Source: Octopus vulgaris (lineage: Eukaryota). Taken from it: a stretch of 64,000 bases of DNA. The notes under the pieces are model-generated. The model had not been told where the DNA came from. It saw only the letters and a program-made list of their open reading frames with translations, and made no database searches. The stretch is taken from NCBI GenBank assembly GCA_951406725.2, contig OX597824.1, positions 93,000,001 through 93,064,000 on the forward strand, in the 5' to 3' direction. Numbering within the stretch: position 1 is the first letter of the stretch; each line of letters begins with the position of its first letter. The translations under genes and the position numbers were made by a program. Of this stretch, positions 1-64,000 are shown one piece after another.

Positions 1-888
1 CTGCACAGAATATATCAGTGATATAAATTCCTTGTATTAGGGATGAGATGTTGGTGCAAGTTTGATTGACAATGATTACGGCGGCAACAATCTTTACGTA
101 GGAATAACCAAACTTCATGAGACGGAAATAAGAACATGGCTGGGCTGCATTTCGGCAGCGTTTTTTCAATCCTTGCTGCCAGTGTTAATCGAAAATATCG
201 ATGGTCATTTAAATTCCTTATTTTCGCCCTTTGTCTTTCACCATCCTCTTTGGTTTTCACACGGTATATTTTAGGTGTTGGGTTTTCACAGAAAAACTCT
301 CAAGTACGTTTGAAATGTAACCGATATTTCTTATCACCATGTAGAGAAATCTCCTGCATGATCGTAAGCAAGATATTTAGCGCGGCTGAAGTAATTCGGA
401 CGGAGAGACTCGGATGATGCTATTTCGATTTAATAATCAGTTAATTCCCACTTTATTTTCCGTGTATAGTGGTTTTGTTTTAATGCAATCTCCAGAGAGA
501 AGCGACGTGTGATATTTGACGGATGTCCTGTAACCACCTATATTCAAGGGATGTTACTCTATTTAGCAACAGTCTCACCACTATACATATTCTTGTAGCG
601 GCCCCGCGTAATATGAAGCGTGATTCTTCTGGTTACCTGTAATTCATAAACCTTATTTTCTAATTTCTTCTTTACAAATATCATTTGCTTTCTTCCGTCT
701 AACTAAAACCATTGGTACAGTGGAATATTAAAATTAGATCCTGGCTGTTCTCCTCTACAGCATTCGAGCCTGATTCAATGTATGTTCCCTGCGGTATTTC
801 TATGTGATGTGTTGATCGGAAATTGCATTAGTTCGCCTCCGTGAATTTCTACAGATGATGATTTCCTTCACCATCATCACCCTCATGA

Positions 889-930
<42 letters not shown>

Positions 931-1072
931 ACATAGACACACACACACACACACAGACACATCCTGTTGTCAACAGTTTCATTATCATGAACAGCAGCAG
1001 TATCATTATTATCATCAAACCCCCTCCTCCTCCTCATCCTCCTCACCTTCATCATCATCATCATCATCGTTG

Positions 1073-1120
<48 letters not shown>

Positions 1121-1314
1121 ACGTAGTCATCATTTTTATCATCTGTCAACAACGTGAAAACAGATTACATTTCAATACCATCATCATCATCATCATCATC
1201 ATCATTGAGATCGTCATGACAGCCACCTACATCCACCACCACCACATACATTGCTCCTTCCGCGTCCACCACTCCTATCACACCACAATAATAATCAACA
1301 TCACAACAACGCCG

Positions 1315-1760
1315 TTTCTTCTTCTTTTATCTTCTTCTTCACTTTATTCTTCTTCTTCTTCTTCTTCTTCTTCTTCTTCTTCTTCTTCTTCTTCTTCTTC
1401 TCCTTCTTCTCCTTCTTCTTCTCCTTCTTCTCCTTCTCCTTCTTCTCCTTCTTCATCTTCTTCTTCTTCTTCTTCTTCTTTTTCTTCTTCTTCTTCTTCT
1501 TCTTCTCCTTCATCTTCTTCTTTCTCCTTCTTCACCTTCTTCTTCTTCTTCTTCTTTCTCGTCTTCTTCTTTTTCTTCTTCTCCTTCTTCACCTTCTTCT
1601 TTTTCTCCTTCTTCTTCTTCTTTTTTTTCTTCTTCTTCTCCTCCACCTTCATCTTCTTCTTCTTCTTCTTCTTCTTCTTCTTCTTCTTCTCCTTCTTCAC
1701 CTTCTTCTTCTTCTTCTTCTTCTTCTTCTTCTTCTTCTTCTTCTTCTTCTTCTTCTTCAT
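1315..1760. repeat. (CTT)n microsatellite, preceded by (CA)n and (CAT)n tracts at 892-1205
   Basis: Direct reading. Confidence 0.95.
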
Positions 1761-1984
1761 TTCGATCTGTATATTTTCTTCTTCGCTGCGCACACCAATA
1801 TGGTTATTAACATATGTCAAAAATTATATATTTTATAATGATAAAAACAAGGTTATCGAAAGAGGAAATTGAATTTGGAAAGCCTGCTTTTTTTGTCTCT
1901 AAAAACGCAGACATATTTACACAACATACACACAGAAACATGCAAACACACACATACATATATCAACAAATATATCTATGTAAC

Positions 1985-2021
<37 letters not shown>

Positions 2022-2281
2022 GACTTATATATACATATATTGAAATACATATATGCATCTATACATTTGTATATGTGTGTATATGTGTATGTATATATAT
2101 ATACAGGCATACGTATGCATGAATATATATATACATATATACATATATATGCCTATGTATATATATGGGTGCCTATATGTATCTTCATATATATATATAT
2201 GTATATATATAAGTATACATATATATATGTATATATATATATACACATACACTTATATATGCGTATATATATAAGTATGTA

Positions 2282-2365
<84 letters not shown>

Positions 2366-2753
2366 TATATGTGTATATATATGTATATATATATCTATAT
2401 ATATATATATTCCGTATCACGCTGAATGTATTGCAATCGCATTTGAGTTCTCCAAATCCTAAGAGTACATAGGCAGAAGGTCGTATCCTCAGTAATCTTG
2501 TAGCCTATGTACTTTCCATATTTACATCTGATATATAAGGAACACCGTTCTGTTTTATTGGCGTTTGGCAGCGGATGAAACCGTATCACCTCTTTGTTAA
2601 TTTCTTTTTTTTTAATATTTATTTCCGACATTAGTTTGTGTATCTTTACGACCATTTTAAATGTATGTAATTACTTCTAGTGCCACTAACCTGTGTCTAG
2701 TAGATGTGCTTTGGCGAAGACCCATTATCCTTGTGCCCCTGTATCTGAACAAG

Positions 2754-2813
<60 letters not shown>

Positions 2814-2827
2814 GAACTTGTTACATA

Positions 2828-2873
<46 letters not shown>

Positions 2874-2880
2874 TTTAATT

Positions 2881-3253
2881 TTATTGTTTCAGTCCTTTGA
2901 CTGGAGCACCGCCTTTTAGTCGAGCAAATCGTCCCCAGGACTTATTCTTTGTCAGCCTAATAGTTCGTTTAACGTTCAGTTTTGCGGAACCGCTAAATTA
3001 CGGGGACGTAAACACACCAGCATCGGTTATCAAGGGATGTTAGGGACACAAGTACCGACACAAAAATATACACACACATACATATATATCAACATATTTA
3101 TACGACCCGCTTCTTTCTGTTTCCGTCTACCAAATCCACTCACAAGGTTTAGGTCGGCTAGAGGCTATAGTAGAAGACACATGCCCAAGTTTCCAGGGAG
3201 TTGGACTGAAACCGGAACGATGTGATTGGTAAGCAAGCTATTTACCTCACAGC
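2881..3253 (-). mobile_element. SINE family A
   Basis: Colinear reverse complement of 22561-22990. Confidence 0.9.
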
Positions 3254-3402
3254 ATATATATGTATGTAAGTAGGTAGGTAGGTATGTTTGTATGTATATA
3301 TATATATTTAGATGTGCTTGAAGACATAAATGTATGTGTGTGTATGTATATATTTGAATGTGTATAAATAAATGGTGTACTGGCTTTCACTTTAAAATTT
3401 AT

Positions 3403-3405
<3 letters not shown>

Positions 3406-3473
<68 letters not shown>
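3406..3473. repeat. (GTA)n microsatellite; many (TA)n/(TG)n tracts elsewhere are not listed individually
   Basis: Direct reading. Confidence 0.95.
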
Positions 3474-4249
3474 CTCTCTCTACTCGGTAATTCCTGATTT
3501 ATGCTAAATGCACCGTCGGGGAATTACTCCAGGAATGTAACTAACAGATACCCCCAGGGGACTGCGAATAGACCTACGTCTTCATCACTTTAGCTACTGT
3601 GAAAGCAAAGGTTACTTCATAATTGATACAGGGACCCTTTCCTCCTCTTATACAATGCCAAAATAATTTAAAGGGCGAGAGATTGGACCTCTATGCATTA
3701 ACCATCCCTACTAAAATTATATTCATCGAACTGTTTGACCAACCAAGGCACAAGCATAATTCCAACGCACTTTCTCCATATATCCAATGACTTCAAGGTA
3801 TGGAACGACTGAAAGCAGGTACAATATGCTGACCCTGCAGTAAGGCGCCTATAGGGTTCATGGTCGCTTTCCACAGACCTTGCCACATGTGGCTTTTGTA
3901 TGACACAGCATACTGGAATTAGGAAGATCGTGCAGCTGTGTCTCTTGCTGAAGATACATTCATCGAAGCGCCTATAAAATCCGGTGTGTATTAATAAATG
4001 AAACTATCTTTGAATATTGTAATACATTCGCGTTATATATATATATATATATCAAATAATGCAGCAAGCTCCTAGAATCGCTGGCATGCCAGGTAAAAGG
4101 CCTTGTGACATTTCGCCGTTGTCAACTTTACATTTCATCATTATTTCGTGGTCGACAAAATAATTACTAACTGAAGCGTGGAGTCGATGGAACTGACTTG
4201 CTTCATCCTCGCAAGTACTCGCCGTGTACCAAAATTTCAAGGCAAAATA

Positions 4250-4284
<35 letters not shown>

Positions 4285-4787
4285 TATATATATATATATA
4301 TTATATATTATATATGTATATATTATATATTATATATAGGACGTCCTAGTATGCAGTCCTGCAAATTAAATTTATCTGGATGGTCGCACCGATGATCTAC
4401 GGACGTTTATGTGAGTGAAATTACGTAATATGTTAACAGTGAAACATGTGTGCGAATAATCCATATTTATATTGCTTTTTTCTTTTGTCTTTCTCGATTA
4501 CGTTTTGGTTGTTTTGCTAAATTTTCTTGAGAACATTTCTTAGTGGTAAGATCATAGCGAATCTATTTCTAGCATAAGGGTGTCCACATAGTGGTTTCCC
4601 TCTAATATGTATATAATACAATTTTACTGAACATTCAGTTTTTTTTTATATGCTACACCACTGGTGTGAAATCGATGTTAAATTAAAATCTAATTTCTCA
4701 CCCCCATTTTAAAATTAAATTTAAATTAATGCGTTCTCTAACCGGCAAAGGCCACTGCAGTAAAGTATTTTCTGCAGCATCAAAACT

Positions 4788-4882
<95 letters not shown>

Positions 4883-5809
4883 GTACATACGCAAGCACAC
4901 CAACACATATTCACATACGCACACACACACACATATATATATATGTACAAAATTAAAGCCATGGAATGTAAAGCAAGATATACTTTTATTACAGCTGCAA
5001 ATTTATCACAAAACTGTTGCTCAGTTTTTCACGTTCCCGTTCGTCGGACAGATGTGATCAATACTGAATTAAAATCGTGATTGTACATGTAATATAATAC
5101 AAATAAGCAAAGGAGAATTTAAATTTGATAGGGTGGCTGATTTTTTAAATATAACAGTGTAATCTTCGATGCAAGTGCATGGTTGGAGGATGCGAAAATT
5201 AATAGTAAATTATAAATGCAAATATAAATATTATTATAAGATCGAAAAGAACCTTGCGTAGCAGAGTGGAAAAGCCAAGTAAATAAATAATTAATGATTA
5301 ATAATGAAATTGAAAGAATAGGATCACAAGTCAGGGGTGTTAAGAAAAGTGATTAAGAATAATATAAATTAAGACGCATAAAATGGAAATTATTCTAAGG
5401 AAAAAATTATAAGAAGAAAATTGAATAATAAATAGAGCTTCCATTTCATTCACAAATACGTAAACAATCGTAATAAATTTGTCTGGACATGTGTTTAAAA
5501 TTTTAATTAAAAATTGTTAATTAAAGATTGACATCGGTTGACAAAACTCATGGATAAAATTTAGTATAAGCTCGGCGGAAATACGGAGGATACTTCGAAA
5601 TCTTGGAAAAGCGAGATGGCATACGAAAAAATTTGAAGGTTTTATTACGTGTACATTTGAATACATATCAGGTGTTGACATATTCGGTAAAAGTAGGACC
5701 AAATGTTTGCTATTGGTATGGGATTATTTGGCATTTCATAAGATATTTGGTAGCGTGTATGAAATGATCCAAGAACTCCGTCTTATGGCTTAGAGCATGT
5801 TTATCTTCA

Positions 5810-6128
5810 GTTCAGCTTTCTTAAAACAGACCTGTAGATTTTAAACAGGGAAGAGCCTGCTTCTTTTAAATGCCACATGTGCTTGTTCAGGCTCGCTGCA
5901 GTTCTATTTTACGGGTACATGAAATAATTTCTGTGTCGATATAGCGTTGTTATGAAAGAGTTTCCTGTGGAGCCTGTATATGTCTTGTATCCACCCGTGT
6001 TGTCCATCTGGACTTTGGCACCATAGATTATGCCTTTGATTAAACAATTACCTCCTTAAGGACAACAACTTTGGTTTCGAAATTGCATTTTGGGTTATCT
6101 TTTTCAGCGACACAGTCAATATTGTTTA
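5810..6128 (-). pseudogene. Degraded PLE Cys-rich linker plus GIY-YIG fragment
   Basis: KCN/..CCP*GGNCLIKGIIYGAKV...YTGSTGNSF...RHR...SLNKHMWHLK. Confidence 0.8.
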
Positions 6129-6310
6129 GAATCTTTGCGTTGTACGATTTATTAGAGAGGTGAAGTTTTTGCAACAAGAATAGCTAATCTGAAGCGTTAT
6201 CCTTTTGAAGATTCTATGATATTTGTGGTTGGCTAGAAAATGTCTAAAAATGTCCATATCTGCTATGTATATGTGTATGTGTCTAGTGTTATGCTTGTGT
6301 GCATTTATAT

Positions 6311-6398
<88 letters not shown>

Positions 6399-6484
6399 AT
6401 TCGAGACAAAACCACTATTTTGCAAAACAAACAAGGAAAGACTTAATCAATACATAAACATTTTTAATATAAAGAAATAAACCG

Positions 6485-6527
6485 CCACTACAATCGTTTC
6501 ATGTCTTCAATGACATTCGTCAGGTGG
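6485..6527 (-). ncRNA. Minimal type I hammerhead ribozyme
   Basis: CCAC-CTGACGA-ATGTC attgaa GACAT-GAAA-CGATTG-TA-GTGG: stem I 4 bp, stem II 5 bp, GUA cleavage triplet. Confidence 0.85.
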
Positions 6528-7037
6528 ATTTTCGATCTAAAATATCAATATATTAAAATATAAGTTTAAAATAATAAAATTATCAATGAAAAATATAAAT
6601 ATATATAATCTATATATAATCTATATATAATCTAAAATAAACCCTATAAACAATTGAATATAAAGAAACCTATTATTAAGGTTCTCATATTTAAAGATGT
6701 ACAAAAAACAAAAAACAAAAAACAAAATACAAAAAACAAAAAAAACAAAAAAACAAAAACAAAAAAACAAAAAAAAAAAAACAAAAAAACAAAAAACAAA
6801 TATATATAAATAATATATATATAAAAGAGATTCTGTCTGTCACACAAAGTGAAACTAAAACCAGACACCATCTCTCTATGATTTTCTCTCTCTCTTTCTC
6901 TCCTCCTTCTTTCGCTCTTTGTCTCTCTTTCTTTCTTTCTTTCTCTCTTTCCCCCATGAAAACAACTTCACACACGCACATCAAAAGTTACATTTCTCTT
7001 TCGAAATACCCAAGCAAGAATAAAATAACACACACAC

Positions 7038-7120
<83 letters not shown>

Positions 7121-7329
7121 GTTCATGTTTCAGTTATTTGATACCGTGATTATCCTCTCTCTGTCTCTCTATGTTCCTGTATCTCTATCTCTCTTTCTCT
7201 CTCTTTAAATCTCTCTCTTCTTTCGTCGTTACTCGGTATCCGTCTCTTCCCCCCCTCTCTCTCTCTCTACTGTTTCTTGCTGTCACTCACTCTCTTTCTG
7301 TCAATCTCTCTCTTTCTGTCACCTTTGCT

Positions 7330-7700
7330 AATCTTCGACTTAATTTCAACAATACAAATTACGTCGATCACAGAGCTATCCTGGCTCCAAATAAATGTTC
7401 CTCTACGTAACATTAATAAAATGCTATCGAATAAAATTCCAGAAGTCTTCACTTATAACTCAATTTACAATGCTGTTGATGAACAGGATAGTGTGAACTA
7501 CCTCGATCGAATTCTTTAACTCACTACAACCACCAGGTTCAGCTCGTCATTGTCTCAAGTTGGAAAAAGGACCCCTATAATGTTATTACATATTTTGTCT
7601 CAACCAAAATTATGCAATGACACATGATTATTTGTGCATAAACTTTATTGACCCAAACATTCTCACTTTTTGTAGTAAAGGTTAATGTACCCCGGGAAAA
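7330..7700 (+). pseudogene. Helitron RepHel PIF1-helicase fragment
   Basis: RAILAP, NINKML, YNS..DSVNY, EFFNSLQPPG..H.LKL, PIMLL..PKLCNDT in shifted frames. Confidence 0.8.
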
Positions 7701-8438
7701 ACAAAAAAAAACATTGTTCATAAAGAAATATCCATTCTTAATGCCACATGAATACTTCAATAACCTCATCAACCATTACTATCATCACATTCAAGAATGA
7801 GTATATTACCAATTCCAATGAACTGTATCATATAATTGTCATTACCTTATTGATAAATAAAATAACAGATATCACTTATTATTATCATGTAATAAACAAA
7901 CAGAACTTAATGTATAACAATGAGCATTTTTACACTTCAATTATTACATGTTTTTCCCTTATAAAAATATTATATCATTGCCATTATTGTATAGATAAAT
8001 AAATAAAATAACACATACAACTCATTTATTATTGTCATATCATAACCAAACACAAGTTCATGTATGATATGGATGTTTCTTCTACTTCAATTATTACATG
8101 GTTTTCTATGCTAAAATACACACATACAGGAGGAGTAAATTTTATACATACTTCTTTCAATGTGGTTCCCGATAAACAGTAAAAGTAATTGCTCGATCAG
8201 GCATGGGGTTTACTGTTAGTGTATGTATATATAAGTATATATGCTGATATATGTTTTTATGTATGTATGTTTATCTATACACCGTACATTCGTAATTGAA
8301 CTTTTCACTTTTTTTAAATCTCACTTTTAATCTCATTTTTAACACCAGCCTTGCGAACCTATAATTTCCTTTGTATTATAAATTATTAATTATGCATTTT
8401 CTGGGCATTCCGCCAGTTCTAGCCTAGTTTTGTTGTTG

Positions 8439-8502
<64 letters not shown>

Positions 8503-8872
8503 TATTATTATTATTGTTTTACTGTTAATTTTTCACTTCCTCCAAGAAATCAACTTGTAACGGAAATTACAATATTATATTTTGAAATTCATCCAGCCAA
8601 TCAAATTTCAATGCTTATTCTTTGATTAGAATTACATTACATAACATTATAATACATGTAAAATCACGCTTTTAATTCAGTATTGATCCCAACTGTCCGA
8701 CGGACGCCGAAATAAAACTCTGAATAAGTGTTCTGTGATAATTTTGAGCTTCAATAAACTTATCTATCTCTCTTTTGCTCTCTCTCTTTCTCTCTCTCTC
8801 TCTCTCTTTCTTTCTCTCTCTTTCTTTCTCCCTCTTAACACACACACATATACATACATATATATATATATA

Positions 8873-9119
8873 AACCGTCAGGGTACAATATGTAGCTATT
8901 TGCTTGAAAGGGGAGTTAAAACCCTCAAAAACAAATGATACTAGGATGTCTACGATCTTATTTATGTTTTACTAAATGCATTTACAAGTGGGAGGACTGT
9001 TTCAGAGAAATATATTTGCTAGATTCTCAGTGCGTGTTTACATATAGTGAGAGATGCGTGGTTTTGGAGGGCTTTAAATCCTCTTTCAAGCAAACAGTTA
9101 CATATTGTATCCTGACGTT
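8873..9119. mobile_element. MITE with ~55-bp imperfect TIRs and TA flanks (Tc1/mariner-like)
   Basis: CGTCAGGGTACAATATGTAGCTATTTGCTTGAAAG versus CTTTCAAGCAAACAGTTACATATTGTATCCTGACG. Confidence 0.7.
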
Positions 9120-9672
9120 TATTATACACTAACTGACCCTGTACCGTCAAAATAACGGTTAATTCAAGTATTTTTGTAAATAAGATATAAAATAATTTAA
9201 ATAAATAATCAGATAGAATCATGCACACACTTCCCTTGTACCTGCATACACATATACTCAGAGTTGAAATGCTGTTTGATTTTTCGTTTCAGAATTGAAG
9301 GTTCACCATCCTATTTCCATTGCACACATCACGCACATACACACAAACATTTATATACCTCCCTTTTACATACACAGATATATACTCACACAGAGTTGGA
9401 ACGCTGATTTTTCTCACCCCTTCCAACGATATTCATCTATCACCCCTTCCGTTCTCATTCATATGTTGTGACAGAGAAAAACAGAAGATACACGATGTGC
9501 TCTTTGCCACCTCCATCTTCTCATTGCAATTATTTTCTCTCACTCTCTCTCAGTGAGGGCTATTACTCTCACTACTTCTCCTTCCCTGAATTACTATTTT
9601 CTCTCCGCTCTCTTCACTTTCTCCTAATTGGTCCTACACCTACTTTGTGATTTTGGACAAATATATATATAC

Positions 9673-9705
<33 letters not shown>

Positions 9706-9707
9706 AA

Positions 9708-9860
9708 TGGAACAAAAACGCAATAGAGTACAATAAAACTTCGGACAGATAGACGATACAAGTCGGACTAGAGGAACAACAGTTAGTAGGACAGGTAGAA
9801 AAAAAAAGACCGGTCATTCGTAGCCTTCTTTCCACAGTGAAGTCCCAGAAGTCACTACTG
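9708..9860. repeat. Dispersed repeat end, also at ~41423-41500, probably a PLE terminus
   Basis: TGGAACAAAAACGCAATAGAG...CTTCGGACA shared by both loci, each beside a microsatellite. Confidence 0.6.
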
Positions 9861-10887
9861 TTTCAGACAATATACAAATATATAAAAACACTGCGCTCAT
9901 TTTTATGTTAGGAGATTTTGTTTATTTGTATTATGTTTGCAGGCCGGCCACTTTGTCATTATTTTTATAAATAAACATAACTTATTTGAATTTTGAATAA
10001 ATATGTGTGTGTGTGTATTAAATGAAAGAATTATCACAACTCTGATGATGGAATCTTCTAAGAAGATCAACAAAGGACGCGACAGCTGAGTCAGTGAGAC
10101 AATGCCAAAGACACAATTTGCCTTCTTAGAAATAACTAATAAACAACGGATTATTGATACATAACCCTACAAACATTATCTTTTAAAAAATCAAAAGTCT
10201 CATTGATTACTGCTGAGATATCTTTGATCGTTTCACGTCACAAAACTGACTTTGGGCTAAACGAGGCTCAAACATTATCAGCGACACCCCTACCGCTGCT
10301 GCCGCCAATCGAACACGATCATAAACAGTAACAACCAAAATGACACTACCTCTATGACTGCCACTACACAAACTGGAAATAGAACGAAATTAAAATTACT
10401 ACCAACCACCAGCAACTGCAACTAACACGACTATACTACTACAACTACCACCAGCTCCACTACAGCTACTACTGCTTCTACAATCATCAGAAGCTGTCGT
10501 TCTTTCCTCACCTCACACAGTATTCACTACAGAAATAATTAAAACACCTGAAATAATCAGATTTTGCAGTCAATTCTTTGTTTCGAAATGCATTTAATGA
10601 AAATGAAGCTAATGTTTTCTTTTCTAGCGCTCATCAGTCATAGTGGCACCATCTACATTTTCTGGCGACGATTCTGACCTTTTTTTCGTTTTTTCTTAAT
10701 TCTTTTGCAACACACTTACGAAGAATATCTATATACTCTTCTCTCATTTCCTCTCCATTACATTCTGTGCTTCTTGCTCATTTACTTATTTTCTATGTTT
10801 CTCACTTTGTCTCTCACTCCCTCTCTACCCGTCAGATTGCGTACCGGAAAAATATATAAATTACATGTGTGTGTGTGTGTGTGTGTG

Positions 10888-10935
<48 letters not shown>

Positions 10936-11123
10936 TATGGTGTCCTGTACTCACGTATATATATTTATATATGCATGTATATATACATGTAGATGTAAGT
11001 ACGTACATATATGTATGCATATATGTATGCATATATTTTATTTATTACACTATTGTATGACAGCGCCCTCGCGTCGATTTGATTCGATTCGTTCGTTTCG
11101 TTCCGTTCTTATTCTCCAAGTAC

Positions 11124-11168
<45 letters not shown>

Positions 11169-11439
11169 AATGTGTGTGTGTGTGTGTGCTCTTATGTATA
11201 TTAAAGATGTTTATTGTGTAAGGCAGGAACAATGCAAAATAGAAGAAAGTAAACTACGAAAGGAAAAGAAAACAAAACGAAGCTGCAGTCTTACCTTGTA
11301 TTTCTATATTTTGGGATGAAGACGCTTCTTCAGGACATTTTATAAAACCAATAGTAAGAGAGAGTCGTTGCTCAAATGAGTATATGTAAGGAGAGATGTA
11401 GGGGATGAGAGAAGGGATGGCATATATATATATATGCTA

Positions 11440-11649
11440 CAAATTAAGAAGAATGACCACGAAAGTGCACTCCAAATATGCTAAAGATATTTCTTTTTTT
11501 ATTTCGTATATATTCATTTGTCTTGCTCATTCTTACATTCTGATGTTTCGCTGAAATATCCTTGAGAACACACTCTTAATGGTAAGGCGATTTGACGTCT
11601 ATGTTTAGCATATTAGGGGTCCCCTTAGATGGTTATTCATCTTAATTTG
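11440..11649. mobile_element. MITE with ~46-bp imperfect TIRs and TA TSD
   Basis: TA-CAAATTAAGAAGAATGACCA ... TGGTTATTCATCTTAATTTG-TA; related partial copy at ~4520-4740. Confidence 0.7.
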
Positions 11650-12347
11650 TATGGCAATATAATTTTTAATCTTCGGATTTTTTAGATATGCTAATCACTG
11701 CTTTCAATTGATTAATATCAATTTCTACACCCATTATTTATATATATAAATATATGTTATATATATATTTATATATATATATATATATATATGTATATGT
11801 CGGTCCCGGGTTGAGTCGGGTTTAACCGAAGTAAATAAGGTACTCAATACATAGCAGAGTAAATTAATTTATTTTATAGAAGGAGATGTTTCATTCAAAT
11901 GAAATCATCAGGAAGCTTGCTGTCAAAATAAGTTCTGGCATTTATACATTTAGGCAGATTAAATGGGGTGGTGGTGGGGGACATTTTTTGGGCAAGCAGG
12001 GCACAAACTGTCTTTCTTAGGGGAGTGGTCAAAAGAATCACTGATAAAGTAAATAAATGAATAAATGGAATAATTGAATAGAGTTTTAGGTAAATTAGAA
12101 GACTATCGCTTTTAGTCAGTTTGTTGTTGTTGTTATTACGTGGAGGGAAGAAGTAGATAAGTCTACATAAAAGAACATATAAAAATAAAATAAATATACA
12201 TACAAACCCACATACATAAACATACGAATATCCATACACATACATATACATATGCCCATGTATATACATACAGACACACACATACATACATATAAATACA
12301 GTAGCACATATATATATATATATATATATACATACATACATATATAT

Positions 12348-12411
<64 letters not shown>

Positions 12412-12894
12412 ATACATACACATACATACATATACATATATCTACATACACATATATATACAGATACACAAACACACAAACACTCGCACACATATATCTA
12501 CATATATATATATAAATATACACACACATATGTATATATTTTTTTTTTCTTCTCTCCTCATCTTCCTCCCTTATTTTATTTTTATTTTTATTTTCAAAAT
12601 CATAAAAGGTATAATATATGGCCTACCTACCCGCCGACACACATTTAGTGGCGCTAGAGTAAACAAACGCCAAAAGTTCCTAGAACTCCCCAGGGTTCCA
12701 GCAGGCCTAAATGAAATCCACATACCGCTCCCCTCTCCCTTCCTTTCTATTTCTTTACCCACAGATACAAACGCAAATATTCACACACACACACACACTC
12801 ACACGCACACTCATACACATACACAAACACACATGTTCTCTCACTCATTTCCTCCTCATCCACTTATACATATTTATATATCTCTCTCTACATG

Positions 12895-12959
<65 letters not shown>

Positions 12960-13132
12960 ATATACACACACAAGTACGCATATGCATACATACATAAATG
13001 TACCCACTTTCACATAAACGTATACATAACTACGTACACACAAACACACTTATATAAACGTACTTCAGTACACATAAACACACATAAATATCTGCCCGCA
13101 TATATAAACGTATGTATGTATATATATATATG

Positions 13133-13242
<110 letters not shown>

Positions 13243-14220
13243 GATTAATCAGCCGAAATTGCTAAGATGATCTGGTCTTGACTGATGACTGAGGGCTTCG
13301 AATGTCATATGTCTGATTATTTTTACTGTTTACCTATATATATATATATATATATATATACATACATACATACATACATACGTACGACGTATTCTTTTCA
13401 TTCCTGTTACGCAAAACCACCAAAAACTTTGGTCATCCCGTGACAATAGTAAAAGACACCTGCCCGTCATGCATTGGTATCGAACCCGGAAGGATATAGT
13501 TGACTAGCAAACATTTTGCAACTCAGCCATGCTTCCGCTTATTCCAGAAAAACCCAATATATCGATATCTGGGAGACGTAATCGTTTGATCGGAGACCGT
13601 GTGGTGTAGCTAAGCCATTGAAATCACACAAAAACTGCTAACCTCATTTTAACATATCTCAGTTAGCGTCAAGTTTTCTTCGCACCTGTAGTGACCTGAT
13701 AACTGACACGGTCGTTACACCTTCAATAGATCTACTGCAAAGATCAGATCAGCTCGAACACGTTTCAGTGTCTCTGTGGGAAGTTACAACAACGACAGAG
13801 TTCTGTAGAAATGGAAACTTATAAAGCTTAACACCTTGAACCGGTACAACTTCATAGTGTCAGGAAGATGTGCTTATTGGCAAAAACCATCTTATTAAAT
13901 ATTAATCAAGGAAACAAGGTATATACCAGCTAAGACAATCCACAAATTCCTAGATTAATTAAGATAAGAAATGATCTGAGATAAGAAAAGTTGAATGCCA
14001 AAGCAAAATTCTAATCAGAAAAAATTTTCAAACCCTCACCTGCTGAGGAAGACAACACATTATTAAAGTAATGTATAAATGGTCATATAATGGGGAATAG
14101 TTGTTTTTGTTTTTTGTTTTGCTTTCTGTTGCGTCTTTTCTTTATTTTACTGTAGCCGCAGGTAATCTCGCTGACATATTAAACTATGACCTTTTGTTTA
14201 ATATATTTTAAAATGTCTTT

Positions 14221-15919
14221 CTATTTCTTTACTATCCACAAGGTGGTAAGCACAGAGGGAACAAACAAGGACAGACAAACGGATTAAGTCGATTATATTG
14301 ACCGCAGTGCGTATCTGGTAGTTATTTAATCGACCCCGAAAGGATAAAATGTAAAGTCGACCTCGGTGGAATTTGATCTCAGAACGTAGCGGCAGACGAA
14401 ATACCTATTTCTTTATTACCTACAAGGAGCTAAACACAGAGGGGACACACAAGGACAGACAAACGGATTAAGTCGATTACATCGACCCCAGTGCGTAACT
14501 GGTACTTTATTTATCGACCGCGAAAGGATGAAAGGTAAAGTCGTCTTCGGCGGAATTTGAACTCAGAACGTAGCGGCAGACGAAATACCTATTTCTTTAC
14601 TACCCACAAGGGGTTAAAGACAGAGGGAACAAGCAAGGATAGAGAAACGGATTAAGTCGATTATATCGACCCCAGTGCGTAACTGGTACTTATTTAATCG
14701 ACCGCGAAAGGATGAAAGGCAAAGTCGACCTCGGTGGAATTTGATCTCAGAACGTAACGGCAGAGGAAATACCTATTTCATTACTACCCACAAGGGGTTA
14801 AACACAGAGGGAACAAGCAAGGATAGACAAACGGATTAAGTCGATTGTATATGGACCCCAGTACATAACTGGTACTAAATTTATCGACCCCGAAAGGATG
14901 AAAGGCAAAGTCGACCTCGGTGGAATTTGATCTCAGAACGTAACGGCAGAGGAAATACCTATTTCATTACTACCCACAAGGGGTTAAACACAGAGGGAAC
15001 AAGCAAGGATAGACAAACGGATTAAGTCGATTGCATAGACCCCAGTGCGTAACTGGTACTTAATTTATCGACCTCGAAAGGATGAACGGCAAAGTCGACC
15101 TCGGTGGAATTTGATCTCAGAACGTAACGGCAGAGGAAATACCTATTTCTGTACTACCCACAAGGGGCTAAACACAGAGGGAACAATCAAGGATAGACAA
15201 ACGGATTAAGTCGATTGTATATGGACCCCAGTACGTAACTGGTACTTAATTTATCGACCGCGAAAGGATGAAAGGCAAAGTCGACCTCGGTGGAATTTGA
15301 TCTCAGAACGTAACGGCAGAGGAAATACCTATTTCATTACTACCCACAAGGGGCTAAACACAGAGGGAACAAGCAAGGATAGACAAACGGATTAAGTCGA
15401 TTGTATATGGACCCCAGTACGTAACTGGTACTTAATTTATCGACCCCGAAAGGATGAAAGGCAAAGTCGACCTCGGTGGAGAACGTAACGGCAGACGAAA
15501 TACCTATTTCTTTACTACCCACAAGGGGCTAAACACAGAGGGAACAATCAAGGATAGACAAACGGATTAAGTCGATTGTATATGGACCCCAGTACGTAAC
15601 TGGTACTTAATTTATCGACCGCGAAAGGATGAAAGGCAAAGTTGACCTCGGCGGAATTTGATCTCAGAACGTAACGGCAGGCGAAATACCTATTTCTGTA
15701 CTACCCACAAGAGGCTAAACACAGAGGGAACAAGCAAGGATAGACAAACGGATTAAGTCGATTATATTGACCGCAGTGCGTAACTGGTACTTATTTAATC
15801 GACCGCGAAAGGATGAAAGGTAAAGTCGACCTCGGCGGAATTCGATCTCAGAACGTAGCGGCAGATGAAATACCGCTAAGCATTTCGCCGATGTGCTAAC
15901 GTTTCTGCCAGCTCCCCGC
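14221..15919 (-). repeat. Head-to-tail 9-unit array of SINE family B (one complete tRNA-like head plus 8 headless bodies)
   Basis: Plus-strand unit starts ~14221, 14405, 14589, 14773, 14959, 15143, 15329, 15504, 15690; period 184-186 bp (one 175 bp). Confidence 0.95.
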
Positions 15920-15924
15920 AACTC

Positions 15925-16290
15925 CACTTGGGTACTTGAATACTACCTGCGCTTCACCCACTTCATAAATAACAACCACGTTCACTGTATATGGGGTTTG
16001 CTTCATTACCTTTACCCGATCAGCTTGTCCCAGTGTCAGTTTCGTGGCTTCTGTTCTAGGTTTTACTTATGTTTAGTGTACGCCTAAAAGAGACACGCAT
16101 GTCGTTCCGCTTGGAAATCTTCCCGCAGTTACATAATTGAGGAAAATGGTTTTATGATCAAGCATGTCGTAAGGGTTGTATATATGTTCGTTCCACTTCT
16201 CCATTTTTTCCATCTCCTTGTCTAGCTTTTTTTTCAAAAAAGTTTATTCTAGAAGACGTATCCATTTTCCCATTTTGTGAAAGTTAATCA
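15925..16290 (-). pseudogene. Possible PLE thumb/linker relic next to the SINE array
   Basis: Weak: ISKRNDMRVSFRRTLNISK and NVVVIYEV in broken frames. Confidence 0.3.
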
Positions 16291-16414
16291 AATACACACT
16301 GTCTCTATTTTTTTTTACTGAGCCTTTGTGTTATAGTTTTGCATCAAGCATGTATATATGTGTATGTGTGTGTACGTGTGGAGATAGACAGTTAGACAGG
16401 CAAATACATAGATA

Positions 16415-16734
<320 letters not shown>

Positions 16735-17350
16735 AAGAAGGAGAGAGAGGAAGAGAGTGTGTGAGAGTGTTTGTGTGAGAAAGAGAGATGCAGATTTTTT
16801 TTTCTAACGCATATATGCCATTGGGAAAAGAAACTTGTGATACGTCAGTTATTCGTGCAATGCCGGCTACTTTACTAACCCTGGCGCCAGACGACACCGT
16901 GGAGATGCGAAACTGGTCCAGAACTGGAGATAAATGAGTCCTGCAGCCTTTTGTGTATGTTCTAACAGAAGACTCTTTGTTTCTCCGTTATGACTTCCGT
17001 TCAGAAATAGCAACAAGAAGAGGATTACCTCGACCATGTGAATGCGTATTTTCCAACTACTACTGACTCGAAGACATACACTGCTACATGTGGAATATAA
17101 CTAGTTTGGGCCCCCAACTCTTCACTAGCGTTCCCAGACTGTAAAGCGTTCGAGACTGTCTCCATTGAAAAGGTAAACGCGTGTTTGGGGTTTACTTCAA
17201 GCAATTTTGTCCATGACTAAATCTGTCTTGTCCTTTCGGTTGCGTATGGTTTGTGGTGTTTTGTTTTGCTTGATGTATCAAGCAGGCCGAGCAGTATGGC
17301 ACACACTGTTTTTTTTAATGTATTCTTTTCCCATAGATAGATAGATAAAT

Positions 17351-17579
17351 GGAGGCACTTGGCCAAGTGGTTAGAGCAGCGGACTCGCGGTCGAGGGATC
17401 GCGGATTCGAATCTCTTCTGCTGACTCTTTCGCCACAACTTTCTCTCACTCTTTCCTCCTGCATCTTGCAGCTCACCTGCAATGGACCGGCGTCCCAGGC
17501 AGGTGGAGAATCTATACACCAAGGAAACCGGGAAACCGGCCATTATGAGCCAGGGATGGCTCGAGAAGGAACAAACAAA

Positions 17580-17580
<1 letters not shown>
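17351..17580 (+). mobile_element. SINE family C, internally deleted, alternative tail
   Basis: Same head as 18527; different 3' half; fragment also at ~24428-24545. Confidence 0.85.
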
Positions 17581-17621
<41 letters not shown>

Positions 17622-18526
17622 CGAGAGAGAGAGAGACAGAGAGGGATACATGTATATACATATATACACACGAGCGCACGTCTATATTTTTTTGTATATC
17701 ATTCGCTGTCATGTGCCTATAATAAATATAATATTCCGTTTATTTTAGTTATTTAGTCCACCAGTCTACATCTGTATTATATTATTTTTTATTGCATCCA
17801 TTTAAATGCGAGGATAGATAGATAATTTTGTTTTAGACCCCTTTCATTGGGATGCCTACTACAGCTGTTTCTTTGATAATTAGAACGACTGGTCCTAACG
17901 AGGTTTTATCACCCTTAAATAATGCTGTGATAATTTTATATTCATACACAGCTGGCCCATCAGAACATTGTGTTTGCAATAAACCTGGACTTTTTATCCT
18001 TTTTCAAATATATGCAATACTGTATTTCAGGCAAATATTTCTACTAAAAAGTTTGCAAAATATTTTACGATGCCTTTTATACGGGAACAAGATTTGACGG
18101 GCAAAAGCAACGCATACAAAGTAAATAAGTGGTTTCCTTACGCATGCTATAAATATGCATTTCAAAATATTTTGATATACGCATCTCGTTGATGTCGAAA
18201 CAATGACGTCACGCTAATTATCTCCAATAAAATCTAATATTTGCAATCACGGAATAGATAGTAACTTTTCATATGAGTGTTGACAGATTTTAGCCGGTTA
18301 ATATCCACCATAGCTTTAACTAGCATTTATAGACATGTTATAAATTGGATACATTGACGCCAGATGGAGATATTAAAGATGCTAATCGCTCAATCGTTCA
18401 TTCATTATTTGCGAATCTATATGTATTAATATATTCATGTTTGATATTATCAGTCGTTCCAAGGACAGGGCAACTGTAATTACGATGAAACATTTTTAAT
18501 AAAAGCTACCGAAGTATAAATGAATA

Positions 18527-18913
18527 GGAGGCGCAATGGCCCAGTGGTTAGGGCAGTGGACTCGCGGTCGTAGGATCGCGGTTTCGATTCCCAGACCGGG
18601 CGTTGTGAGTGTTTATTGAGCGAAAACACCTAAAGCTCCACGAGGCTCCGGCAGGGGATGGTGGTGATCCCTGCTGTACTCTTTCACCACAACTTTCTCT
18701 CACTCATACTTCCTGTTTCTGTTGTACCTGTATTTCAAATGGCCGGCCTTGTCACTCTCTGTGTCACGCTGAATATCCCCAAGAACTACGTTAAGGGTGC
18801 ACGTGTCTGTGGAGTGCTCAGCCACTTACACGTTAATTTCACGAGCAGGCTGTTCCGTTGATCGGATCAACCGGAACCCTCGTCGTCGTAACCGACGGAG
18901 TGCTTCCATATCC
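18527..18913 (+). mobile_element. SINE family C, full length, with 11-bp TSD
   Basis: A box TGGCCCAGTGG, B-box-like GGTTTCGATTCC; TSD ATAAATGAATA at 18516-18526 and 18914-18924. Confidence 0.92.
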
Positions 18914-19343
18914 ATAAATGAATAATTTTTCAAAGGCTGTTACAGATACTGAAACTCTCCATATTTTGCCGTTCTGAGTTCAAATGCAGCTGAGGTCCGA
19001 TTTGCCAGTCCTCCTTTTGGCGTCAATAGAATACGTACCAGTTTGGCAATAAGGCCGATCTGATCTGCTTGCTGTTACCATCAAAATTGCAGACATGGCC
19101 TCATTGTAGAAAGGATGTATGTGCGTGTGTGCGTATGCGTGTCTGTCTGTGTGAATAAATGCGTTTCTATATTTATATTTATATTTATTTCACCTGTATT
19201 TCGTGTTCGTTTCGAAATACTTGTATGACAAACAAAAAACATTCTAACAATGCATATAACTCTTAATAATATTTAATTGTAAATGAAACGAAAAGGTATT
19301 TTTTTTTTAATATTGAATGCTTATGTAGAGTGATAAAGCAATC

Positions 19344-19380
19344 AAAGTGGCCCGTAGGCAAAAATAGTTGAGAACCACTG
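19344..19380. mobile_element. hAT/Charlie-like terminus
   Basis: GTTGAGAACCACTG is the reverse complement of the CAGTGGTTCTCAAC terminus; partner end not found. Confidence 0.55.
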
Positions 19381-19724
19381 GGTCAGATCACTCGATACTC
19401 AACTAAAATTGTCTTTTAAACTAATATGTGACTTTGAGGATTTACAATATATCCTAAAATGACTGTCGTCTGCTTTTTAGGTTCATTGGCCCGGGTTCAG
19501 GACACGTTTCGAAACGCTAGTGTGCCAGAATCCCGTGTGTTAATGAATCGAATGTGTTCTGATCACGCAGCTGTCGTAAAGAAGTTAAACTTCTGTGACA
19601 AACGAGAATCACAACGGTAAAGAGGATATTCTCTTTCGAATCTGCCGGAATATATTAAGAATAAATACACAAGTCATCGTTTTCGAACCTTCCTTTTCAC
19701 AGTCCATACAGAGATTTATCTATA

Positions 19725-19955
19725 TATCTGTTTCTGTACTACCCACAAGAGGCTAAACACAGAGAGAACAAACAAGGACAGAGAAACGGATTAAGTCGAT
19801 TATATCGACCCCAGTGCGTAACTGGTACTTATTTAATCGACCACGAAAGGATGAAAGGCAAAGACGACATCAGCGGAAGTTGAACTCAGAACATAACGGC
19901 AGACAAAATACGGCTAAGCATTTCGCCCGGCGTGCTAACGTTTCTGCCAGCTCGC
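19725..19955 (-). mobile_element. SINE family B monomer
   Basis: Colinear with 47401-47630. Confidence 0.9.
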
Positions 19956-21471
19956 ATTACTTGGCAGGTTCACCAAGGGTAATTCGTTGGCTGTCATTGC
20001 TATAGAAATTATCACCAACTTATTTAAACACTAGCCACATGTCTGTACTTTACTCCAAAATATGTTCTAGTATATAATTAAGTAGTAAAACAAACCGTTG
20101 ATTACTACTGCAGACCACTTCATTTCCCATGCTCTCTAGAGCCATTTTTATATTATTAGATGTCTATTCATTCTTGTCATTTAGATATTACCGGAACGAT
20201 TTTATATCCACAGACATTTGCTGACATTTGTAATATTCATATTGGATATTTTTTACTACAGTCTCATAAATATCTTGTTCTTTATTCAATAATTACAAAC
20301 CAACAATTGCTTACTAATTTAAAGTTTGCAGGGCATCACATGGCCTCTTTTAATATTCAGCTGAAAATTATCATCCAGAGAGAAAAGATATATTATCAAG
20401 CTATATGGTCAGCGTGGGTATATACACTATAAAAAATTGTTGACTTATATTATTAATGCCTCGATATATACAGATAGAAATCATATTGAAATGATGTTAC
20501 TATACAAATCAACTGCGATAAAAACAAATATACGAGATCATTGACTAGGTAGTAAAAATTTTAGATGACGTGCGTTGACTGAGTCTCGAAGTTAATATCT
20601 GCGTATATTTAAGTTAAACATTTATAGAAATGTAATAAATCGAATATATACAGGTCGTACGGACATTTTGAATGTGTGGTTAGTACGTTGATTCAGTTAT
20701 TTATTTACATACACACGGACAATGGCATACATACAGATATACACACATACACGCTCACGTACACACACTTACATGTATATAGATGTGTGTGTATCTATCT
20801 ATCTATATATATATATATGATATGTGTGTGCGTGTCTATATTTATGTATTCGCGTATACATATATTCACACATATGTAAGCATATGTGCATTCATATATA
20901 GCTATGTGCATAAATACATAGATACACACACAGACACACACAAATGGACATATAGAGACTATTCGTAAATGTATGGAAGAGGTTTTCCTTCTAAACACAT
21001 GTTATCCGATTCGGTGTCGAAACTGTGGCACATTGTCAACTTCTACAGCCTTGGTCTGACCAAAGTCGAGCAAGAGGAATTTTTGGTTGACGAACAAAAA
21101 CAACTATAAGATGGTTGCTTGTGTATATATATATACGAATGGCCGTGTGGTAAGTAGCTTGCTAACCCACCACACTGCTCCGGATTCAGTCCCACTGCGT
21201 GGCACCTTGAGCTAGAGTCTTCTATTATAGCCTCAGGCCGATCAAATTCATGTGAAAAAAAGCTTCCAGTGAACATTAAAAGAGTCTTAACTCTGCTAGG
21301 TCAGCACAAGCCATGCTGGTCAACTTGGTACCGGTTTCGAAATTAGAAACACGAAGGCTAAAAAATAAGCAATGGTTGGGATCGATTCATCTGACTACAA
21401 AATTCTTGAATGCGGTGCTGCAGCATGACCGTGGTCTAACGGCAGAAGCAAGCAAAATATAAAAAATGAAA

Positions 21472-21682
21472 AAAATCCCTGGAGAAGGACATCATGCTAG
21501 GAATGGTCAGTGGCAAGAGAGGATGAGGCCTACCAAGAACCCACTGACTTGACACCATCAAGAGTGATACCGGAATGGACATAACCGGTCTGAAAGAAGC
21601 GGCCCAGGATAGAACTGACTGGAGGACACTGATCCAACGAGTAACCGAGAGTCGACTTCGACTGAGCGGATAGATAGATAGC
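21472..21682 (+). mobile_element. RTE (BovB-like) LINE extreme 3' fragment with (GATA)n tail
   Basis: Translates SLEKDIMLGMVSGKRG*GLPRTH*LDTIKSDTG...AAQDRTDWR...SRLRLSG*. Confidence 0.85.
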
Positions 21683-21695
21683 GTAGGTATACGTG

Positions 21696-21726
<31 letters not shown>

Positions 21727-21832
21727 ATCTGTATATGTATATATATAGAGATAGATAGATAAATAGATAGATATAAGGCAGTGCTCCAGCATGGCTGCAG
21801 TCAAATTGACTGAAAATGAAAAGAATAAAAGA

Positions 21833-21894
<62 letters not shown>

Positions 21895-21935
21895 GTACGT
21901 AAGTATGCAGGTTTTTACGTATGTATGTCTATATA

Positions 21936-21966
<31 letters not shown>

Positions 21967-22560
21967 CACTGATGTATTCACGGCTGATTAAATTTCACGA
22001 AGACACGTTAATTGGAATCTGAACGAACAAGCAGCTACGTTTAATAAAATCAACCTATTTATATCTGAATATTAATTATCCGAATTTTTATATGCTCACG
22101 CACGGATAGACACCAACTCATACGCACACACATTCGTCTACACAGACTTGTTTAATCGTGCTACACCGAATAAAATAACGGCCATCTTTGTATTCCATTT
22201 ATGAATCTTTTGATGAATAAATTTCGAATCTTTGATGTACAGCGCCGGTCACAGTTGGACATATAATGATATTGGTTCGAAAATCCAAATGTAACTGTGG
22301 AGACATGCTTTCTTGTCCTCCACTCGCTCCTGCTGTTAGTGCTGTGTAAGCTCCAACAACACATCTCTATCTAGACTCAAATGGTGAAACAAACAAAGGT
22401 ACCCCTGCAACTAGTATAATCTCGCAGTCTTGCGGAGTTGATTACTGTATCCGTACATGCATATATACGAATCCATACACCCACTCATACTTACACACAC
22501 GCCCACGCCTTTATACATGTGGGCATACAGGTATGCAGATACATATATACAGAAACTTTC

Positions 22561-22721
22561 ACAGGAGTGGCTGTGTGATAAGTAGCTTGTTTACAAGCCA
22601 CAGGCTTCGGGTCAGGCTCGCCACTTCGGGCAACTGTTTTCTACTATAGCCTCGGGCCGACAAGGCCTTATGGTTGGATTTGGTAGACGGAAACTGAAAG
22701 AAGCCCTCCGTATATATAAAC

Positions 22722-22768
<47 letters not shown>

Positions 22769-22990
22769 TGTGTGCGTGCGTGTGTGTGTGTGTGTCTTTG
22801 TTTGTCCCACACCATTCGCCCGACATCCGATGGTAGTGTGTCTACGTCCACCGTAACTTAGAGGTTGAGCAAAAGTGACCGATAGAATAAGTACTAGGCT
22901 TACCGAGAATAAGTCCTGGTGTCAATTTGTTCGACTAAAGTTGGTGCCCCAGCAAAGCCGCAATCAAATGACTGGAACAAATAAAAGAAA
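22561..22990 (+). mobile_element. SINE family A (tRNA-like head, internal (TG)n, LINE-like 3' tail)
   Basis: CAGGAGTGGCTGTGTG head, GGTAGACGGAAACTGAAAGAAG body, GGTGCCCCAGCA...CAAATGACTG tail. Confidence 0.9.
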
Positions 22991-23796
22991 ATATATAGAT
23001 ATAAATATATATGTGTGTGTGCGGGGTGTATGTATATAGAGAGACAGAGATACACATTAGACACATACATGCAAACAGGTATACTCAAACGTGCATACAT
23101 GCATTCATGCATACACGTAAGTATTCATTAATGCACTGATGCATACATACATCCATACTTGCAAGTATGCATACATATTTGCGTACATACATAGACACAA
23201 ATATACGTACATACACACATCCATGCATACATATACACATACATAAAAATATGCGCGCATGCATATATGAATCGATCGTCCCTTCGTGCAGACGTTGGGT
23301 TCCAGCTGTTCAGTCAACAGCACAAAATGCTCATTCAAGCGTTTGAGTATTTGGCAGAAAAATAATACTACCTTTATACTCTCCGAAGCAGTCAGTTTGG
23401 CTCTGGGCATAACAAATCTGACGCCATCAGTTTTCAGGCGCAGTTCGGTTTCTGCGCTATTTCCCTCAAGCTGTCAATTCCGTTAATTTAACTGGCAAGT
23501 CTACGATGGAGAAAATATTTCAGATGCATTGCAACATTGAAACGTGAAACCTGTGAATGAGAGATGACTGTCTTGTCTAAATTCTCATTGGCCCAGTAGC
23601 TAAATATATAAGCAGCCCGACCAATGCAATATCCTCAGAACTCAAATGCTGAACTTGTTAAATACAACACGTCCCATACTTCCAATAATAATGCTAACGG
23701 TTTCAAATTTTTGTAGAGGCCCATCCGTTTTTGCAAGGAGAACGAAGTCAATTGCGTTGACACAGGTAATTGACTGTTACATTATTTGATGAATAC

Positions 23797-24155
23797 AGGC
23801 GGTGAGCTGGCAGAAACGTTAGCACGCTTTGCGAAATGCGTAGCCGTATTTCGTCTGCCGTTACGTTGTGAGTTTAGATTCTGCCGAGATCGACCTTGCA
23901 TTTCATCCTTTCGGATTAAATAAGTACCAGTTACGCACTGGAGTCGATATAATCGACTTAATCCGTTTGTATGTCCTTGTTTGTCCCGTCTGTGTTAAGC
24001 CCCGTGTGAGTAGTAAAGAAACAGGTATTTCGTCTGGCTATACGTTCTGAATTCAAATTCCTCCGAGGTCGACATTGCATTTCATCCTTTCGGATCTAAT
24101 CGAGTAGCCCCCTCCCCCAAATTTTCTGGCCTTGGGCCTAGAGTAGAAAAGATTA
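23797..24155 (+). mobile_element. SINE family B heterodimer nested in an older opposite-strand B copy (~23690-24245)
   Basis: Complete unit, junction AAGAAACA/GGTATTTCG at ~24022, second unit with the alternative tail; flanks ATTATTTGATGAA and ATTATTTTATGAA. Confidence 0.85.
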
Positions 24156-24808
24156 TTTTATGAACCCCAAGATTAAGAAAGCTAAAATCGACCACAGCGG
24201 AATTTGAACTGAGAACAAGTGCTGCTAAGCGCTTTGTCCAACATTTACCGTTGTTTATGTCGTATTAATAGATATGACTTTGACCAAGCGTGTTTCTTCT
24301 TAAAGGTAAAAGCTTATGTTGATAACAAAAACACTGTAATTGCCAACAATACTACCAAATCGCTTGCTTATAAAAGATTACTCAAATATTCCCACCTTTT
24401 TTAGTCTTTCTGCCTTTTTTGCGAAAGCACATACCCTAAGCTCCATGCGTCTCCGGTAGACGGTAATGGCGAACTTCTGCTGACTTTCGCCACAACTTTC
24501 TCTCACTCTTTGATCCTGTATCTAGGAACAAACGAAGGGACAAACACATTTAGACTTTTTATTTAAGTACTACTCCAGTGCCATCAAATAGTCCGGAAAT
24601 ACCTGATGTTTATATAAATCATGGGACGGGTGTTAGAGACAAATGATTTTCGTCAAGGGTATCACTTTCTCAGAAAGACCGTAGATAATCTTGCTCAATC
24701 TGGGATAAAAATGAACCCACTCAGGACATAGCATGGCTGATTGTAATTAATGTAGAATACTGTGTTCAGTGATGCTTGCTAGATCAACTGGTTATTAAAT
24801 AAAGCTCA

Positions 24809-25279
24809 CTATTTCTCTAGCCATTGCTCATCGTTTCCTTTTAAACATATCCAGTGGCTAACCTTTTCCACTGTAGTTTGGATATCGGTCATGGTGGTAT
24901 TCACTTTACAATGAGTTAGGCCTTACGATAACAACAGTCGTCTCACACTGTCCAACAAACCCTCTACATCCAACTTCGAAAAATGCTCCGCTTTCCAGCT
25001 TGCGTCTTCACATTCCTCGAGGAGGTTTACATAACGGTCAATCTTTCGAGCCCGAGCGGCGTCCAAGTTATCTTCATGAGGAGCCGTTAACTCCACCAGA
25101 TTTACAACTTTCCTTCTTTCACACCGCATCGAAATGTCCGGTTTTTTCGTAACTGGGATGGGAAAGAATCCCTGGCACCCAGGTAAATCTGCAGTCACCT
25201 CCCAATTGCCGTTCCACTTTTCATCTCTCACAGGAAGTTTCTTGTTCTTCTTGAAACGGATCCGCTGACATGAGCGCAC
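24809..25279 (-). pseudogene. Restriction-like endonuclease domain of a Hero-like non-LTR retrotransposon (3' fragment)
   Basis: WEVTADLP...KKPDI...VELTAPHEDN...RKIDRY (PD-E-K pattern); after frameshifts EVGCRGF and VEKVSHWICLKGNDEQW*. Confidence 0.85.
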
Positions 25280-25692
25280 GATGGTAACAAAATCTCTAGT
25301 TATGAATTATACATAGTCAAAACAATATACGCGGTATTTTTTTGAGGATATAATGTATCATTCCAACAAATTAGATATTTTAATGATTGTAGAAAGATAA
25401 TTTAGAAAAGATGGTTAGTTAAGGATAGTCAAAAATCCAGTACAAAGAGTAACATAGAAGTAGATGTATATATACAGTAGATATATATATGTATGTGTGT
25501 GTGTAATTGGAAGAGGGTGTACTTATATGCATGTAGCCATACGTACTTGGCGGATTGTCGTTATGGCAAAAGACAAAAAGTAAAAATATGTTTAGTAACA
25601 CTGAGAATTATTGAAAACTTTGTGACCGCAACATATATGAGCACACACACACACACACACACACAGACAGACACATATATATGTATGCAAGT

Positions 25693-25775
<83 letters not shown>

Positions 25776-25802
25776 ATGTAAATAAGTATCTGTACGATAT
25801 AC

Positions 25803-25843
<41 letters not shown>

Positions 25844-26218
25844 CGAATTTGTATACAAAAAATCTATAGGTATATACAAATTTCCAAATATCTGTGTATG
25901 TGAATATGCGTGAATATGTACATATATATGTGCTTGTGTGTAAGTGTGAGTTTGTATGTGTGTGTATGTGTGTAGTATGCGGGCAAAATATGAAAATAAC
26001 GAGATATCCTCTTCTCTATATTTTTTTAATATCTTTTCTTCATAACCTTTCCAAGAAAATGGCCGTCGGTCCAAATAAATATTAAAATATTAAACAGAAC
26101 ATCTGCACACATCTGATTATGGTACACGTGCTCAGAAGTACAGGCGCACTCAAGCACACACACAGAGACCCTTATATGCATACTTACATATGTATACACA
26201 CATAAATACTTATATTTC

Positions 26219-26356
<138 letters not shown>

Positions 26357-26599
26357 CAAACACAAAAACACAGAAGACTTGACGTAAAAAAAAAACGGAA
26401 AGAGACGTCATGGTTACTGAGACTATTTACAAAGATATTTGTTGTAAGTTATATCTATATATACACGTACACATACATATACACACTGAAATACGTATGT
26501 GTATAAGTATGTATTAATATATATATCAATGAATATACATACATGCATATATATACGTATATATATATATATATATATATACATATATATGTACATATA

Positions 26600-26635
<36 letters not shown>

Positions 26636-26709
26636 AATCCTTAAATCCTTAAAAATGTTTTAGCCGAAGGCCGCGGCCATGCTGGGGCACCACCGCTGAA
26701 TGAGCCACA

Positions 26710-29700
26710 CTAGTTTGTGAATCCACCTCTGATACGTGGCACTTGATCAACAAGGGAGTTCGATGCTGCTGCCCGCATCCGTGTCTCCTGTCGTGAGGTA
26801 GGTTCATCTGGGACTCCCAACAAGAAGAGATCCAGTTTAGTTTTAAAGAAACCCACATCCACACCATGTAAGTCTCTCAGGCATTTAGGGAGGATGTTGA
26901 AAAGCTGTGGTCCTCTGAAACCCAAGCTGTTGCAGTATCTGGACCTGTATTTTGATGGTGATGTTGGAATCCTTGGCACCACGCAGCGGCGCCCTGTTCT
27001 GCGGTTGGAGTAACTTTGAATGCCAAAGTTTGGGACAAGACCCTCCAGGATTTTCCAGATGTATATTACTGCATATCTCTCCCGCCTCCGCTCCAGGGAG
27101 AAGAGGTTTAATACCTTCAGTCTTTCCCAGTAGCTGACATTTTGCATTGAGACGATTTTCTTTGTGTAGCTTCTCTGAGTTGCTTCGAGTTCTGCTGTTT
27201 GTTTTATATTGTGTGGTGACCAAAGTTGGGAGCAGTAGTCCAAGCGGCTGAGGACAAATGTTTTCCATAGGACCATCAGTGTCTCCTTCTCTCTTGTTCT
27301 GAAAGTTCGGAGAATCCATCCAGCTAGCCGTCTGCATTTTATCACCAGATTAGCAATATGCATTTGGAAAGATGCATCATTGCTCATGTCAATGCCCAGG
27401 TCACGCACTGATTTTGACTCAGGGATTGCAATTCTTCCTGGGCCAGTGTATCCAGTCTTCACGTCATTTACCTTTGTGTGCCAGTAGCGCAGGGCCTGGA
27501 ACTTACCTGCATTAAACTGCATGTTGTTGTCCTCAGCCCACCTGTATATTGTGTCCAGCTCATGTTGCAGATGCGCAATATTTTCAGGGTTCTGTATTGC
27601 GTGGGAGACCTTTGTGTCATCTGCATAGCTAGCAAGGGTGGTCATCGTAGCAACTGAAGGCATGTCTGAAAGGGCCACTATGAACATCAGTGGCCCCAAG
27701 ACAGTGCCCTGTGGGACACCGCTTGTTATTTGCGTTTCCCTGGAGGTGGCTCCATTGCTCACAACTGCCTGTTTTCTGTCTTTTAGGAAGTTGTGCAGCC
27801 ACTCTCCAAGTTTCCCGCCTATGCCGAGACCACGCAGTTTGTGACAGATCATACCATGGTCGACTTTATCAAAGGCTTTTGCAAAGTCAAGATATATTAC
27901 ATCCACATTTGAGCCATTTAGTAGCTGTTTCAACACCCAGTCATAGTGTTGCAGGAGCTGTGTTAGGCAGCCTCTACCTGGTCGAAATCCATGCTGGGTG
28001 TCAGACAGTAAGTCATTTTCTTCAAGGAACATGATTAGTTTCTTACAGACTATTCGTTCCATGACTTTGCTGATGTGTGAGGTCAGAGAGATAGGCCTAT
28101 AATTTTTAGCATCTGCTCTGCTACCTCCCTTATGGATAGGGCATATTACCCCCTCTTTCAGTTTGACTGGGAGCTTACCACTTGCAAGAAAGCTCTGAAA
28201 AAGAAGCTGTAGCGGTTTTGCAAGGGCTCGTTTGCACGATTTGAGAAGGATCGCTGGGAATCCATCAGGTCCAGCAGCTGAGTTTGTGTCAATCTCATCA
28301 ATGGCTAGTGTGATATCATCATCTTCGATGTTGATGTACTCAATTTTTGTCTCTTTGGCCGCTGGTAAAGTGGCAAAGAATTCTTCTGGGTTGTTTACTT
28401 GCCTGTGTCCTAGAGGTGTAGTGAATACACTTTGGAACTGTTCGTTCAGTATTTCACTTATCCTCGTGGGATTTCCTGTGAGAGAGCCATCTTTTTGGAA
28501 GAGAGGTCCTATTCTCTGGTGCACTGTGGCTGTCTCTTTGGCAAACTTAAAGAAAGCTTTAGGGTTTGATTTTATATTTTCTATTACCCAAGCTTCTTTA
28601 TCTGCTCTCTCCTTTTCATGGGACTGATGTAGACTTTTCTCAGTTTCCATTAGCATTCTTTCGAGCCGAGACTTCTCACCACTTTTGGTGTGCTTGCTCA
28701 GGCGGTTTGCAATCCTTGTCCGTCGTCTCATAAGAATCCTCCTTTCTCTAGGGATCCTGTTTTTATTCTTGTGTGTGCTGGCCCTGCACATTGGGACATA
28801 TTTGTCACATATGGCTTGTATTATGGACATGAAGTGTTTGTGTTTCATGTTTATGTCCGGTGTGGAGAGACATTCAGGCCAATCCTGTTTGAGGATCTCT
28901 TTCTCAATCGACTTCCAGTTGGCTTTATGAAAGTTTAAGTTGGAGAGATGGTGGGTGCTTCGTATAGGCTGTGTGTCTGCGGGGGCTTTTGTTCCATACG
29001 TAGACAGCTCTATTATGTTGTGATCCGAGATCATTGTCGGCATCACATTAACATTATGGATAATATCCATATTGTTTGTAAAGCAGAGATCCAGTATATT
29101 ATCTGCCCTTGTTGGTTGCAGAACTATTTGCTCCATGAAAGAGGTATTTGTGAGATGGAGCAGGGACTCCACCTGTGCCTGCTGATGGTGTGTCATCCCT
29201 GGGAGCATCTGCCCCCCAGGCCATTCCACATTGGGGAGGTTAAAGTCACCCATGAAGAATACACTGTTGTGCTGTTCAAGGTTGGTGAGGACTTCTCCTA
29301 TTTTTGTTAGGCAGTCTTCAAACATGCCTGAGTGTTTTGGGGCGTCTGGTGGGCGATATGTAGTGCATATGACGATATTCAGTTGTCTTATGTGTACAAT
29401 TTGAGTTTCACATACTGAGTTTGAATATGACAGCAGGACCTGGGGCGTGAGGTCATCTCGGATGTACATTGCAACTCCACCATGGCTCCTCCCTTTTCTA
29501 TCTGTGCGTATGACTGCATATTGCGGCATGTGTATTTCTGCATCACCTATATCGGGTTCAAGATGCGTTTCTGTGAGTGCCATGCATATAGCTTGATTGC
29601 ATGTCACAAGGTCTCTCAGGAATGAAATTTTCTTTTTACAGTTTCCGCGCAGCAGCCCTCCTACATTCAGTAGAAATATTTTTGTGGTGTGTGTGTTGGT

Positions 29701-29814
29701 GTTGGTGTCTGTGGTGGCCATCCTGCATCTGTTGGAGGTGGCCTTATGTGGTGGTAGTTCCAGCTTTGTGCTTGTAGCCAGGTCAGCTGCTGAACAATTT
29801 TTTGTGCCATGCAC
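26710..29814 (-). CDS. LINE ORF2: APE endonuclease plus reverse transcriptase (first ATG at 29721)
   Basis: 1034-aa open frame. APE motifs LLNVGGL, TETHL, HGGV, YRPP, GDFN, ILDL, SDH; RT motifs [34 protein letters not shown]; CR1-like C-terminal SLERRRER. Confidence 0.97.
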
Positions 29815-30298
29815 AAAAAGACTGCTGTTCAGCTGCCGCCCTTCTCACATCTGGGTGAAGCTGGCCACCTGTTGGGTTTCCGCGCACCACATCTGCATAC
29901 CGTCTTTCAGTAGTGGTCAGTGCGCTTTTTTCCCTTCTTTTAACTTTTTGTTTTTGTTCTCCCTGAGGGAGGGACCTCTGTCTCGCGTCCGTGCGGTTTT
30001 GGTAGGGCCTCCGATGTGCAAAGCGACAGTTTGCACCTTCAACGCCGTACCAGCAGTCCCCCCTCAGGTAGAATTTGCAGGTGTTTCTTTCCCTGCCCTT
30101 ACAGTTTTTGCTGGGGTCCCTCTGCTTTCTCTGGACAGGGCTTCCTTTAGCCTTGATTCTGTCACCCTTTACCTCCTGCTTCCCATCAATTCCAGGGTGC
30201 CTTTCCTTTCTTGCGGCCATCGCACCTCTTTGGTCTTCAGTTGTGGTGTTGGAAGCTGGACATGTGTCATCGTTTCCCTGTGTTCCAGGCTTCTCCAT
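29783..30298 (-). CDS. LINE ORF1 C-terminal part with CCCH zinc finger
   Basis: [22 protein letters not shown] (C-x7-C-x8-C-x3-H) in a basic protein directly upstream of ORF2; frame stays open upstream (DEESIQSQ) to about 30322. Confidence 0.8.
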
Positions 30299-30311
30299 TT
30301 GGCTCTGGATG

Positions 30312-30376
30312 CTTTCCTCATCCTTTCCTCATCCTTTCCTCATCCTTTCCTCATCCTTTCCTCATCCTTTCCTCAT
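30312..30376. repeat. 11-bp tandem repeat (CTTTCCTCATC) x6 at the LINE 5' junction
   Basis: Five complete units plus one 10-bp unit read directly. Confidence 0.95.
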
Positions 30377-30473
30377 GTATGTATATATATATATACCTAT
30401 ATTTATATATATGCATATTTATACATATATTTATATATGTATAAATATATGTACACACATACATCTAATTCAC

Positions 30474-30584
<111 letters not shown>

Positions 30585-30997
30585 ATGTATGTGTACACGA
30601 ACAGACATTTTTTATGCGATATTGAACGACTGTCGTCGGTGTGTGTAATTTTTTCTTAATGTACAATATAGTAAGAAGTGTATTTTTGCAATCAGGAATC
30701 ATGTACTTTGTTGTACCGGTGACTAGTGTAGTTCACAAAGTAGAACTGTTTATGATGTTAGTAGAATTAACTTTGTATTACTGTATTAAAAAGGACGTTA
30801 AATTATATTTTGACTTCGTGAACACATCAACAGATAAATTATAGCTTTAGTTATTTTTTTCTTTGAGGGTGGTTGTGTATGTCTGTTTTTTTTTTAGTGT
30901 TTACTTTTGTTTTTGTTTTTTCTTTGTGCTAATCTTCATAACATATTCTGGTGTAATGGACTATAACGATATCAATATGTATATTATTATTATTATT

Positions 30998-31045
<48 letters not shown>

Positions 31046-32244
31046 ATTATTATTATTATTATATGATCATTATTTATTATGACATTTTGATATCAGATTA
31101 TTGCCAGGCATTCACTGTTACTGGTCACCACGAGATGAGTAATGCCTGGAGAAGCTGGAATATGTCCGGCGGAATTCAAGCGTGTGATTTTCGCCGCAGA
31201 AAAACCAACAACGTCTGCATTAGCGAACCAGTTAAGAAGAAGATGTTGCTGGAGTCAACAAGATGGATTTCGATGGAACAAAAACAAACTGCTAGAATAT
31301 AGTAAATAATTTTCATAGTAAAAATACTTTTGAGGTGGATTAATCCGGAGGTTTGAGGACGCGATTAAAGCAGACGTTAGGTCAGATGTCCTAACAATGA
31401 AAATAATGCCCTGTCTTGTAGTGTAACACAAAGGTTATGTTGTTTTGCTCTGGCTCTGATCTTAGACACGATGATGAAGTGGATTTTGATCACCCGAATG
31501 TCAGAGATGTTGTGCTATAAATGCTATAATTATTTCGTTGACAGCCCATGGCGACCGTGCACTATGCAACGCTAAGTAGACGTATGTAGTTTTCAATTGG
31601 CTTTTTACTCCGATATTAAATAAAAATTAATTAAATGAAAAGAAAAAAAATGCCGCAAGAGCTGAATGGTGATTGTGTAATTCCTGTAAAAGTATTCATA
31701 TTCATCTCATATAAATAATGTTTAAAATTGTCGCGTTTAGAGTTTGTTTGATTATATCGCGTGAAAGCGGTAATGGGAGAACTTAAGACTACTTTTAACA
31801 TGAAAGATTGTCTCTTGACTGATAGAAAATATCCATTAACACCATTTAATAATAACGAATCAAATCAAAAGAAAATTATGCAGATGTTGAATAATAACAG
31901 TGTACGTTGTACTTGAAAATGTTATCGATCGTTATCACAATAATTAATGTATGACAAATATCTATTTCAGCGGTGCCAGTTTACCGTATATAAATGTACT
32001 AACGAACTATACGTCATATCAACACAAGGCATATTGAGGTTCCTTATTCAGAAATGGCAAACAATAGGCGCAGGAGTGGCTGTGTTGTAAGTAGCTTGCT
32101 TACCAACCACATGCTTCCGGGTTCAGTCCCACTGCGTGGCACCTTAGATTTCCTAAGTCTTAGGTTTTCAGTTATGTGTTTCTTTGCATAATTATTACCA
32201 ATCCAAAATCACATATCATTGCTGGGATTGTTTACATTTGTTCC

Positions 32245-32473
32245 CAAAACACATACGGCACAGAATGTTTTTTACCTCAATAGACGTCAGTGATTGGTCG
32301 AAATTGCAGAAATTGAAGAAAAAACAACAAATATCTTACAAACTATAGAATTTTCTCAATAAAGCCAAGAGAAAAAGATGTTTTATAAACACATTCTAGC
32401 AGTATACGAAGTTTAAAATTTTTTAGTTACCTAGAAATTATGTTAAAAACTGTGGTTCAAACCGAAAAGATCT
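32245..32473. mobile_element. Partial inverted copy of the same Merlin-like element
   Basis: Reverse complement of ~32988-33215, ending in TTCAAACCGAAAAGATCT. Confidence 0.85.
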
Positions 32474-32987
32474 CATCACAGCTACTGGTTTCCCATCCGT
32501 CTATGTTGTGGCAAGAAAGGTAAGATTCATCCAACTAATACTATTATAATTTACACTATTGTCCTCTTCAATATTCATCATCTCGAGGTCAATAAACAAA
32601 GCAGTGATCAATTAAACAGGTCACTTTACTCGACGAACTCCAGCCACAAACCGCTGGCCTTTTGCCTAAAAGAGAAAACCAAAATAATTAATAATTATAT
32701 TATATCTTTAGAAAATGATGGATTAGATAATAATAATAGTCTATCGGATAAAATTTATTGCAGTGCTCCGCAATATCTTTTATTTTCAGAATTTAAACCG
32801 CATTATATTTGCACGTAGAACGGGGTCACTTTATGTTTACTAGTAATGAACTGGGACTGCTCTATGTCAATTCAATCGAACGGCCTACTCGCTGAAATCT
32901 ACAGTATTGTACCCGTCTTAATCAAATCATTGTTTTTGTAATATAATTGCACACTGACTCATATATTTTAGGGTATTAAACGTAGTG

Positions 32988-33420
32988 GGATCTTTTCGGT
33001 TTGAACGGCAGTTTTTAACATAATTTCTAGGTAACTAAAAAATTTTAAACTTCGTATACTGGGAAAATGTGTTTATAAAACATGTTTTTCTCTTGGCTTT
33101 ATTGAGAAAATTCTATAGTTTGTAAGATATTTGTTGGTTTTTTTCTTCAATTTCTGCAATTTCAACCAATCACTGACGTCCATTGAGGTAAACAACATTC
33201 TGTGCTGTATGAATATGTCCCTCGTTTAAGAAACCGATTGGGTTTAATTACATTTGTGAAGAAAAAGAGATACCCTTCCTCCCACCCTAACCCTAACCCT
33301 AACTAACCCTAACCCTAAAACAGATTGAAATGCAATAGATCGATACTAGGGTCATAATTATGGGTGACAATTTCATATGACACCGCTAGAATAAAACTGC
33401 CGTTCAAACCGAAGAGATCT
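32988..33420. mobile_element. Non-autonomous DNA transposon, Merlin-like, with internal (CCCTAA)n
   Basis: ~28-bp TIRs GGATCTTTTCGGTTTGAACGGCAGTTTT; 8-bp TSD ACGTAGTG/AAGTAGTG; 5'-GG terminus. Confidence 0.8.
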
Positions 33421-34170
33421 AAGTAGTGCGTTAATACGTTACCATCGACCAAGTTCACCGATTCTAAAACTATCTTTCAATCACGATTATAAAAGCCTTG
33501 GTGGATAAAAATAAATGTTTCACGTGACAGGAACTTTTGTAATATTCACTTACGATTATATCTTTCAATGATTTCTGTTGTAATTTGATAATTTTGTTGT
33601 ATTATTAATGGTTATTGTGCCTTTCATTATGAGAATAAAAAAGATGAAATAAAATAGAAAATAATAATAAATAATAATATAGCGCTGACGGATATACGGA
33701 TATTTTAAGGATTCCATTTCTAGAAGCGAATGTAACAAAACGGATTTACATTCACACATGTTCAACCACAAACATATACATCTCCATACACACACACACA
33801 CACATACACACTAAAAGAACACGTATTCATAGAACCCGAGTGAAGTTTCTCATGTATGTACGAATATACCACATATGGTGGCGATTATTTCTGGCAATTA
33901 TTATTTTGTTCCATTTTTTCTATTTTAAAAATTTTATCTGTTTATTTTTCTCAGAGTAGGGCTATATTCTTAAATTAGAATTTACACAAAATGAGATTTA
34001 AACCTGTTAAATTTTATACCATTAAGGAAAAATTAAGTTTTTTTTTTCTAAGAAAAATAGAACCAATTTTAAATTAGCTTTTTTTCACTGATTTTCATTA
34101 ATCGATTTCACCTATCACTATCATAGTCTTCAACATTATCGCCTAGATTTTATGGCGCTTTCACGAGAAA

Positions 34171-34217
<47 letters not shown>

Positions 34218-34244
34218 GATTAGTATTAGTATTAGGAGTAAAAT

Positions 34245-34400
34245 TCGTCCTCACGTTCTGAGTTCAAATTGCGCCGAGGACGTCTTTGCCTTTCATCATT
34301 TTGAAGTCGATAAATTAAGTAACAGCTGAATATTGGGGTCGATGAAATTATCCCCTCCATCAAAAAATGGCTGCCCTTGTGGCAAATTTGAAGTAATGAA

Positions 34401-34455
<55 letters not shown>

Positions 34456-34483
34456 GCTGTTGTTGTTGTTATTATTATTATTG

Positions 34484-34553
<70 letters not shown>

Positions 34554-34960
34554 TGACAACAACATTGGAAGGCGGCGAACTGGGTGAATTGTGAGCACGC
34601 CGGGCGAAATGCTTAGAAGCTTTTCGTCTGCTGCTACGTTCTCAGTTCAAGTTCCGTTGAGTTCGACTTTGCCTTTCGTCTTTCCGGGGTCGATAAAAAA
34701 GGTACCAGCAGCTGAATACTGAGAGCGATTTAGTCGACTTACCCGCTTCCCCTGGATTTTCTAGCCTTGTGCCAAAGTTTGGAATCATTATTAATACTAT
34801 TAGGTTTTAACGTTTTGGGTTGAAATTCCTCCGAGTGTGCTTTTCATTGTTTCGGGGGTTCGATAAAATAAGCACCAGTCTAAACATTGGTGTTGATGTA
34901 GTTGACTTCCACCTGCCGTGAATAGCAGCTGGCCGTGGGCCATACTTTGAATCCCTTGGG
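34245..34960 (+). mobile_element. Cluster of three older family B copies with the alternative tail, interspersed with (ATT)/(AAT) tracts
   Basis: GTTCTGAGTTCAAATT...GACTTTGCCTTTC...GGCCTTGTG motifs; similar copies at ~4110-4246, 18965-19115, 44802-44995, 45511-45730, 54078-54275. Confidence 0.75.
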
Positions 34961-35938
34961 TTTTCGAATCTGCATGTTTGGTGCACTCATTTGCCGACAT
35001 ACATCTAGGGCTTTAAAGCAAGCGGAGATTAAAAGATGTCTAAATATAACAGAAAGTTTGGGGATTGAACGTGTGGGGAGTAGTTCACAATTACATTCAT
35101 ATATTACAACCAAAACATTTAAATTGATGGGATTTTTTTAGCGATGTGGGCATCTATTGTGAACACAATATTTCGCATTTCTTTGAAATATGGGTTGTTG
35201 CCAAGATATTTCTGATATCTTTTATTTTATCCCTACAATAGTAGGAACAGATCAAATTTTGCTTTACTATGTCATTTCCTATGTATTTCAATTTCCAGGT
35301 CTTTATATTTACTGCAAATGTACTGAACAAAGAGAAGCATGTGACCGTAGTAGAGAAATCTGTTAAAATATTTAGGATAGTAGTCTGTTCAATGTGAATT
35401 AGGTTGCAGTAAACCATGAGATGCATCCAGTAACACCGACTAACAAATCTGGTAAAGAGAACTGAACTTATCTTTCAGCACACACGCTATTGTCTATATG
35501 TTCTAAAGTTTCAAGTCGTCACTTTTTTACATTCTATATTTTGTATGTTAGTGGCCGAATGTATAAGACATGGAGCATAAAATAACGCCAATAAGAAATA
35601 ATACGTTGAAATCTTTTCGTCAACCACTTACGAAATCATTCGAGCCTATTCTAGTATGAGAGAATATTACAATTCTTGGAGAAATAGTGATCCAATAGTC
35701 ACTAAGTAACTTATACAGGTATATATATATTCATTGGGACGAGCAGAATAATAAACGGTATATATGTTGAATACATTATTCAAAGGTGTTATTCGATTTC
35801 ATGAAATATAAGTAAGTTTTATTATATTTAATGTGGCGCGTATTAAAAATACAATCTAGATATATGCGGATCGTCCAAAAATTTGATATCATTCACAATC
35901 TCTCCAAAAGAGTCTCAGAGATGTTCACGGGTGGACAT

Positions 35939-36211
35939 TCATTGGCATAGAAAAACACAAGTGATATGAAATTTAAGATTCCAAGGCATTTGTGTTTTGG
36001 AAATTCGATGACTAGTATACTTTGATTCACCAATATAAGATTCTCTTTTTCTGAAATGGAAGCATTTATCTCTGGAATTTTTGAAATCTGAATATGTGAA
36101 TTTCATATGAGCTGCATTGAAGAAAACCTCATCCGATTGGTTGATTCCTATTATTTGATACTGAACTGTGAGGCTGTTGAGAACTTTTGGAAAGCCATTA
36201 TCATTTTTCAT
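35939..36211 (-). pseudogene. Possible PLE GIY-YIG relic
   Basis: Only the KC...SYIGESK...HRI motif is recognisable. Confidence 0.3.
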
Positions 36212-36488
36212 CTGAATCTCTACATATTTTAGTGATCATATATTCCGTATGTTCTGTATATTCTGTTCTGCAGTATTTCTTTTGCTGGTAGAATAAACTT
36301 TTAATGTTTTGCCAAACTTTAGTAATATACAGAAGAGAGCAATCACTCGTGGTTAACTAAATAATATGTTCACATATTATAGTATTGGTTGGTGGGCACA
36401 AATGCACATGACACTTTACAGTCAACCTCATACCTATTTATATATACTTACATATATATACATATATGTCTGTGTGTTGTATGTGGCG

Positions 36489-36529
<41 letters not shown>

Positions 36530-36542
36530 ATGTGTGTGTATA

Positions 36543-36592
<50 letters not shown>

Positions 36593-36598
36593 AATATT

Positions 36599-36639
<41 letters not shown>

Positions 36640-36700
36640 ATATGTACATAAATATATATGTATATATATATCTGTGTGTGTGTATATATGTGTATATATA

Positions 36701-36735
<35 letters not shown>

Positions 36736-36760
36736 ACATATATATATATTTATATATATT

Positions 36761-36864
<104 letters not shown>

Positions 36865-37522
36865 TTATATATATATATATACACACAAAGACACACAGAG
36901 AAAGAAAGTGAATAGAGAGAAAGAGGAACTGTATACATCGTTTAAATTATAATCATTGGAAGAATATTAAACACAAACACACAAATATGATTGTTTATTA
37001 CATATAACTCTAACATTAAAAATATACTCTAACACAACGACCACAAATACGAATACGGTGAACGACACACACATGCTCAGATACGTGTGTGTGTGTCTGT
37101 GTGTGTTTGTACAGAGTCACACGCGCTCGCACACATATATGTAATGTTTATGTATCCGTGCACAATGTCGTAGCCAATACAATTACATTCGAACAGAATC
37201 TTATGATTTATTGCCCTTATGTTCTGCAGTAATAAATATGTTGTGCATACAAAATGCTTGAGGTGATATTGTTAGGACGAACTGGACTCAGTGCAGTTGG
37301 TGCGTTGGCATTGACGGTAGGACATACGTACAGAATATCTTACTGGGTACATCACTGCTTATTACCTGAGGAAATAAGCAGTCTGTATACTAATATCTCC
37401 AAGGCCTACTTTAATATGAGTAATGTTACATAATATATTTCATTACAGAAACAAATCTGACTGGATAAATACAGAAAACTTCGCTCTTTCTTTCTCTTTC
37501 TCTGTTCCATTATATATTCATA

Positions 37523-37569
<47 letters not shown>

Positions 37570-38316
37570 GCTTATGGTTTTACAAACACTGGCAAATACG
37601 TATATGTGTATATAGGTAATCATAAATGGATACGTGGTTGAATGTGTTTAGGTATATATCAGTATATTTATACCTGCGTGGGGATTACGAGAATGTTGTA
37701 TATTTATAGAGAGAAAGAGAGTGAGGGAGAAGAAATTAAAAAATAAAGCTCAAATATTTTTTTTTAAGATATACATTTATAAAGGGATTTACACACATAA
37801 AAACACATGCGCAAATAATCACAAACACACACACACATACATGTATGTACGTACGTACGTACGTATGTATATATGTGTATCTGTATGTGTGTATGAACAG
37901 AAAAGTATTTGGAAAACGAAATACGTGTTACGGGAAAACAATATTGTTTCAGGAAGGAACAAAAATATGTTGTTATTTTTAGTATGTCCCTAAACTTAAC
38001 GCCGATACTTATGGTTTTTCTAACTGATGATATTTGAAATAATGCGATAAAACATTGCATACAATCGGATACATACACATACCTATTAGAATATCTAGTA
38101 TTCAACCTCATACCTAATTTTTTACTATGTATGTATAATCTCTCTTTCTATCTCTTTCACTCATTATATTTATATATATATATTTATACACACACACACA
38201 CGCACACACACACATACACACACATACACACACATACACACTCACACACATATACACACACATGCACACATACATACACACACACAGACACACTCACACA
38301 CAGACACACACACACT

Positions 38317-38356
<40 letters not shown>

Positions 38357-38364
<8 letters not shown>

Positions 38365-38578
38365 GCTTTGGGGACGGTCATGTTGCCGATTTCGGCAATG
38401 AAGTCACAAGCACTATATATTTGGTTCTCACTTGCTTCATCATTATTCTATATTAATATAATAATGAATATAATAATAAATATGAATATAAAGCTGAAGC
38501 AAGTGAATACCAACTATATAGTGCGTATTTCTTCATTGTCTAAACTGGCAACATGACCATCCCCAAATACAACAATAT
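38357..38578. repeat. Diverged ~85-bp inverted repeat (PLE terminus pair or MITE)
   Basis: ATTGTTGGCTTTGGGGACGGTCATGTTGCC...CTTGCTTCA versus TGAAGCAAG...GGCAACATGACCATCCCCAAATACAACAAT. Confidence 0.7.
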
Positions 38579-38631
38579 CTGCTTCAGCACACGATTTCAC
38601 ATCAAGAATCTTACAAAACGAAAATATAAAC

Positions 38632-38680
<49 letters not shown>

Positions 38681-38717
38681 ACATATATAATATGTATTTA
38701 TATATATATATATATAT

Positions 38718-38875
38718 ATATTATTAGTGAATTGAAGAAATGGAGTTGAACGAAGATTGAACAGAAATCGTTTTATTGCATTCTACACGTGTTTCGAAAG
38801 GCACGTGTAGAATGCAATAAAACGATTTCTGTTCAATCTTCGTTCAACTCCATTTCTTCAATTCACTAATAATAT
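38718..38875. repeat. Perfect 74-bp inverted repeat of a PLE 3' terminus
   Basis: Arms 38718-38791 and 38802-38875; homologous to 40072-40150. Confidence 0.9.
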
Positions 38876-39022
38876 TAAAATTCAATTATCCGCACCAACG
38901 CACGGTTGCAACACCATATGGTTGTACCTCCAACCGTGCTGTCTTCTGCTGTGATTTTTGCTACCAAGGTATCGGTTAAACTTTTGATTAATCTGCAACA
39001 AGATTATTTATCTTTCTATTTC

Positions 39023-39125
<103 letters not shown>

Positions 39126-39615
39126 GTATAATGGACATATCCATATTATGTGAGTGTGTAGGAAGGTTCGTGTGTGTGTGTGTATTTGAATAAACTGGAA
39201 ATAAAATCTGTAAAAGTAACATACTATCAGAATAAAAACGGTTTATGCACTCACTTCGTAAAATATCAAGTGTGTTTCTTGGTCGATCTTGATGTGATGT
39301 AAAAGCATTCAAGTACTGAACTCAAAGCTGAATCCAAGACAAGACAAGACAGCTTGTGCGTTGGTGGTGCAGAGGAGGTGGCTGTGGAAGGGTTGGGGAG
39401 GATAATATCACAGAAGAGGTCTTTAACATAGTCATAAATCCTGAAAAACAACCTATAAATTGTGTTCAGAAATAAATCAATTTTTGTCACAATATTAATG
39501 TATTCATATCAGGTTTGACTTAACACATTGCTGTACTTGAAATTTCACGTGTGACATTGCGATCGTCATTGAACATTTACGAATGTGCATATACACATGG
39601 ATATATTCATATATG

Positions 39616-39700
<85 letters not shown>

Positions 39701-39728
39701 GAGAAAGAAGCAACAAGAATGGATTGGT

Positions 39729-39819
39729 TTTTAGTACAATTGTTTCATACAAAGACAGGCTTTATTACAAGTTGCAAAAATTGCAGCAGATAAAAGTGTC
39801 CCGTACTCATCAGCTAAAA
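39729..39819 (-). ncRNA. Type I hammerhead ribozyme with ~60-nt stem II
   Basis: TTTTAG-CTGATGA-long hairpin-GAAA-CAATTG-TA-CTAAAA: perfect 6-bp stem I and palindromic stem III. Confidence 0.85.
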
Positions 39820-39990
39820 TACATTTGAGTTCTCTAGACATCTTAGTGGGTGAGTTTATACTCATGAGATATTGGAGATAGTTCCATTAGAGGCAGATAT
39901 AGGTTGTAAACTGTTTTTCAAAGTTCCTTAATGATGATGCACAGTCTTATCACAGATCTTTAAAAAACTTATTAGTTTCGAAGAGAATAT

Positions 39991-40075
<85 letters not shown>

Positions 40076-40127
40076 GTGAAGGGAAGAAATGGAGCCGAAC
40101 GAAGATTCTACAAAATTCCTTTTTATT

Positions 40128-40213
40128 ATTTTCTACACATGTTTCAAAGGCTGCAAATTCCCAAATTCGGATTGAATAAGGAGAACATTCTGCAGCTTCC
40201 TCTTCAGGAAAAT
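40128..40213 (-). ncRNA. Type I hammerhead ribozyme with long stem II in a PLE 3' end
   Basis: ATTTTC-CTGAAGA-GGAAGCTGCAG...TTGCAGCCTTT-GAAA-CATGTG-TA-GAAAAT. Confidence 0.85.
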
Positions 40214-40837
40214 CTAGGAATTTAAAATCTGAAAACAAATGCGCAGCAAGCTTTTCGAACAAAACGCTCCCTAGGAGCCCATGGTAAAAATGGCACAAAA
40301 CTGTCTCTCAATATGCGCTGACGTCAGAGTGGGTGAAGGCCGACGAAAAAATCCGTTGGAATAAACCTAGGTCAAACCACGGTCAAATCAGGTAGGGGAA
40401 GAATCACAGAAAACCCAAAGAGTGTGACTATATTCTGTATAACTAGTGTTAATGTTCAAATTGTCTTAAGAATGACAGTTATCTTATTTGGGTGTGAGGA
40501 ACTACCTACATCTATGTGTGTGTGTATGCGCCTAAGTATGTGTGGCAGTATGTAGGAAGCAGCTAGAGAGAAAATATATTGTATTGTAGGCATTGCTGGT
40601 CAAGCGGCGGATAAAATTCTGTGTCTGTGTGTTCGTCTATGACCAGTTTATATACAGATGACTTGTCAAAAAACAAGGGAGTATAATCCCTGATATTGTT
40701 TCTAAAAAAAGTAGCAGAACATACGCTAAAAGGGGAGTAATTTCTCCTTTCAAATTTAATTCAAAATTTTTTCCAAATTTCTTCCAAACAATGTTTTTTC
40801 TTTTCTTATGACATCAAGGTGTTAATTATCTTAGGCT

Positions 40838-41224
40838 TCAATTGTATGCAAGAAATGTCAGTCGCCTCCAGTGCGGACATCTGAAAGAGTGTTGCAAAAT
40901 CCCGTTCACTAGCTGCCCTCGGGCGAACAAAATGTGAAAAAGTTCAGAGTTACAGAGATTACAGATTCTTTTGCCCCTATCAAACGGTACAGCCACCGAT
41001 AAAATCGACCATTCCAGTCTGAATGCTGAATTCGCGTTCTTCAAACGCCAGATTAATTTACTTAGTCCGGTAGCGTGTTGTTTTCTAAAATCGCGAAAAG
41101 TTGTGAAGTGGTTCGATATTCTCACGGCCAATTTTGATGATGACGCTCCGATATACGAGTAGACATCCGATCCAGTATAAACTCTGCATTGGTAAATGGC
41201 ATTTCTAATAATAATCCGTAACAA
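40838..41224 (-). CDS. PLE GIY-YIG endonuclease domain (truncated ORF remnant)
   Basis: AIY..YIG..R.SNH..LSKLIW.LK..WSIL..CNLC.SE..LVN..CPH, with no stops over 128 aa. Confidence 0.85.
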
Positions 41225-41248
41225 GATAATTCATTTATCCATTTCATT

Positions 41249-41302
<54 letters not shown>

Positions 41303-41312
41303 GTATGTATAT

Positions 41313-41360
<48 letters not shown>

Positions 41361-41361
41361 G

Positions 41362-41402
<41 letters not shown>

Positions 41403-42555
41403 ATGTATATATATATATATATATGGAACAAAAACGCAATAGAGGACAATAACACCTTCGGACATATGGACGATAGAAAGGCGGACAAGAGAAACATCCG
41501 AAGCGAACCAATACACACACAAATGAAACCTTATGCATGACCATATGATGTCAACAACACATGTAACTGGGTCAGCAGCGACGTCGGGGCCGACGTGGGC
41601 AATAACAACAACAGCAATGATGGCAACACTGTGGAAGAACACACATACACAGAAGAACACGGGAACTGTACTCCTCTTTTTTGTCGGGTCTTAGGACAAT
41701 AGCAGCACAATGGGGTGAGATGATGGGGCGGAGGGAAAGGCTACACTGATGCTAAAAACTAAGACAAACACACAAACATACACACATACACACGCACGCA
41801 CGCACACACAGAGACACGCACACAAAGAAGGTCACAAACACATGCGATTATATGGATACACATCTTCGAAGAACAGAATGGAGCAAGTGGAACAAGAACA
41901 CAAATGGAAACGAAAAGCATCACTGAAGAGGTCACAGATGTGTGACGAAAGATTTCCGGACAATGGACAGGCGTTAGAATAAAAGAAAACAAACTAATAA
42001 ACGGGTGAAGGAAAAAATATAATGCGTCTGTTTATTTCACAAAAAAACAATAATTATAACTAAAATGACCATCCCGAATTAAAACACTAATAACATACAC
42101 ATACTCATATTTTGAGTTCTATATTTCTAATTTGCATCATCACGTCTGTTTGTGTCCGTGTGTGTGTGAGACAGTGTATGAGTGTGTGAGTGCGTGTATG
42201 TGTGTTACTAACAATATGCTGTTTTATAATTTTCTTTTCCTGATTTTCGACATTTTCATATGAGACCCAAGGGAATTCATAGAAACTGTAAATTATGATA
42301 ATCTACAATCAACATACCGATAATTTTACATTTCCACTCGAGGCTTCAAAATCTTAATGACGAATGGAAATGTTTATTTAGAGGAGACAAGCTTTCGTGT
42401 ACACTTCTAACTCACAATGTTTAGCCTATCAACCATATATTATTACTTGGCGTATCTCTTTTAAAAAATTCGATTCTCTGCAAGATTATTTATGAGATTT
42501 TTTCCTTTCCGCTCTCTTCACGTCCCTACTGTCTTTAGTTATGTGGGTTAACTCT

Positions 42556-42860
42556 ATGGTTAGGAATGTAACGTATAGCTTACGGTGTACTGAGGGACGA
42601 TGCAGAAACTTGACAACTACCTACAAGGGGAGACTGCACGCAGCATAGGAGAGCGTATAAGTGATCATTGGTGAGAGCTCAAAGAAGGGAAAAGCTCGTC
42701 AGTGCTCTAGCAACATGCTCAGGCTAAACGTGGAGGTTCGATTAATAGCATAGAGGTGAAAGTACTATCGACACATAGCACTGACACGACACTTTGACAG
42801 GTTACAGAAGCGACTCACATAATATAAGATAGACCGAGCCTCTAGAAAACATGAATGGAA
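42556..42860 (+). pseudogene. Degraded PLE GIY-YIG fragment (different clade, Neptune-like)
   Basis: NVTYSLRCTEGRC...YKG/ETARSIGERISDH...SSVL*QHA...EVKVLS...QVTEATHI. Confidence 0.8.
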
Positions 42861-43144
42861 TAGTAACACCTACCACCACCCCACACCACATGATTAAAAA
42901 AAGTAGGGACGTGCAGAGAGAGGGAAAGGAAAAAAGGAAGGGAAAAATCTCGTAAATAATACACAGATACATATAGATTAATACACATACACCAGACATA
43001 TAGACATATATGCATTTACCTGTGGTGCTTATCAGAAATAGAGATAATAAATTTAAAAATCATCAATAAATAAATAAACATATAAATAGATAAATAAACG
43101 AATACATAAATATATCTGTAAATTTTTAATAAGGATTTAATAAA

Positions 43145-43382
43145 CTTTTATCTTTTATCTTTTATATTTCATTTGTTTTAGACATTAGACTGCAGCCGTG
43201 CTGCGGCACCACCTTGAAGTTTTAGAGGAATGAATGGAGCTCAGTATTTATTTTCTAACCCTGGTACTCATTCCATCGGTCCCTTTTGCGGAACTGCTAT
43301 GTTTCGGGACATAAACACACCAACAACGATTGTCAAGCAGTAAATGGGGTATAAACACAGACACAAAGACACACACACACAC

Positions 43383-43427
<45 letters not shown>

Positions 43428-43597
43428 TACGACGAGCTTCTTTCAGTTTCCCTCTGCCAACCAAATCCACTCACAAGGCTTTGGTCGGCCGAAGGTTATA
43501 GTAAAATACACTTGCTCAAGATGCCACGCAGTAGGCTTGAACTCGAAACCATGTGCTTCAGAAGCAAGCGTCCTACCACACAGTCACTCCTGCACCT
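43145..43597 (-). mobile_element. SINE family A
   Basis: Full head and tail; further partial copies at ~13381-13535, 21137-21465, 21777-21832, 32067-32145, 50040-50196, 53955-54047, 61046-61146. Confidence 0.9.
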
Positions 43598-43661
43598 AAT
43601 TTATTAACAAAATTCCTTGAACTTTTGCAGTATATATGTGTGTGTATATGTGTGTATGTGT

Positions 43662-43742
<81 letters not shown>

Positions 43743-43773
43743 AAAATATATAGACAAATAAATAGATAGATAA

Positions 43774-43809
<36 letters not shown>

Positions 43810-43834
43810 AAAGATATATAGATAGGTAGATAGG

Positions 43835-43897
<63 letters not shown>

Positions 43898-43898
43898 G

Positions 43899-43967
<69 letters not shown>

Positions 43968-45131
43968 TCACATTTATATATATATGAATGCACATATTCT
44001 TTGTAACTCTTTATAGATTCTACGCTATTTCATACTTATTTAAGGTGTTTTCTTTCACATCCATGTAATAAATATGTCGCTTCTTTTGATGTTAAATGTC
44101 GGAAGTTTCCATTTTACACATTTTAATATGTCTTTCTTTCAGTATATCTTTGAGAACGTATGCTGGGATTTTATCAACCATTGATTTGTTATTCACTTAT
44201 TGTATTCATATACATTACACATTCTAGATATTTTTAAAACGATGCATGGTGACTGTTTATTGACGCCATGTTAACTTCCAAATTTGTTTGATCCGTGTTT
44301 AACTCATCCACAGTGTATTCTTTACATAATAACCTTCTGCAAAGAAATATACGTCCAAATACTATATACGTTAGGTTTGTGTGACATTTCAACTGCGTGG
44401 GATTTTTAGTATTGCTGTAATGTTTGATAGTTGCTGCTCTATTTTCCTGTGTATTTCATGCACTTATTTTTTAGCTTGCTTGAAGCACGTGACCTAGTGA
44501 GGAAGAGGGTACACTCATGATTTCACATTATTGACTTTGATTTCTAGACCGGGTTATGCCTTCTGTACTTCATTAAAACACTTCATTTCAAGGCGCTCCT
44601 GTTCACTCTGATTTAAACCATCAATCATACGAGAAACTGGCTTCTCTTCCAGAGGAAACAGTATGCTCTCAATAAGTTATCCTCCTTAGCGTCTCGGTAA
44701 ACGGCTGTATGAATTGTAATATCCAGAGCGTACCTATTGTTTAGCCAGATACAATTTCATACTATATTGTTTAATACGCCCTCTCATTATTTTAGAATAA
44801 TAAGGCGACGGGTGAAATGCATAACGGTATTTCGTCTGTCTTTACCTCCTGCGTTCAAATTCCGCCGAGGTCGATTTTCTTTTCAAACATTTGTTATCGA
44901 TAAATTAAATAACAGTTTCGTACTGGGGTCTTTTTAATCGACTGCCCCTCTACCCCAAAATTTCCGGCATTGTGCCTAGAGTAGAAACGATTATTTTAGA
45001 AGAATTTAATATATGGGGAGGTGGAGTCTTTCTTTCAAACATGTAAAGCGTCCACGTTGATTGCCTCTTCGCTTTGTACATTTCCCATTTTCTGTCTGTT
45101 AAAACCATATGGTTGGTCTCTTTTTAATATT

Positions 45132-45437
45132 TTGTTTCATATTTTGGCAGAAAGTCGGCAAGTTCGGAGAAAGTTCTACTTTCGTAGTGGCAGACGAAAT
45201 ACTTATTTCTTTATTGCCCACAAGGGGCTAAACATAGAGGGGACAAACAGGGACAAACAAGGGGATTAAGTCGATTACATCGCCCCCAGTGCGTAACTGG
45301 TACTTAATTTATCGACCCCGAAAGGATGAAAGGCAAAGTCGGCCTCGGCGGAATTTGAACTCAGAACGTAACAACTGACGGAATACCTCTCAGCATTTCG
45401 CCCGGCGTGCTAATGTTTCTGCCAGCTCGCCACATTA
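45132..45437 (-). mobile_element. SINE family B plus partial second unit, with 18-bp TSD
   Basis: TGGTCTCTTTTTAATATT at 45114-45131 and 45438-45455. Confidence 0.85.
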
Positions 45438-46264
45438 TGGTCTCTTTTTAATATTATTACATATACAAATAATATTATCATTTTCTTTAATATTATTACA
45501 TATGCAAATTAAGGCGACGAGCGAGCATATTCATTAGTACGCTGGGCAAAATGCTAAGCAGCATTTCATCGGTCTTTGCATTCTGAGTTCAAATCCCGCC
45601 GAGCTCGACTTTGCGTTTCATTCTTTCGGGGTTGATAAACTAAGTACAAGTAAAAGACTGGGGTTGATATAATCGACTATACTCCTCGCCCAAACTTCAG
45701 GCGTTGCGCCTTTTGTAGAAAGGATCATTACGTATACAAATAAGGCGCTAGAAGGATTATTAGCAACGTTTGTTCGGCTCTTCAAGATCTAAATTCAAAT
45801 CCCACTGAGGTCATGTTCGCCATTACTACTTTCACCGAGGTTCAAATACCATCAGGTACCGGGGTTAATGTAATCCACACCACCATTAACCTAAAATTTC
45901 TTGTGTCAAAATTTGGACGACAATATTTATTAGAAAATCTGCTATTATTTCGAATTCCCGTAGCTAAAATCTGAATTGGATTTGCTTATATAACTGAAGT
46001 CTCTACCTCATTATATTTTATCATTTAATGCTTTGTATGTAATTATTCTTCTCTGAGGGATTTGTATAATAACATGCGATTGTTTTCTAATCTATTGTAC
46101 GCTGAGATGTGGAATATCTTTGGCATATAAAGTCTGAATGTGTTTCAGTATTAAATATTTATTGCTTTAATCGTCTATCAATGATGGAAGAAACAATGTT
46201 ATACCAACTTTTAGCTCATAGCTGATGAGCAACAAAGATTTGTCAAAGGACTTTAACGTGTATG

Positions 46265-46298
<34 letters not shown>

Positions 46299-46369
46299 GT
46301 ATATATAGAGAGAGAGATTGATAGATATATACATACATATACCTATGTACACTTATATATTACATATAC

Positions 46370-46457
<88 letters not shown>

Positions 46458-46599
46458 TCTTTATTACCCACAAGGGGCTAAACACAGAGGGTACAAACTA
46501 GGACAGACATAGGTATTAAGTCGATTACATCAACTCCAGTGCGTAACTGGTACTTAATTTATCGACCCCGAAAGGATGAAAGGCAAAGTTGGCCTCGGC

Positions 46600-46637
<38 letters not shown>

Positions 46638-46738
46638 TTAATAATAATAATAATAATGATAATAATATTAATAATAAGAATAATATGACAACAAAAGAAT
46701 GGATGAGACCTCGATATTATGTAAATAGAGAAATTTAT

Positions 46739-46837
46739 CTGTAAATATAATATGTGACAATTAGTTGGTTGTCGCAGCAAGCTTCATTCCCAGTTTTATT
46801 ATGACAACCAACTAATTGTCACATATTATATTTATAG
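46739..46837. repeat. 35-bp inverted repeat with 29-nt spacer
   Basis: Arms 46739-46773 and 46803-46837, one mismatch. Confidence 0.85.
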
Positions 46838-46855
46838 GTATATAGCTATAAATAC

Positions 46856-46902
<47 letters not shown>

Positions 46903-47147
46903 TGCACATACATATGTAAATACATCCATCCCTCCAAAGAAACATGCACACTTACATTGCGTACCGAACAAACTTACACGCGCCGCAGAAGCCCCGACCA
47001 CGACACTGAAAACGATGAGAATCATTAAACTCCAGGCGATCGCTTCTGACTCTATAGGATTTCACGCACACACACACACGCACACACACACACACACATA
47101 TGTATATAGATAGGGTATGAGAGGTATTGGTGCGGCGAGAAGACCCA

Positions 47148-47308
47148 ATTCTTTTATTTCTTTTAGTCATTTGACTGCGGCCATGCTGGAGCGCCGCCTT
47201 TAGTCGACTACTTATTCTATCAGTCTCTTTGGTGGAGGCGACAAACACAGAGACACATACATACATACATACATACATACATACATACATACATACATAC
47301 ATACATGC

Positions 47309-47403
<95 letters not shown>

Positions 47404-47810
47404 TTTCTTTACTACCCACAAGGGGCTAAACATAGAGGGGACAAACAAGGACAGACAAAGGGATTAAGTCGATTACATCGACCCCTGTGCGAAACTGGTA
47501 CTTTATTTATCGACCCCGAAAGGATGAAAGGCAAAGTCGACCTCGGCGGAATTTGAACTCAGAACGTAACGACAGACGAAATACCGCTAAGCATTTCGCC
47601 CGGCGCGCTAACGTTTCTGCCAGCTCGCCAATAGATAGATAGATATAGCTATATGTATATATGCGACAGGCTTCTGTAAGTTTCCGTCTACCAAATCCAC
47701 TCAAGGTTTTGGTCGATCCGAGGCTACAGTAGAAGACACTTACCCAGTGTGCCAGGTAGTGGAAATGAACCCGGAACACTATAGTTGCCACTTACCACAC
47801 AGCCAAACCC
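47148..47810 (-). mobile_element. SINE family A interrupted by a family B copy in its internal microsatellite
   Basis: Tail 47148-47255, head/body 47660-47810. Confidence 0.8.
47401..47630 (-). mobile_element. SINE family B monomer, nested in a family A copy
   Basis: A box TGGCAGAAACG, B box GAGTTCAAATTCC, 3' end GTAAAGAAATA; flanked by (GATA)n. Confidence 0.9.
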
Positions 47811-47865
47811 GGACCGCTCTCTCTCCCTCTCTCTCCCTCTTTCTCTCTGTCTCTCTCTCTGTCTC

Positions 47866-47950
<85 letters not shown>

Positions 47951-48407
47951 AACACGCATCCAAAACTTATACAATATATATATTCTCTATAAAATGGACA
48001 ATGCTACTGATGTTGAACCGGCCAGGTATGTAGATGTATTTATGAACTTGGTGTAACATCCTGATAAAGGGAGTGCCTTGATTGATAATATGTAATATGT
48101 CATTCACATTCCTTGGCACATCTCTGATATGATATGATGTGATATTTATATTTTTCTTTCGTTCGTTTTAATTTGTCCCTGATACCTAATCCCTTCAAAT
48201 TAAATTTTAAAATTTCATTATAAAATGTACGATTTTAAATGTAATTACAAATGATATTTTCTGAAATTCAGTCGTTTTTTATTTAAATTTAATCATGTTT
48301 TATGCATTCCATTGATATTGTCTATTTATAAAATATGTTTGTATTTTGGAATTTTATGTCCGTTTTATAGAGAATATATATATTTATTGAAGTTCTGAAT
48401 GCGTATT
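47951..48407. repeat. ~50-bp inverted arms enclosing a decayed hammerhead-like motif (~48056-48140, plus strand)
   Basis: TATTCTCTATAAAATGGACA versus TGTCCGTTTTATAGAGAATA; inside: ACATC-CTGATAA-AGGGAGTGCC...GGCACATCTCT-GATA...GATGT. Confidence 0.55.
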
Positions 48408-48545
48408 TCTGTTATGTTCGTTTAGACTCCGGCTGTGGTGCCTCCATAATAATATTTCGAATATGGCTCACAACCAGCACTACGTTTTCCTTCTGTATTT
48501 AATGTGAGTTATTGCTAATAACAGGCTCTAATTAACTATATATTA

Positions 48546-48943
48546 CTAGCAGTACCGCCCGGTGTTGCTCGGGTGTGTAAGGGAAATAACTATATAAGCA
48601 TTTTTAGAGAGTTATAGCCAAAAAATAGCAAACAAATGCATTAAAAATGGAGAAAAAAAATAGGGTAATTTTTTTTTAAATCGTTGACTCATCGTAGACA
48701 TATTTAGAGAGATACTTCCCTTATATAATAGCGAAAAAATGCATTAAAATGGAAAAAAATGATAGTAAATATCTTTTAAAATCGTAGACTCATCGTAGAC
48801 GCGCGCTAATACCCAGAAGGGCTCGATATGAATCAATACTATAAGATACCCGGTTTTGGTTAAACTGCACCGCAAAATGTGGGAGTAGTTAGGAATCTAA
48901 ATCGTAGAAGACAGACACACAAACTTACTTTTATATATAAAGA
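48546..48943 (-). mobile_element. Non-autonomous Helitron
   Basis: 5' TC, subterminal hairpin CCCGAGCAACACCGGG, 3' CTAG followed by T; internal ~105-bp duplication. Confidence 0.85.
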
Positions 48944-48944
48944 C

Positions 48945-49009
<65 letters not shown>

Positions 49010-50622
49010 TGTATGTGTGTGTGTGTATGTGTGTGTGTGTGGTCAGTTGTTCGTATTTTAGAAAAAGAACCTCACTTGAAAAACATTAGAGCGGTACTGT
49101 ATTTGGTAGGTTGTTTGTTTGTTGTGGTCAGTCATCTTGCGATCATTGGTTTCGCACATTTAAAGCTTCGGAGTCTTTCGACCATAGACAGATGACTCGA
49201 AGTAAACATTTCTGTTGTTTACGCTTCTGATTTTATCGTTGTTGTTGCTGTTTAATGTTACATAATCTCCATCGAACCGATAATGAAAAGTAGCTCCGCC
49301 ATGACAGTCCAGTTTTTTTCGATTTTTTTCCCTTTGTATATACATTGTTAATATATAGAAGAGGGGAATTATTACATAATGGATTCAAATTAGTTTTTTC
49401 GCTGGAACAGCTTTTACTATTTTAATTTACATTATTCTAGTTCAGTGTTCTTTCATTTAATAATTGTTTTGTCTCGAATTAATTACCCTGGTCTAATTAA
49501 ACAAAAACTGAACATTAAATTTTCACTTCTTTCGCTGAAAGGTATAAAAAAATAAAGAACTCTATTTTGTAGTATGTTTTGTCGTTTTAAAACAGCTACA
49601 GGGAGTTTAATTCTAAATTTATATTTGACACAAAAGGATTACACGACACTTAGGCTTTTAAATAAAGCAATTTTCTTTTTAGCATTTTCGACACAAATTG
49701 AAACTCGGTTGCTATCACAGCGCCTCTGTGTAGCCGCTAATAGCAGCCAAATGTCGCTCAGGGAATTTTATGTATGTTATACCTCTGCCTCACTTCTTAG
49801 TGTTTTGTTTATAAATTTATAACGATATAATGAAAAAAATACATCGTGAACTTTAATGTGGGGTTTTCAATAATTTATCGTTATATAACGTACACCAGAA
49901 TTTCTTGATGGGTAGATAGATGCACAATCATCGGAGAAAGAGAGATGGTGTGATAAACTTAGACATCGATCAGCAAAATGTGGCTCAGGCCTTACAAGAG
50001 CATCGTCTGGTAAAATCTGTTGAGTCATTTAGAGTTAGTAGTATCAGGGCCCCTTTAGTTATGGGGATGTTGTTGACAGAGATGTACCGAGGCACTGGTC
50101 GACACGAGATTATTTTAGAAGACCAAGGTGCCACACAGTGGGACTGAACCGGAAGCGTGTGGTTGGTAGGCAAGCTACTTACACACACAGCCACTACCAC
50201 TCAGCTTCTATTTACCAAATAGCCTATATATCGATGTGTCTAGATGTCTTTTGAAGGAGATGGTATCTTTTTCTTTTTTGATTTGATTTGGGACAATGTG
50301 AACTAGAGCTGGATCTGTTAAAAAAAGTGGACTTATTGCAAATATCGTTATGTCTCTTAACCCCGAATAGTATCCTAAATTTAATGCTAAGGTCGTTTGG
50401 ATAGTGCTGGTGTTATATTCTCCATATGGTGCAAATGATGTATCTCTCGCAGTGGAGGTAGAGAGAATGAAGTTTTAATGTTTTAAGGCGAGCTTAATGG
50501 TCAAGATCAGTCATGCCTCTTTGGTGTGTAATATTGGCGGACAAACTGGGGTCGCAGTATAATAACCGTAGCCGAACAAACGAGGAGTAAAAGGGAATGA
50601 TATAATCTGGCTCTCTATACCG

Positions 50623-50970
50623 GTAAGGGGTTAAGTCGATTACAACGACCCCAGTGTGTAACTGGTACTTATTTAATCGACCCCGAAAGAATGAAAGGCA
50701 AAGTCGACATCGGCGGAATTTAAACTCAGAACGTAACGCAGAGACGAAATACCTATTTCTTTACTACCCACAAGGGGCTAAACACAGAGGGGACAAACAC
50801 AGACAGACAAACAGATTAAGTCGATTACATCGATACCAGTGCGTACCTGGTACTTATTTAATCGACCCCGAATGGATTAGGCAAAGTCGACCTCAGCGGA
50901 ATTTGAACACAGAGGAAATACCGCTAAGCTTTTCGCCCGGCGTGTAAACGATTCTACCGGCTAGCCACCT
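50623..50970 (-). mobile_element. SINE family B dimer
   Basis: Junction GAAATACC/TATTTC at ~50752, same as in the array. Confidence 0.85.
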
Positions 50971-51511
50971 CCACAGATATTATATTACTCGTGGCCTTGT
51001 GCCAATGCTTATATAGTGAAAGGAGTGAACAATTTTCGAAACGATCGTAATAATAAAAGCCGAGATTGAAACCAGTTTGTGTTATTAGACACAGGTCGTG
51101 AAATTTAAAACAATGCAGAATTTGGAAAGAATAACCTACCAATATAAATAAGAAAGTAACATATGCAATCCATAAACATTGAACATAAATTCAAACTGGG
51201 ATATTAGCTTATTCCCTGTTGTACAGCTTTACATACAATAACTATTTAAAACTAAGTTAGACGAATCAAATTTCCATAAAATATACGTAATGAGAGATGC
51301 ATGTTATGCAGATTTTGAACTCTTGTGGTAAAGACGTTCGTGTTTCTTTTTATTGAAGCTTATCAGTCGAACAGAGAATTTAGCGGTAGGTTTCGTAATC
51401 TGGTTATATACAATCGGACACGCGAATAAAAGAATACGTAGATGTAGTGACATAAACGGACACGTTGATACCCGCCTATACCGCACCAATATATCTACGA
51501 GCACTTGTATG

Positions 51512-51585
<74 letters not shown>

Positions 51586-51603
51586 ATATATGTATATATA
51601 TAT

Positions 51604-51634
<31 letters not shown>

Positions 51635-51701
51635 AGATAGATAGATAGATATAGATATATGCATGTGTATATATATATGTATGTTTATATATATGTATAT
51701 G

Positions 51702-51749
<48 letters not shown>

Positions 51750-52989
51750 CATACATATATGTATATATATATATACACATACGTACATATATATATATAT
51801 CTATATATACATATATGTGAAAATATATGTATAGATAGAGTGACAGACATAGATAAACCTTAAAATATTCACATACATATTTGAATGTATATACATATAT
51901 GCGCGTATTTGTCTATGTGTGTATGTGTGTGTGTGTGGGCGTGCGTTCGAGCGCTAACATACTCTCACATTCATACACATATAATGTTTATACGAAATAA
52001 AATTACCAAAGGATTAATATTCAGAGAATTCGAAATAATGTGATCCATAAAATATAGCCTACCAACGTATACATATGTGTGTGTGTGCTTGAATGTATAC
52101 GTACAAATATATACATACGCAAGCACATACACAAACGTAGACATATATGTAGTTATATATATATATATCTATATAATTTCAATGTGGTTTACACACACAC
52201 ACACATGCACACATAGAGAGACAGACAGACAAACAGACATACAGTGCCAGACAAATATGTATATATGTATGCAGGTATACATGCTTCTCTGTATGAGTAT
52301 ATATATATACATATGTCTGTGTATGTATGTATGTATGTATGTATGTATGTATGTATGTATGTATGTATGTGCGAATGTATATATGTACGTACGCTCGAAT
52401 AATATTTCATAAAACGCATCACAAACCACAGACTTCGACAGTTCACTTTATCTTCTGTTTTGAGGTTGTTTATTGATGCGAAAGCATTTTACCGTCCTCT
52501 TATCTTATCAAAGCAAATAGCCTATTAAATAATTTAGACATTTTACAATGGATCAATATTTCCAAGGAACTGCATACACAACCAATAAAAACACCTCCAG
52601 GGATTTGGCATTCGTTTCTCCCTTGTTATTCTTGCAAAAAAATACGAAATTATTGCAAATAAAGTTTGTCTCGCCGTGACAAGTATTCGGTTTCATATCA
52701 ATACAAGTTATTTTGATTATATTAGATGTTTTTTTCTTGTCAGATATGCTCTAATATCATTCTTGTTTTAATGGCTGTTCATACATTCTTCTCTAAATAT
52801 GTGTATATATGTATTCGGATGTACAACGCTTTAAATCACACCGTTGGAATGGCGGAGACACATATACGTTAACAAAACACACATACTTCTGCAAAGACAA
52901 TTGGTATAAGTACGCATATACATCGCTCTATGTTGATAAGTTGACAGACTCATAAAACAGGTAATGACATATTATATGTGTGTGTGGAT

Positions 52990-53045
<56 letters not shown>

Positions 53046-53280
53046 TTTATGCGCAATCACAGAAAATATAGAATGCTGAGAGGTAGGGATTTACGTTTAA
53101 ACGTTCACAGAATCTGGTGTAGAGTATGTGAGCATACTGGATAAATGCATATAAAGAAGACTGTGTATGTTTTGTGTATGTGTGTGTGCGCGTGTGTGTG
53201 TATGCGTCTGTATGAGTGTATAATTGTGTGTGTGGATGTGTGTGTGTGTGTGTGAGTACTTCTCTTTGTTATATAAATCC

Positions 53281-53665
<385 letters not shown>

Positions 53666-54799
53666 TGATTCATTTAATTTGTAGTCTTATTTGAATTAAA
53701 ACGAAAAATATTTTTGCCGTAGTGTTCAGGGGATTTTTTCCTTCTTTTTGTTTCTCTTTTTACTCAACAAATTTCTCTTATCGTTTTTGAATTTTATGAA
53801 TAAATTTTAGCCACTCTCAGGCAAGTAGGAAGATAACGAGCATTTCCAAAATCTGCTTCTCTTCGTTTGCAATGAAGTTTCCAAAACAGCCATAGACGCT
53901 CGAAGAGAAATTGTTTCGCAATATTTCAAATGTTGGCCAACGCTAGTCTATAGAACGACCTACTTGTCGAAGGAGCCAAGCAGTGGGATTGAACCCGGCA
54001 CCATATGGTTGGGAAGAAAGCTTCTTGCAACACAGCTACTCATGCGGCTATATTTTTTGATATAATTACAGGTACAAAGCGGCGAAATTGATGGGCGAAA
54101 TTCTTAGCGGTATTTCATCTGTCTTTATGTTCTGAGTTCAAATTCCGCCGAAGTCGACTTTGCCTTTCATCCTTTCCAGGATCGAGAAATTAAGCACCAG
54201 TTGCGGATCGAGGCCTTTCAAATCGTCTGGCCCCTTCCCCAAAATTTCGGGCCTTGTACGTAGAGTAGAATAGAATAAAATAGGATATCATTACAGGTAC
54301 AATCCTGACTTTTAAGATGCTGATGGTCCGGATCATCTTATAATCCGCGCTAAATAAGAGCAGGACTTACAAATCCTTGCGCCCACCGGAGTAGTTTAGA
54401 GGGCTCTTGGATAGATTAATAACTTTATAGCATAGAATTACTAAACTTGTAGCATATTGGTGTACAAGTAACTGTCGTTCATTTTATTATTTAAATAAGT
54501 CAAATATTTGAATCAGATTTAATATGTTACAATTAGTTATTAGTAATGATATGTTATAATTAGTTGTAATTGTTCTGTTACTATTATAAATCATGGGTAT
54601 TATTATCATCATCATCATCATCAAAAACAACAACAGTAATAAAAATAAAACATCATAATCCATCAGAACATAAATATTAGTAACATTCGCCTCAACAACA
54701 ACAACAACAACAGCAACAACAACAGTAACAACAACAATAGTAATAACAAATGACAAAGAAAAGAAAAACAAAGATTTACAATAACAGTAAGAGCAACGA

Positions 54800-54813
54800 C
54801 AATAATAAATATA

Positions 54814-54871
<58 letters not shown>

Positions 54872-54883
54872 TTAGTGATAATG

Positions 54884-54961
<78 letters not shown>

Positions 54962-54985
54962 TTAGTGATAATGATAATAATAATA

Positions 54986-55027
<42 letters not shown>

Positions 55028-55051
55028 TTAGTGATAATGATAATAATAATA

Positions 55052-55087
<36 letters not shown>

Positions 55088-55112
55088 TTAGTGATTAATG
55101 ATAATAATAATA

Positions 55113-55192
<80 letters not shown>
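54800..55192. repeat. (AAT)n with four recurring ATTAGTGAT interruptions (higher-order repeat)
   Basis: Interruptions at ~54871, 54961, 55027, 55087. Confidence 0.9.
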
Positions 55193-55569
55193 TGTAATTT
55201 GAAGAAAGGAGGAAAAGAAATAATTGTCTAAGACAATGAAGAATAATAAAGAAAAAGTGAAGGTTGCCAGAAATCAATCGATGATAACGATGCCGGTGAA
55301 AGTTTCGGCGCAAGCCGGGGGGAAAAAATTGATTGAAATTTTCTCTAATTTAATTAAATAATCGAACTAGAATATTGAGGTATTTTTAAACAATAATGCT
55401 GTTAAAACACCATGTTGTTATTGTAGTATTTCAGACTTCATATCCTTCAGACGTTAAATACAGACAGACAGACAGACACACAGACACACACATACACACA
55501 CACATATATATATATAAATATATATATGTGTGTGTGTGTGTGTATGTGTGTATGTACATGTGCATGCAT

Positions 55570-55623
<54 letters not shown>

Positions 55624-55846
55624 ATGCATGCACATGTACATATACACACACATATATATATATGCATGCATGTTGCATATATATATCTATCTATCTCTAT
55701 ATATATAAATATATATATATATGTGTGTGTGTGTGTATGGATGCACATGTACATACACACACACACATATATATATATGCATGCACATATACATACACGC
55801 GTGTATATATCTATATCTCTATCCATACACACATATATATATATAT

Positions 55847-55943
<97 letters not shown>

Positions 55944-55957
55944 TGTATGTATGTATG

Positions 55958-55991
<34 letters not shown>

Positions 55992-56599
55992 TGTATGTAT
56001 GTATGTATGTATGTATATACTGTCTGATTCGGTTATTGTCTCATTTTAGTTGGAGTGTTCAGGAAGCTTTTGGTAAGGAGATTGCCTAGAAACTCTGCTT
56101 GTCAAAAGTTTCGACCTTGTCAAACTTGTCATCTCCATCATATGAGACAAAAATGTGTGCTTTCAGGAAGTTTTCTAGGAAGGTAATGGAGATATGTATG
56201 TGACGATGCATTGATACACAACACTTTATATATGCATGGGCATGTATATATACATTAATATACATACATACATACATACATATATAAATGTATTCATATA
56301 GACATACAGGCATACATACATATATATTCATAAACACACTAACACACAAAGCACACATATATATATATGTGCATACAGAGTTGATTTTTATGTTCGGTTA
56401 TAAGAAAAAACACTTTTAAATTAATGTGATGGGTTACTGTATACTTTTATAGTCATAAGCAAGATCATTATTGACAGTAACTTCGAAGTTTCGACAAGCT
56501 AACCCATCGTCGTTTTATATATATACATATATAGGGAGAGATACAGGCAGACAGAGAAAGTGAGAGAGAGTTAGAGAAAGAGAGAGAGAGAAGATATAT

Positions 56600-56690
<91 letters not shown>

Positions 56691-56692
<2 letters not shown>

Positions 56693-57635
56693 GGCATGGT
56701 AGTCCAAGCAATACTTCAGTGAGATCTGTTTGCTACTGTCCACTGGACAGAAAAAACAATATGCTTCTAAATAAATATAAGTTTGATTTGATCCTCTTTG
56801 GTAAAGAGGAAACTCTGAAATTACCGTAAGCTCTTCTCTCGGGTGACTCCCTAGTGTCATCCAACCACACCAGAGACATTGGAGTAATTGTTGATAACAA
56901 TCTAAGCTGGAGGTCCCACGTAAAAAGGAAGGTTGACTTGACCCCCAAGATGTGCTCCTGAATTCTGAGAACTTTCCGGCTTAGAGATGCCTATACCATT
57001 ATCCGTCTCTACTCTACTTTTTCCGGACACCACCTTGAATACAGTTGCCCACTGTGGTTCGCCGCCTCATACGAAGCAACTCCTTATGAGACTAAAACCA
57101 CCCCAGAGGTCAATAACTAGATAGATAGACTAGACGGCATGAGAGGTATTGATTATTGGGGTCGACTAAAAAAAACTCGATCTCTACTCTCTCCAACACC
57201 GCCGGGAGCGCTACATCATTTGTGTTATGTGGGAAATATTCTATCAATATTGCACGAATGGTGTTGGCATCACTTTCTAAATCCATCCAAGACTTGGCCA
57301 CGGTGCTATCCGCCCACTACAAAAAGCGAATTCGGTACACATAGCAACATTACCTCAAAATTACTTTACCTCAACCGGTCCAGTTCTCTTTAATACCATA
57401 CCAAAATACGTCAAAACGGAAACGGAAACGGATCCCATAAAATTCAAATGTTCACAGGACAAATTTCTTAAAAAAATCCTGGAGTAATTTCCTACGACCG
57501 GATATGTCTCCAACTGTAGTAACTATTTGCTAGAGTGGGCTACGCTGACCCATATATGATTAAAAGACTTCACCAGGTGGCGCTATTAAGTTAGACATAG
57601 CCTGGGCCTATACTGGCCGAAACATATCAAAGTTA
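56691..57635 (+). pseudogene. Degraded 3' fragment of a second CR1-group LINE
   Basis: Broken frames give WTEKNNMLLN, RDIGVIVDNNLSWRSHV, ILRTF, LEYSCPLW, DYWGRLKK, LYSLQHRRERY, colinear with the ORF2 C-terminus of the 26.7-kb LINE; similar 3' stem-loop. Confidence 0.9.
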
Positions 57636-57663
57636 TATATATATATACATAAATATATATGAG

Positions 57664-57745
<82 letters not shown>

Positions 57746-57747
<2 letters not shown>

Positions 57748-58022
57748 GGAGTAAACACATAAATGTGAAACAAGGTGGGAAAAAGAGTACTCAAATACCA
57801 GTGGTAGAGTAATATGCTTTATTTAAAGCAGCAGAAAATTCAACAAAACCCGTTACTCTGAGTTTCACGTTGCCGTTTATCGGACAGTTTTTACTAGAAT
57901 AGAACCGATATGTCTGGATAGAATTGACATATCGGTTCTATTCTAGCAAAAACTGTCCGATGAACGGCAACGGGAAACTCAGAGTAACAGGTTTTGTTGA
58001 ATTTTCTGCTGCTTTAAATAAA

Positions 58023-58023
<1 letters not shown>
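57746..58023. mobile_element. PLE-type terminus in fold-back arrangement within (TA)n
   Basis: 98-bp inverted arms 57817-57914 and 57926-58023, 11-nt spacer, each arm carrying the hammerhead-like motif. Confidence 0.8.
57953..57990 (+). ncRNA. Hammerhead-like motif with U4C core (CCGATGA)
   Basis: CTGT-CCGATGA-ACG gcaa CGG-GAAA-CTCAGAG-TA-ACAG; inverted sister copy at ~57850-57887; related copy at ~5014-5051. Confidence 0.7.
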
Positions 58024-58080
<57 letters not shown>

Positions 58081-58516
58081 ATAGTATATATGTTGTTGTA
58101 AGGATATTTATAAGGTTTCGAGAGAGAGCGCCGAATAACTCTTATTTGGAATTGGTACTTGAAATACATTAGGGACTAGAGGAGATCCGAGCTATATCTC
58201 CGTGTGCGGACTTCGGCTTCTATTGCCCGTGGGGGATTTTTTACCACATCATTTGTATGCTAGTATTTGAAATATTTGTGGCTCCATCTATACTTCCAGA
58301 AACAATCCTGAAAAAACCTTTGATCATGATGATAAGCAAAGAAAAAAAATTATAAACTCTGACCAGTTTTTTTCCCGTAAAGGAAAATACCACCTCTCTT
58401 TTATTTCTTATAAACTCTCTTCCCCTCTCTCTCTCTTATTCCAAAAGCAACTGTAAGCGGCAGCTCCAACAGTAGCCATCATAATTTCGCACGTGTGATA
58501 TATGTGTATGTATGTG

Positions 58517-58559
<43 letters not shown>

Positions 58560-60183
58560 GTATTTGCACATGTATATATACTCACGTGTGTGGCTGTGTC
58601 TATATTTACATGTACCGCTCCTCAACAATAACCGTTCCAATATATCATTCTGCACCCAGCTTGACATCAGATCTATATCGATTTGGAATGCCATTTTGGA
58701 TTCGAGATTGCCATGTTCAACAGTTGTCGTCTCCATGGTGATTTGTCTTTGGTTCTATGATAATATTTTCTATATCTTTGATGTTGTCCTGTATCAAGTT
58801 CCCGGATGCTATTTTATTTTTCTTTCTTCTTGGAAGTTTTTTTTTTGTGTGTGTGTGTATGTGTTTCTGTATGTTTCTTTGATCCCTTGTCGGTTTGCGT
58901 CAGTAAATTTATGACTCCTACATAAATGCACCAGAATGTTTTAAAATTATTATCTTTGAGGCCTTCACTTTAAACATTGTTGAACGGGCTTCAAGAGCCT
59001 TGTCGTGTTGTGCCATGTATCGTGTTCTTGTAATTAGTTACAGATGTTTTAGTAAATATTAGCCAGGATAGTGCGCGTGTTTATACTGTGTCTGCCAGCT
59101 AAAGTTATTTGAACTATACAAGTTTTCAACTTCGTATACCAGAAGAAAAAAAACAAAGATTGGCTGATCGCTACTCGACACATAAAAATAGTGCTTTCAT
59201 AGAACCCTTGTCCTTCGCATTAATAATTCGGCACTATGGCATCAGCTAGATGCCCCGAATGTTTCCAGGAGTCATCGTCCTAGGGCACAACATATTTCTC
59301 AGTCCTTACAATGATCATTGGCATTTATGTGAGATACAAGGTGAAGGGGGACCAGTTCTCATCCAAAGTGACTGGTCGATATCGTCTATAACTTAACACC
59401 GTCATCTCATGGTGTGTTACATGCCCCGCTCTCGCTTCTTCATCTCTGTTGATCTTGCATCTCCCGCACTTTCTATCGTTCTATCTTTCACGTACTTATG
59501 GACAGATTCTCCGTACCACTTCAGGTAAAACCCTTCGGTTCTCTCACGTAGTGTCTCTGCTCACTCGACGCCACGAACCAGATTTAGTTTCGCACGAGAC
59601 GTTCACCTTTTGGTCTCGCAAGTATATTATAACAACTTCTGCTTACTTCATATTATTTATCTGAGAAATTGCGCCATTTATGGTCCCGAGATCTACCATT
59701 CATTTTCAAATTGCTATTTCGGAGAGGGCTATGTGACTCGAATCCAATCAGCATCAAACATCATTACACTTCTCAGCTGGATTCCTTAGCGCCACCCACT
59801 GGGACTCTGTATAACATTTAGTTATTTGCTGCTTGTCTCGGCTCCAAGAATTAAACTTGCGAGTTTTTTCTGCTAATCGTATGTCTGTTATTTTTTTTCA
59901 TGGTGATGATGATGATGATGATATTGATGAAGGTGATGATGATGATATCTTTCTGGTGGACATGTTCGTATGTGTTCATAAATACAAAGCCACCTATGTC
60001 TATGCAGGTGTATATATATGTATATATACATATATATTTCATTTCATACGTATATATATATACACACGCACACACACACACACACACACGGAGCATGATC
60101 CTTCACCCCAGCTAATTTGTCTGCAAGTCTCAAAATTGCTGTTACCTCTGTGCACGAAGAGTTCACATGAATATGCGCGCTCA

Positions 60184-60237
<54 letters not shown>

Positions 60238-60831
60238 AACACACACAAATTCATAAATATATCTCCTTTCGTAGAAGCTGGGCATCTGGTACAATTTACC
60301 TGCCTCAGTTATTAGACGGCGGCCATCGCGGAGAAACAACATAAAGAAAATTTTAGTTGAACAGAATGACCCCTGTACATTTTACTAAGAGAGAGAGTTG
60401 GAATTTACAACAAAAAAAAAAAAGCAAAAGACGAAACGAGTTTGTAAACAACAAACAGATGTATTAGTTTAACGCTCGGGAATTGAGAAAGTCTATTACA
60501 TTTCGAGCCTACGCTCTTCCACAGAAACGAATACAGAAATAAGCGGAGATAGTATATATATATATATATTATAACAACAACAACAAAACAACAACATCAT
60601 CAACAACAACAACAACAACAATAATAATAATAATAATAATAATAATAGTAATGATAATAATAGGGGAAAATTCAATTTATAAATATTAAATCAAATTTCA
60701 CAAAATATAATATATATATATATATGTATATATACATACATAAATACATATATATATATACATATATATATCAATGTAATATCTATCTATATATGTGTGT
60801 GTGTATGTATATATATATATTGATGTGTGTG

Positions 60832-60889
<58 letters not shown>

Positions 60890-61003
60890 TATGCGTGTGT
60901 GTGTATATGTATGTATGTGCATTTGTATGCACGTGTGTGTTTGTGTGGGTGTGTTTGTTCGCCTGTTTGTCTCCCAACACAGCATGGCACTCGGTATTGG
61001 GGA

Positions 61004-61048
<45 letters not shown>

Positions 61049-61374
61049 TTTCAGTTTCCGTTTAACAAATCCACTCAGAGACCCTTTCTCAGAGCGAGAC
61101 TATATTAGGAGACACTCACTCAAGTTCCCACGCAGTGAGACTGAACGCCTACGCCTTTATATAGAGCATCCCTAGTGACTCTCTTTGCGTTCACAGAATA
61201 TTTTTAAAGTGAATTAAATTCTGTACACATTGCAGCCAAATGTTACCCAACGAAGCGTATCATCCTATGATGTTGAAAATTCAAAATTAACCTTTCAGTC
61301 TTTAACCAGTTCAGTTGTAGAAATACCCAAGATATTTAACGTTGTCTCCAAATCTTCAACGCTATGCCATTTAC

Positions 61375-61404
61375 ATCTCGAGCAACGCCGGGTAGGTCAG
61401 CTAG
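61375..61404 (+). mobile_element. Helitron 3' terminus
   Basis: CTCGAGCAACGCCGGG hairpin, CTAG, then T; resembles the 48546 end. Confidence 0.7.
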
Positions 61405-61574
61405 TAAGAGATAAATTCCTAATATTCCCCTATTAAATGCGTTTCCCATTTAGTTGTTTTTTCATAATATATCTCTCCTTCTCTCCTTTTCTCTCACTCT
61501 CTCCCCTAGCTCTCCCCTCGCTCTCTCTGCTTAATAAATATATGTATACAAACACACACACACATATATGTATA

Positions 61575-61615
<41 letters not shown>

Positions 61616-61627
61616 TATATATATATG

Positions 61628-61723
<96 letters not shown>

Positions 61724-62493
61724 GTACATATGTTATCTATGTTAGTGTGTTTGTGTAGCTGCGTGTAGATGCGTGTATGTATATATGCTTGTATGTATAT
61801 GCATTATGTATGTATATATGTATTGTATGTTCATAGTGTTGTATGTGTATGGTCTGGTTCGATATGAGGAATGCGTTGGTTGTACTTCAACGACAGATGT
61901 CTCGGAGCCTCACAGCAAGAATCTGATATTTTCAGGTCAGATCTGGTGAATCAAATAAACTCTATCTTTGACATTTATGACCGACGCCTTTGATTCCGAA
62001 CGATTCGCTGGAATTGGCAAGCAAAGGTGAATACATCGCTTAGTGTACGAACCGCATAGAGTGCTACCGGGCGGTTCTTAGTGCTTTGTGGTTTTTGTGC
62101 TTTGAAGTGAAACCACAAGCAAGGTCTTTGTCACCGGTACGAACTGTTAATAGGTTTCTTTATCTAAATTAATGTTTAATTGAACAAACATTGAAAAATC
62201 TACCGTGTGCAATTTTGTCTTTCACACGAGACTGTATATGGCGATATGTTTTGGAAAATATATGTTCTTGTATTATGGTAAACATGAGCGAAGATATACG
62301 TATGTATGTCATTGTTCAGTTTTATTTCAAGCATTCTTGCCAGTAGAGACGGAGCCGGTTTCTAACCCAGATCCAAGGCTCCTTCATTGGAATTTCAAAA
62401 TTAACAGGATGTTTTCTTGTTTATATGTATGCATGTATTTATGTATGCGTGTATGTATGTATGTATGTATGTATGTATGTATGTATGTATGTG

Positions 62494-62790
62494 TGGAGGC
62501 GCAATGTTCCAGTGGTTAGGGCGGCGGACTCGCGGTCGGAGGATCGCGGTTTCGATTCCCAGACCGGGCGTTATGTGTGTTTATTGAGCGAAAACACCTA
62601 CAAGCTCCACAACGCTCCGACAGTACCCCTGTTGTACTCTTCACTCACTTTCTTTTCTTGTTTCTTGAGTAGCGCTGCGATGGACTGGCGTCCCGTCCAG
62701 CTGGGGGAACACATACGCTACAGAAACCGGGAAAACGGGCCCCATGAGCCTAGCTAGGCTTGAAAAGGGTGACGTTTATCGTTTTTATCG
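62494..62790 (+). mobile_element. SINE family C with a third tail variant
   Basis: Same head; tail CTGCGATGGACTGGCGTCCCGTCCAG...GAAACCGGGAAA. Confidence 0.88.
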
Positions 62791-62924
62791 TATGTATGTA
62801 TGTATGCATGTATTTATGTATGTACAGATTTATATGCCTTGCTTTATGAATGTATTCTCATTCATATAGTTTTATATCTAAACATGCACATATATATATG
62901 TATATGATAAACTTATTTTGTCGT

Positions 62925-63095
62925 TTTACAGATTTTTACAGTTCTAGTGATGGATTGAATCTGTAGTCTTCGAATTCGCTTTCTCCTTTCTGGTTTTGAG
63001 AAGCCTAATTTCTCAAGTGCGATATTTAGGCAGTGCATTATGAACCCCACGGCCCCAATAATTAGAGCTATAAACCTGAATATTTAACCTGGATA
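62925..63095 (-). pseudogene. C-terminal fragment of an R4/Dong-like RLE non-LTR element
   Basis: IIGAVGFIMHCLNIALEKLGFSKPERRKRIRRLQIQSITRTVKICK resembles R4-clade C-termini. Confidence 0.65.
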
Positions 63096-63836
63096 TGTAA
63101 GTATATATACACGTACCTGTGTATGTAGGCATTTATCAATTAAACTTTCTGCCTCTATCTCTTGCTTAGTCTCTGTCTCTCTCTCTCTCTAGCTATCTAT
63201 ATATCTACCTATCTACCTATCCACCTATTTATCTCTGTGTCTATCTATTTATCTGTCTTATATATATTACGGAAACGGCGCGCTAAACAGTGATACGTAA
63301 TATTGTAATGTTGAGACACGTTCGAGCAGGTGAACAAGCTACTCACGGAAAATGTATCCCGTTCGTTGACAAATGGTGTTAGGAGTAGTTATCTCCTCCT
63401 CGGTCACGGACACCAGGCTGGTAGCGCTGAGAGCTGATTGAATAGATTAAATCACCTGAGCGTCTCCAGTTGCCATACGGCGACTGGCAACGCTGTAGTT
63501 TCCTTACGCTGAGCCGCTGCACAGCGCTGGTGGCAGTCACTGTATAGCAAAAGGAAAGGAATAAGACAATTAGTCTCTTCAATCAGTTCACTGCTCCATC
63601 TGCTTGATAACCCTGAGCAAAGAGGAGATAAATATTGGATAATGCTTCCACCTCACGGCCTGGGTAAACGGCACTGCGAGCTTATCTAGGTGCATAGACA
63701 CGATTTGTCAACACATAGGATATATTTTCCGAAACAAAACGCAATGAGCTGCGTTTTCGCCGGTTTGAGACCTCGTGTGTACCGTTGACGATTTTTTTCC
63801 TCTGTCTTCCTTTCTCTGGATCTTTCCTTCTCCTAT

Positions 63837-63871
63837 GTTTCCGACGAAGAGCTCCGCTCGAATCGTTAAAC
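63837..63871 (+). ncRNA. Degenerate hammerhead-like motif with U4C core in a probable PLE terminus (~63740-63962)
   Basis: GTTT-CCGACGA-A-GAGC tcc GCTC-GAAT-CGT-TA-AAC. Confidence 0.55.
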
Positions 63872-63957
63872 CCTCCTTGTTTCCTGAGCGTCCAATAATA
63901 CTATATTTTTTCCACGTCCTCGCGTTGTTGTGCTTTTTTGTGCTTTCTTGTTTGGAT

Positions 63958-64000
<43 letters not shown>

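Follow-up and report, generated by a model that had tools for sequence, protein, structure and literature searches.

The window analysed here, a 64,000-nt stretch of Octopus vulgaris DNA (contig OX597824.1, positions 93,000,001 to 93,064,000), carries on its minus strand a SINE array composed of one head and nine units, located 7 Mb from the end of the 100-Mb contig (Table 1). Positions within the element (ref) are numbered according to the 228-nt monomer at 47402-47629. TRF reported a period of 184 nt with 9.0 copies and 91% matches over 14221-15874, and alignment to the monomer showed that the first element (227 nt) spans ref 1-228 and that each of the eight later units spans ref 45-228, beginning right behind AAAGAAATA or a variant differing by one base. 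These results bear out the architecture given in the preliminary description of this DNA, namely one head followed by units that all restart at the same base and are joined to the exact SINE 3' end. The term headless used there is only partly apt: the units lack the A-box-like part (ref 8-19) and keep the B-box-like motif (ref 72-82), and the base-45 junction therefore lies between the two boxes. We take the motifs at ref 8 and ref 72 to be box-like from their form. The restart base had also been placed in the loop of the head hairpin. The predicted fold puts ref 41-44 in the loop and opens the 3' arm with ref 45, so that the restart borders the loop rather than lying in it; the predicted fold of the monomer is not significant (z -1.53). 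The hammerhead core CTGANGA is absent from both strands of the array, as had been noted, an Rfam search gave no match at E≤5, ribozymes included, and no tRNA gene was found by ARAGORN or Rfam.

Table 1 Coordinates of the SINE and LINE features in the window.
Feature	Position	Strand	Details
SINE array	15917-14222	-	one head and nine 184-nt units
Array head, 5' part (ref 1-44)	15875-15917	-	present once only; A-box-like motif, head-hairpin 5' arm and loop
Unit 1 (U1) body, ref 45-228	15691-15874	-	divergence 7-9% vs U2-U7, 11% vs U8, 9% vs U9
U2-U7 cluster	14590-15690	-	2-7% apart, shared variants patchy
U2	15505-15690	-	array unit
U3	15330-15504	-	array unit; 11-nt deletion
U4	15144-15329	-	array unit
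U5	14960-15143	-	array unit
U6	14774-14959	-	array unit
U7	14590-14773	-	array unit
Unit 8 (U8)	14406-14589	-	10-13% from every other unit
Unit 9 (U9), terminal	14222-14405	-	9-13% from other units; first T4 run on element strand
Family-A monomer	19731-19955	-	
Family-A element (23801-24021) joined at ref 45 to family-B body	23801-24093	+	B alignment 24024-24093, then B tail; outer duplication 13 bp, one mismatch
LINE, endonuclease-RT frame	26710-29844	-	unbroken, 1044 aa
LINE, upstream frame	29783-30328	-	CCCH-like motif
A2-type element (45204-45431) with partial next unit	45183-45431	-	21 nt of next unit, beginning AGTATTTC
5'-truncated family-A monomer	46454-46600	-	within (ATA)n/(ATT)n tract
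Reference monomer	47402-47629	-	inside (TCTA)n tract; 15-bp repeat at both flanks
Family-A element (50754-50966) joined at ref 45 to partial unit	50625-50966	-	partial unit ref 45-172

The divergence of U8 and U9 from the other units is about the same as the mean divergence of copies at unrelated loci (10.6%). For U2-U7, duplication in place, by DNA recombination or RT slippage, seems likelier than a series of separate insertions, and the unit divergences of the array may be taken to show three or four separate units, one of which was copied locally. No T4 run is present on the element strand ahead of unit 9, and a search for an outer target-site duplication of the array found none, which counts against self-targeting. 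The array junction is a short inverted repeat without mismatch (GAAATA-GG-TATTTC), a symmetry that would also allow the RNA tail to pair with the target's top strand. Elsewhere in the window, the three further junction loci named earlier (24022, 45203 and 50752) are all real, and that at 24022 continues into the body of a sister family. The window also contains an apparently intact LINE (Table 1), which we take to be CR1-like.

The SINE is a short, high-copy element, non-coding and interspersed, and target-site duplications were found at 25 of 53 monomers (0.00 permuted). In the 2.8-Gb, microsatellite-rich genome, the exact 23-mer of the junction occurs 29,914 times and the exact 25-mer of the unit end 56,316 times, and their reversed controls 0 times. 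Restarts and loci were counted in 1.67 Mb, fetched mostly around listed matches on one contig. Once tabulated, the junctions proved not to be scattered: restarts after a family-A end fall at ref 45-48 in 220 of 231 cases, at ref 12-14 in 6 and elsewhere in 5, in agreement with the site-specific process that had been proposed. At 143 junction loci, arrays of 2, 3, 4, 5, 6, 7 and 9 units number 97, 32, 6, 4, 1, 2 and 1, respectively, with five or more units in only 8. In 584 kb that are unselected except for including the window, 20 of 42 family-A loci carry the junction, and 34 of 59 A ends lead into it (8 of the 34 from the 14222-15917 array); the remaining A ends, around 40%, count against self-targeting. 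In the contigs and reads of four public runs, the monomer joint with the most support leads from 47585 back to 47402, and a second joint at base 12 is listed too. The former was found in 32 and 20 contigs of two runs guessed to be RNA, and in 1 and 2 raw DNA reads; the raw-read sets X22 and X23 contributed only 11 and 243 reads. The junction is thus a genome-wide feature, and the earlier statement that it is no one-off local duplication holds.

Older SINE heads contain full copies of the element, flanked by a target-site duplication that begins at base 45. They were found by searching for a head that ends just past ref 52 and is followed by a new head, a query that fixes only the upstream side and has 71 exact matches genome-wide. 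Of the first 30 loci, 29 of which are distinct, 27 contain a complete A element that restarts at ref 45 and has a 9-17 bp duplication (median 14 bp), and in 24 of the 27 a non-consensus base private to the host stands on both sides, versus 0.28 after permutation. The hosts include families B, C and D, the C and D copies being old, as well as non-SINE DNA. A control search at ref 91-102 gave 16 matches, and none of these sequences, when read, has a duplication there. The base-45 junction is created repeatedly and independently. Nevertheless, the clear nested form with its host head is present at only 7 of the 143 junction loci, which counts against self-targeting; 14 had been flagged, and the remainder are deletions, unclear, or in one case a targeted locus misbinned.

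A LINE uses the same base. A LINE in (TATC)n tracts was reached through sequences that resemble the tail but lack a SINE body, and a sister copy of it stopped where a SINE body begins, at ref 45. With the last 546 nt of this head-targeting LINE as a DNA query, which stopped short of the junction, the 3' ends fell at ref 45-47 in 29 of the best 30 loci (28 of 29 without the query itself) and at ref 63 in one; the chance of ending at ref 45-47 is approximately 8e-5 per insertion. The SINE bodies behind these ends belong to family A (12), B (11), C (3) and D (3), with one 13-nt fragment. The LINE 3' end also aligns with the last ~60 nt of the SINE, with a score of 53 against 36 for the best of 1000 shuffles; the LINE therefore both ends at base 45 and shares the tail of the SINE. 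Its copies differ by 5.3% from their majority, similar to the 4-5% of family A. Four copies have a SINE head or an array junction upstream, and a duplication is present at L340, L365 and L368, among the few copies with a resolved 5' end. At L365 the LINE lies in a SINE head within a 16-bp duplication carrying host-private bases. At L368 a LINE copy lies inside an array junction, and at L321 a SINE lies inside a LINE junction, which indicates that junctions are reused as targets. No outer duplication was found around 26 apparent LINE 5' boundaries (one locus counted twice), which are probably internal breaks. Two observations count against the LINE as partner. It is rare, with 54 exact junctions, a few of which are SINE variants, and its tail is nearer to that of A2, the SINE subfamily that least uses base 45 (see below).

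The (TATC)n sister family (L222:4954-8343, minus strand, and L223) is young and L1/Tx1-like, with copies 95-100% identical in protein; its 3' UTR is rich in T, and its tail is related to that of the SINE. Its ORF of 1130 aa contains PF03372, PF00078 and PF13966 (endonuclease, RT and C-terminal zinc motif), and its nearest solved protein is human L1 ORF2 (E 2e-53). All 30 head-targeting loci match this ORF, with a median identity of 53%. By its target specificity, the head-targeting LINE presumably belongs to the Tx1 clade. The best 30 RT-domain loci were also considered as the LINE partner and ruled out, as their 3' ends are unrelated to SINE tails; an abundant LINE family with 949-aa frames and an (ATT)n end (L283, L289-L311) dominates the best RT matches.

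The head and middle of the SINE (ref 1-163) are common to at least four families with differing tails, named A, B, C and D. MetaSINE/MESC and OK/OR1/OR2 were considered as candidate names for them. Family A comprises the tail types A1 (216T) and A2 (216C). Ahead of the base-45 junction stand 204 A1 and 16 A2 units, terminal A units comprise 85 A1, 46 A2 and 3 others, and all six units ahead of a base-12 junction are A2. At this second fixed junction, tails ending AAATAAGAAA are joined to ref 12, in 2,033 exact copies; it does not have the inverted-repeat symmetry of the array junction. In hand counts, a 216C tail precedes 84 of 100 listed base-12 junctions (of the 2,033), and a 216T tail precedes 91 of 100 listed base-45 junctions (30,049 in all). 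A1 and A2 thus differ by two tail bases and in their sites, and each site matches the sequence that follows its own tail. The last units at the 143 loci are A1 (26), A2 (22), B (45), D (13), C (5), truncated (31) or unclassified (1). The LINE partner, the base-12 junction and the apparent local duplication of U2-U7 go beyond the preliminary description.

A search for nested insertion at base 12 of a SINE head did not show it: most of the 30 loci carry duplicated 5' head sequence within a single outer duplication, and an A2 copy whose duplication starts at an AGAAAC-like site was seen only at L200 and L213, which lie in non-SINE DNA. Between L192 and L221 (e.g. L193-L196, L203, L205 and L210-L212), one to four extra head starts of 17-27 nt stand at the SINE 5' end, inside a single target-site duplication, and are likely products of the RT jumping onto short 5' RNA fragments. 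At L133 and L152, the tail of the last A2 unit is joined to the head of another SINE family at a TAAGAA-like site that matches the tail. The chain A-B-C at L147:1790-2400 (minus strand) has its B tail meeting the C head at ~ref 12-16 through a common AGAAT, so that family B may also nest by tail homology. In an orthology check at L147, the contigs of four related-organism runs break at SINEs. At L151-L166, partial units stop at a T-run at ~ref 100-103, with a full element behind them; these ends may reflect Pol III termination in copies where the run had acquired a fourth T.

The ends of the copies suggest that read-through RNA exists and that its post-tail bases contribute by pairing with the nicked target. 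This reading draws on copies carrying part of the next unit, duplications starting with GGT, extra bases behind the tail, the lack of a T4 run before unit 9, and the tail-dependent sites. Two copies hold 26-29 nt of a next unit inside a clean duplication of 18-22 bp (27 partial-unit loci were examined, and 4 passed the duplication score). Outer duplications at unique sites start with GGT in 12 of 41 cases, the others starting with tail-like bases or falling in (TA)n, (ATA)n or (TCTA)n tracts. In several copies, an extra G, GT or GGT stands between tail and duplication.

The heads of arrays that join family A to family B (A+B) match A heads in their youth (CpG decay 0.110, compared with 0.099 for A and 0.200 for B), and the host head is therefore usually not retained. 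The CpG decay of the terminal B bodies is 0.163, nearly that of lone B copies (0.164), and that of the adjacent A unit is 0.071. A young head and A body ahead of an old B body would fit insertion into an old B copy. In seamless dimers, a private base of the last unit at ref 46-56 recurs in the first unit in only 9 of 37 cases, with 0.07-0.08 further down; this low share and the youth of the A+B heads count against self-targeting. Longer arrays show another pattern. In arrays of 4-7 units other than that at 14222-15917, the derived alleles of middle units match the last unit in the 5' part (71:14) and the first unit in the 3' part (46:2). Such a pattern points to duplication of a junction-spanning segment.

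Self-targeted retrotransposition plus local duplication best explains the genome-wide junction, with a probability that we put at about 0.75 on the sequence evidence. Rows were likely started by insertion into older copies, given one fixed junction base and a LINE ending at that base; the nested copies with their base-45 duplications speak for the self-targeted insertion that the preliminary description had offered as one of two routes. LINE enzymes would likely nick base 45 of an older SINE head and copy SINE RNA into the nick, the mobilising LINE being suggested by the common end base and tail. Where a unit has no T4 run, its transcripts would run into the next unit, and the extra GGUAUUUC on such read-through RNA may pair with the nicked target and help to fix the site. 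The second head could be lost in two ways: the new cDNA may anneal to the homologous host head and replace it, or the read-through RNA of a nested copy may be reinserted elsewhere. Per base, the outer duplications of A+B arrays have 0.084 mismatches, against 0.071 in monomers of A and 0.139 in those of B (n=8); this intermediate value does not separate the two routes. Dimers were likely lengthened by further insertions and local duplication, and arrays of at least four units would have grown by duplicating a junction-spanning segment. Head replacement and post-tail pairing both have precedents. In R2 with upstream 28S sequence, annealing of cDNA to the target gives seamless 5' junctions, junctions with a duplicated target being a minority (PMC3774820), and in SART1, as also in R1 by a second-hand account in the SART1 source, target-like bases past the RNA 3' end raise the accuracy of priming (PMC7265360). 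These are autonomous elements in rDNA or telomeres, in contrast to a SINE targeting itself.

An array could also arise in one insertion by template switching, the cDNA end pairing with the junction extension of another RNA or jumping to its 3' end. This would account for the several elements with extra 5' head fragments inside a single duplication, for the single outer duplication and donor-type heads of about half of the arrays (43 of 83), and for mixed chains such as A1-A1-A2-B within one duplication. However, the terminal B bodies are decayed like lone B copies, 2.3 times as much as their A neighbours, which fits old DNA better than fresh RNA, and neither the nested copies with host-private duplications nor the LINE in a head at L365 would be explained; we regard template switching as unlikely. 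Far less probable is the spread by retroposition of one ancestral dimer master, with longer arrays formed by unequal crossing-over. Local duplication does account for the middle units of long arrays, A1 followed by A2 is a frequent order in A-A dimers (14 of 24), and read-through RNA is retroposed at least sometimes, all of which would suit a master. Yet the last units are drawn from many families, the duplications at base 45 are independent, and the terminal B bodies form no daughter clusters (among 703 pairs, at most two rare variants are shared, and never two in both units). Common descent from one dimer, which had been named at the outset as one of two findings that would refute the proposed site-specific process, is largely refuted already.

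The second route offered in the preliminary description, a loop-cleaved circular RNA of 184 nt reverse-transcribed around the circle, has a model in animal retrozymes, which form head-to-tail units of a length similar to that of the array units. The restart base borders the loop of the predicted hairpin, the middle units of long arrays are nearly identical, and the junction appears in the contigs of the two guessed-RNA runs, although a linear array would give the same contigs. The units of the arrays, unlike retrozymes, are not copies of one template. At diagnostic sites, the two units of A-A dimers (n=24) disagree at 81 of 176 positions (0.46, versus 0.49 for permuted pairs), and only one of the 24 is fully concordant. 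Raw adjacent-unit distance was dropped from this comparison, since old identical units would diverge too. Dimers also combine different subfamilies or families, the last units often belonging to other families, the middle units are hybrids of the first and last, a LINE several kb long uses the identical base, and neither a hammerhead core nor an Rfam ribozyme match is present. The circle is thus hardly credible, and both it and the single master appear from these comparisons to fail as a general source of the junction.

Within self-targeted retrotransposition, the site might be chosen by protein only, through a sequence-specific endonuclease, a head hairpin recognised in the DNA, or tethering to Pol III factors, with the RNA extension idle. 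The head-targeting LINE is nearly absolute for the base-45 site, and the pure target copy already has the GG found at duplication starts. The sister LINE in (TATC)n tracts is as expected of a clade with endonuclease-set targets (PMC4494074). Against this stand A1 and A2, which are two tail bases apart and use different sites matching their own post-tail sequence, although A2 could be served by another LINE, and the copies with an extra G, GT or GGT between tail and duplication. Choice by protein only is conceivable, and we are rather doubtful of it. A further reading, to which we give somewhat less than even odds, is a self-renewing homing loop. The SINE tail would derive from a LINE that inserts into heads, and read-through RNA would carry the landing-site sequence after the tail, so that the site is inherited through RNA (base 45 for A1 and the LINE, base 12 for A2). 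The SINE would then multiply the landing pads of the LINE, and the arrays would be ordered records of insertion with the oldest family last.

The component parts of this system have precedents, the closest of which, among the literature searched, are crocodilian Tx1-Mar/SINEU and the reptile SINE satellites. Crocodilian Tx1-Mar LINEs and their passenger SINEU-3 have a common target inside another transposon, where sequential insertion makes tandems and template jumps add 5' sequence (Kojima 2015, PMC4494074). The octopus system resembles them in a LINE and a SINE with one target, in tandem copies and in 5' additions. It differs in its target, which is the passenger's own head and sister families rather than an unrelated DNA transposon, and in its arrays, which mostly have one head, with a tail common to LINE and SINE, whereas the crocodilian tandems keep the duplication between full copies. 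The squamate SINE-derived satellites (sSat) are tandems of partial SINEs with one longer terminal unit at many loci, and sSat3Gja1 and sSat3Ati2 span the SINE body and 3' part (Vassetzky et al. 2023, PMC10702118). The 14222-15917 array, a partial-SINE tandem with a longer terminal unit and at least four middle units, is similar. According to the same study, however, sSats arise by duplication and concerted evolution as long, homogeneous subtelomeric arrays, whereas the octopus arrays mostly have two or three mixed units (97 and 32 of 143 loci), with a boundary that is an insertion site. Such homogeneity is not seen here, as the units of the array are 2-13% apart and dimers are mixed like random pairs. 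Blood clam TSD-(SINE)n-TSD arrays have truncated inner units and some family mixing, attributed to unequal recombination (PMC11481361), and the Dip/B2 multimers of rodents consist of full-length head-to-tail units whose origin is left open (PMC8466645). In these two studies, up to half of the copies are in multimers, and the parts considered here report no fixed internal target and no LINE at the same base. The mostly open-access literature that we searched contained no paper in which a SINE or its partner LINE targets the head of that same SINE.

SINEs are usually regarded as near-random inserters and as independent markers. In the octopus, about half of the family-A loci (20 of 42 in 584 kb) are multimers built at one base of the element itself, and such chimeric units likely distort repeat annotation and SINE age estimates in this genome. 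The analysis gives a testable answer to a question that PMC10702118 and PMC8466645 leave open, namely how same-boundary partial-SINE tandems come about at thousands of loci and whether nested insertion or multimeric templates give rise to SINE multimers. A1 and A2, two tail bases apart and at different sites, offer a natural experiment on whether the RNA or the endonuclease sets the target. If the homing loop is true, it would provide a mechanism for SINE-derived satellites with uniform unit boundaries.
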